From a virus (taxonomy: Duplodnaviria; Caudoviricetes), in the IMG/VR virus record IMGVR_UViG_3300033067_000132, positions 1-33,044 of that record: a stretch of 33,044 bases of DNA; one strand, written 5' to 3'. A program made the position numbers and the translations under genes. The notes beneath the pieces were generated by a model. It saw only the letters and a program-made list of their open reading frames with translations. It did no database searches and was not told the DNA's origin. Below are positions 1 to 33,044 of this stretch, one piece after another; position 1 is the first letter of the stretch; each line of letters opens with the position of its first letter.

Positions 1-541
1 CCATGTAAACAGACCCTGCATGGCCTTCATACAATCGCTCGTCATAGCCTTCTGTTGAACATTCATCCATTGCCTTAAGCATTTCTGGCGTTGCTTCTCT
101 TGGCATTAGTTTTAAGTTTTGCTCTTGCTCTGGCTGTGCCATTGGCAACCCGCCAGCCCTGTGCGCTGTATCTTCTGGCGACCACTTCTCACTTCGCCGC
201 ATACGAAACACGGCTTGTAGATTTGGGTCGTCCAACATGTCGCAGTCTTCACGCTCAGTCTCTGACTTGTAGCGCACTACACCAAACTCAGCCTCATGCA
301 CTAAGCCGCAGTCACAGCATTTCATCAGATACCCGCTAGGGTTTGGGCATACCCACTCAGACCAATCGTAGGGCTTGTCTACGTTGTGCGTAACGAACTC
401 AGGCTCCTGCTCTGGCTCTGCCAATGCTTCTTTTACCTTTTTAATGGCAAATTGGTATTCATCAGAATGGCCTAAGTAAGCGTCACCATGCTTTTCCAAC
501 GCCTCAAGCGCCAGCGTCAGTGCTTCTTTGTGTGTTGTCAT
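1..541 (-). CDS. Modular PEQEP-linker phage protein, partial (runs off left edge)
   Basis: Not in ORF track. ATG at 541 overlaps the upstream TGA (ATGA). The frame MTTHKEALTLALEALEKHG...ALAEPEQEP...CCDCGLVH...AQPEQEQNLKLMPREATPEMLKAM... stays open to position 1. Confidence 0.8.
   Translation of the reverse strand, partial: MTTHKEALTLALEALEKHGDAYLGHSDEYQFAIKKVKEALAEPEQEPEFVTHNVDKPYDWSEWVCPNPSGYLMKCCDCGLVHEAEFGVVRYKSETEREDCDMLDDPNLQAVFRMRRSEKWSPEDTAHRAGGLPMAQPEQEQNLKLMPREATPEMLKAMDECSTEGYDERLYEGHAGSVYM
121..417 (-). repeat. PEQEP-linker repeat copies at 121-136 and 400-417
   Basis: Plus strand GCTCTTGCTCTGGCTG and CAGGCTCCTGCTCTGGCT. Confidence 0.8.
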
Positions 542-789
542 AATTTGATGCACTCCATACCTTCCCACTTGCACACAGGATTTTCTTTGCACATGATGAC
601 AAATCCTTCAACTTCCCCATCGCCACCAACGCTTTGAATTTCATAACCATAGTCTCCAATCTGAATAATGACTGGAGCGTTTGGGTTAATCATGTCGTCT
701 ATGTTTCTGTCTTTCTGCGTTAGCCATACGTTTTCCGTATCAATCATGGCTTGCATAACGTCAATCATTGTTTGAGATTTAAAGTTCAT
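538..789 (-). CDS. Hypothetical protein (83 aa, MNFKSQTMID...)
   Basis: ATG at 789 is coupled to the upstream TAA (TAATG), so it is preferred over the TTG start at 891. Confidence 0.7.
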   Translation of the reverse strand: MNFKSQTMIDVMQAMIDTENVWLTQKDRNIDDMINPNAPVIIQIGDYGYEIQSVGGDGEVEGFVIMCKENPVCKWEGMECIKL

Positions 790-905
790 TACATCGGGCT
801 TTCTGGAATGTTTGAGCGTTGTTGTTGCGCGTATTCTTTGATTTGCTTGGGTGTCCAAGGAACTGCACCTGTTGCGGGTGGAAAAGGCCAATTAGTCAAT
901 GTCAT
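789..905 (-). CDS. Small hypothetical protein (38 aa, MTLTNWPFPPATGAVPW...)
   Basis: 3' part of track ORF 789..1028; fits the tightly packed operon. Confidence 0.55.
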   Translation of the reverse strand: MTLTNWPFPPATGAVPWTPKQIKEYAQQQRSNIPESPM

Positions 906-1044
906 AGCAATCATCAAATTCTTTTTCAACAGGCTCAATCCCAGTTCCGTGACATTTGCGGCAAGTTGCACCGTCATAATCGCCCTCACCGCATCCATGA
1001 CACCAAGTGCAATCTTCATAATCGTCATCTTCGTATTCGTTCAT
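892..1044 (-). CDS. Acidic 50-aa DnaJ-type zinc-finger microprotein
   Basis: Not in track. MNEYEDDDYEDCTWCHGCGEGDYDGATCRKCHGTGIEPVEKEFDDCYDID has two CxxCxGxG motifs; ATGA coupling at 1041-1044. Confidence 0.75.
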   Translation of the reverse strand: MNEYEDDDYEDCTWCHGCGEGDYDGATCRKCHGTGIEPVEKEFDDCYDID

Positions 1045-1229
1045 TTCTTCACCTCATAGTCAACAATGCGAATCAATGCTGCAATCATGTCTTTGGCTTG
1101 CTCTTTTGTCAGACTAACGTGGCATCGAGCTGCCTCAGTAACCAAGCCAATCCAAACGTCACCATCGTACAAATCCACGTTGATGTGTCGGCGCTTGTGT
1201 ATCGTTTCAATCTTTGTATCGAGTTCCAT
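1041..1229 (-). CDS. Hypothetical protein (MELDTKIETIHK...)
   Basis: Track ORF; AAAGGA SD upstream of ATG 1229. ATG 1244 is an alternative start. Confidence 0.65.
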   Translation of the reverse strand: MELDTKIETIHKRRHINVDLYDGDVWIGLVTEAARCHVSLTKEQAKDMIAALIRIVDYEVKK

Positions 1230-1240
1230 TTCATATCCTT

Positions 1241-1414
1241 TCATTTACGTTCATTTACTCGTTCTCTTACAGCTTCAACCAACCCCTTGAACAGTCCAGA
1301 TTGATCGTCTTCAAGCTCTTGCGCCCTTTGCTTGGCGTAAGGTATCCAGCCCTTCTGCAAAGCCATCTTTGTTAGATGCTCCACTTGTTGCTCGAATACT
1401 TGGTTGAAATCCAT
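1241..1414 (-). CDS. Hypothetical protein (57 aa, MDFNQVFEQQVEHLTKMALQKGW...)
   Basis: Not in track. Fills the gap between neighbours; stop abuts the next gene; overlaps the 3' end of 1311..1517. Confidence 0.6.
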   Translation of the reverse strand: MDFNQVFEQQVEHLTKMALQKGWIPYAKQRAQELEDDQSGLFKGLVEAVRERVNERK

Positions 1415-1517
1415 CTAAGTCGCCTGTAAGTTCAAGTGCTTTGTTGATTGTGTCTAGATTATAAGACAGATTATCCTTGATTCCATCAAGAATTTCGTGG
1501 GCTTCAAAATAATTCAT
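1311..1517 (-). CDS. Hypothetical protein (MNYFEAHEILD...ALELTGDL)
   Basis: ATGA coupling with the methyltransferase stop at 1514. Confidence 0.65.
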   Translation of the reverse strand: MNYFEAHEILDGIKDNLSYNLDTINKALELTGDLDGFQPSIRATSGASNKDGFAEGLDTLRQAKGARA

Positions 1518-2572
1518 AGTTTGGACAACCATTGCTCAAAAACTTGCTTGGCAATTTGTGCGGTCATCACAGGTGGAACACTCATGCCAATCATGTAATG
1601 TGGCTTTTGTCCACAGAAGTCGTAGTCCTGTGGATAACTTCCAATGCTACAAGCCTCTTGTTTGCTTGTGTATTTTGGAGCGTCAAACAAAACTAGGCTA
1701 TCTTCATGTGATGTAAGCGTGTTTGCAACCTTGTTTTTGTAAAGATAACTTTGGCTAAAGTAGGCTTGTTTTCCTGTAAGCCTTACGTTAGCTTGCAACA
1801 TATCGCCATCGCCTTCTTGCCTAGCTTCCCAAATCTTTGTCATGTTTTCACTAAGGTTGCGGCCTTCACAATCTTGAATCTCACCAAAAACAATTGGTTT
1901 CTCGTTGAAATCAAGCCTTAGTTTTGGAGCCATAGTAAACATATCGACAGATTCCAAGAATGGCTCTGCTAGGTCTTTACGCATGGCAACAAAGAAAACC
2001 CGCTCCCTGCGTTGTGGAACACCCATTTTTGAGCCATCAAGCAACCAATGTTGAACTATGTAGCCAGCATTATCAAAAGCCTCGTAAATGCGTGAAACAT
2101 AGGCTCTAGCGTCACCCAACAACAAGCCTTTGACGTTTTCAGCAATCACGACCTTGGGTTGTAGTTTTTTAGCCAATTCAATGAAATCAAAGAAAAGAGT
2201 GTCAAGCACTTGCTCGGCCTGACCTTCACGAAACTTCTTTTCCTTGCCCCAATCAGCTTCTCGGCTACCTGCCATTGAAAAACTAGAGCAAGGTGGCGAA
2301 CCATCCAAAATGTCTAAGTCGTAAAGTTCTGCCGGCAAATCATCACGCAACTTAAATTCTTGGATTGGCTCAAGGTAAGCATATTTTGGGTTGTGATTAG
2401 CCTGGTATGCCTGAATCATCTTTGGGTCAATTTCGTTACAACCAAGAACGTCAAAGCCAGCCAACTTGTAGCCCATAGTTGAGCCACCACCACAAGCAAA
2501 GCAAGAAAAGACCTTTCCTTTGTCTTTTGTAAAGTTAGCGTCTGCCAATGTCCATTTGTAATTGAAACTCAT
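1514..2572 (-). CDS. DNA (cytosine-5) methyltransferase, orphan
   Basis: C5-MTase motifs: I FACGGG, IV GSPPC, VI ENVKG, VIII PQRRERVF, X GMSVPP. ATG 2572 is coupled to the upstream TGA. Confidence 0.92.
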   Translation of the reverse strand: MSFNYKWTLADANFTKDKGKVFSCFACGGGSTMGYKLAGFDVLGCNEIDPKMIQAYQANHNPKYAYLEPIQEFKLRDDLPAELYDLDILDGSPPCSSFSMAGSREADWGKEKKFREGQAEQVLDTLFFDFIELAKKLQPKVVIAENVKGLLLGDARAYVSRIYEAFDNAGYIVQHWLLDGSKMGVPQRRERVFFVAMRKDLAEPFLESVDMFTMAPKLRLDFNEKPIVFGEIQDCEGRNLSENMTKIWEARQEGDGDMLQANVRLTGKQAYFSQSYLYKNKVANTLTSHEDSLVLFDAPKYTSKQEACSIGSYPQDYDFCGQKPHYMIGMSVPPVMTAQIAKQVFEQWLSKL

Positions 2573-2964
2573 GCTTGCACCCATTTGCGTAACTCTGCCA
2601 ATTTAGCCAATGTCTCCAATGATGGTGGCACAGCCCGTTTTCTATCTTCTTCAATCTGAAGCAATGTAGGGTCACGCTCAAATCGTTTGTTTTTCAAATT
2701 TCCTTCAGTACACAAATTACGAAATGCAATCGCAGAAGGCGGAAAATCTGCTGGAAGGTTTGCCAAGGCATAGTCCATGATTGGCTTGTTAGTCAAATAA
2801 ACGCCAACAATTTCCTCCCAAACAGCTCTGACAGTAGTTGGGTCGCTTCCATCCCAATGACGGCTAAATGCAGCCCCATAAACTGCCCCCATGTAAGCAA
2901 ATATGTAATCTAAGCCTTCAGCCTCAGTACAACTTTTATTTGAGTAAGAGTTTTGCATTTCCAT
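2569..2964 (-). CDS. Replication protein P-like / helicase-loader-like
   Basis: Directly downstream of the O-like initiator; YG..F...W and LP..FPPS...F..LC pattern. Start uncertain (2973, 2964 or 2958). Confidence 0.5.
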   Translation of the reverse strand: MEMQNSYSNKSCTEAEGLDYIFAYMGAVYGAAFSRHWDGSDPTTVRAVWEEIVGVYLTNKPIMDYALANLPADFPPSAIAFRNLCTEGNLKNKRFERDPTLLQIEEDRKRAVPPSLETLAKLAELRKWVQA

Positions 2965-3697
2965 TGCCTCCAATTAGTCCACGGGTTAAGCCAGACATTA
3001 CTGTTTGAGTTGTCTGACCAGCTTTGCTTAAAGCCCTGTTGCGTTCATCAGGTTTAATCCAAGATGCCTCAAGACCTTGCGAACCACGCAAGCACCAGAT
3101 TTCCAAAAACTCGTTTAATGGAATACCAGCTTTTTGTGATTCAGACCTAGCGCCTTTAAGCACCGTCTCTGTCACAGATGCTTTTTTTGTTTTCCTGAGT
3201 TGCAACCAATCAGACCAAACTTGCTGGTCAACATCAAAAGGACAAGCAATGGCAATTGCTTTCTCTTTCTTTGTATTCTTTGAAGGTGAAGGTGAAGGTG
3301 ATGTGCTATCTGCCGAGCATTGCTCCGAGTATGCTTCGACTATGCTTGGAGCATTTTTATTACCCCAACGAGCCTGTGCGCCCTTCAAACCACGCTCTTT
3401 GTTGGCTTGCTTGTTGTGATTAGCTTTTGCCATCTCATTCTCAACACGAGGTTGAAACCATGCTCCATCTTGTATTTCAAAGAATGGCTCAAGCATAGTC
3501 CGAGCATTAGCCCAAGCATCAGGTGAAAGTTTTGTAATCTGGGCAAGGACTGCATCATTGTCAGGCGGCGCACCGCTTTTCCAATAGTCCATCAGCAAGA
3601 GCAAATAAGCCCCGTGTTGCTCAGTAGTCAGCCGTGAAGTGGCAGACAAATAATCCGCTATGTATAGCGGCATCCAAATATCGACTTTTGTAGCCAT
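2936..3697 (-). CDS. Phage replication initiator, DUF1376/YdaU (lambda O-like)
   Basis: N-terminal WMPLYIADYL..T..LTTEQHGAYLLLLMDYW, SPSPSP linker, C-terminal W.DW...RK.KK domain; GAGG SD before ATG 3697. Confidence 0.82.
   Translation of the reverse strand: MATKVDIWMPLYIADYLSATSRLTTEQHGAYLLLLMDYWKSGAPPDNDAVLAQITKLSPDAWANARTMLEPFFEIQDGAWFQPRVENEMAKANHNKQANKERGLKGAQARWGNKNAPSIVEAYSEQCSADSTSPSPSPSKNTKKEKAIAIACPFDVDQQVWSDWLQLRKTKKASVTETVLKGARSESQKAGIPLNEFLEIWCLRGSQGLEASWIKPDERNRALSKAGQTTQTVMSGLTRGLIGGNGNAKLLLK
3282..3520. repeat. Candidate replication origin: iteron-like 11-12 bp repeats inside the initiator gene
   Basis: GAGCATTGCTCC/GAGTATGCTTC/GACTATGCTTG/GAGCATT at 3315-3356. Oppositely oriented CAAGCATAGTC/CGAGCATTAGCC/CAAGCATC at 3490-3520. 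GAAGGT x3 at 3282-3299. Confidence 0.5.
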
Positions 3698-3708
3698 AAG
3701 GCATCCTC

Positions 3709-3790
3709 GCAAACCCTCCAGAAAAAGAAACACAGGCAGGCGGGAGGTTCGCTTTTCGGTACGCTCATGACTTCGTACCTAGCCCTGTCT
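3709..3790 (-). ncRNA. Candidate structured 5' leader (three-way junction) of the initiator gene
   Basis: Stems ACAGGGC/GCCUGU, GGUACG/CGUACC and GCG/CGC. Loop AACCUCC is complementary to downstream GGAGGGUU next to the SD. Confidence 0.5.
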
Positions 3791-3796
3791 CATAAC

Positions 3797-3825
3797 ATTG
3801 TATATCAGTTAAACCACAGATACAT
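3797..3825 (-). promoter_or_regulatory. Sigma70-like promoter for the replication genes
   Basis: ATGTAT-17 nt-TACAAT; predicted start ~3790. Confidence 0.5.
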
Positions 3826-3954
3826 TCCGTGAAGTATGCCAATTGGAAAAAAGATTGCGCCAGCAACTAGGAAACCCCAGAAGCCTTGTGCAAAGCAAGT
3901 GAAGATGTGTGTAAGCCAAGCAAAGCCACACAGCAAAGCGATAAATTCACCCAT
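3805..3954 (-). CDS. Small membrane protein (49 aa)
   Basis: Not in track. MGEFIALLCGFAWLTHIFTCFAQGFWGFLVAGAIFFPIGILHGMYLWFN; TAATG coupling to the MazG-like gene. Confidence 0.72.
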   Translation of the reverse strand: MGEFIALLCGFAWLTHIFTCFAQGFWGFLVAGAIFFPIGILHGMYLWFN

Positions 3955-4259
3955 TACTTGTCCTTATAGAAAATTCCATCAGCGCCCATCGTGCCTGTTC
4001 TGTCTTTGATTTGTTCGTAGGCATGAGCAAGACAATCAGTAAAGTTCACATCCAGCAAAGCACAAATGTTTATAAGCACCACGGCGCAGTCACCAATGGC
4101 ATCTATTGACTCTTCCATGTTGCTTTCAAACAACGCATCACGCAATTCATTGACTTCTTCTTCGAGTTTGCAAAGTTGAGCCATTGGTGTGCTGTTTGGA
4201 ACAATCTTTCGCTTTTCGCTCCATTGCAGGACTTTCATTTCATATTCGGCAAAGCTCAT
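3954..4259 (-). CDS. MazG-like NTP pyrophosphohydrolase
   Basis: KLEEEVNEL...DAIGD motif (ExxE...xxD, all-alpha NTP-PPase). Confidence 0.85.
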   Translation of the reverse strand: MSFAEYEMKVLQWSEKRKIVPNSTPMAQLCKLEEEVNELRDALFESNMEESIDAIGDCAVVLINICALLDVNFTDCLAHAYEQIKDRTGTMGADGIFYKDK

Positions 4260-4426
4260 TTTTTGTCTTTCAATAGTTCAGGGAAATGCAGTTGAATCTG
4301 CCAGATGCGAGACTTTGGGATAACGCCGTTTTGCTTCCATAGCCAAACAGTCCCACGCTCAACACCTAGCAAACGCGCAAGCTCACTCTGTGAGCCTACT
4401 TTCTTGATAAGATGGTCAATGTTCAT
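4256..4426 (-). CDS. Cro/YdaS-like HTH regulator (56 aa)
   Basis: Not in track. MNIDHLIKKVGSQSELARLLGVERGTVWLWKQNGVIPKSRIWQIQ...; first gene of the leftward operon; ATGA coupling to the next gene. Confidence 0.85.
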   Translation of the reverse strand: MNIDHLIKKVGSQSELARLLGVERGTVWLWKQNGVIPKSRIWQIQLHFPELLKDKK

Positions 4427-4432
4427 GCCAGT

Positions 4433-4461
4433 AGTGTAAAGAAAAATTGACGAAAATACAA
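4433..4461 (-). promoter_or_regulatory. Leftward early promoter, predicted leaderless cro-like mRNA
   Basis: TTGTAT-17 nt-TACACT. The A of the ATG (4426) is 7 nt after the -10 and there is no SD. Confidence 0.6.
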
Positions 4462-4486
4462 CACACTAAAAATATTTTTGCGATTG

Positions 4487-4516
4487 TTGAAAATTCTGTC
4501 GATTTTTATGCACAAT
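4487..4516 (+). promoter_or_regulatory. Possible rightward early promoter
   Basis: TTGAAA-18 nt-CACAAT in the AT-rich divergent intergenic region. Confidence 0.35.
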
Positions 4517-4561
4517 ACATACATCCCGCAGCGCAACGCAAACGGTACTTTAGGAAACAAA

Positions 4562-4762
4562 ATGAAACTCAACGAAACAACCCGCACCTACCCCCGCACG
4601 ATGCAAGAAGCCTATCCCAACACGGTTGATGCTATTGAAGCTCGTAACCGTTGGGAATGGCTCGAAGGCCATCGCTCAGATGCAGCACAACAAGCCGAGT
4701 TTTGGGTTTACATCACACTGGCGTTTGCCGCTGGTTTCTTAGTCTCTCACCTATTGGGTTAA
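4562..4762 (+). CDS. Small protein with C-terminal TM helix (MKLNETTRTYPRTMQEAYP...)
   Basis: AGGA SD before ATG 4562; hydrophobic C-terminus. Confidence 0.7.
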   Translation: MKLNETTRTYPRTMQEAYPNTVDAIEARNRWEWLEGHRSDAAQQAEFWVYITLAFAAGFLVSHLLG

Positions 4763-4764
4763 TC

Positions 4765-5346
4765 ATGAAAGTCTATCAAGCAATCAACGCTGTTCAAACT
4801 GAACTGGCAGCAATCGGCATCAGCAAGTCATCACACAACTCACAAGGCGCTGGATACAACTTCCGAGGCATTGATGCCGTCTACAACGTTTTATCCTCAA
4901 TCATGGCTAAAAATGGTCTTTGCATCATTCCTCGTATGCTTTCACGCTCATGCGAGGAACGCACAAGCAAATCTGGTAGCGCTTTGTTTTATGTGACTGT
5001 TGAGGCTGAGTTTGATTTGGTCAGCGCAGAAGACGGAACAAGGCACACGGCTCGGACATTTGGCGAGGCGATGGATTCAGGCGACAAAGCGACAAACAAG
5101 GCAATGTCAGCAGCTTATAAATATATGGCGTTCCAAACCTTTGCAATTCCAACTGAAGGCGACAACGATGCTGATGCTCATTCCCATGATGTAGCAGTAA
5201 AGAAGCCAAAGCTAGACGCAAAACGTCTGCAAGGCGCTATTGAGAAAATCCTGTCAGGTCAATACACAACAGTAAAACTGCTTGATACGTTTGACCTTAC
5301 TCAAGAGCAAATTGACACAGTAGATAAGGCGATTGCAAATGCTTAA
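4765..5346 (+). CDS. erf: ERF-family single-strand annealing recombinase
   Basis: GYNFRGIDAVYN and GEAMDSGDKATNKAMSAAYKY...F.IPTEGD motifs; ATG at 4765. Confidence 0.85.
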   Translation: MKVYQAINAVQTELAAIGISKSSHNSQGAGYNFRGIDAVYNVLSSIMAKNGLCIIPRMLSRSCEERTSKSGSALFYVTVEAEFDLVSAEDGTRHTARTFGEAMDSGDKATNKAMSAAYKYMAFQTFAIPTEGDNDADAHSHDVAVKKPKLDAKRLQGAIEKILSGQYTTVKLLDTFDLTQEQIDTVDKAIANA

Positions 5347-5965
5347 GATTCGCGCAAGCTCACTATCCGAGATAATGACCGACCCAAAAGGCAAGGATGA
5401 AACCTTGTCCGTAGGAGCCAAGACAGCTATTACTAAGCAAGCCAAAGAGTTTGTTTACGGCTATGACGAACACTTCTCTAGCAAGTACACGGAAAAAGGC
5501 ATCCTTGTTGAAGATCGTTCTATTGAGTTGCTCAACTCTGTGTTGTTTACGGACTTCAAAAAGAACACAGAGCGCAAAACAAATGAATGGCTAACTGGCG
5601 AGGCAGATATTGTTGCTGACCGCATCATTGACATTAAGTCGCCTTGGTCGCTGTCTACGTTCCCATGCCTGGCATCAGAAGGCGAAAACAAGACATACGA
5701 ATGGCAACTTCGTGGCTACATGATGCTTTGGGACTTGGATGAAGCACAGATTGCATATTGCCTTGTAAACACGCCTGACCACTTGGTTGGGTTTGAAAGC
5801 AAGGCTTTGCATCAAGTTGAGCATATTGCGCCCGAGCTTCGGGTTACGTTGCTTAACTACAAACGCGACAAAGCACTTGAAGACAAAATAAAATTCAAGG
5901 TTGACGAAGCGCGTAAGTTTTACGATTTGGTCGTAAAGCAAATTTCAGATGAACACTCTAAGTAA
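5339..5965 (+). CDS. YqaJ/lambda-exonuclease-like PD-(D/E)xK nuclease
   Basis: IRASSL, KG...E, GEAD, IIDIKS and YEWQLRGYMML motifs; adjacent to ERF. Confidence 0.82.
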   Translation: MLKIRASSLSEIMTDPKGKDETLSVGAKTAITKQAKEFVYGYDEHFSSKYTEKGILVEDRSIELLNSVLFTDFKKNTERKTNEWLTGEADIVADRIIDIKSPWSLSTFPCLASEGENKTYEWQLRGYMMLWDLDEAQIAYCLVNTPDHLVGFESKALHQVEHIAPELRVTLLNYKRDKALEDKIKFKVDEARKFYDLVVKQISDEHSK

Positions 5966-5974
5966 GGAAAGAAA

Positions 5975-6229
5975 ATGGCAATAGTTTATGAAGTGACGGT
6001 CAAGGCTGGAACATACCAAAAAGACGGTCAAGAGAAGGTGCGTTACCAGCGTATTGGTAGCGTGATTGAGACTAAGAAAGGACAGATGCTCAAGATTGAT
6101 AGCGTTCCTTTAGTTGAAGGCGGATGGTCAGGGTGGGCGTATCTCTTTGAACCGAAAGAAGGCGACCAGAAATTTGCACCAAAGAAGCAAGCTGACGATG
6201 GCTTCCAAGACGACGACATTCAATTTTGA
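5975..6229 (+). CDS. Small SSB-like protein
   Basis: Beta-rich N-terminus and acidic tail ending DDDIQF; located in the recombination module; AAGGA SD. Confidence 0.6.
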   Translation: MAIVYEVTVKAGTYQKDGQEKVRYQRIGSVIETKKGQMLKIDSVPLVEGGWSGWAYLFEPKEGDQKFAPKKQADDGFQDDDIQF

Positions 6230-6232
6230 TTT

Positions 6233-6322
6233 TGGGGCGAAAGCGGATGCTGTGCCTTATCGCGAAATATGGCGGTGACCAGCAGCGTAAAGCTGACAAG
6301 TACAGTGCAGCGAGTAGCCCCA
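6233..6322 (+). ncRNA. Candidate structured RNA with bulged-G (GAA/AGUA) motif and two apical hairpins
   Basis: Stems UGGGGC/GCCCCA, GCUGUGC/GUACAGU, UUAUCGC/GCGGUGA and CAGC/GCUG. Several G-U pairs are specific to the plus strand. Confidence 0.6.
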
Positions 6323-6343
6323 CCCACTTGCAAAGGTAACGAT

Positions 6344-6646
6344 ATGTTTAAATTTTTCAGAGCAAGAGCAACAGACGCAATCACCAGCTTTCAAGCGGCT
6401 GATTCCATTCAAGACGTAGCCAAGATGCACCAAGAAGTCATTGTGGCTGCGTTACAAAGATTTGGCCCAATGGGTAAAGATGGCATTGCCACACAAACAG
6501 GGCTTCAAAGCAATCAAGTAGCAAGACGCATGAATGAACTTCAAAAGCTAGATTTGATTGAGCTTACAGGTAAGACAGTTGAATCTTTAAGCGGCAGGCA
6601 GGAACGTGAGTGGCGCATCAAGCCAATGCAACAGGAGCTGTTATGA
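6344..6646 (+). CDS. Winged-HTH DNA-binding protein
   Basis: RARATDAITSFQAA N-terminus then IATQTGLQSNQVARRMNEL...LIE (wHTH pattern); AAAGG SD before ATG 6344. Confidence 0.7.
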   Translation: MFKFFRARATDAITSFQAADSIQDVAKMHQEVIVAALQRFGPMGKDGIATQTGLQSNQVARRMNELQKLDLIELTGKTVESLSGRQEREWRIKPMQQELL

Positions 6647-6711
6647 CAGATATTGAAGCAATTTGCATGACAGTGTGTTTTATTGCTTATTTGTATTTTT
6701 TAACAAAATGA
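6643..6711 (+). CDS. Hydrophobic micropeptide (22 aa)
   Basis: AGGAG SD, ATGA coupling at both ends; MTDIEAICMTVCFIAYLYFLTK. Confidence 0.45.
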   Translation: MTDIEAICMTVCFIAYLYFLTK

Positions 6712-6750
6712 CGCTTGTTTTAATTGGAATTTTTATTGATTGGATTCTTG

Positions 6751-6999
6751 ATGACCATTAACGCTTTCAGCCCTTTGTACGTCCAAACGTATATGCCAGA
6801 ATTTATGTCAACGATTCGTAAAGAATCAATGCAACGTGAGAACGGCTCTAAGTTTGGCGCATTGTCTCGCGTCACTCGTGAGAACGCCAGCACGACTGTG
6901 AACACAATCAGCACGTTTCCTAAGACAAAGCGTGTTTCTCTTAAGCCGACTGAGTTTTTTACTTATGCAAAGGCAGGTATGCCGAAGGGGGTTAAATGA
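6751..6999 (+). CDS. Hypothetical basic protein (MTINAFSPLYVQTYMPEF...)
   Basis: Track ORF with ATG 6751; stop coupled to the next start. Confidence 0.6.
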   Translation: MTINAFSPLYVQTYMPEFMSTIRKESMQRENGSKFGALSRVTRENASTTVNTISTFPKTKRVSLKPTEFFTYAKAGMPKGVK

Positions 7000-7193
7000 C
7001 TAACAAACTACCAGGTGGGCCAGCATTTCCAACTGAAACCGACTTCACATACCAACATGGCATGAGTTTGCGCGATTATTTTGCTGCCAAGGCAATGCAA
7101 GGAATGTGCGCTAGGGTTAACTGGTCAGATGCTGATGTAGCTGCAAGAGCTTATTCAATGGCTGATGCTATGTTGAAAGCGAGTGAGCAATGA
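6996..7193 (+). CDS. Conserved phage protein (GGPAFP...GMSLRDYFAAKAMQG family)
   Basis: Widespread phage motif GM(S/T)LRDYFAAKAMQ...AY.MADAML. Confidence 0.8.
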   Translation: MTNKLPGGPAFPTETDFTYQHGMSLRDYFAAKAMQGMCARVNWSDADVAARAYSMADAMLKASEQ

Positions 7194-7315
7194 ACAATCT
7201 AATCACTGGAATTTTTATTGTTGCGTTAATTGCTTGTTCAGTTTGGTTCAAGCTGTGGCAATGTAGTGAGATGTTTCCAAACGCAAGCGCGGCAGCTTGT
7301 TTATTTTGGCACTAA
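7190..7315 (+). CDS. Small membrane protein (41 aa)
   Basis: Not in track. ATGA coupling; MNNLITGIFIVALIACSVWFKLWQC... Confidence 0.55.
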   Translation: MNNLITGIFIVALIACSVWFKLWQCSEMFPNASAAACLFWH

Positions 7316-7324
7316 GGAGAAACC

Positions 7325-7513
7325 ATGAGCGCAGGCGGCAAAGGGTCAACCCAACGACCAACAGACGAAAAGAAGTTCTCAGCAAACTATGACAACATCA
7401 AATGGACAAAAGAGGAAGACGATGAATTTGAACGAATCACCAAGAACGGTTCTAGCACCGAACGCACCTTGGCCCAAGATGGAGACGAGACAGGAAGTGA
7501 AGCCAAAAGCTAG
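7325..7513 (+). CDS. Small hypothetical protein (GGKGSTQRP...FSANYDNI)
   Basis: Strong SD AAGGAG; motif typical of small phage proteins. Confidence 0.7.
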   Translation: MSAGGKGSTQRPTDEKKFSANYDNIKWTKEEDDEFERITKNGSSTERTLAQDGDETGSEAKS

Positions 7514-7646
7514 GCCAATCGTAAAAGCTGATAATCCTAGTTTGGATAGCTTTTTGAAAAATGAAAACAAGTGCAAAACTGCCGCCAAACATCGAACCCG
7601 TGACAAGTTATCGGGGCGATTCCAGAGTAATTCTGGGGTGGCTTAA
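7422..7646 (+). CDS. Possible overlapping hypothetical protein (MNLNESPRTVLAPNAPWPK...)
   Basis: GAGG SD upstream of ATG 7422; overlaps both neighbours. Confidence 0.4.
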   Translation: MNLNESPRTVLAPNAPWPKMETRQEVKPKARPIVKADNPSLDSFLKNENKCKTAAKHRTRDKLSGRFQSNSGVA

Positions 7647-7755
7647 TAGAGAACAACGCATTGCAACTGTCAGAGAACAAAGGCTCTGGCGTTGCAAGCG
7701 CTGTGATGAGTATTTCCAAACACTAGCAGAAGCAAGGGAACACAAACATGGATAA
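7561..7755 (+). CDS. Small protein with C2H2-like zinc finger
   Basis: WRCKRCDEYFQTLAEAREHKH. Confidence 0.6.
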   Translation: MKTSAKLPPNIEPVTSYRGDSRVILGWLNREQRIATVREQRLWRCKRCDEYFQTLAEAREHKHG

Positions 7756-7849
7756 CGTATTAGCAATCATTGGATTTTTGGCCGTTGCAGTTGTCGTTTA
7801 CGTTATCGTGTTTGCTGTTGTTTTAATCATCCTTGCTGTTCAGGATTGA
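7748..7849 (+). CDS. Single-TM microprotein (33 aa), last gene of the rightward operon
   Basis: Not in track. MDNVLAIIGFLAVAVVVYVIVFAVVLIILAVQD; AGGG SD; overlaps the endolysin stop. Confidence 0.5.
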   Translation: MDNVLAIIGFLAVAVVVYVIVFAVVLIILAVQD

Positions 7850-8439
7850 AGCACTGCCAAGGCGTGTGTGATGTGCTTCACACGGTCTTCAAGGCCAATA
7901 GTGCCACCGTTAATTTTTTTAGTTAGGCCAACCCAATCGCCATTAGCAGCCAGGCGGTTGCAGTCATGAGTAGACCAAAAATAACCAGCGCTTAAAGCTG
8001 CATACTTTGGAGTAGCCACAATGTCAGGCTGCATAACAAAATCAATGCCCAATGTCTTACCAGCATGAAAGTAATTAGCATGACCAGTAAGCTGAATACA
8101 CCCACGACCCCGAAAACGATAACCATCACCAGATGCTTCGTCACGATTGCCCATGCGAGAAGCATAGACCATGTTTGCGATTTTCTTAGGATTTCCAGCA
8201 TACTGATTTGCGAACTCTAACGTAGGAAAGCGCTTTGGCCATAGTTTCATCAATGTAGCGGCTTTATAAAAAAGGTTTTCCTCAAGCACCTTAAAGTTTC
8301 CGCACTCATGCGAACATTGTCCGATAAAGGCGGCTTGTTGATTAGGCGTGTCAATGTTGAATCGAGCAAATGTCTCGTTTAGAGCATCTACCCATTCAGG
8401 ACCAATATGGAGCTTTGCTAACTGTTCAGCGTTGACCAT
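7840..8439 (-). CDS. Endolysin, glycoside hydrolase family 19
   Basis: AAFIGQCSHEC, EENL.Y, DGYRFRGRGCIQLTG..NY and TKKINGG..GL.DR motifs. Confidence 0.92.
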   Translation of the reverse strand: MVNAEQLAKLHIGPEWVDALNETFARFNIDTPNQQAAFIGQCSHECGNFKVLEENLFYKAATLMKLWPKRFPTLEFANQYAGNPKKIANMVYASRMGNRDEASGDGYRFRGRGCIQLTGHANYFHAGKTLGIDFVMQPDIVATPKYAALSAGYFWSTHDCNRLAANGDWVGLTKKINGGTIGLEDRVKHITHALAVLQS

Positions 8440-8881
8440 TGATTGTGTTCCTTACTTGTTCGTAGGCTGTGATACAGGCGTTGAGCTTATTGATTGCCCT
8501 GTCGCCTTCGGCTGCGAGTTCAGCAATAAGTCTGAGAGTCTCTGTGTCAGATTCGCTTCCTGTTTGGTTATTTCCGCTGGAAGTGGTGGAACTTGTGGCG
8601 GCTTGTACGCAACTTGAGTTGAGGCGCACCCGACCAGAACGAATGGCAGCATCCAAATCAGTTTGTTTTTTAGTGACAACATCGTTTGCGTCTTTCAGTT
8701 GTGAAGATGTGTTGTTAAGTTCTTCAGAGAGCTTTTTCTCTTTAGCGCGAGATTCCTCATTCAGTCGAGCAATCTCTTGCTGCATTTCAGCATCACGCTC
8801 TTTGTAGCCAGTATGAGTGCCGTATTTGTACGTTCCAAGAACAACAAAAATGACACCAATAATCATCCAAGGATTAGGCAT
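8426..8881 (-). CDS. Rz: Inner-membrane spanin (Rz-like)
   Basis: N-terminal TM, coiled coil, C-terminal A.EGD.AI..LNACI..Y; adjacent to the endolysin. Confidence 0.8.
   Translation of the reverse strand: MPNPWMIIGVIFVVLGTYKYGTHTGYKERDAEMQQEIARLNEESRAKEKKLSEELNNTSSQLKDANDVVTKKQTDLDAAIRSGRVRLNSSCVQAATSSTTSSGNNQTGSESDTETLRLIAELAAEGDRAINKLNACITAYEQVRNTINGQR
8452..8682 (-). CDS. Rz1: Outer-membrane spanin lipoprotein (Rz1-like), nested in Rz
   Basis: Fully embedded in another frame; signal peptide with lipobox LVGC; Pro-rich mature part (KPPQVPPLP). Confidence 0.75.
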   Translation of the reverse strand: MLSLKNKLIWMLPFVLVGCASTQVAYKPPQVPPLPAEITKQEANLTQRLSDLLLNSQPKATGQSISSTPVSQPTNK

Positions 8882-9344
8882 TTAAAGACCTCGCCAATGC
8901 TAGTTGCTCACGCTCTTGGTCTGATTCAAGATGCTCTGGTGGCGTAGTAGGTGGTGGTGGTGGAACCCATGTTTCGTCTAGTTCAGGATTGACCCATACA
9001 GGCAACGCACCTGATGGGTCACTTGGCTTTGGGGGCGTTGTACTCCCAATAGTTGTTTTTTCAATGCTGGCGCTAATACCACCACTCATTGCGTTAATAC
9101 CCTTACGGCTCATAACGCCACCAATGCCACCAACTACGAGCAAAACAATGTCGTTCAACATCTTGGTGTAAGCAATGTCAATTGGAGCCATTGACTTGAT
9201 TGGCTGGACAACGAATGTCACAGAGTAAAGCAAAGCGAAGACAATACCTGCAAGGATTAGCGTGACCATAATGACCACGAAACCCCATACGTAGGTTTCA
9301 ATTTCTTCAGCGGTCAGACGATGCGGCTTGTTGTGCTGGCTCAA
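8874..9344 (-). CDS. Two-TM membrane protein, holin candidate, Pro-rich tail
   Basis: Two hydrophobic segments; upstream of Rz and endolysin. Start uncertain. Confidence 0.55.
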   Translation of the reverse strand: MSQHNKPHRLTAEEIETYVWGFVVIMVTLILAGIVFALLYSVTFVVQPIKSMAPIDIAYTKMLNDIVLLVVGGIGGVMSRKGINAMSGGISASIEKTTIGSTTPPKPSDPSGALPVWVNPELDETWVPPPPPTTPPEHLESDQEREQLALARSLNA

Positions 9345-9516
9345 TTTTCTTCTCCAATACAGGTGCGACTAAATACTCAGGGCAAGTCTGCGTGAACAGA
9401 CAGCGAGGCTTTTGACATTCTGGCAAGTTGAACTTATCAGGGTCTTGGCAGACGTACCGATAACGGTCTTCACAAGCTGTCAGAAGCAACAGGCTTAACA
9501 ATAATAGTTTTCTCAT
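9307..9516 (-). CDS. Cys-rich lipoprotein
   Basis: MRKLLLLSLLLLTAC lipobox; four more Cys in the mature part; GAGG SD. Confidence 0.75.
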   Translation of the reverse strand: MRKLLLLSLLLLTACEDRYRYVCQDPDKFNLPECQKPRCLFTQTCPEYLVAPVLEKKIEPAQQAASSDR

Positions 9517-9796
9517 GTTCCTCTTTCAGCTCCTTTTTCAGCTTTCTCAATTGTCGAATCTCATACTGCATCTCTGACTTCATCTTCATGTAGTCAACAA
9601 CCACAAGAACAGACATAGGCAACGCCAAAAACAAAACAATGGCCATAACGACTACGCCAGCGACAAACCACCTTGTGTCTTCACGAGCCATCCGAGCGAC
9701 AGCATGAACGCCCACATCCATAGAACCATTACCAGCACCGTTATTGATACTACCGCCCTGTCGATTCGATGATTGCGTAGGAGTTCGCGTTGCCAC
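9470..9796 (-). CDS. Single-TM protein with C-terminal coiled coil
   Basis: WFVAGVVVMAIVLFLALPMSVLVVV helix; start uncertain. Confidence 0.6.
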   Translation of the reverse strand: MATRTPTQSSNRQGGSINNGAGNGSMDVGVHAVARMAREDTRWFVAGVVVMAIVLFLALPMSVLVVVDYMKMKSEMQYEIRQLRKLKKELKEEHEKTIIVKPVASDSL

Positions 9797-10416
9797 TTTG
9801 CATCTCTTTCTCGCTTGCGCTTTAGTTGCCTGTCAAACTCCTGTTCCTCAAGAATCAGGTCATACATCTCAAGGAAACGGCTGTAAATGTTCCGCAGTTC
9901 TTTCGGCGCATAAACCATCGCTTCCCTGATTTGAGTTGTCATGTTCTCCAATTGGAGTTCAATCTCAACCCTGTCAATCGCACTGTCTTCAATTGTCGTA
10001 GTCGTTTTAGAGATTTCCTCTAACTCAAGACAATGCGCTCTTAGTGTTCGTCTGATTTCAAAGAATGTCTTTAACTGTTCGCAGACCTGGTGGATAGCTT
10101 GAGTTTGATATTCCTCGTAACTAAGTTCTGGTTCTGGTGCGCGTCTTTTTGCGACTTTAGAAACAGGCTCAGAAGGTTGAATAACGGGTTCTGCAACAGT
10201 TTTAGTGCTTGGCTTTTGCGTCTTTCCAAACAATCCAAGAAGCCACGACCAAAGACCTGTAACTTCCTTGTAAATTGCTTTAGCGTCACCAATGCCTTTT
10301 TCGACAGTTGACTTGAGCTTGTTGATTTCAGCCTTGCCCTCAGAGAGCATCTCACAGCCCTTGCGAACTGCCGCAACAGCCGCTTGAGCTGCCATGAGAA
10401 GGCTGATAGGGTCCAC
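9652..10416 (-). CDS. Coiled-coil protein with C-terminal TM (MDPISLLMAAQAAV...)
   Basis: Long ORF in the lysis region; helical body with a hydrophobic C-terminus. Confidence 0.7.
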   Translation of the reverse strand: MDPISLLMAAQAAVAAVRKGCEMLSEGKAEINKLKSTVEKGIGDAKAIYKEVTGLWSWLLGLFGKTQKPSTKTVAEPVIQPSEPVSKVAKRRAPEPELSYEEYQTQAIHQVCEQLKTFFEIRRTLRAHCLELEEISKTTTTIEDSAIDRVEIELQLENMTTQIREAMVYAPKELRNIYSRFLEMYDLILEEQEFDRQLKRKRERDAKWQRELLRNHRIDRAVVSITVLVMVLWMWAFMLSLGWLVKTQGGLSLA

Positions 10417-10417
10417 A

Positions 10418-10624
10418 TCACAAGCCTATCAATTTCTTGAAGAACTCAGCAGCAGCACCAGGACCGAGCAACACTGCGGCAAGAACTGCCCAGATGTAAT
10501 ACTCAATCTTGGTCATACGAGCAGAGCCATTCTCAAGCTGACGATTGATTGTCTCGTAGCGTTGAGCGCAAACAGCTTCATGCGTCATGAGCTTTGCCTC
10601 TGTCATTGATACAGTATCACTCAT
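10418..10624 (-). CDS. Small coiled-coil + TM protein (XhlA/holin-like)
   Basis: HEAVCAQRYETIN..L......M.KIE then a TM; first gene of the lysis region. Confidence 0.65.
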   Translation of the reverse strand: MSDTVSMTEAKLMTHEAVCAQRYETINRQLENGSARMTKIEYYIWAVLAAVLLGPGAAAEFFKKLIGL

Positions 10625-10626
10625 GA

Positions 10627-10791
10627 TTATGTAGAAGTGATTGTTTGCCAGACAGAGCCTGTATAAACACAGAGCTTACCAAGAGTGCTGTCAAACACAA
10701 TGTATCCAGCAGACACAGTAAGAGCATTCTTTGCGGTTGTTGTAACCACAGGCACTTGAGCGCCGTTAGTACCGTCTAAAACAATAGCCAT
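10627..10791 (-). CDS. Mini tail-fibre-like module (54 aa)
   Basis: Not in track. MAIVLDGTNGAQVPVVTTTAKNAL...GYIVFDSTLGKLCVYTGSVWQ resembles the GTTAQR...GYFRFNSTTTKFEGYNGTAW repeat in 12036..12581. Confidence 0.7.
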   Translation of the reverse strand: MAIVLDGTNGAQVPVVTTTAKNALTVSAGYIVFDSTLGKLCVYTGSVWQTITST

Positions 10792-11199
10792 TTAAGCCAC
10801 CTTTAAAGAACGAAGTTGAGCAGTGGTAGCGCAAAGGTCAACCAAACCTGTAACGTCACGCAAGCGGTTCTTTTCAGCCACGATTGCAGCAGTGTCAGCA
10901 CCAGATTCTTGAGCACGTTGGAACAACACATCCTGTGCAGCCAACAAAGGCTCACGTTCAGCGCGTAGACGGGCTTTAGTGATTTCCTTGGCTTTAGCGA
11001 GATTGACAGTTACAACACCGTTAGCAAGTTCCCAAGCCCCGAAGAAGTCGTTGTCTGCTTGAGGCAGTTCATTGTCTTGAACGATGATTGAATGGCTAGG
11101 GGTGTCCTTGGCTTTGACAGCTTGAATGTTGAGTTCGCCTGTGGGGATGCAGACGCTCACGCCGCCATTGCTGTTTGAGAAAATGATTACTTGTGCCAT
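10792..11199 (-). CDS. Tail fibre assembly/chaperone-like protein
   Basis: LR.ER.PLL...D.........K..LRD pattern; follows the fibre genes. Confidence 0.65.
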   Translation of the reverse strand: MAQVIIFSNSNGGVSVCIPTGELNIQAVKAKDTPSHSIIVQDNELPQADNDFFGAWELANGVVTVNLAKAKEITKARLRAEREPLLAAQDVLFQRAQESGADTAAIVAEKNRLRDVTGLVDLCATTAQLRSLKVA

Positions 11200-11214
11200 G
11201 ATTGTGATTCCTTA

Positions 11215-11607
11215 TTAATTTCCGAAGATTGCAACACTAATGTAAGCTGTGTCAGCAGAAGTGCCACTTGTTGTACACGCTAAAAACCGACAAGCCGTAG
11301 TTGTTGGAGCCGCTGAAGAATCGTTTAAAGCAATAATACGTGCGCCACTTACAGACGCTGTTGAAATAAACGAATAATTTGCATCACTAAGAGCTGTAGC
11401 AAAGTTAACCGTATAGTCACCAGTACCGTTATCGGTGATGCTAGACACGTTATAGCTTGAACGGATAGCCACTGTGCCAGTGCCATTAAAGTTCACCCAA
11501 GCCAAAGCATTGGTGGTCACACCGTTACTCTGAATTTTAATAACACCAGAGCCATCGGCAGTCTGGACTAAACCGTTTGTAGGGGATGCGTTGATTGTGG
11601 TTGTCAT
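11215..11607 (-). CDS. Tail fibre tip module B
   Basis: AWVNFNGTGTVAIRSSYNVSSITDNGTGDYTVNF domain; AGGTG SD before ATG 11607. Confidence 0.75.
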   Translation of the reverse strand: MTTTINASPTNGLVQTADGSGVIKIQSNGVTTNALAWVNFNGTGTVAIRSSYNVSSITDNGTGDYTVNFATALSDANYSFISTASVSGARIIALNDSSAAPTTTACRFLACTTSGTSADTAYISVAIFGN

Positions 11608-11618
11608 TTGTTCACCTA

Positions 11619-12026
11619 TTAACGGAATACAGAAACACAACAAAGATCAGCATCTTGATAGCTTCCAGCAGTATTTCTTACATCAACTTTTACTGAAGTT
11701 GTGCTGTATGTTGATCCAGACGATCCAGCCGATACTTGGCTAAAAAAACCGCCAGTTGAGCCGCTAATCGTACCTGCTGAAAAAGAAGTTGAGTAATTAG
11801 CATCAGGCATTGCAGTCGTAAAGTTCACTGTGTAATCGCCTGTCCCGTTATCCGTGATGCTTGACACATTAAACGATGCACGAATAGCAACAGTACCTGT
11901 ACCGTTGAAGTTCACCCAAGCACGACACAGCGTACCGATTTGAGTGCCGTTACCGTCTTTGAACGTGGGAGCCGTAGCCGCAGTGCTTGATTGCACCACA
12001 TCTGTTAAAACTGAGCCGTAAGCCAT
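11619..12026 (-). CDS. Tail fibre tip module A (paralog of B)
   Basis: AWVNFNGTGTVAIRASFNVSSITDNGTGDYTVNF domain. Confidence 0.75.
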   Translation of the reverse strand: MAYGSVLTDVVQSSTAATAPTFKDGNGTQIGTLCRAWVNFNGTGTVAIRASFNVSSITDNGTGDYTVNFTTAMPDANYSTSFSAGTISGSTGGFFSQVSAGSSGSTYSTTSVKVDVRNTAGSYQDADLCCVSVFR

Positions 12027-12035
12027 ATAGTTTCC

Positions 12036-12581
12036 TTAGAGAATAACCCAACGGCTACCCGCAGGGATAGTGACCGTCACGCCAGTGTTTATTGTAATCG
12101 GACCAGCAGAAGATGCAGACTTTCCGCTTGTCATTGTGTAGTTTGTCGTCACAGTTTGAGAGTTTTCAACAAACACCTCATCGTTACCGCCGCCAGTTGC
12201 ACCACCGCCAACGCTACCCCATGCAGTGCCGTTGTAGCCTTCAAACTTAGTAGTCGTACTGTTAAATCGGAAATAACCAGTTGCAGGTGTACCGTCACGC
12301 TGTGCAGTTGTACCTGTTGCAATCTTGATTGAACCAGTTGCAGCAGTACGCTCACCCAAAGCAATCAAAGCAGCAGGACCAGTTGCAGAGCCTGTACCGC
12401 CTGAAGCGATTGGCAAGGTATCACCAGACAGACCAGCTTGAAAGTCTTTCAAGTGACCCATGACAGCGCGAATGGCGTTGTTAATGCCACTAGGCGCACA
12501 GCCTTCGTCGATGTTGATGTTTGCTACATCTGTGTTGGAGTTAGCTGTTGAGCTGTACTCACTGATTTTGGTTTTTGCCAT
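12036..12581 (-). CDS. Tail fibre proximal/anchor protein
   Basis: N-terminal YS.TA.SN....I.EG.APS.INNAIR, LPIASGGTG, and C-terminal ENSQTVTTNYT...SAGPITI...WVIL. Confidence 0.75.
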   Translation of the reverse strand: MAKTKISEYSSTANSNTDVANINIDEGCAPSGINNAIRAVMGHLKDFQAGLSGDTLPIASGGTGSATGPAALIALGERTAATGSIKIATGTTAQRDGTPATGYFRFNSTTTKFEGYNGTAWGSVGGGATGGGNDEVFVENSQTVTTNYTMTSGKSASSAGPITINTGVTVTIPAGSRWVIL

Positions 12582-12600
12582 GATTTTCCTTTAAGCGATT

Positions 12601-14766
12601 TTACTGAGTTTGACCAACGCCAGTGATGTCAATTCGATATGGCTCTGGTTCAGGAACGATATTCAACAAGTTTGGTGTTGCTGCATAACGCAACATTGGG
12701 TCAACAGGACTTGCCAAATAGTTCATCAATGGGTCTGTGATGTTCAAACCTTCATAAAAGTTCTGAACGCGAGGCGACAAATACGCTTTAGACGCGATTG
12801 CAGGACCAGCAAGTCCAGCAGCAGTAGCAGCCAATGGAACACCAACAGCGGTAGAACCAGCTGCAATACCAGCCAATTTAGCAGGGCCAGACGTCAGCAT
12901 ATTTATCATCGCAGAGCGTTCGGCAGTGCCAGAAGTAGGCACTTTTGCTTTTAACGAAGTCTGAGCAACATCAGCCAGGTCAACCAATTGAGTGGCAGCA
13001 GGTGTGCCAAAGATTTGGTCAAAAGTGGTTGGAGCCTCTTTGTTTGTTTTGATGACGTTCTTGCCAAACTTGGTAATATCCAAATCACCAGCATTGTTCA
13101 AAGAACTCAAGTGAATGTCAGACAAAACGCCTTGAGCAAGCATTTGCTTCTCTTGTTGGTTCATCAAAGGTAACAAAGTCTGAGACAGTTGGTCTTTGTT
13201 TGATGTAACTGTATTCAATACAGTTTTATCGTTAGCCGTAGCAAATCGTTCGCTCAACTCTTTGGCAGAACCGTAAGAACCACGAAGTTCCTTCAGCTTT
13301 GTCACTTGGTCTTCAAGACCTTGAGCCTTAAATGTCTCATCACGAGCGTCATCCAATGCGTTACGCAAAGACCTGAAAGCGTCACCAATCTTTGTACCTT
13401 TGTTCTTGAAAGCCAAATCACCAAATAATTGACGTTGGTCTTGGTAGTTAGAACCAGGGATTGAGCCTTTTTGAGCATAGCCTTGGAACGAAAACTCAGG
13501 CTCACCGTTGTCAATGAGTTGTTGACGAACTCTGTCAGCAAAAGCGCGATAGTTAGGATTTGTAGGGTCCATGCCAGTTTGCTCAAGTGCAGAAGCAACT
13601 TTTGCATCTAAACCTTCGTTCTTTGCGCCAAAGTAGAACTGCTCAAAGCTCTCGAATAATGGGTCTTTACGCATTGCAGGTGGCAAAGATGAAAGCATCT
13701 GACGAGCCTTCATAATGCCATTTTGGAACGATGGAGCGTCAGACAAGTTAATGTCAGACTGAGATGCAACCTGACGGATGCCAGAGCCAATCTTATCTAC
13801 GTTACGTTGTGCAGCAGTGCGAACAGCAGAAGCACCACCAGAGAAAGCAACAGATGGGTCTTGCGGCAAGCCACCAAACATTCCTGCAATTCGTTGGAAG
13901 ATGTTTTCAGCTAAATCAGCTTGAGAAGCATAACGGCGTGAGAATTGACCAGCAGAACCTGGCAATGTGGAAGCAGCAGCCTCGAACACTTGCGCGGTCT
14001 TACTTGTTCCAGCTTGTGCAGGTGTCAACGCTGTTTCGCCTTCAAAACCCAAACCTTGAGCTTTTGCAGCGATTTGTGCAGCACGTTGTTCAGCATTGCT
14101 CAAAGCTCGTTTTGCTCGGTCAGCAGCAGCCATTGAAGCGCCACCAGTAGCAACACCAGCACCTAAACCAGCCAACATAGCGCCCAAGTCACCAGCATAA
14201 GGCTGCACAATCTCAGCAGTGCGTTGTGCCATGGCGCCAGCAGGAATTGCAGTGCCAAGTTGAGCAGCAGGTCGCTCTGCCATTTGACGAGCAATCTCAC
14301 GACCCATCTGAGTAACGCCAGTAGATGCCATGCGCATCAGACCAGGCAATTGAGCAGCAGTTCCACCCACAGCGCCAGCGCCAGCCTCAACCATACGCTG
14401 ACCAGCAGTTTCAGGTTGTGCTACGCCAGCTTTAGTCAATAGTTCTTGGATTCCTTGAGATGGAGAAGTCAGACGTTTTTCGCTACCAGCACCAGAAGCA
14501 ATGGCATTTACCAACATGGTAAGCGCGTCACCAGCAGGAACAGCCAAAGAACCAGCCAGCATACCGACAGGACCAAGTGGTGCGCCCATAGCTGCGCCAA
14601 GCATAGGACCAGCCAAACCACGAGTTACAGCACCAGCATATTGGTCAACTGTACTACGAGGCAAAATCTTAGCCGCCATGCCTTTTCCAAACTTAGCGTC
14701 AAATCGAGCAGCAGTCTCTGGATGAGCCTTCAGATACTCAATTTGAACTTTTGTTGGGTTTTCCAT
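12601..14766 (-). CDS. DNA ejection / internal virion protein (721 aa)
   Basis: Ala/Gly-rich hydrophobic stretches; third of three genes after the tail nozzle, as for P22 gp7/gp20/gp16. Confidence 0.65.
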   Translation of the reverse strand: MENPTKVQIEYLKAHPETAARFDAKFGKGMAAKILPRSTVDQYAGAVTRGLAGPMLGAAMGAPLGPVGMLAGSLAVPAGDALTMLVNAIASGAGSEKRLTSPSQGIQELLTKAGVAQPETAGQRMVEAGAGAVGGTAAQLPGLMRMASTGVTQMGREIARQMAERPAAQLGTAIPAGAMAQRTAEIVQPYAGDLGAMLAGLGAGVATGGASMAAADRAKRALSNAEQRAAQIAAKAQGLGFEGETALTPAQAGTSKTAQVFEAAASTLPGSAGQFSRRYASQADLAENIFQRIAGMFGGLPQDPSVAFSGGASAVRTAAQRNVDKIGSGIRQVASQSDINLSDAPSFQNGIMKARQMLSSLPPAMRKDPLFESFEQFYFGAKNEGLDAKVASALEQTGMDPTNPNYRAFADRVRQQLIDNGEPEFSFQGYAQKGSIPGSNYQDQRQLFGDLAFKNKGTKIGDAFRSLRNALDDARDETFKAQGLEDQVTKLKELRGSYGSAKELSERFATANDKTVLNTVTSNKDQLSQTLLPLMNQQEKQMLAQGVLSDIHLSSLNNAGDLDITKFGKNVIKTNKEAPTTFDQIFGTPAATQLVDLADVAQTSLKAKVPTSGTAERSAMINMLTSGPAKLAGIAAGSTAVGVPLAATAAGLAGPAIASKAYLSPRVQNFYEGLNITDPLMNYLASPVDPMLRYAATPNLLNIVPEPEPYRIDITGVGQTQ

Positions 14767-14775
14767 GTGTTTCCC

Positions 14776-16122
14776 TTAATAAGGTGCGTTTTGTTCTGCA
14801 AATGGGTCTGGTGGTGCTGCAAACTTGAAACCACGCAGAGACTTCTTGTTTTCATAGAAGAAGTTTTCTGATTGGTCTGCGTATGCACGAGCCTTTTGAC
14901 CCAAGTAAGCAATGTCTTTCAAAGCATCTTGCTTGGCTTGCAGTGAAACCCTTGGATTTGCCAAGTCACCAACAGCCTTGTCATAACGCTTTGCATCAGC
15001 ATCAGACGTTGGACCGCCAAACTTAGGGGCTTGAACAGCCAAAGTCTGTGACAAAGTAGCTAAACGGTCATTTGCATCTTTAGCTTCTGAGCCGATACCA
15101 ACCGCACCTGCAACGCCCTTAATTCCAGCCTCAACAGCACCACCATAAGCCTTTGACAGCAATGGTGCAGCACGAAGCGCAAGACCTGCGTTGGCTTCAG
15201 CTTTTTTAGCCTCATCACGAGCCGCATTGATTTGGTCAAACTCTTTCTTTTGCGAGTAAGAGAATTGTTCAGGCTTGTTAGCTTCAGCCAATGCGCGAGT
15301 TTCAGCGTTTTGCTGTGCAAACATCTGCATTTGCTGACGATTTTGAGACAAACCAGCTTGAGTTTGCTCAAATTGCTGTGCAGATTGAATGCTTTGAGCC
15401 AATTGACGGACACGCTCATCAGCCTTTTCAGGGTCAAGCATACCGCTTGCATAGCTCTTTTGATACTGAGCAGCAGCCGCACGAAGTGGAGCGGGAATAC
15501 TTGGGTCGCTCACAAAGATGTTGAATGGGTTATCACCTTGAGTACCAGCACCAACAAAACCAGCTTTGCGAAGGTCAGGAACCAACTTAGCCAATGTTGC
15601 ATAAGTGCCTAATGGGTCAGAAGACATTGCAGCTAATGCTTGCAATTTGTTAGTGTCAACTGACATTGTGCGATTACCTGGCACTGTTGTCGTTTGAGTT
15701 GGAATTGCGCCAGTTTGGAAATACTGACCAATTTGTTCAGGAGCGCCAGACCAGTTTTGTTCCGTTACTTGTTGGTCAGGAGTACCTTCAACCTTAAAGA
15801 TTTGAGGGAACATCTGACGCATATTCTCAGCTTCTTTGAGCTTACGCATCTGGTCACCAAGCTGCATTGCAACCATCTTCTCTTGAAGACCTTGGTTCAG
15901 TGCTTTCTTGTAAATGTCTTGACCAGACTGCAAGCCTTCAGCGATGGCCAATGCGCTACCTGTTGGAGTGCGACTAGGAGCGCCAGCACGAAGCAAAGCA
16001 GTAGCCATGCCTAGATTAGACTGACCTTGCGCTTGTTCTTGCAATCGGCGCAGCTCATCAGCGCCAAGAAGACCGCTTAGATATTGTGGCGTTTCGCCGT
16101 AGAAAGAATCTAGAAGTGCCAT
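14776..16122 (-). CDS. DNA ejection / internal virion protein
   Basis: Gln/Ala-rich helical protein; AAAGG SD before ATG 16122 (MALLDSF). Confidence 0.65.
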   Translation of the reverse strand: MALLDSFYGETPQYLSGLLGADELRRLQEQAQGQSNLGMATALLRAGAPSRTPTGSALAIAEGLQSGQDIYKKALNQGLQEKMVAMQLGDQMRKLKEAENMRQMFPQIFKVEGTPDQQVTEQNWSGAPEQIGQYFQTGAIPTQTTTVPGNRTMSVDTNKLQALAAMSSDPLGTYATLAKLVPDLRKAGFVGAGTQGDNPFNIFVSDPSIPAPLRAAAAQYQKSYASGMLDPEKADERVRQLAQSIQSAQQFEQTQAGLSQNRQQMQMFAQQNAETRALAEANKPEQFSYSQKKEFDQINAARDEAKKAEANAGLALRAAPLLSKAYGGAVEAGIKGVAGAVGIGSEAKDANDRLATLSQTLAVQAPKFGGPTSDADAKRYDKAVGDLANPRVSLQAKQDALKDIAYLGQKARAYADQSENFFYENKKSLRGFKFAAPPDPFAEQNAPY

Positions 16123-16132
16123 GTTTAAACCT

Positions 16133-16984
16133 TTACATCCATGCTTCACTCATCCAAGAAGCATCACCACTGCCACCGAATGTTGATGTAGGCATCACAT
16201 CTGAGCCAGTTGTCCACGATGCAGCATTATCACCACCAGACAACCAGTTGTAGGCTGATTTCACGGCAGGAGCAGCAGCATTTGCGAACTGAAGGCCAAG
16301 CAAACCAGTTCCCAAAGCGTTAGCCGTTGGGTTTGTGTAATAAGGCGATGTAGACGACTGCGAACCATAACGGCTAATTGGATTACCGTAAACAGAAGAC
16401 AAGAAACTTGTCAGGTTTTCGCGTGGGAAATTTTGTTCAAACTGACCAGCAGTCATCAACTTGCTAATGTCAGCATAGTCAGCAGCAGCCATTGCAGGAG
16501 CAGCGCCAGTTGCAGCCATTTGACGGGCACGTTCATCAGCGTAGTTCTGATATGCCAGTTGACCAGCAGTACCTGTCAAAGCCTTGGCGAATGTGTTTGC
16601 ATTGCCACCAAACAGGTTTTGTGTCGCAGCGTTCACGCCATAACGACCAGCCTTAGAAGCAGCCGATGAAATATCACCAACACCTTTATTAAAAGCAGTC
16701 TGAGCAGCTTCAGCGGCAGGAGTAAAAGCACCTTGAAAGAAAGGATTTCCACTCAGGTATTGACCACCAATAGTGGAAGCCATTTGACCTTGAGCAGCGC
16801 CAACCAAAGGATTTCCAGCCAATGCACGAGTGCGCATTGCATCCAAAGCAGCTTGAGTTGTTGCGTTAGGCGTTGCGCCTGTTTGATACAGCTTTTGCGC
16901 TTCTTCCAAGCCATAAGTCAAATACGGTTGGATTGCAGGGTCAATGCTTGATGCACCTGATGTTGTTGAATAGCCGACAGCCAT
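16133..16984 (-). CDS. DNA ejection / pilot protein (gp7-like)
   Basis: Ala/Gly/Gln-rich; PYL..GL..A..LY and YL.GNPFF motifs; position after the tail genes. Confidence 0.65.
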   Translation of the reverse strand: MAVGYSTTSGASSIDPAIQPYLTYGLEEAQKLYQTGATPNATTQAALDAMRTRALAGNPLVGAAQGQMASTIGGQYLSGNPFFQGAFTPAAEAAQTAFNKGVGDISSAASKAGRYGVNAATQNLFGGNANTFAKALTGTAGQLAYQNYADERARQMAATGAAPAMAAADYADISKLMTAGQFEQNFPRENLTSFLSSVYGNPISRYGSQSSTSPYYTNPTANALGTGLLGLQFANAAAPAVKSAYNWLSGGDNAASWTTGSDVMPTSTFGGSGDASWMSEAWM

Positions 16985-17005
16985 AGAAGTTCCTTTCTTT
17001 TAAGG

Positions 17006-17042
17006 GACTCCAATGGCGGGTCATCCACTGGAGCCGATTATA
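17006..17042 (-). promoter_or_regulatory. 11-bp hairpin and TATAAT upstream of the ejection genes
   Basis: GGCTCCAGTGG/CCATTGGAGTC with two G-U pairs on the minus strand; TATAAT at 17037-17042; no U-tract. Confidence 0.45.
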
Positions 17043-17045
17043 CAG

Positions 17046-17825
17046 TTATCCGACAATCACGTAATCGTAAATCTTGCCAGATGTTGAATTTGCAAAATGA
17101 GACAAAGTAGCAGTTCCCTTGCCCTTTGCGCTCACGTATACGTTTGTTGTTGACGATGGAGCCACATATTGCACCGTGGCAATAATCGAAGCCGCAGCAG
17201 GTCTTGTTGGGCTTGTTCCAGCCGCCAAAGATTGCATTGAAATCAATGTGCTTGATGCTTGCCACATCAATTCCACATAATCATTAGCGTTCAGCTCAAT
17301 AAAGTAGTTCCAAGCTGGAAGAATGTGACCAGCTACACCACCATGGCTGTTAGGAATCGAAATCTGACCTTTTGACAGTGCAACATTCGTGCCATTTTTA
17401 GATAGCCAAATGTCAACATCCTGAATCTGCGTGTCAGTGTTTGAGAACTGACCGCTGAACTGGATATTGTAGATTCCGTAATTTGTGACAGTAATCCTTG
17501 AATTGCTTACAACACTTACTCCATTTGAGTAGTCAATTGTGTTGAAAGTAATTGGATATGCTGTCGTGATTGACGAAATACTTTGTGTTGTCGTGTCTTG
17601 GAAAGACCCGTAAGGCGTACTGTCAGCGTAGGCCGAAGCAGATGCAGGAATCAGGATAATCTTGCTATCTGCGCCAATCCGAGCGTCTGTGATGGTTGTG
17701 GTTAATGCACCACCTGTCGCCAAAGTTACAGAGCCATGATTGTTCGTCTTTCCGTTCATTATCCCGTTGACGATTTCAGCCACAGCGCGTTGGTCGCCAC
17801 CGAATGTAGGTAGGCAACGAAACAT
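17046..17825 (-). CDS. Tail-associated protein with internal beta-sandwich (C1q/TNF-like) segment
   Basis: YGSFQD...ITFNT......RITV...GIYNIQFSGQF...LNANDYVELMW pattern. Confidence 0.6.
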   Translation of the reverse strand: MFRCLPTFGGDQRAVAEIVNGIMNGKTNNHGSVTLATGGALTTTITDARIGADSKIILIPASASAYADSTPYGSFQDTTTQSISSITTAYPITFNTIDYSNGVSVVSNSRITVTNYGIYNIQFSGQFSNTDTQIQDVDIWLSKNGTNVALSKGQISIPNSHGGVAGHILPAWNYFIELNANDYVELMWQASSTLISMQSLAAGTSPTRPAAASIIATVQYVAPSSTTNVYVSAKGKGTATLSHFANSTSGKIYDYVIVG

Positions 17826-19270
17826 CAGCGAACCCCTTGCGGCGTAATGTCAACATCCACAGCCACGGCACTTTTCCAGTTTGCACCCGTTGGATTGACC
17901 TCTAAACGATGATATTTGCCTGAACCACGCATAGAAACACGGTTGTCAGCACTAGCAGCCACAGCCGTTCCAAATGTCACGTTTTCACTTAAAAGTCTGC
18001 GAGATGCAACAGCCACAGTAGCCGAACCCCCGTCAACCTGTGGGCGAGCCAAGGTTACGAGAGACTGACCACCTGTTTCAATGTCGCCAGTTTGGATTCG
18101 TGCGTTCATGCTTGAACCTGTGAAAGTCACAACCTTTGCGCCAGATGTGCCGCCAAGGAAATACTTGCCACCAACAAACAGAATCGAATCAAGCGAAGTG
18201 CCAAGCCCATCAATGGATGAACTCAGGCTGTCCAACTGCTCAAGCGTGACGGATGCCGTAGAAGCATCAGAAACAGAATCAGTCGTTGTGTCTGTGTAGG
18301 TCCACTTCTTTGTCGAGACGTTATAAGCCAGCAGCTTACGAGTGCCATCAACAGATTTGTAATTCCAAATGATGAGGCGGCGAACAGGGTCAATAGCCGT
18401 AGACATTGAGCCGTAATCAGCCTCGCTTGCGTCTTTCAAGAACCATCTGTCAATCTTTTCAGCGCCAATCGGTGCGACTTGTTGACCATCACAGACGTAG
18501 AAACCGTCATCAGATAAGAAGAACGTCAAGCCTTGATATTGAGCAATTGATCCTGAAGCCATGCAACCTTTGCCACGGCTGATGTTGTCAAACTGGAAGA
18601 TGAACGGTGTGCCAACGTAGCTCATTCGATGGATGCCGCGCTCCATCAGGATTAACCCGAACTCACCACCTCGGATGCCCATAATCTGGCCGCCGTCAGG
18701 AATGTCTTGAGAATCTGATTGAGTTGTCGTGCTTGCAACCCAATTTGTCTCATCGTTCAAGGCAGACCATTGGACTTTGTATTGATTCTGAACGCCGCCA
18801 GAATAGACGTTTGCAGCCACTACAAAGTCACGAACTACGGTCACATACTTAGCAACAGGCGCAGACGCTGATAGGTCAGCCCATGCCGTAGACGTTCCAA
18901 GAACCCAAGATTGGAGCTTTTCAGAGTTGTTAGCCGCAATGATGTTGTCGCCAAACTGAGTGAAACGGAAACGCTCTGTTGATGCCGTTGAGTAGCCACC
19001 AGACTTAGAAACGTCAGTCAAAGCGCCAACGCTTGAGACGGAATAAATCTTTGTGCGACCTGCGGCAAACAGCAAAGTGTTTGCGTTTGGCTGTTTTCCA
19101 GCGTACAGAGTTGTCAAACTTTCAGACGCACTGCCTGAAAAATCAACAGAGTTAGGAAAAGGACCGTAGCCAATGGCTTGAGACACGCAGTTCTTAGCGT
19201 CAGTCAATGAACCTGAAACACCAGGTTGGTCAGGCATCCATTCGCCTAAAACAATTCGTTGAGTTGCCAT
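17825..19270 (-). CDS. Tail nozzle / DNA stabilisation protein (P22 gp10-like beta-propeller)
   Basis: 481 aa, beta-rich; GEWMPDQP, VQWSALND, FFLSDDGFY and IGAEKIDRWF motifs; position. Confidence 0.72.
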   Translation of the reverse strand: MATQRIVLGEWMPDQPGVSGSLTDAKNCVSQAIGYGPFPNSVDFSGSASESLTTLYAGKQPNANTLLFAAGRTKIYSVSSVGALTDVSKSGGYSTASTERFRFTQFGDNIIAANNSEKLQSWVLGTSTAWADLSASAPVAKYVTVVRDFVVAANVYSGGVQNQYKVQWSALNDETNWVASTTTQSDSQDIPDGGQIMGIRGGEFGLILMERGIHRMSYVGTPFIFQFDNISRGKGCMASGSIAQYQGLTFFLSDDGFYVCDGQQVAPIGAEKIDRWFLKDASEADYGSMSTAIDPVRRLIIWNYKSVDGTRKLLAYNVSTKKWTYTDTTTDSVSDASTASVTLEQLDSLSSSIDGLGTSLDSILFVGGKYFLGGTSGAKVVTFTGSSMNARIQTGDIETGGQSLVTLARPQVDGGSATVAVASRRLLSENVTFGTAVAASADNRVSMRGSGKYHRLEVNPTGANWKSAVAVDVDITPQGVR

Positions 19271-19272
19271 CT

Positions 19273-19860
19273 TTATTGCCTAACCCATGTATTTGAACCA
19301 GAAGCAACCTCTGTCCAAGTGTTGTTATTTTGAGACACGGTTTGCCAAGTGTCAGTGCTTGGCGTAACAGTAGACCAGTTTTCACCCAATCTGATGCCAA
19401 CCATTGATGCTGCTGCTTTTGCAGAAGTTGAACCAGCACACAAGAATCTAACTTGACTTTCAGAAGTTGCCGAGCCATAGCCCAATGCGACACCATCAGC
19501 CGAGTATTCAACGCCACCAAGAGCGTCAGTTGAGGCTTCTCCAAGGACTGAAGCAGAAGACAACCTCATTCGGATTGCTTCGCTACTTGACGTTCCTGAA
19601 CCTAATACAGACGCACTAGCCACAGCCACACGGATGCCAGCGCCTGAAGTTGTGCCAGTTCCACTTACAGAAGCTGATGATTCAGTGATTCGCGTGACAA
19701 ATGCTGAAGTTGAGCCTGTACCAGTTACAGACGATGCAGCCTCTAAGATGCAAACATCAGCAGAAGACCAAACAGCGTTATCTAATGAGAAAGACAGGCT
19801 ATCTAGCGACCCGAACGCATCGAGCTGTTCTAGTGTGAATGGGCCGCAGACTTCTGCCAT
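19273..19860 (-). CDS. Ser/Ala-rich virion structural protein
   Basis: Repetitive S/A/G/T composition. TLEQLD...SLD motif is shared with the nozzle protein. Confidence 0.65.
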   Translation of the reverse strand: MAEVCGPFTLEQLDAFGSLDSLSFSLDNAVWSSADVCILEAASSVTGTGSTSAFVTRITESSASVSGTGTTSGAGIRVAVASASVLGSGTSSSEAIRMRLSSASVLGEASTDALGGVEYSADGVALGYGSATSESQVRFLCAGSTSAKAAASMVGIRLGENWSTVTPSTDTWQTVSQNNNTWTEVASGSNTWVRQ

Positions 19861-19863
19861 TTT

Positions 19864-20250
19864 TTACGCCAAAGTGACGGTCAAAGAACCTGCTGCAATC
19901 TTGAACACATCACCAGTGTCGATTGTCTTAGAGACAGTCAAAGCACCGTGATACAACAGATTGCCAGAACTAGAAGCATCAAAGATACCAAAATGGGTGA
20001 TTGTTCCCCATGAGCCACCCGCTTGAGGAAACTGAATGTCAGCACTGGTAGAACTAGCGCCATTAGAAGGAGCTGCAAAAGTAGCAGACTGACGAACATA
20101 AGAAGCGCCAGAACATTCTGTGCCAGAACCAGCATCAGTTGGGTCAGACGTAAACAAAGCCACATAGACAGTCGTTGGAGCAGTGTAGCCTGTTGCTCGG
20201 AGTGTGCCATTGATTAAAGCGTTTTCTAGATAGTTTGAGATTGCAGCCAT
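19864..20250 (-). CDS. Conserved virion/tail protein
   Basis: SNYLEN.L......Y..PT.VYVALFT.DP and WGTITHFGIFDA...GNLL motifs. Confidence 0.75.
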   Translation of the reverse strand: MAAISNYLENALINGTLRATGYTAPTTVYVALFTSDPTDAGSGTECSGASYVRQSATFAAPSNGASSTSADIQFPQAGGSWGTITHFGIFDASSSGNLLYHGALTVSKTIDTGDVFKIAAGSLTVTLA

Positions 20251-20252
20251 AT

Positions 20253-20873
20253 TTACCTCAGAGTGGTAGTCATTGAAAGTGGAACACCCGAATACTGAGA
20301 AGATTCGTCAGACTTCGTAAGTGTTGAGATAGCGCGGTCATACATACCGCCCCAAGTGTTTACTCGCGCATCGTTCATTATGTACGGCTCTGCTTCAAGC
20401 AATGCAGCGTACAAGAGAGCGTCAGGCGCGTTGACCATAAAGGCATTACTCTGGTTGCTGTCACCCAAAAATGTTGGAGCGAAGTAGTAGAGCAATTTGA
20501 CTGTGTATGTCGAATCAGGGATTGGAGCCAACTGAAACTCTGTTGCCAAGATTGTGTAGTCCAGAGGCAAACCGCTTTGAGTTGAACGAGTGTTGCGACT
20601 GAAAACAGCAGGGCTTGAATAGGTCAATGGTTGGACAGGATTGCTGACAACCACAAAGTCACGAATCTCAAGGAAGTCAGATGGCAATTCAACAGTCGAA
20701 TCACCACCAGTTGTTGAGCTTGTCACCGTCTTGAGCATTTGACGAATACGCAACTCACGGCGCAAACGAATCTCAGCGAATCGGATGAAGTCAGGGATTT
20801 GGTCAGTTAAGTCTGTACGAGCCAAGTAGTTGGCAATCGCAGTCTTCAATTCGGAATATGTGGCGATGCTCAT
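20253..20873 (-). CDS. Head-tail adaptor protein
   Basis: TYSELKTAIANYL.R.DL, LPSDFLE and PDALLY.AL.EA.PY motifs; ATGA coupling at 20870-20873. Confidence 0.78.
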   Translation of the reverse strand: MSIATYSELKTAIANYLARTDLTDQIPDFIRFAEIRLRRELRIRQMLKTVTSSTTGGDSTVELPSDFLEIRDFVVVSNPVQPLTYSSPAVFSRNTRSTQSGLPLDYTILATEFQLAPIPDSTYTVKLLYYFAPTFLGDSNQSNAFMVNAPDALLYAALLEAEPYIMNDARVNTWGGMYDRAISTLTKSDESSQYSGVPLSMTTTLR

Positions 20874-21184
20874 ACTTGTCCTGGTCGTGTGCGCCAAGCG
20901 CGATTCATCGGGTCGTTCAGATAAGAAGCAAAACGCACCTCATCCACAATTGCGAACCCGCGCATGACACCTTGTTTGTTCAACTCGTCAATCGCAGTAA
21001 ATGGAATTGAGGCAACCTTATTGCCAAACAAATCATCAGACCATCGAGCGCGTTCATCGTAAGAGTTGTATTCCTTACGGTTAGCCTCAATAATTCCAGA
21101 AACGTCTTGCTTCGTAGCGATGACAAGTCCACCATCACCGTCAGCATGAGCCGTTGATTGTCGAAATTGAATTGGTGTTTCCAT
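20870..21184 (-). CDS. Conserved hypothetical protein after capsid
   Basis: QDVS.IIE.N, VASIP and LNDP.N..WRT..G motifs. Confidence 0.75.
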   Translation of the reverse strand: METPIQFRQSTAHADGDGGLVIATKQDVSGIIEANRKEYNSYDERARWSDDLFGNKVASIPFTAIDELNKQGVMRGFAIVDEVRFASYLNDPMNRAWRTRPGQV

Positions 21185-21190
21185 GTGTAG

Positions 21191-21199
21191 ATTCTAACA
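21191..21199 (-). promoter_or_regulatory. Extended -10 promoter (TGT-TAGAAT), predicted leaderless mRNA
   Basis: The A of ATG 21184 is 7 nt after the hexamer; no SD. Confidence 0.5.
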
Positions 21200-21229
21200 A
21201 AAACGCCCCAAAGCGTGAACCTTGGGGCG
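21196..21229 (-). terminator. Intrinsic terminator after the major capsid gene
   Basis: CGCCCCAAGG-loop-CTTTGGGGCG followed by TTTTTGTT. Confidence 0.8.
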
Positions 21230-21250
21230 CGTTATCTGACTATTTAACGA

Positions 21251-22186
21251 TTAAGTCAAGTCAGCGATGATGCCGTGAGCAGCTTCGTTAGAAACTTGCA
21301 AGGTGTACTCAGCCAAGAGTTGAGTCACTTCAGCGTCACCAGTCTTAGCCAATTCGTTGGTTTGGAATGGACGCAGGTAGTTCACAGAAGCCATGTCTGG
21401 GTCGATGATAAAGGCCACATCGGTATCAGTGATGAAGCGGTTAGGCACAACAGAGATAGAACCGAAGTCGCTCAAATACACATCAGCAGCGCCGATGATA
21501 GTAGTAGGAGCGTCAGAAGGAGCCATGTAGCGTTGAGCAGCGATACCAGCGAAGGTAGACACAACTTGCTTGTGGTTAGGGCGAACCATCAACACTTTTG
21601 GTGAACCACCAGCGGTATAAACTTCAGCAACCACAGTCTTCAAGATTGTCTCTGTGAAAGTGCGGTCAGTGCCGTTTGTACGGGTAGTTGTACCAGAAGC
21701 GCCAGCAACACCGTCAGTGCCGAAGTCGCCGTTAGTAGCCAACCAAGTTTGCAAACCGCCCAATTTACGAGCAGTAGAAGCGTCACCAGCAGAAGCGGCT
21801 TGGTTGCTCAACAAGATGGCTTCCATGTCGCGCTTGATTTCGGCAGAGGCTTTAGCCAAGCTGTAAGCCTTTTCAGACTTGCGACCTGCTTTGTCCACAG
21901 CTTCCAAAGTGCCAGAAACCTTAACAGTCTTCTGAGAGATTTGGGTGCGGTTGCCAGCACGAACGGTTGGAGACATAGTTGCATCAGATGCAGTAGCGCC
22001 TTCAACAGCGTAGTTCGATGTGTTCACCGAAGCCAAGCTGTCTTTTTGCCACTCGTGATAAGTAGCAGTAGCCTTGCCCTTGCCAACAGACGACATGAAT
22101 GGGGTGTCTGTGGGGCTGATGTTATAGATAACGTCAGACAGGTCTTCGCGCTGACCAATAGCGGTGTAGGTTTGATAGGTAGCCAT
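21251..22186 (-). CDS. Major capsid protein (DUF5309/SU10-like, HK97 fold)
   Basis: GQREDLSDVIYNISPTDTPF, HEWQ.D.L, N.TQI..K, YLSDFG and LAKTGD motifs. Confidence 0.9.
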   Translation of the reverse strand: MATYQTYTAIGQREDLSDVIYNISPTDTPFMSSVGKGKATATYHEWQKDSLASVNTSNYAVEGATASDATMSPTVRAGNRTQISQKTVKVSGTLEAVDKAGRKSEKAYSLAKASAEIKRDMEAILLSNQAASAGDASTARKLGGLQTWLATNGDFGTDGVAGASGTTTRTNGTDRTFTETILKTVVAEVYTAGGSPKVLMVRPNHKQVVSTFAGIAAQRYMAPSDAPTTIIGAADVYLSDFGSISVVPNRFITDTDVAFIIDPDMASVNYLRPFQTNELAKTGDAEVTQLLAEYTLQVSNEAAHGIIADLT

Positions 22187-22199
22187 GATTCAAGTTTCC

Positions 22200-23150
22200 T
22201 TATAAGAATCGTTCAAATGCGTTTGCAGCGTCACGGACTTTACCAGTTCGCTTCAACTGCGCCATTGTGTTTTTACGCTGTTCTGTGTCTGAGTTTCGCG
22301 GTGCTGAAGTACCCGCTTTCATCATCTTCGGAGCTGCTTCCACTTTCTTAGTGATTGAAGGCTTATTGCTCTGAAGTTTCGCGTACTTCATGCCGTGATA
22401 CAAACTCAAAACAGCGCGAGAATCATACAACCCTGCAAGCTCTTGGTCACTCCAGCCGATAGATTTAGCGTAGTCCCGAATATCCTTGCGGATTTGGTCG
22501 CCTTCTTTCGGGTTGCCGTAACCGGGAATAGCTGTTGTCAGCTTCTGACTTTCCTCAGCGAGATGACTTTGCAGACGCTCAGATTGCTCCGCTTGTTGCT
22601 GTTGTGCAATGCGTTGCTGTTCTTGTTGCAGAACTGCCAATTGTTTCTCTCGTTGCGCCTGTTCAGCGACCTTCACGGCATAGCCGATTGGGTCAACTTC
22701 CTTTAAAGCATCAAGATTTTCACCTTGGTTCTGTTGACTCAGGAAAGATTCCATCATCTTCAGACGTTGGGCGTACTGGTCTCGTAATTTGTTTGCTTCC
22801 TCGATTTTTGAGCGTTCAGCTTCAACGACTCGCTTATCTTCAGAGAGCTTTTGGGTTTTCTTTGTGTAGTCTTGGCCTAGTTGGTAGCCCTCAATAAGCT
22901 GCTCAAGAGTAACCTCACGTTCTTCGCCAGCCGCTTTGACCTTAAAAGTGCTTGGTTGCTCGTGTTCTGCTTCTTCAGAATCCACCAACTCAGTTTCGAC
23001 TTCGCCTTCTGATTCTTCTTCGACTTCGTTTACTTCTTCTGGTTGGCTGTTTTCAGCGCCTTCGTCAGTACCCATCATGTCGAAAAAAGCTCCAGCGGCT
23101 TGATTCACATTTAACGATTCACTACCCGTAGGTGTCGTGTTTTCGCTCAT
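22200..23150 (-). CDS. Capsid scaffolding protein
   Basis: Acidic N-terminus, VK..GEEREVTL..L..GY....DYTKKTQ motif, coiled coil; lies between portal and capsid. Confidence 0.85.
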   Translation of the reverse strand: MSENTTPTGSESLNVNQAAGAFFDMMGTDEGAENSQPEEVNEVEEESEGEVETELVDSEEAEHEQPSTFKVKAAGEEREVTLEQLIEGYQLGQDYTKKTQKLSEDKRVVEAERSKIEEANKLRDQYAQRLKMMESFLSQQNQGENLDALKEVDPIGYAVKVAEQAQREKQLAVLQQEQQRIAQQQQAEQSERLQSHLAEESQKLTTAIPGYGNPKEGDQIRKDIRDYAKSIGWSDQELAGLYDSRAVLSLYHGMKYAKLQSNKPSITKKVEAAPKMMKAGTSAPRNSDTEQRKNTMAQLKRTGKVRDAANAFERFL

Positions 23151-23198
23151 TTCAATCCCAAATTGTCAGCATCAACTGGATGCCACAGGTAAGTTTCC

Positions 23199-23429
23199 TT
23201 ACAGAATCTTCCAACGCTTTTTGATAATCTCGCTAGTAGCGGCAATTGATTCAAAATGCGCGATAACTGATTGTAATGCGTTTATCTTCAGATACGCAAT
23301 CTCACGCTCGTCAACCTGATGTGGCTGCGAGTTGACGATTGTCTGAAGTTCCGCATCCTTCATTGATTCAATCTCACCGATGAAAAACTCATCAGTCAGC
23401 AGATTCTTGGCTCGTTCAAAGTTTTGCAT
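23199..23429 (-). CDS. Small conserved protein between portal and scaffold
   Basis: AKNLL.DEFF...RE.AY pattern; ATG 23429. Confidence 0.7.
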   Translation of the reverse strand: MQNFERAKNLLTDEFFIGEIESMKDAELQTIVNSQPHQVDEREIAYLKINALQSVIAHFESIAATSEIIKKRWKIL

Positions 23430-23431
23430 TG

Positions 23432-23902
23432 TTACCAATCAAAAATATCGTCAACAACACCACCGAGAGCGCCACCAAGTTGTCCACCAATGTATCCACC
23501 AAGAGGACCAGCCAGTTGGTTTCCGTAATAGCTACCAGCCAAAGAGCCAGCCTTTTCACCAAGTCCAGCTTCCTCAATGGCTTGCTGTGGACTGTAACCA
23601 CGCTCAACTAACTGATTGGCGTACTTGATTTGGTACTCAGTCAGGTCAAATGGAGCAGGTGTGTAAGGTGTGGCAGGTGCAATTTGCGTATCACCAAGGT
23701 ACTGACTAGCACCAGACTTGAATGGCGCAGCAGAAGCAGGTACTTGACCGCTTAGACCAGCCAAGATTTCGTCAATTGACTGACTGCGCTGTGGAGCTGC
23801 CATCTGAGATGGCTGGTATTGACCACCAACAGCAGAAAGCACATCCTGAATGGAATATGCCTTGCCATTGCTAGATGGAGCAAAGATTTCGTCTACGGTC
23901 AT
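23432..23902 (-). CDS. Hypothetical protein with C-terminal glycine zipper
   Basis: ATGA coupling to the portal stop; GSLAGSYYGNQLAGPLGGYIGGQLGGALGG. Confidence 0.65.
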   Translation of the reverse strand: MTVDEIFAPSSNGKAYSIQDVLSAVGGQYQPSQMAAPQRSQSIDEILAGLSGQVPASAAPFKSGASQYLGDTQIAPATPYTPAPFDLTEYQIKYANQLVERGYSPQQAIEEAGLGEKAGSLAGSYYGNQLAGPLGGYIGGQLGGALGGVVDDIFDW

Positions 23903-25983
23903 CCCGGTATCTCCACGTTAGATGTAATGCCAGCGCCAATCTTCATTGCCTTCATTTTAGCTTCAGCCAAGAACTCTTGCTCTTTCAATTGCATATCAGC
24001 AGCAGCTTTTTCACGCTCCAACTGCAATTGAGCAGCGTTTTTCTCACGCATTAACTGAAGGTCAGCAGCCGCTTTCTGTTGAGACAAGCGAATATCAGCC
24101 TCAGCCTTCATCTGTTGAGCCTGAATGTCTGCCTGTGTTTTAGCCATGTAAGCCTGAATCTCAGGCGGCATTGGAGCTTCTTGTTGAGGCTGTGGCTGGC
24201 TCATCATCTGGTCTTGCTCAGGCGTGATGGACTTGTAGAACTCAGCAGAGTCCTTAAAGCCAGCAGCCTCGACCATACGACCAAGAGTGTTTCTGTACTG
24301 ACCCATCGTTACCAATGGATTAGCTGGACCCATCTGACCCAAGATTTGCTCTTGTTTAGCCAGAACCATTGCCAGCATAGACATTTGCTCTTGGCGATTG
24401 CCAGCGCCCAAGCCTACGTTAATGTCCACATCGTACTGATTCGACCACTCACGAGGGTCAAAAGACACATACGAGCCACGCATCCGAACGATACGAGGCT
24501 TGTCTTGGTACTTGCAAAGTAGATGCAAGATGCCTTTGAAAAGCTCTTTGACGCCTGTTTCTGCGAACAATCGAGCAATCATCTCGACCTTGCCAGCAGA
24601 GCTTTGTTGCATAGAAGCAACAGCGGCGGCCGTGACGTTTTGCAGGATTGAAGGGTCTAAGCCTTGGCTTGCGTTTGTGATGCCAGTGCGCTTTGCTTGA
24701 ACTTCGTCAAGATATTGCAGCATTGGGAAAGCCTGACCAGCGATTGCTTGAACGGTCAAAGGCTGGACAGCGCCTTGAGATTTCACACGAACAACGCCAC
24801 CAGCGGTAGAAGTCAGCAAATCGTCAAGGTTTACTTGTCCGTCAACTGCTGTCACGCGAGCGTTGTTTGTCAGGTACAGGTTATCAAGAATCTGACGGGT
24901 AATCGTTGTCTTGATGAGCTGAATGTCAGTGGTGCGGTCTGCAAGAGACTGACCAAAGAACTTGTGAGGGATTGGGATTGGGCAGACTGAATAGAAAGGA
25001 ACGTAATCACATTCCTCATCACTCAGAATCTCGTTGCCAGCGTAGAACACTTGGCGAAGCTCGGCAATGCCGTCTTCATCCATGTCGCAACGGACATAGG
25101 CCTCAAACACCTCAACTGTGACCATTGTCTCGTCAGAGTTGTCTGAATTCTCTGGCAATTCGCCATTGCTGAAACGAGCCAAACGCTCGTCTGTGTAGCT
25201 CAAAGAGTTTGACGCAGGGACTGAGTTAACAATTTCCTCATCAAAGCCCATAGCAATCAAGTCGCTACGGGTCATCAATCGGCGGTGTGCCACGAAAGGC
25301 GAATCAGCGATTGTCTTGGCACGTTTGGAGATTAAGAACTCCTCTGGCGGGATGTTCTCAACAACCACATGACCAGACTTTGACTTCTTTCCAACTGTTA
25401 CGCTGAAAGACTTGTAAGTGACGGGTTGACCGAGTTGGTCAAACACCTCATTACCCATTGGGTCAAGCAAAGGATTCTCAACTTCATCCTTTTCAAGCAC
25501 TTCCATTGTCTTGTCAGACAACAGCATTGCAAGCTCATCTTCGGACAGGTCGCGGTACTTTTCTTTTTGTACGTCTTCCTTGTCTTCCCAATAAGCCTTA
25601 ACAACGCCAACCTTCTGCAAGAGAGCGTCTTTGAACCAGTTATGCAGAATCAAAGTGCCTGAGTTGTCACGATTGAACACCCAGTTGACGTACTCAGTAG
25701 CTTGTTTAGCGCCAGCTTCATCCTGTGGACCACGAGGGTCAAAGCGGACAACTTCATCTGACGCTGTGAAAATGCGAACCAGTGAAGGCAAAGCACCATC
25801 AATGGCTTCTGCAACTTCACCAGTAACGATGCTTGACTTGCCTTCAACCTCATTCCCGTAAGGTTGACGAAGGTAGGCTTGCAGCGCCTCTTGACGCTGT
25901 TGGGTCGTTTCAGTTTCTAGAAAACCGAGACTTCCATCAATCTCGGCTTGGACTATCTGTTTGAGTTTGTCGTTGCTCATCAT
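23899..25983 (-). CDS. Portal protein
   Basis: 694 aa after TerL; PYGNE..GKS.IV, FKDALL.K.GVVK.YW and ENIPPEEF motifs; Gln-rich helical C-terminal barrel. Confidence 0.9.
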   Translation of the reverse strand: MMSNDKLKQIVQAEIDGSLGFLETETTQQRQEALQAYLRQPYGNEVEGKSSIVTGEVAEAIDGALPSLVRIFTASDEVVRFDPRGPQDEAGAKQATEYVNWVFNRDNSGTLILHNWFKDALLQKVGVVKAYWEDKEDVQKEKYRDLSEDELAMLLSDKTMEVLEKDEVENPLLDPMGNEVFDQLGQPVTYKSFSVTVGKKSKSGHVVVENIPPEEFLISKRAKTIADSPFVAHRRLMTRSDLIAMGFDEEIVNSVPASNSLSYTDERLARFSNGELPENSDNSDETMVTVEVFEAYVRCDMDEDGIAELRQVFYAGNEILSDEECDYVPFYSVCPIPIPHKFFGQSLADRTTDIQLIKTTITRQILDNLYLTNNARVTAVDGQVNLDDLLTSTAGGVVRVKSQGAVQPLTVQAIAGQAFPMLQYLDEVQAKRTGITNASQGLDPSILQNVTAAAVASMQQSSAGKVEMIARLFAETGVKELFKGILHLLCKYQDKPRIVRMRGSYVSFDPREWSNQYDVDINVGLGAGNRQEQMSMLAMVLAKQEQILGQMGPANPLVTMGQYRNTLGRMVEAAGFKDSAEFYKSITPEQDQMMSQPQPQQEAPMPPEIQAYMAKTQADIQAQQMKAEADIRLSQQKAAADLQLMREKNAAQLQLEREKAAADMQLKEQEFLAEAKMKAMKIGAGITSNVEIPG

Positions 25984-26119
25984 TCACCTTTGGTGGGCGA
26001 CCCATTTTTGGGCGTTGTTCCGATTGTAATGCCTTTACCACATTTTCAAGCTCAGTCACGCGATTTTGCAGAATTGCAAAAGCACGAGCATCAATTAGGT
26101 TTCCCTGTTTCATTATCAT
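25937..26119 (-). CDS. Small coiled-coil protein with AT-hook-like GRP motif
   Basis: RVTELENVVKALQ...RPKMGRPPK; start uncertain. Confidence 0.55.
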   Translation of the reverse strand: MIMKQGNLIDARAFAILQNRVTELENVVKALQSEQRPKMGRPPKVNDEQRQTQTDSPSRD

Positions 26120-26121
26120 CA

Positions 26122-27549
26122 TCAGACTATCCATTTCGGCGTTTGGTTAATAGAAGTACCCCATACATTCCTGCTGACTTGTGACTTTTGGACAGCAAAT
26201 CGGCGCATCATGTAGGCGTAGCGTGTGGCATCAAGCAAGTCTTCCTTCAACTTGTGAATCTTGCCATTCTCATCCCGATGGTATTGGGTAAATTCCTCAA
26301 ACCAATCTCTCAAGCCTGAAAAGACCTTGAAACGACCAGTTACCATCAAGTCTCGAATCTCCATCAGACCAACTTCAACGCCATTCCCACCATCAGGCCA
26401 AGTGGCATGGTCAGGCAGCATATTGAAGCCAGCCTCGATGTAATACTCTTTGAGTTGCTTGCTGCTTCCCTTTTCGGTCTGCAATCCGTCTTGAGGCCAT
26501 GCAGTTGGCACGTTCTCAGACCAAACCTTTGTGGCTCCCCATGCCTGGGCTGGAGACATATTCCTTGCCTTCCATGCCTTTGAGACATAGAAAGTGTCTG
26601 AATCCTTGTCCCACAATAGCTGAATCTGAGCTTGTGGATGGTCATAACCGAAGTCACATCCATCAATGACAAAGAAGTGTTCAGGTGGCTCAAACGGCTC
26701 ACAAGCGATAAGTTCCTCAGAAAAGTCATAGATTCGACCATGACCAAGCATCGGAACGCCACGAGTACGCATCTCACGTTGGTGAACAGGGAAAGACGCC
26801 AAAAGCTCTGTCTTTACCTTTTCGCTCAAGTGAGGCGCGTCATCCCAGCCCTTCTGCATACAGAATTGAGCTGGAGACGGTGAATCCAAGAACTGAATGA
26901 CAAGCTCTGTCCTACCGTTTTCAGGTGTGAATGTAAGAATCCCTCGACCACCTTTATTTTGGTCGCCAGTAGCTGTACGAACCAAGACTTGAGGAAAGAT
27001 GGTCCTGTCTCTTGGCTCCTCGTCAATGTGGAACCAATCAACCGCATCACCCATCAGGGCGTGTTGACCCTGTGAATAACTCCAAAACTGGATGGTAGAA
27101 ACCCCACCTGTGGCGTGACGAACAAAGACAGAGCGCAAGGCATTTGTCGTTCCAGCCATTGATTCGTGACCAATAATCCTGTCAGCAGGAATCAGCCCAC
27201 CCATGAACTTGTCGCCCTGCTTCTTGCCAACAATAGCAGCCTGGAGCAAGTCACGGGTCTTTTCTCCTGAATAGCCAAGACACCAAATCAGCGGTGGATG
27301 CTCAAACTTGTGACCATTCCACTCCTCTGGGTAGTCTCCCAAGGCGTGAATTGAATCAATGTATGTGCCTAGATGAGTTTTACCAATACGGTTAGCCGCA
27401 ATCAAGCAGCACTGCGTATATTCGTTTGTTGCCCCGATAAACTCTTGTTGCCAGCCGTACAGACTGCCAAAGATGTACTTATATCGGTATTCGTATTGTC
27501 TGCGCTGCTTTTCCTCAAGCAGCATCAGAAGCTCGACCTTATCAACCAT
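26122..27549 (-). CDS. terL: Terminase large subunit
   Basis: Walker A AANRIGKT, Walker B WFHIDEEP, TFTPENG, RNase H-like DFGYDHP and DLLDATRYA. Confidence 0.95.
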   Translation of the reverse strand: MVDKVELLMLLEEKQRRQYEYRYKYIFGSLYGWQQEFIGATNEYTQCCLIAANRIGKTHLGTYIDSIHALGDYPEEWNGHKFEHPPLIWCLGYSGEKTRDLLQAAIVGKKQGDKFMGGLIPADRIIGHESMAGTTNALRSVFVRHATGGVSTIQFWSYSQGQHALMGDAVDWFHIDEEPRDRTIFPQVLVRTATGDQNKGGRGILTFTPENGRTELVIQFLDSPSPAQFCMQKGWDDAPHLSEKVKTELLASFPVHQREMRTRGVPMLGHGRIYDFSEELIACEPFEPPEHFFVIDGCDFGYDHPQAQIQLLWDKDSDTFYVSKAWKARNMSPAQAWGATKVWSENVPTAWPQDGLQTEKGSSKQLKEYYIEAGFNMLPDHATWPDGGNGVEVGLMEIRDLMVTGRFKVFSGLRDWFEEFTQYHRDENGKIHKLKEDLLDATRYAYMMRRFAVQKSQVSRNVWGTSINQTPKWIV

Positions 27550-27904
27550 TCAAGGCAGACATTGCAGCTTTAATCTTGGCGTCTAGTTCATCTTCTGACA
27601 GATTTGCAATCTCAAGAGCGCCACCATCTTTGCCTGTTATCTCAGTACGAGCCAATTTTGGAGCCGCATACTCTGCGAGCTTAACAAGCATATCCAAAGC
27701 CTTATAAGGTTCTGGTTTGCGGTCTTGAGTTGGGTCGCCATTAGCAACGTCAGAAAGCCATATAGCAACGTTATCGCGGTTATCCTCTAGCAGAGCCTTA
27801 ACAGTGTCTCTGAACTCAGTGGTGGCTCGATTAGGCGTACCCTTGGGCCTTCCTCGACCTTTCTGAGCTTCAAACCCAGAATTTTCCTCGCGTACTTTAT
27901 TCAT
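27542..27904 (-). CDS. terS: Terminase small subunit (putative)
   Basis: GRPKGTPNR and EY..PKLAR.EITG.DGG motifs; directly upstream of TerL; AAGGA SD. Confidence 0.7.
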   Translation of the reverse strand: MNKVREENSGFEAQKGRGRPKGTPNRATTEFRDTVKALLEDNRDNVAIWLSDVANGDPTQDRKPEPYKALDMLVKLAEYAAPKLARTEITGKDGGALEIANLSEDELDAKIKAAMSALNG

Positions 27905-27950
27905 TTTGTTTACCAATTCCTTACGGCTCGTTGGTTTAGTTGATATGTTG

Positions 27951-29387
27951 TTAGTCTAGCAGATTTTGCTTTTTCTTTGGATTTTGTTCTTCAGCCAACA
28001 AGTCAGGTGCAGCCACTCCCATTGCGGAAGCAATTGCTGAAGTTCTACGCCAAGGGTCAAATGCTGCAAAGCGTGAGCGTAGATTCTCAGGCGGGACGAT
28101 ATAGCTAACAATGCCTTTAGCTTCAACATCATTGACGTAAGGGATGCTTGTATAACCTTGTTCTTCAAACAACTTTTTGCGCAATTCCTTATTCATGTCT
28201 TGATAAGTCATTTTTGCATTTGATGAATTGTATTCACCAGATTGACGCAAGAAAGCATTTAATTCATCTTCACTCCAAGGCAATCCTTCTGGGTTCATAA
28301 GCGGTCTATCACCAAGCACCTGAACTGGATAAGTTGAGCCTTTTGGTGTATCTATTGTCCCAGATGTGTTTTTGAATCTTTCTAATGCAGCTTCTTTAGT
28401 TCCAACGTGAGTTCCTACCGCATCAAACGGAGCAACTGCATATTGACCAGAATCTAGCACGTTAAAATCGCCACCAGTTCTTGAGAAATGGATTGCTTCT
28501 TTTCCACTCATAGCAGCAGCGCGTTCAGCAGGAGTATTGCTTGACAACAAACCAAGTCCACCCTGTTCAACTGGCAATGCTGCACGTTGCTGTGCCAGCT
28601 TTAGAGCTTCTTCTTGCGGATAGGAAAATGATTGCTTTTCAACTTCAACAGGAATTGAACCTTTTGGCTTTCCTGTATCAATACTGAAATCCATTCGACC
28701 ACTAGGAAATTCATCATCTAAGTTGAGCAATGATGGCTTCACACGAACTGGAACAGCAACATCACCATAACCAGTATCTGTAACTTTTTGCGTTGTCAGG
28801 TATACGCTTGGCTCGCCAGCAGATTTCAGTCGACCTGTCTTTGCGATTTGTTCGGCTGCATCTTTATTTGTGTGATGGAAAAGTGTAACAGTACCATCTG
28901 AATTTAATGGCAAACCAGTTAATTCATCAATTTTTGACGCTGGAATAACACGACTTACAGAGCCATAACTTAAATCACCCAACAACTGAGCAGGCAGACC
29001 GCCACGCTCCATGATTTGTGGGACAACCTTCTCTGCGTAACGCTCACCAGCACGACCAGCAGCCATTGCAGCGCGTTCAGCGCCCTTTGCGGCAGGACCA
29101 ACAAAAGGAGCCACGTTCATCAAAGCGTCTGCTGTTTCTGCCTTCAAAAGTGGCACGTTGGCACGATTGACGTTTGTCAGCGCATCAAGTAAAGCCTTTG
29201 GGCTGTCTGCATAAGCTGCACGTTCAACGGTCTGAGGAATACCCGTACTCTCCAACAATCCAGCCATGCCTTGCATTTGTTGAGTGCGTTGCTTGTCCTT
29301 CATGTAGCCAAGCAATCCCTGAATCATGTCATTTGACAGACCTGTAAGGGGGTTTGCGTAAGGCGTTGGAGATAGGTAGTCTGCCAT
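27951..29387 (-). CDS. 478-aa protein with two ADP-ribosyltransferase-like domains (ART-PolyVal-like)
   Basis: Domain 1: TLFHHT...I...G.L....VYLTT....GYG. Domain 2: IHFS....F..LD...GTHVGT...YPV...GYTSIPY.N..E....SYIV.PENLRSRFAAFDP. Confidence 0.6.
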   Translation of the reverse strand: MADYLSPTPYANPLTGLSNDMIQGLLGYMKDKQRTQQMQGMAGLLESTGIPQTVERAAYADSPKALLDALTNVNRANVPLLKAETADALMNVAPFVGPAAKGAERAAMAAGRAGERYAEKVVPQIMERGGLPAQLLGDLSYGSVSRVIPASKIDELTGLPLNSDGTVTLFHHTNKDAAEQIAKTGRLKSAGEPSVYLTTQKVTDTGYGDVAVPVRVKPSLLNLDDEFPSGRMDFSIDTGKPKGSIPVEVEKQSFSYPQEEALKLAQQRAALPVEQGGLGLLSSNTPAERAAAMSGKEAIHFSRTGGDFNVLDSGQYAVAPFDAVGTHVGTKEAALERFKNTSGTIDTPKGSTYPVQVLGDRPLMNPEGLPWSEDELNAFLRQSGEYNSSNAKMTYQDMNKELRKKLFEEQGYTSIPYVNDVEAKGIVSYIVPPENLRSRFAAFDPWRRTSAIASAMGVAAPDLLAEEQNPKKKQNLLD

Positions 29388-29560
29388 TACTTCATCCGCT
29401 TTTTCATCAGCTTTGCAGCTTCCGAAATTGAAATTGCGATTGCTTGCTTCGGGTTAGTCACGACTTTACCGCCCTTACCTGAGTGCAGTTCGCCCTTCTT
29501 GTACTCTGACATGACGCGACCAACTTTAGCTTGGCCTGCTTTTGTGAGTTTGGTAGCCAT
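29387..29560 (-). CDS. DUF6496-like small basic protein (57 aa)
   Basis: Not in track. KVGRVMSEYKKGELHSGKGGKVVTNPKQAIAISISEA; TAATG coupling at both ends. Confidence 0.8.
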   Translation of the reverse strand: MATKLTKAGQAKVGRVMSEYKKGELHSGKGGKVVTNPKQAIAISISEAAKLMKKRMK

Positions 29561-29976
29561 TAGTCTTCTTCCTTTACAGGTTCAGCCTTTTCCCACTGGC
29601 GGCAAGTACGTTGGTGATGACAAATAAAAGTGTATTTGTTGCAATACCCACGACCGCCACCGTCTTTGTCAAACTCATCCTGCGGCACGACTTCCATTGC
29701 TTCCAGAGTTTCTGGTTGGTCGTCAAAATACTCACAGTTTGCGCACAGGTTGCGTTTAGCCTGGTCAGGGGAGATGCGCCAGACGTTAGCAAGACCACGC
29801 CAGTATTCGCCATTTGGAGCGTTTACCTTGACAGGGCCAAGCATCTGAGTTTCCACGAGCGTGTCGCGGGTCTTTTTGTTTGATTCTGCGGTCAAGCCTT
29901 CGATTACGGGCTTTTCAGCCTCGATTTCCTCGATTTCAATCTTGATTTCCGCACCTGTTCCAAGCAATCCAGCCAT
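29560..29976 (-). CDS. Cys-rich metal-binding protein (HiPIP-like Cys spacing)
   Basis: CANCEYF...GYC.....C.....CRQW. Confidence 0.65.
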   Translation of the reverse strand: MAGLLGTGAEIKIEIEEIEAEKPVIEGLTAESNKKTRDTLVETQMLGPVKVNAPNGEYWRGLANVWRISPDQAKRNLCANCEYFDDQPETLEAMEVVPQDEFDKDGGGRGYCNKYTFICHHQRTCRQWEKAEPVKEED

Positions 29977-29995
29977 ATAAGCCCTTCAATTAAGT

Positions 29996-30155
29996 TGTTG
30001 GCGACCGAGAACCCTCAATCCTACACAGACCTTCCGTACAAGGATGCACGGTGCTTATTGCGCTTAACCAACACGACTGAGGACTGCCTTCAAGCGATTT
30101 GCCTGTTTGGTCGTCACCACGTCTCGTGACTGGGCAATCCTCATGCGTCTTGGTT
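29996..30155 (-). ncRNA. Candidate structured late-leader RNA (two domains)
   Basis: ~23-bp interrupted stem 30066-30155 with two apical hairpins. Second domain has hairpin CCGUGCA/UGUACGG and a GUUGGU/GCCAAC closure. Confidence 0.6.
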
Positions 30156-30161
30156 TTGCAT

Positions 30162-30170
30162 ATTTTACCA
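30162..30170 (-). promoter_or_regulatory. Extended -10 late promoter (TGG-TAAAAT)
   Basis: Overlaps the terminator U-tract; predicted start 30155. Confidence 0.55.
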
Positions 30171-30197
30171 AAAAAGTGGGCAGAATCAACCGCCCAC
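30170..30197 (-). terminator. Intrinsic terminator ending the nin-like operon
   Basis: GTGGGCGG-TTGATT-CTGCCCAC followed by TTTTTT. Confidence 0.8.
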
Positions 30198-30219
30198 AAG
30201 TGCAACTGCAAATTGCACC

Positions 30220-30561
30220 TTATTCTAGTTCGTAATACTTTCTCAAGTCAGGAACTGGAACGTCTTGAGGCCACAGCTTGAGAGAAACCAACCTTTGAAC
30301 AGTCTTCCTGTGCGCCATCTGCCAAATGTCTTGGCGTTGCTCTCTTGTTAGGGTAGACCCTTGGTCAATCATCCCGTGGCAATGAAAACAGAGGCTGGCA
30401 ATCATGTTGTCGTCTGCCTTCCGACCCATCCCTTTGCCTGAACCCCAATTTGTGTGGGCTGCGACCACCGTTCCGTCTTCAATGTAGCAATTCTGGCAAG
30501 GAATCTCTCTAGCCGCCTCAAGAAGTTTTTTGCTTCGGATGTATGTGTGTTTTCCAATCAT
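30220..30561 (-). CDS. DUF1364/YbcO-like His-Cys (HNH-like) protein
   Basis: RSKKLL..AR..PC..C, VVAAH.N, GKGMG.KADD and C..CH..ID motifs. Confidence 0.75.
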   Translation of the reverse strand: MIGKHTYIRSKKLLEAAREIPCQNCYIEDGTVVAAHTNWGSGKGMGRKADDNMIASLCFHCHGMIDQGSTLTREQRQDIWQMAHRKTVQRLVSLKLWPQDVPVPDLRKYYELE

Positions 30562-31034
30562 TCTGGCAAAGCCTCGATTCTACGCATCCTGTTGCCTTTG
30601 AACTCTTTTTCAATGTCTTGCAATGCAAGCTCAAGCATCCTAACTGAACAATTGCGTAGCTGCTCATCGTGCAGTAAAAGCACAGTTTCAACGGCTTTCA
30701 ATTCTTCACCAGTCCAAAGAAACGGCTTTCCACTAACGCCACGCTGTGCCATTGCATAGATTGCGTCTTGTGCCTCACCAATCTCAGGCAACCAATCACG
30801 ACCTAGCTGGCGCAGTGCCAGGGCTTCTGTCATGTTGACCATTGTGATTAGGTTATCCACATGGTCAGTATTTCCCCTACCTTCTCTGATTTCATCAAAG
30901 GAAACGTGGTTTTTAATCATCAGCTTAGTCCCTGCATCTGGGACTTCAGCGACTTTCTTGAATCCTGAAATAACCCATGTCAAAGCATCCATGCGAACGC
31001 CTTTGGGTTTGTATTTACGTCTTGGCTTGCTCAT
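30558..31034 (-). CDS. Hypothetical protein (basic N-terminus)
   Basis: Track ORF, coupled to the downstream gene. Confidence 0.75.
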   Translation of the reverse strand: MSKPRRKYKPKGVRMDALTWVISGFKKVAEVPDAGTKLMIKNHVSFDEIREGRGNTDHVDNLITMVNMTEALALRQLGRDWLPEIGEAQDAIYAMAQRGVSGKPFLWTGEELKAVETVLLLHDEQLRNCSVRMLELALQDIEKEFKGNRMRRIEALPE

Positions 31035-31051
31035 TTTTTATCCAAAATTTA

Positions 31052-31462
31052 TTATTCACTTTTTAATTCAACACCATGCTGAGAAGCCCATGCCATAAGG
31101 AATTCCACGAATTCGCTGGCCTGTTCTTTTGAAAAGTTACGGGTTTGAAAGCCAAGCTGGACAATTCCTGTTCCATCAAGGGTAGGAATCACTTTTCCAT
31201 TGCTTATGCCTTGTTCACGTACGAATTGGTCCACCAAAAGTCTTTTGAAGTCATCTGCTGACCACTTTGCACCTAGATGCTGCGCCTGTTTAGCAATCTG
31301 CCCAATCAATTCGTGATAAAGACGTTCCTGCTCACGGCTTTTACTCTGCTCTTTGATTTCCAGCGTCAGCTTTTTACCGCTTGCCAGTGCTGCTTTTACT
31401 TTAGGCCAAAGACCGTTCATCAAAGCAGAGGCTTGCTCTTGGCTGTCTAGGTCGTACTTCAT
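31052..31462 (-). CDS. ninB: NinB/YbcN-family recombination protein
   Basis: KSREQERLYH..I..IA.Q, G..QLG.QTR.FSK..AS.F.E.L.AW....GV motifs. Confidence 0.75.
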   Translation of the reverse strand: MKYDLDSQEQASALMNGLWPKVKAALASGKKLTLEIKEQSKSREQERLYHELIGQIAKQAQHLGAKWSADDFKRLLVDQFVREQGISNGKVIPTLDGTGIVQLGFQTRNFSKEQASEFVEFLMAWASQHGVELKSE

Positions 31463-31713
31463 TCCAGCCTATCTGCAACCAAAGTTGCATATCCAGCAAT
31501 GTCATGCCACGAATCATGGTAATTTGGGTCACCATTGATAATTCTTGCCATCTTGTGAGCAATCATCTCAAGTGCTTCACGTTGGTCAAATTGCAAACGA
31601 CCCCAACCATTTTTTGTTTGCATAGTTATTTTGATTTGTTGCGATATATCAGCATGGTCTTTAAATTCACCATAACGTGTGCCACGCTCAATCAATGTGT
31701 CTTCAATGTTCAT
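31459..31713 (-). CDS. DUF6378-like protein
   Basis: L.ERG.RYG.F, K.ARI.NGDP...DSW.DIAGYA motifs. Confidence 0.78.
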   Translation of the reverse strand: MNIEDTLIERGTRYGEFKDHADISQQIKITMQTKNGWGRLQFDQREALEMIAHKMARIINGDPNYHDSWHDIAGYATLVADRLE

Positions 31714-31973
31714 ATCACACCAATCATTCTTAAAGCCTGTTCTGGCCCTTCAATTCGTTCTAACCTACCACCAACCCACTTTGCGAAAAAATCTTGTTGT
31801 AGCTTCGTTAAAGCCTTTTTAGGGCCACTTTTGCACTCAACCAAGTAAGTTACGCCACCGTAGCCAACCAGTAAGTCCACAGGCAAGCCAATAATCCAGA
31901 CGTAAGCACCAGCAGCGCGTAAAGCACTAACGATTTGCTCTTGTGTAGCATCAACACGGGCTGCGTATCTCAC
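31710..31973 (-). CDS. VRR-NUC-like small nuclease / resolvase
   Basis: AARVDA.Q..IV.ALR..G, PVDLLVG...LVECK....LT..Q..F motifs. Confidence 0.8.
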   Translation of the reverse strand: MRYAARVDATQEQIVSALRAAGAYVWIIGLPVDLLVGYGGVTYLVECKSGPKKALTKLQQDFFAKWVGGRLERIEGPEQALRMIGVI

Positions 31974-32125
31974 TTGGTCTCCAAAGGTAACTCAACGACA
32001 GGCAAAGCCAACATATTTTCTTTAGCGTACTCAAACCCAAGGTCGTATGCGTTTGACATTGCTGTGATTGTGTTTTCATCGCATCCAACGCCTCGCAGCA
32101 TTGAAATCATGTCTTCTTTGCTCAT
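31970..32125 (-). CDS. Hypothetical protein (51 aa, MSKEDMISMLRGVGCDENTI...)
   Basis: Not in track; AGGAG SD; coupled at both ends. Confidence 0.7.
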   Translation of the reverse strand: MSKEDMISMLRGVGCDENTITAMSNAYDLGFEYAKENMLALPVVELPLETK

Positions 32126-32445
32126 GTGTTTCTCCTTGCTCGGATAAATTCAGCCCTATTTCGCACCCATGCAATTGCGGTGCTCGGCTCCATGTCGGCA
32201 ATCATTTGCTCTGCCATATCATCAAGCACCTTTGCGCACGCTTCATTCTCAGCCCTGACTGCGGCTTCTCTTGATTCATGCAGTTCACGCATCACCTCAA
32301 TGACTGCCAGCTCATGCTTGAGCATGATGGCTTTAATCATTTCAATGGGCTTTTCAATCATTGCCATCGCAGCCGCTTTGTTTTGGTCGGTTTCGTTTTG
32401 GGCTTGAATGATTGCCTTCTTGTGTAATTCGCTCAGTGATTTCAT
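32122..32445 (-). CDS. Hypothetical protein (AENEACAK...IRAR motif)
   Basis: Track ORF; AAGGAG SD; ATGA coupling. Confidence 0.7.
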   Translation of the reverse strand: MKSLSELHKKAIIQAQNETDQNKAAAMAMIEKPIEMIKAIMLKHELAVIEVMRELHESREAAVRAENEACAKVLDDMAEQMIADMEPSTAIAWVRNRAEFIRARRNT

Positions 32446-33044
32446 GTGTTCTTCTCCTTGAGTTTGGCTTCAATGGCTCGGGCAAATGTATATAGCCGTG
32501 TGCCATAGGCGTTAACACCTTCAAGGATTGCGCCTATCTCCTCATCCGTCAGCGGCTTGCGCTGTGGTGGGGTGGTGTAGAGCTTGGCGTCTTGCGGGAT
32601 TGCAACAGGGCCAAGTACGGTCGTTACATGCACGCCATTCTCATTCACGTAAGCAGACCCAAAGTGAGCCACAGGCTCCTGCTCTGGCTGTAATGCTTTT
32701 GGTGATGTCGGCGACATTGATGTCGTCGAGTTAGGCTCTTGCTCTGGCTCTTTTGATTGAATTGAACCGTAAGGGCCACATAGCGCATATACAGCGTTTT
32801 GCACCAGCGCATCAGGGTCAAAGTCATTTTCTTTACCACAATTGGTTGCACCACGGATTGCGTAACGGACAGCAGACACAACAGCATCACAAAGTGCATG
32901 AGTCAGGATTGGCTTGCCAAGTTCGTTTGGTTCATCTGCCCCACACTCATACTGGCGTTCTGCGTACAGCCAATGGTCTTTTGGAAGCGGATATGACATA
33001 ACTGCAAACGCACTACCATCAGGCAAAACAGTTACAGGCTCCTG
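32442..33044 (-). CDS. Modular PEQEP-linker phage protein, partial (enters from right edge)
   Basis: Frame is open from 33044 (QEPVTVLPDGSAF...). It has two further PEQEP linkers and ends LYTTPPQRKPLTDEEI...FARAIEAKLKEKNT. Confidence 0.8.
   Translation of the reverse strand, partial: QEPVTVLPDGSAFAVMSYPLPKDHWLYAERQYECGADEPNELGKPILTHALCDAVVSAVRYAIRGATNCGKENDFDPDALVQNAVYALCGPYGSIQSKEPEQEPNSTTSMSPTSPKALQPEQEPVAHFGSAYVNENGVHVTTVLGPVAIPQDAKLYTTPPQRKPLTDEEIGAILEGVNAYGTRLYTFARAIEAKLKEKNT
32672..33044 (-). repeat. PEQEP-linker repeat copies at 32672-32690, 32733-32749 and truncated 33034-33044
   Basis: Plus strand CAGGCTCCTGCTCTGGCTG, AGGCTCTTGCTCTGGCT and ACAGGCTCCTG (at the window edge). Confidence 0.8.

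Follow-up and report, generated by a model that had tools for sequence, protein, structure and literature searches.

Modules joined in frame at DNA-conserved coding joints, and probably exchanged there, form a mosaic gene in a phage contig and its relatives

The window, by which is meant the whole stretch of DNA analysed (33,044 bases), is an entire phage contig that was opened within a gene built from modules joined in frame at joints conserved at the level of DNA. It is probable that these modules are exchanged by co-infecting phages through homologous recombination at the joints. This reading is drawn from the footprints that such exchange would leave, namely fixed codons, the location of breakpoints and variable module order; the recombinase that would act at the joints is putative.

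The gene content of the window comprises terminase, portal, capsid, lysis, ERF, exonuclease, NinB, HNH, methylase and replication genes. The two halves of the cassette gene are minus-strand open frames at both window ends, running from 541 to 1 and from 33044 to 32442. In coding order, they contain the following features.

416 to 541, minus strand: N-cap with the gene start (MTTHKEALTLALEALE...KVKEALAE), a variable loop between two conserved blocks
401 to 415, minus strand: joint J1, copy 1 (PEQEP), matching the J1 pattern
134 to 400, minus strand: CCDCGLVH module, present in 13 other family proteins and also a stand-alone gene elsewhere
119 to 133, minus strand: joint J1, copy 2 (PEQEQ), where the contigs of run X19 diverge into three distinct upstream partners
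1 to 118, minus strand, continuing into 188 bases absent from the window: REATPEML module, present in 10 other proteins
33036 to 33044, minus strand: joint J1, copy 3 (QEP), clipped by the window end and whole in the bridging contig
32748 to 33035, minus strand: PDGSAF module, also a stand-alone gene elsewhere
32733 to 32747, minus strand: joint J1, copy 4 (PEQEP), matching the J1 pattern
32688 to 32732, minus strand: mini-module of 15 codons (NSTTSMSPTSPKALQ), lying between two PEQEP copies
32673 to 32687, minus strand: joint J1, copy 5 (PEQEP), matching the J1 pattern
32577 to 32672, minus strand: VAHFG module of 32 residues, almost invariant, with the two joints on either side of it in relatives
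32559 to 32576, minus strand: joint J2 (TTPPQR), the same 18-mer as in 34 of 39 flank-independent copies
32442 to 32558, minus strand: C-cap (KPLTDEEI...FARAIEAKLKEKNT), a variable loop between two conserved blocks

The ATG of the gene, within the N-cap piece, overlaps the stop of the upstream gene, and the last codons of the C-cap contain an AAGGAG site ahead of the overlapping ATG of the next gene. The 16-base J1 pattern has six matches in the window at no more than three mismatches (four at no more than one) against 0.67 expected, a number reached in none of 100 shuffles. A first-pass annotation of this DNA had reported five J1 copies on the minus strand, in the coding frame and encoding PEQE(P/Q). 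This description is accurate: four copies are whole in the window, and the fifth, clipped at 33036-33044, is completed by a 1525-base contig of run X1 (depth 6.89), which may be the window's own source sample. Letters 1-491 of this contig correspond to 32554-33044 and letters 680-1525 to window positions 1-846, each with 0 differences; that the two matches belong to one record was deduced from their equal length and depth. Letters 482-504 match the linker, so that the fifth J1 copy is whole, and 188 bases separate the window ends. As 541 + 188 = 729 keeps the frame, the two halves form one gene provided that these 188 bases hold no stop, in which case the joined gene has approximately 443 codons and all five linkers. 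The modules named in the annotation were recovered wherever they were placed, with the exception that the mini-module, given there as 14 residues, has 15 codons, and 14 only if its last Q is counted as linker. No second copy of this mini-module was found, and a related contig of run X19 (joint 32689-32765) passes from the PDGSAF module straight to the next joint, with the mini-module absent. The invariant CDCGLVHE of the CCDCGLVH module might represent a metal site.

Several further features of the window were observed alongside the cassette gene. A short minus-strand frame at 772-900 carries a WPFPP...VPWTP motif, and in each of three runs bases 816-857 are covered by numerous contigs that are unrelated to one another and end loosely to the left and right, so that this too is a widely shared block. 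Some contigs run from the cassette gene's end into sequence past the next gene, which is skipped or replaced (joints 32121-32442 and 32145-32447); gene ends of the KEKNT and RARRNT types with ATGA overlaps may be joints at the level of genes. In the tail region, a 131-base direct repeat (75% identity; 11372-11502 and 11791-11921) lies in two adjoining genes, and a 28-base inverted repeat (3331-3358 and 3480-3507) within the replication-initiation gene is possibly part of an origin.

The cassette gene belongs to a very large family carried by freshwater phages. The J1 linker pattern is found at 121 or more loci of the viral collection, with approximately 660 estimated in all, some of the 121 being chance matches (such as those in the portal genes L011, L070 and L117), and at 123 of 130 pattern matches no open frame is longer than that of PEQEP. 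A second bait, the window motif coding for LYTTPPQR, identified 119 loci. The proteins share a plan in which an N-cap is followed by QPEQEPVAW, a variable module, LYTTPPQR, optional further modules and a C-cap, and in both caps a variable loop flanked by two conserved blocks is seen across the family. The first-pass annotation had set an N-cap and a C-cap beside the modules; cap pieces are themselves variable and swapped, and the C-cap loop of the window follows different modules in L001, L101 and P0149. From loci L001-L388, 259 family frames were obtained, of which 214 remained after the removal of near-duplicates, and the N-terminal half of the window gene was added to this set. Two or more family genes, often adjacent, occur in 23 of 231 loci (L046, L048, L152, L180, L376 and others). 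The proteins P0093 and L020 resemble fusions or splits of neighbouring genes at joints. A profile of 22 short members matched 35,129 representatives at 50% identity, a listed figure that may include distant or partial matches, 14,029 of them at 1e-10.

The family is unannotated. The halves of the window gene have no match in Pfam or PHROGs, and none of the 145 family proteins searched (the longest of the 214 non-redundant ones) reached the Pfam cut-off, there being two hits below it. Hits in PHROGs were obtained for 13 of 47 family proteins, all to entries of unknown function, and none of ten family proteins matched the PADLOC models, which cover defence systems only. In the ESM Atlas, the PDGSAF module had no usable hit, and a short family member (predicted pTM 0.28) fell among unnamed viral clusters only. 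AlphaFold models were of low confidence (pTM of 0.36 for PDGSAF and 0.33 for CCDCGLVH), and fold searches with that PDGSAF model found nothing usable (best E 0.003, unnamed; best Z 4.4). No description of this gene family was found in the literature searched, which was mostly open-access.

One family gene lies in a Betaproteobacteria MAG, a Rhodoferax protein (from a 5.49-Mb record) contains the VAHFG module in another context, and an Achromobacter protein found in the PDGSAF search contains one family module, which together suggest that the hosts are Burkholderiales. The linker pattern was found at 120 loci in 10 of the 64 parts of the prokaryote genomes, one of which is this MAG gene while the others look like chance matches; the J2 pattern occurs in none of 401 genomes of the MAG's order, and a plasmid search gave no match. 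The phage DSL-LC05, whose host is described as known by prediction only in the available part of its report (PMC10611076), also carries a cassette gene; its replication module differs and has no annotated ERF.

The joints identified are J1 (QPEQEPVAW), J2 (LYTTPPQR) and the cap blocks ALEAL, KEALA, GLT/PLT and AIEA. To avoid circularity, their codons were scored only in genes fetched by another bait, using copies with unrelated flanks. Among 51 PEQEP copies (thinned from 73 occurrences), CCA is used in 49, GAG in 48, CAG in 34 and CAA in 17, GAG in 50 and CCT in 38. A single 18-mer encodes TTPPQR in 34 of 39 copies (thinned from 54), giving a pairwise identity of 0.76 against 0.0008 by codon usage. 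The GTG of EPVAW is present in 50 of 50 copies, and EPVAW, KEALAQ, LALEAL, WVGLT and RAIEA are similarly codon-fixed, with some positions free. By comparison, codon sharing is only 0.41-0.50 for invariant peptides within modules, and when joints are set against module cores in the same gene pairs, the values for three modules are 0.78 vs 0.55, 0.72 vs 0.62 and 0.92 vs 0.72. Hence the earlier observation that the linker codons are nearly fixed beyond what the peptide requires is upheld, as they are far less variable than codons elsewhere. Near J2, ahead of the C-cap, there are 59 non-silent codon differences and 18 silent ones, which implies that it is the DNA sequence, not the peptide, that is maintained; at J1, silent differences are in excess (38 vs 30 non-silent), indicating that peptide constraint contributes there. 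The fixed codons could stem partly from recent common descent of the joints. It may be speculated that J1, with its resemblance to a ribosome-binding site and its invariant GTG, is the remnant of an old gene border at which the stop was lost and small genes were fused.

These joints exist in more than one dialect. A second pattern, EQPAQQEP, occurs at 68 loci and is mostly paired with TSPPA; proteins of this dialect contain PEQEP in one of 59 cases and TTPPQR in none of 59. Segments are shared between the first and second dialects at 88% identity or more in 10 gene pairs. As the joints are distinct and yet the segments are shared, this implies that joints change together within a pool while modules cross between pools. 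The E. coli Chi octamer occurs, in reverse-complement form, within the commonest J2 sequence of the second dialect (12 of the 20 copies counted, L513-L580), which may be chance; the Chi octamer is absent from the J2 of the first dialect and is not enriched in its genes.

Breakpoints were defined as positions at which a shared segment, of at least 75 bases with at least 92% identity, gives way to unrelated sequence, and were sought in 215 non-redundant genes. A total of 177 of the 244 breakpoints lie no more than 15 bases from J1 (78) or J2 (99), against a mean of 66.7 and a maximum of 91 in 10,000 random draws, and under two other thresholds the proportions at joints were 125 of 165 and 234 of 350. 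When the cap blocks, defined after inspection of the outliers, are added, 205 of 244 are within nine bases of any block, compared with 75.9 expected. It had been proposed in the first-pass annotation that breakpoints in relatives would fall at the linker, and this is what is seen. The view of PEQEP as the joint was right in that it is one joint, but incomplete, since the J2 TTPP sequence, which had been overlooked, accounts for more breakpoints and is more fixed. Because the alignments always run on through the shared joint, this clustering does not by itself distinguish homologous crossover from other ways of joining at domain boundaries.

The modules themselves occur in a great variety of arrangements. 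The PDGSAF module is present in 891 longer proteins; the 118 that could be parsed among the best 120 of these contain 86 upstream and 98 downstream contexts, and QEP immediately precedes the module in 75 of them. The VAHFG module was found in 76 proteins at 83-100% identity, the 75 parsed having 67 upstream and 69 downstream contexts, with EP directly ahead in 68 and a T-x-P motif behind in most. CCDCGLVH has eight upstream and nine downstream contexts among nine genes. Dividing the genes gave 671 segments in 443 families, 358 of them singletons, from which a Chao1 richness of approximately 1650 can be derived, a rough value that depends on the segment-cutting rule; the 'C-cap' segment cluster lumps unrelated loops through their shared end, and is not the count of one module. 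The VAHFG module (window 32577-32672; P0122-P0197) is almost unchanged across several joint dialects and the Rhodoferax protein, a near-invariance that suggests either that the module spread in a recent sweep or that it is a binding peptide under strong constraint.

In agreement with the first-pass expectation that module number and order vary, J1 is present zero to five times per gene (in 16, 114, 43, 7, 5 and 1 complete genes for 0, 1, 2, 3, 4 and 5 copies, respectively), and the architecture differs in all 186 of 186 complete genes. Mapping on whole proteins gave five reversed rows, which collapse to two module pairs found in both orders. In the pair with CCDCGLVH, REATPEML comes first in L278 and second in the window; in the pair with PDGSAF, it comes first in the window, P0084 and P0096 and second in P0032 and P0117. 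In L136 and L264, both flanks are 90-93% identical and the C-cap is shared, with a REATPEML-type module in one and a PDGSAF module in the other, and L552 and L553, of the second dialect, likewise have the same flanks around different modules. Most pairs with the same flanks carry the same gene, 23 of 24 in the first dialect and 11 of 12 in the second, many of these probably being one population resampled.

Alternative junctions at the linker, which the first-pass annotation had also envisaged, are present among the contigs of run X19. A contig of depth 303 spans the REATPEML module with one difference and stops in the linker at 123, upstream of which are found the CCDCGLVH module of the window (depth 16) and two unrelated loose ends. 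In run X2, 19 contigs carry other sequence between J1 and J2 (32582-32668). To judge from the assembled contigs, these junctions belong to different phages sharing a sample, and rearrangement within one genome is not proven by them. The idea of the linker as a recombination joint is thus supported in part, in that breakpoints cluster at it and its codons are fixed, with the exchange itself deduced.

Homologous exchange at the joints would proceed by crossover in a joint common to two different phages, replacing the stretch between two joints while keeping the frame; crossover between non-equivalent J1 copies would add, drop or reorder modules, and repeated exchange would homogenise the joints in a gene pool, in the manner of concerted evolution. 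The length of joint used might be 20-50 bases, and the enzyme is probably any available annealing protein or host recombinase rather than a dedicated one, in this phage perhaps the products of two adjoining genes:

4651 to 5346, plus strand: ERF-family single-strand annealing protein, a candidate driver in this phage and not a constant part of the system
5333 to 5965, plus strand: exonuclease adjoining ERF (phrog_5715)

The ERF and exonuclease pair, which the first-pass annotation suggested could drive the system, is not a fixed part of it, since ERF was found in only eight of 37 long carrier contigs. The same contigs contain an Enc34-type protein in two cases, RecT in one, a Sak4-like ATPase above the cut-off in two and Rad52 in none, such that any of the five annealing-protein families is above the cut-off in 13 of 37 carriers and in 11 of the 24 that are near-complete. 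Red-beta requires 23-27 matched bases, and the Erf/Exo of phage D3 is as efficient as Red, as given in the available part of one study (PMC3945230). Between unrelated copies of J1, the shared stretch has a median length of 13 exact or 19 near-identical bases, and for J2 the values are 21 and 23; stretches of at least 23 exact bases are common to 9% of the J1 pairs and to 36% for J2. That the exact matches are often below the efficient length counts against the homologous recombination reading, as does the frequency with which same-flank pairs carry the same gene, from which no exchange is observed inside one phage population. The J1 copies of the window gene share 10-18 exact bases with one another; exchange would thus be favoured between genomes whose joints match over long stretches, and deletion within a gene would be slow, which fits stable arrays.

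Clustering of breakpoints at domain borders is also predicted by rare illegitimate fusions among which selection keeps those at flexible proline-rich linkers, the shared DNA then reflecting recent descent of the linker. This explanation, which we regard as unlikely though not negligible, agrees with shared joint stretches often shorter than 23 bases, with the excess of silent over non-silent change at J1, and with the finding that about half of lambdoid mosaic borders lack flanking homology (PMC2327257, in the part available). However, joint codons are fixed even between genes with both flanks unrelated, joints resemble each other more closely than invariant module cores do when both are compared within one gene pair, differences at J2 are more often non-silent than silent, and joints shift together as dialects, pointing to homogenisation by exchange. 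The bounding of modules almost to the residue (EP ahead of VAHFG in 68 of 75) could alternatively indicate that joints are the targets of a dedicated site-specific recombinase from the host or a helper phage, comparable to attC and the integron integrase, and J1 can be drawn as an imperfect hairpin with a median folding z of -1.2 to -1.4 relative to synonymous recodings. This folding signal is weak and based on near-identical copies, however, and the two most variable J1 positions (CAR and CCN) sit in the stem of the drawn hairpin. Borders are formed by at least five different blocks in several dialects, a PHROGs scan of 45 ORFs or ORF halves of the window detected no tyrosine recombinase or integrase, and an integrase (PF00589) is found in only four of 37 carriers; a dedicated enzyme is consequently improbable.

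It is similarly hard to credit, and we consider it distinctly improbable, that the joint DNA is an expression signal, such as an internal ribosome-binding site with a GTG start, an RNA structure or a protein-binding site, with shuffling as a by-product. J1 does read AGGAG-CCT-GTG, with GTG in 50 of 50 copies, PDGSAF and CCDCGLVH modules exist as stand-alone genes too, and the terminal KEKNT block overlaps the ribosome-binding site of the following gene, but the spacing from AGGAG to GTG is just three bases and CAA breaks AGGAG in 17 of 51 copies. Furthermore, three of four J1 copies in the window are not followed by GTG or ATG, the copy at the window end is followed by GTA, and J2 and the cap blocks are as fixed yet have no such site. 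Mosaicism produced by assembly, through the mis-joining of co-occurring phages at shared joints or modules, might be suspected from the tangled graphs of run X2, in which contig depth is approximately 50,000-67,000 over the C-cap and 15-73 within modules, and from the break of the window contig itself inside the cassette gene. Such an artefact is very improbable, as one 1525-base contig repeats the array of the window with 0 differences, 34 of 36 same-flank pairs from separate assemblies have the same gene, VAHFG stands in another context in a protein of the 5.49-Mb Rhodoferax record, and the joints are mostly shorter than assembly words.

The chances appear evenly balanced that the product of the gene is a dispensable, beads-on-a-string host-interaction protein under diversifying selection, a role suggested by the gene's position amid replication and nin-like genes, by the fact that its modules also exist on their own, and by its diversity. 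More tentatively, and with less than even confidence, it may be proposed that thousands of freshwater phages share integrase-free, in-frame cassettes in which joints are selected as crossover sites, dialects are exchange pools, and custom multi-module host-interaction proteins are drawn from more than 1000 modules. If true, the system would amount to a combinatorial library of proteins occurring in nature and separate from integrons, shufflons and diversity-generating retroelements. The family in any case accounts for a very large block of unannotated viral proteins (35,129 representatives) as combinations of shared parts, which clustering of whole proteins cannot classify, and provides an inventory of small phage domains. 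It also touches the old question of whether phage mosaicism arises from short conserved linkers or from random joining followed by selection, for which coding joints allow a direct test, as silent recoding leaves the protein unchanged.

The modular theory and the 'linker' sequences of lambdoid phages are reportedly due to Susskind and Botstein in 1978 and Clark et al. in 2001. Such linkers sit at gene borders, and the order of the genome is fixed. Exchange via short conserved flanking sequences is an existing proposal for lambdoid mosaicism, and in the available part of that account the linkers, like the joints described here, are short sequences common to many phages that flank unrelated modules, with exchange by phage recombinases proposed (PMC2327257). 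Homology breaks within genes have been noted in P22-like phages (PMC2629481, in the part available). Two features of the lambdoid model are found in the cassette gene, namely a DNA-conserved sequence between unrelated modules and the coincidence of breakpoints with conserved sequence. Its gene-border, fixed-order form is not, as the joints are coding, in frame, intragenic and recurrent, vary in number and order, with two module pairs in both orders, and have dialects.

Integron arrays gain, lose and reorder modules at repeated sites, and the cassette gene resembles them in this respect. By contrast, it has no IntI-type integrase, attC-like conserved hairpin or promoter-proximal site, and its units are in-frame parts of a gene; no attC-like hairpin with conserved pairing was detected at the joints, as the median z relative to synonymous recodings ranged from -0.3 to -1.4 and the drawn stem of J1 is broken at its variable positions. 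In the PeSL cassettes of the T4-type phages RB49 and phi1, whole genes of a hyperplastic region are shuffled without an integrase, through recombination at short elements that recur there (PMC2839356, in the part available). PeSLs, however, are described there as non-coding promoter-terminator cassettes between genes that yield mini-circles, whereas the cassette joints are translated within one polypeptide and no circles were observed in the assembled contigs; a non-coding promoter and stem-loop between genes was not found at the joints, where, as noted above, the longest reading frame is that of PEQEP in 123 of 130 cases. The Ea22/Ead and DUF551 proteins of lambda and Stx phages are also mosaic accessory proteins with exchangeable domains, but Ea22 has a constant coiled-coil N-terminal half and a single variable C-terminal domain, and the available text of that work names no DNA-conserved joints (10.1101/2023.09.01.555870). 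None of the Pfam families Ead/Ea22, DUF551 and DUF550 matched any of 145 family proteins or the window halves; in the same comparison, five of 47 family proteins had weak phrog_60 hits, and DUF551 occurs in one of the best 120 proteins with a PDGSAF module, showing that the module pools touch. Work on domain mosaicism in phage proteins has concluded, in the part available, that fragment shuffling is ongoing and that more is to be expected in accessory proteins of unknown function; it uses protein profiles and mostly annotated functions, and the word 'linker' is absent from its main text (PMC10684548). Hence the cassette gene is not an integron, a PeSL or a member of the Ead/DUF551 group, and constitutes an in-frame form, within a single gene, of the lambdoid linker model already known.
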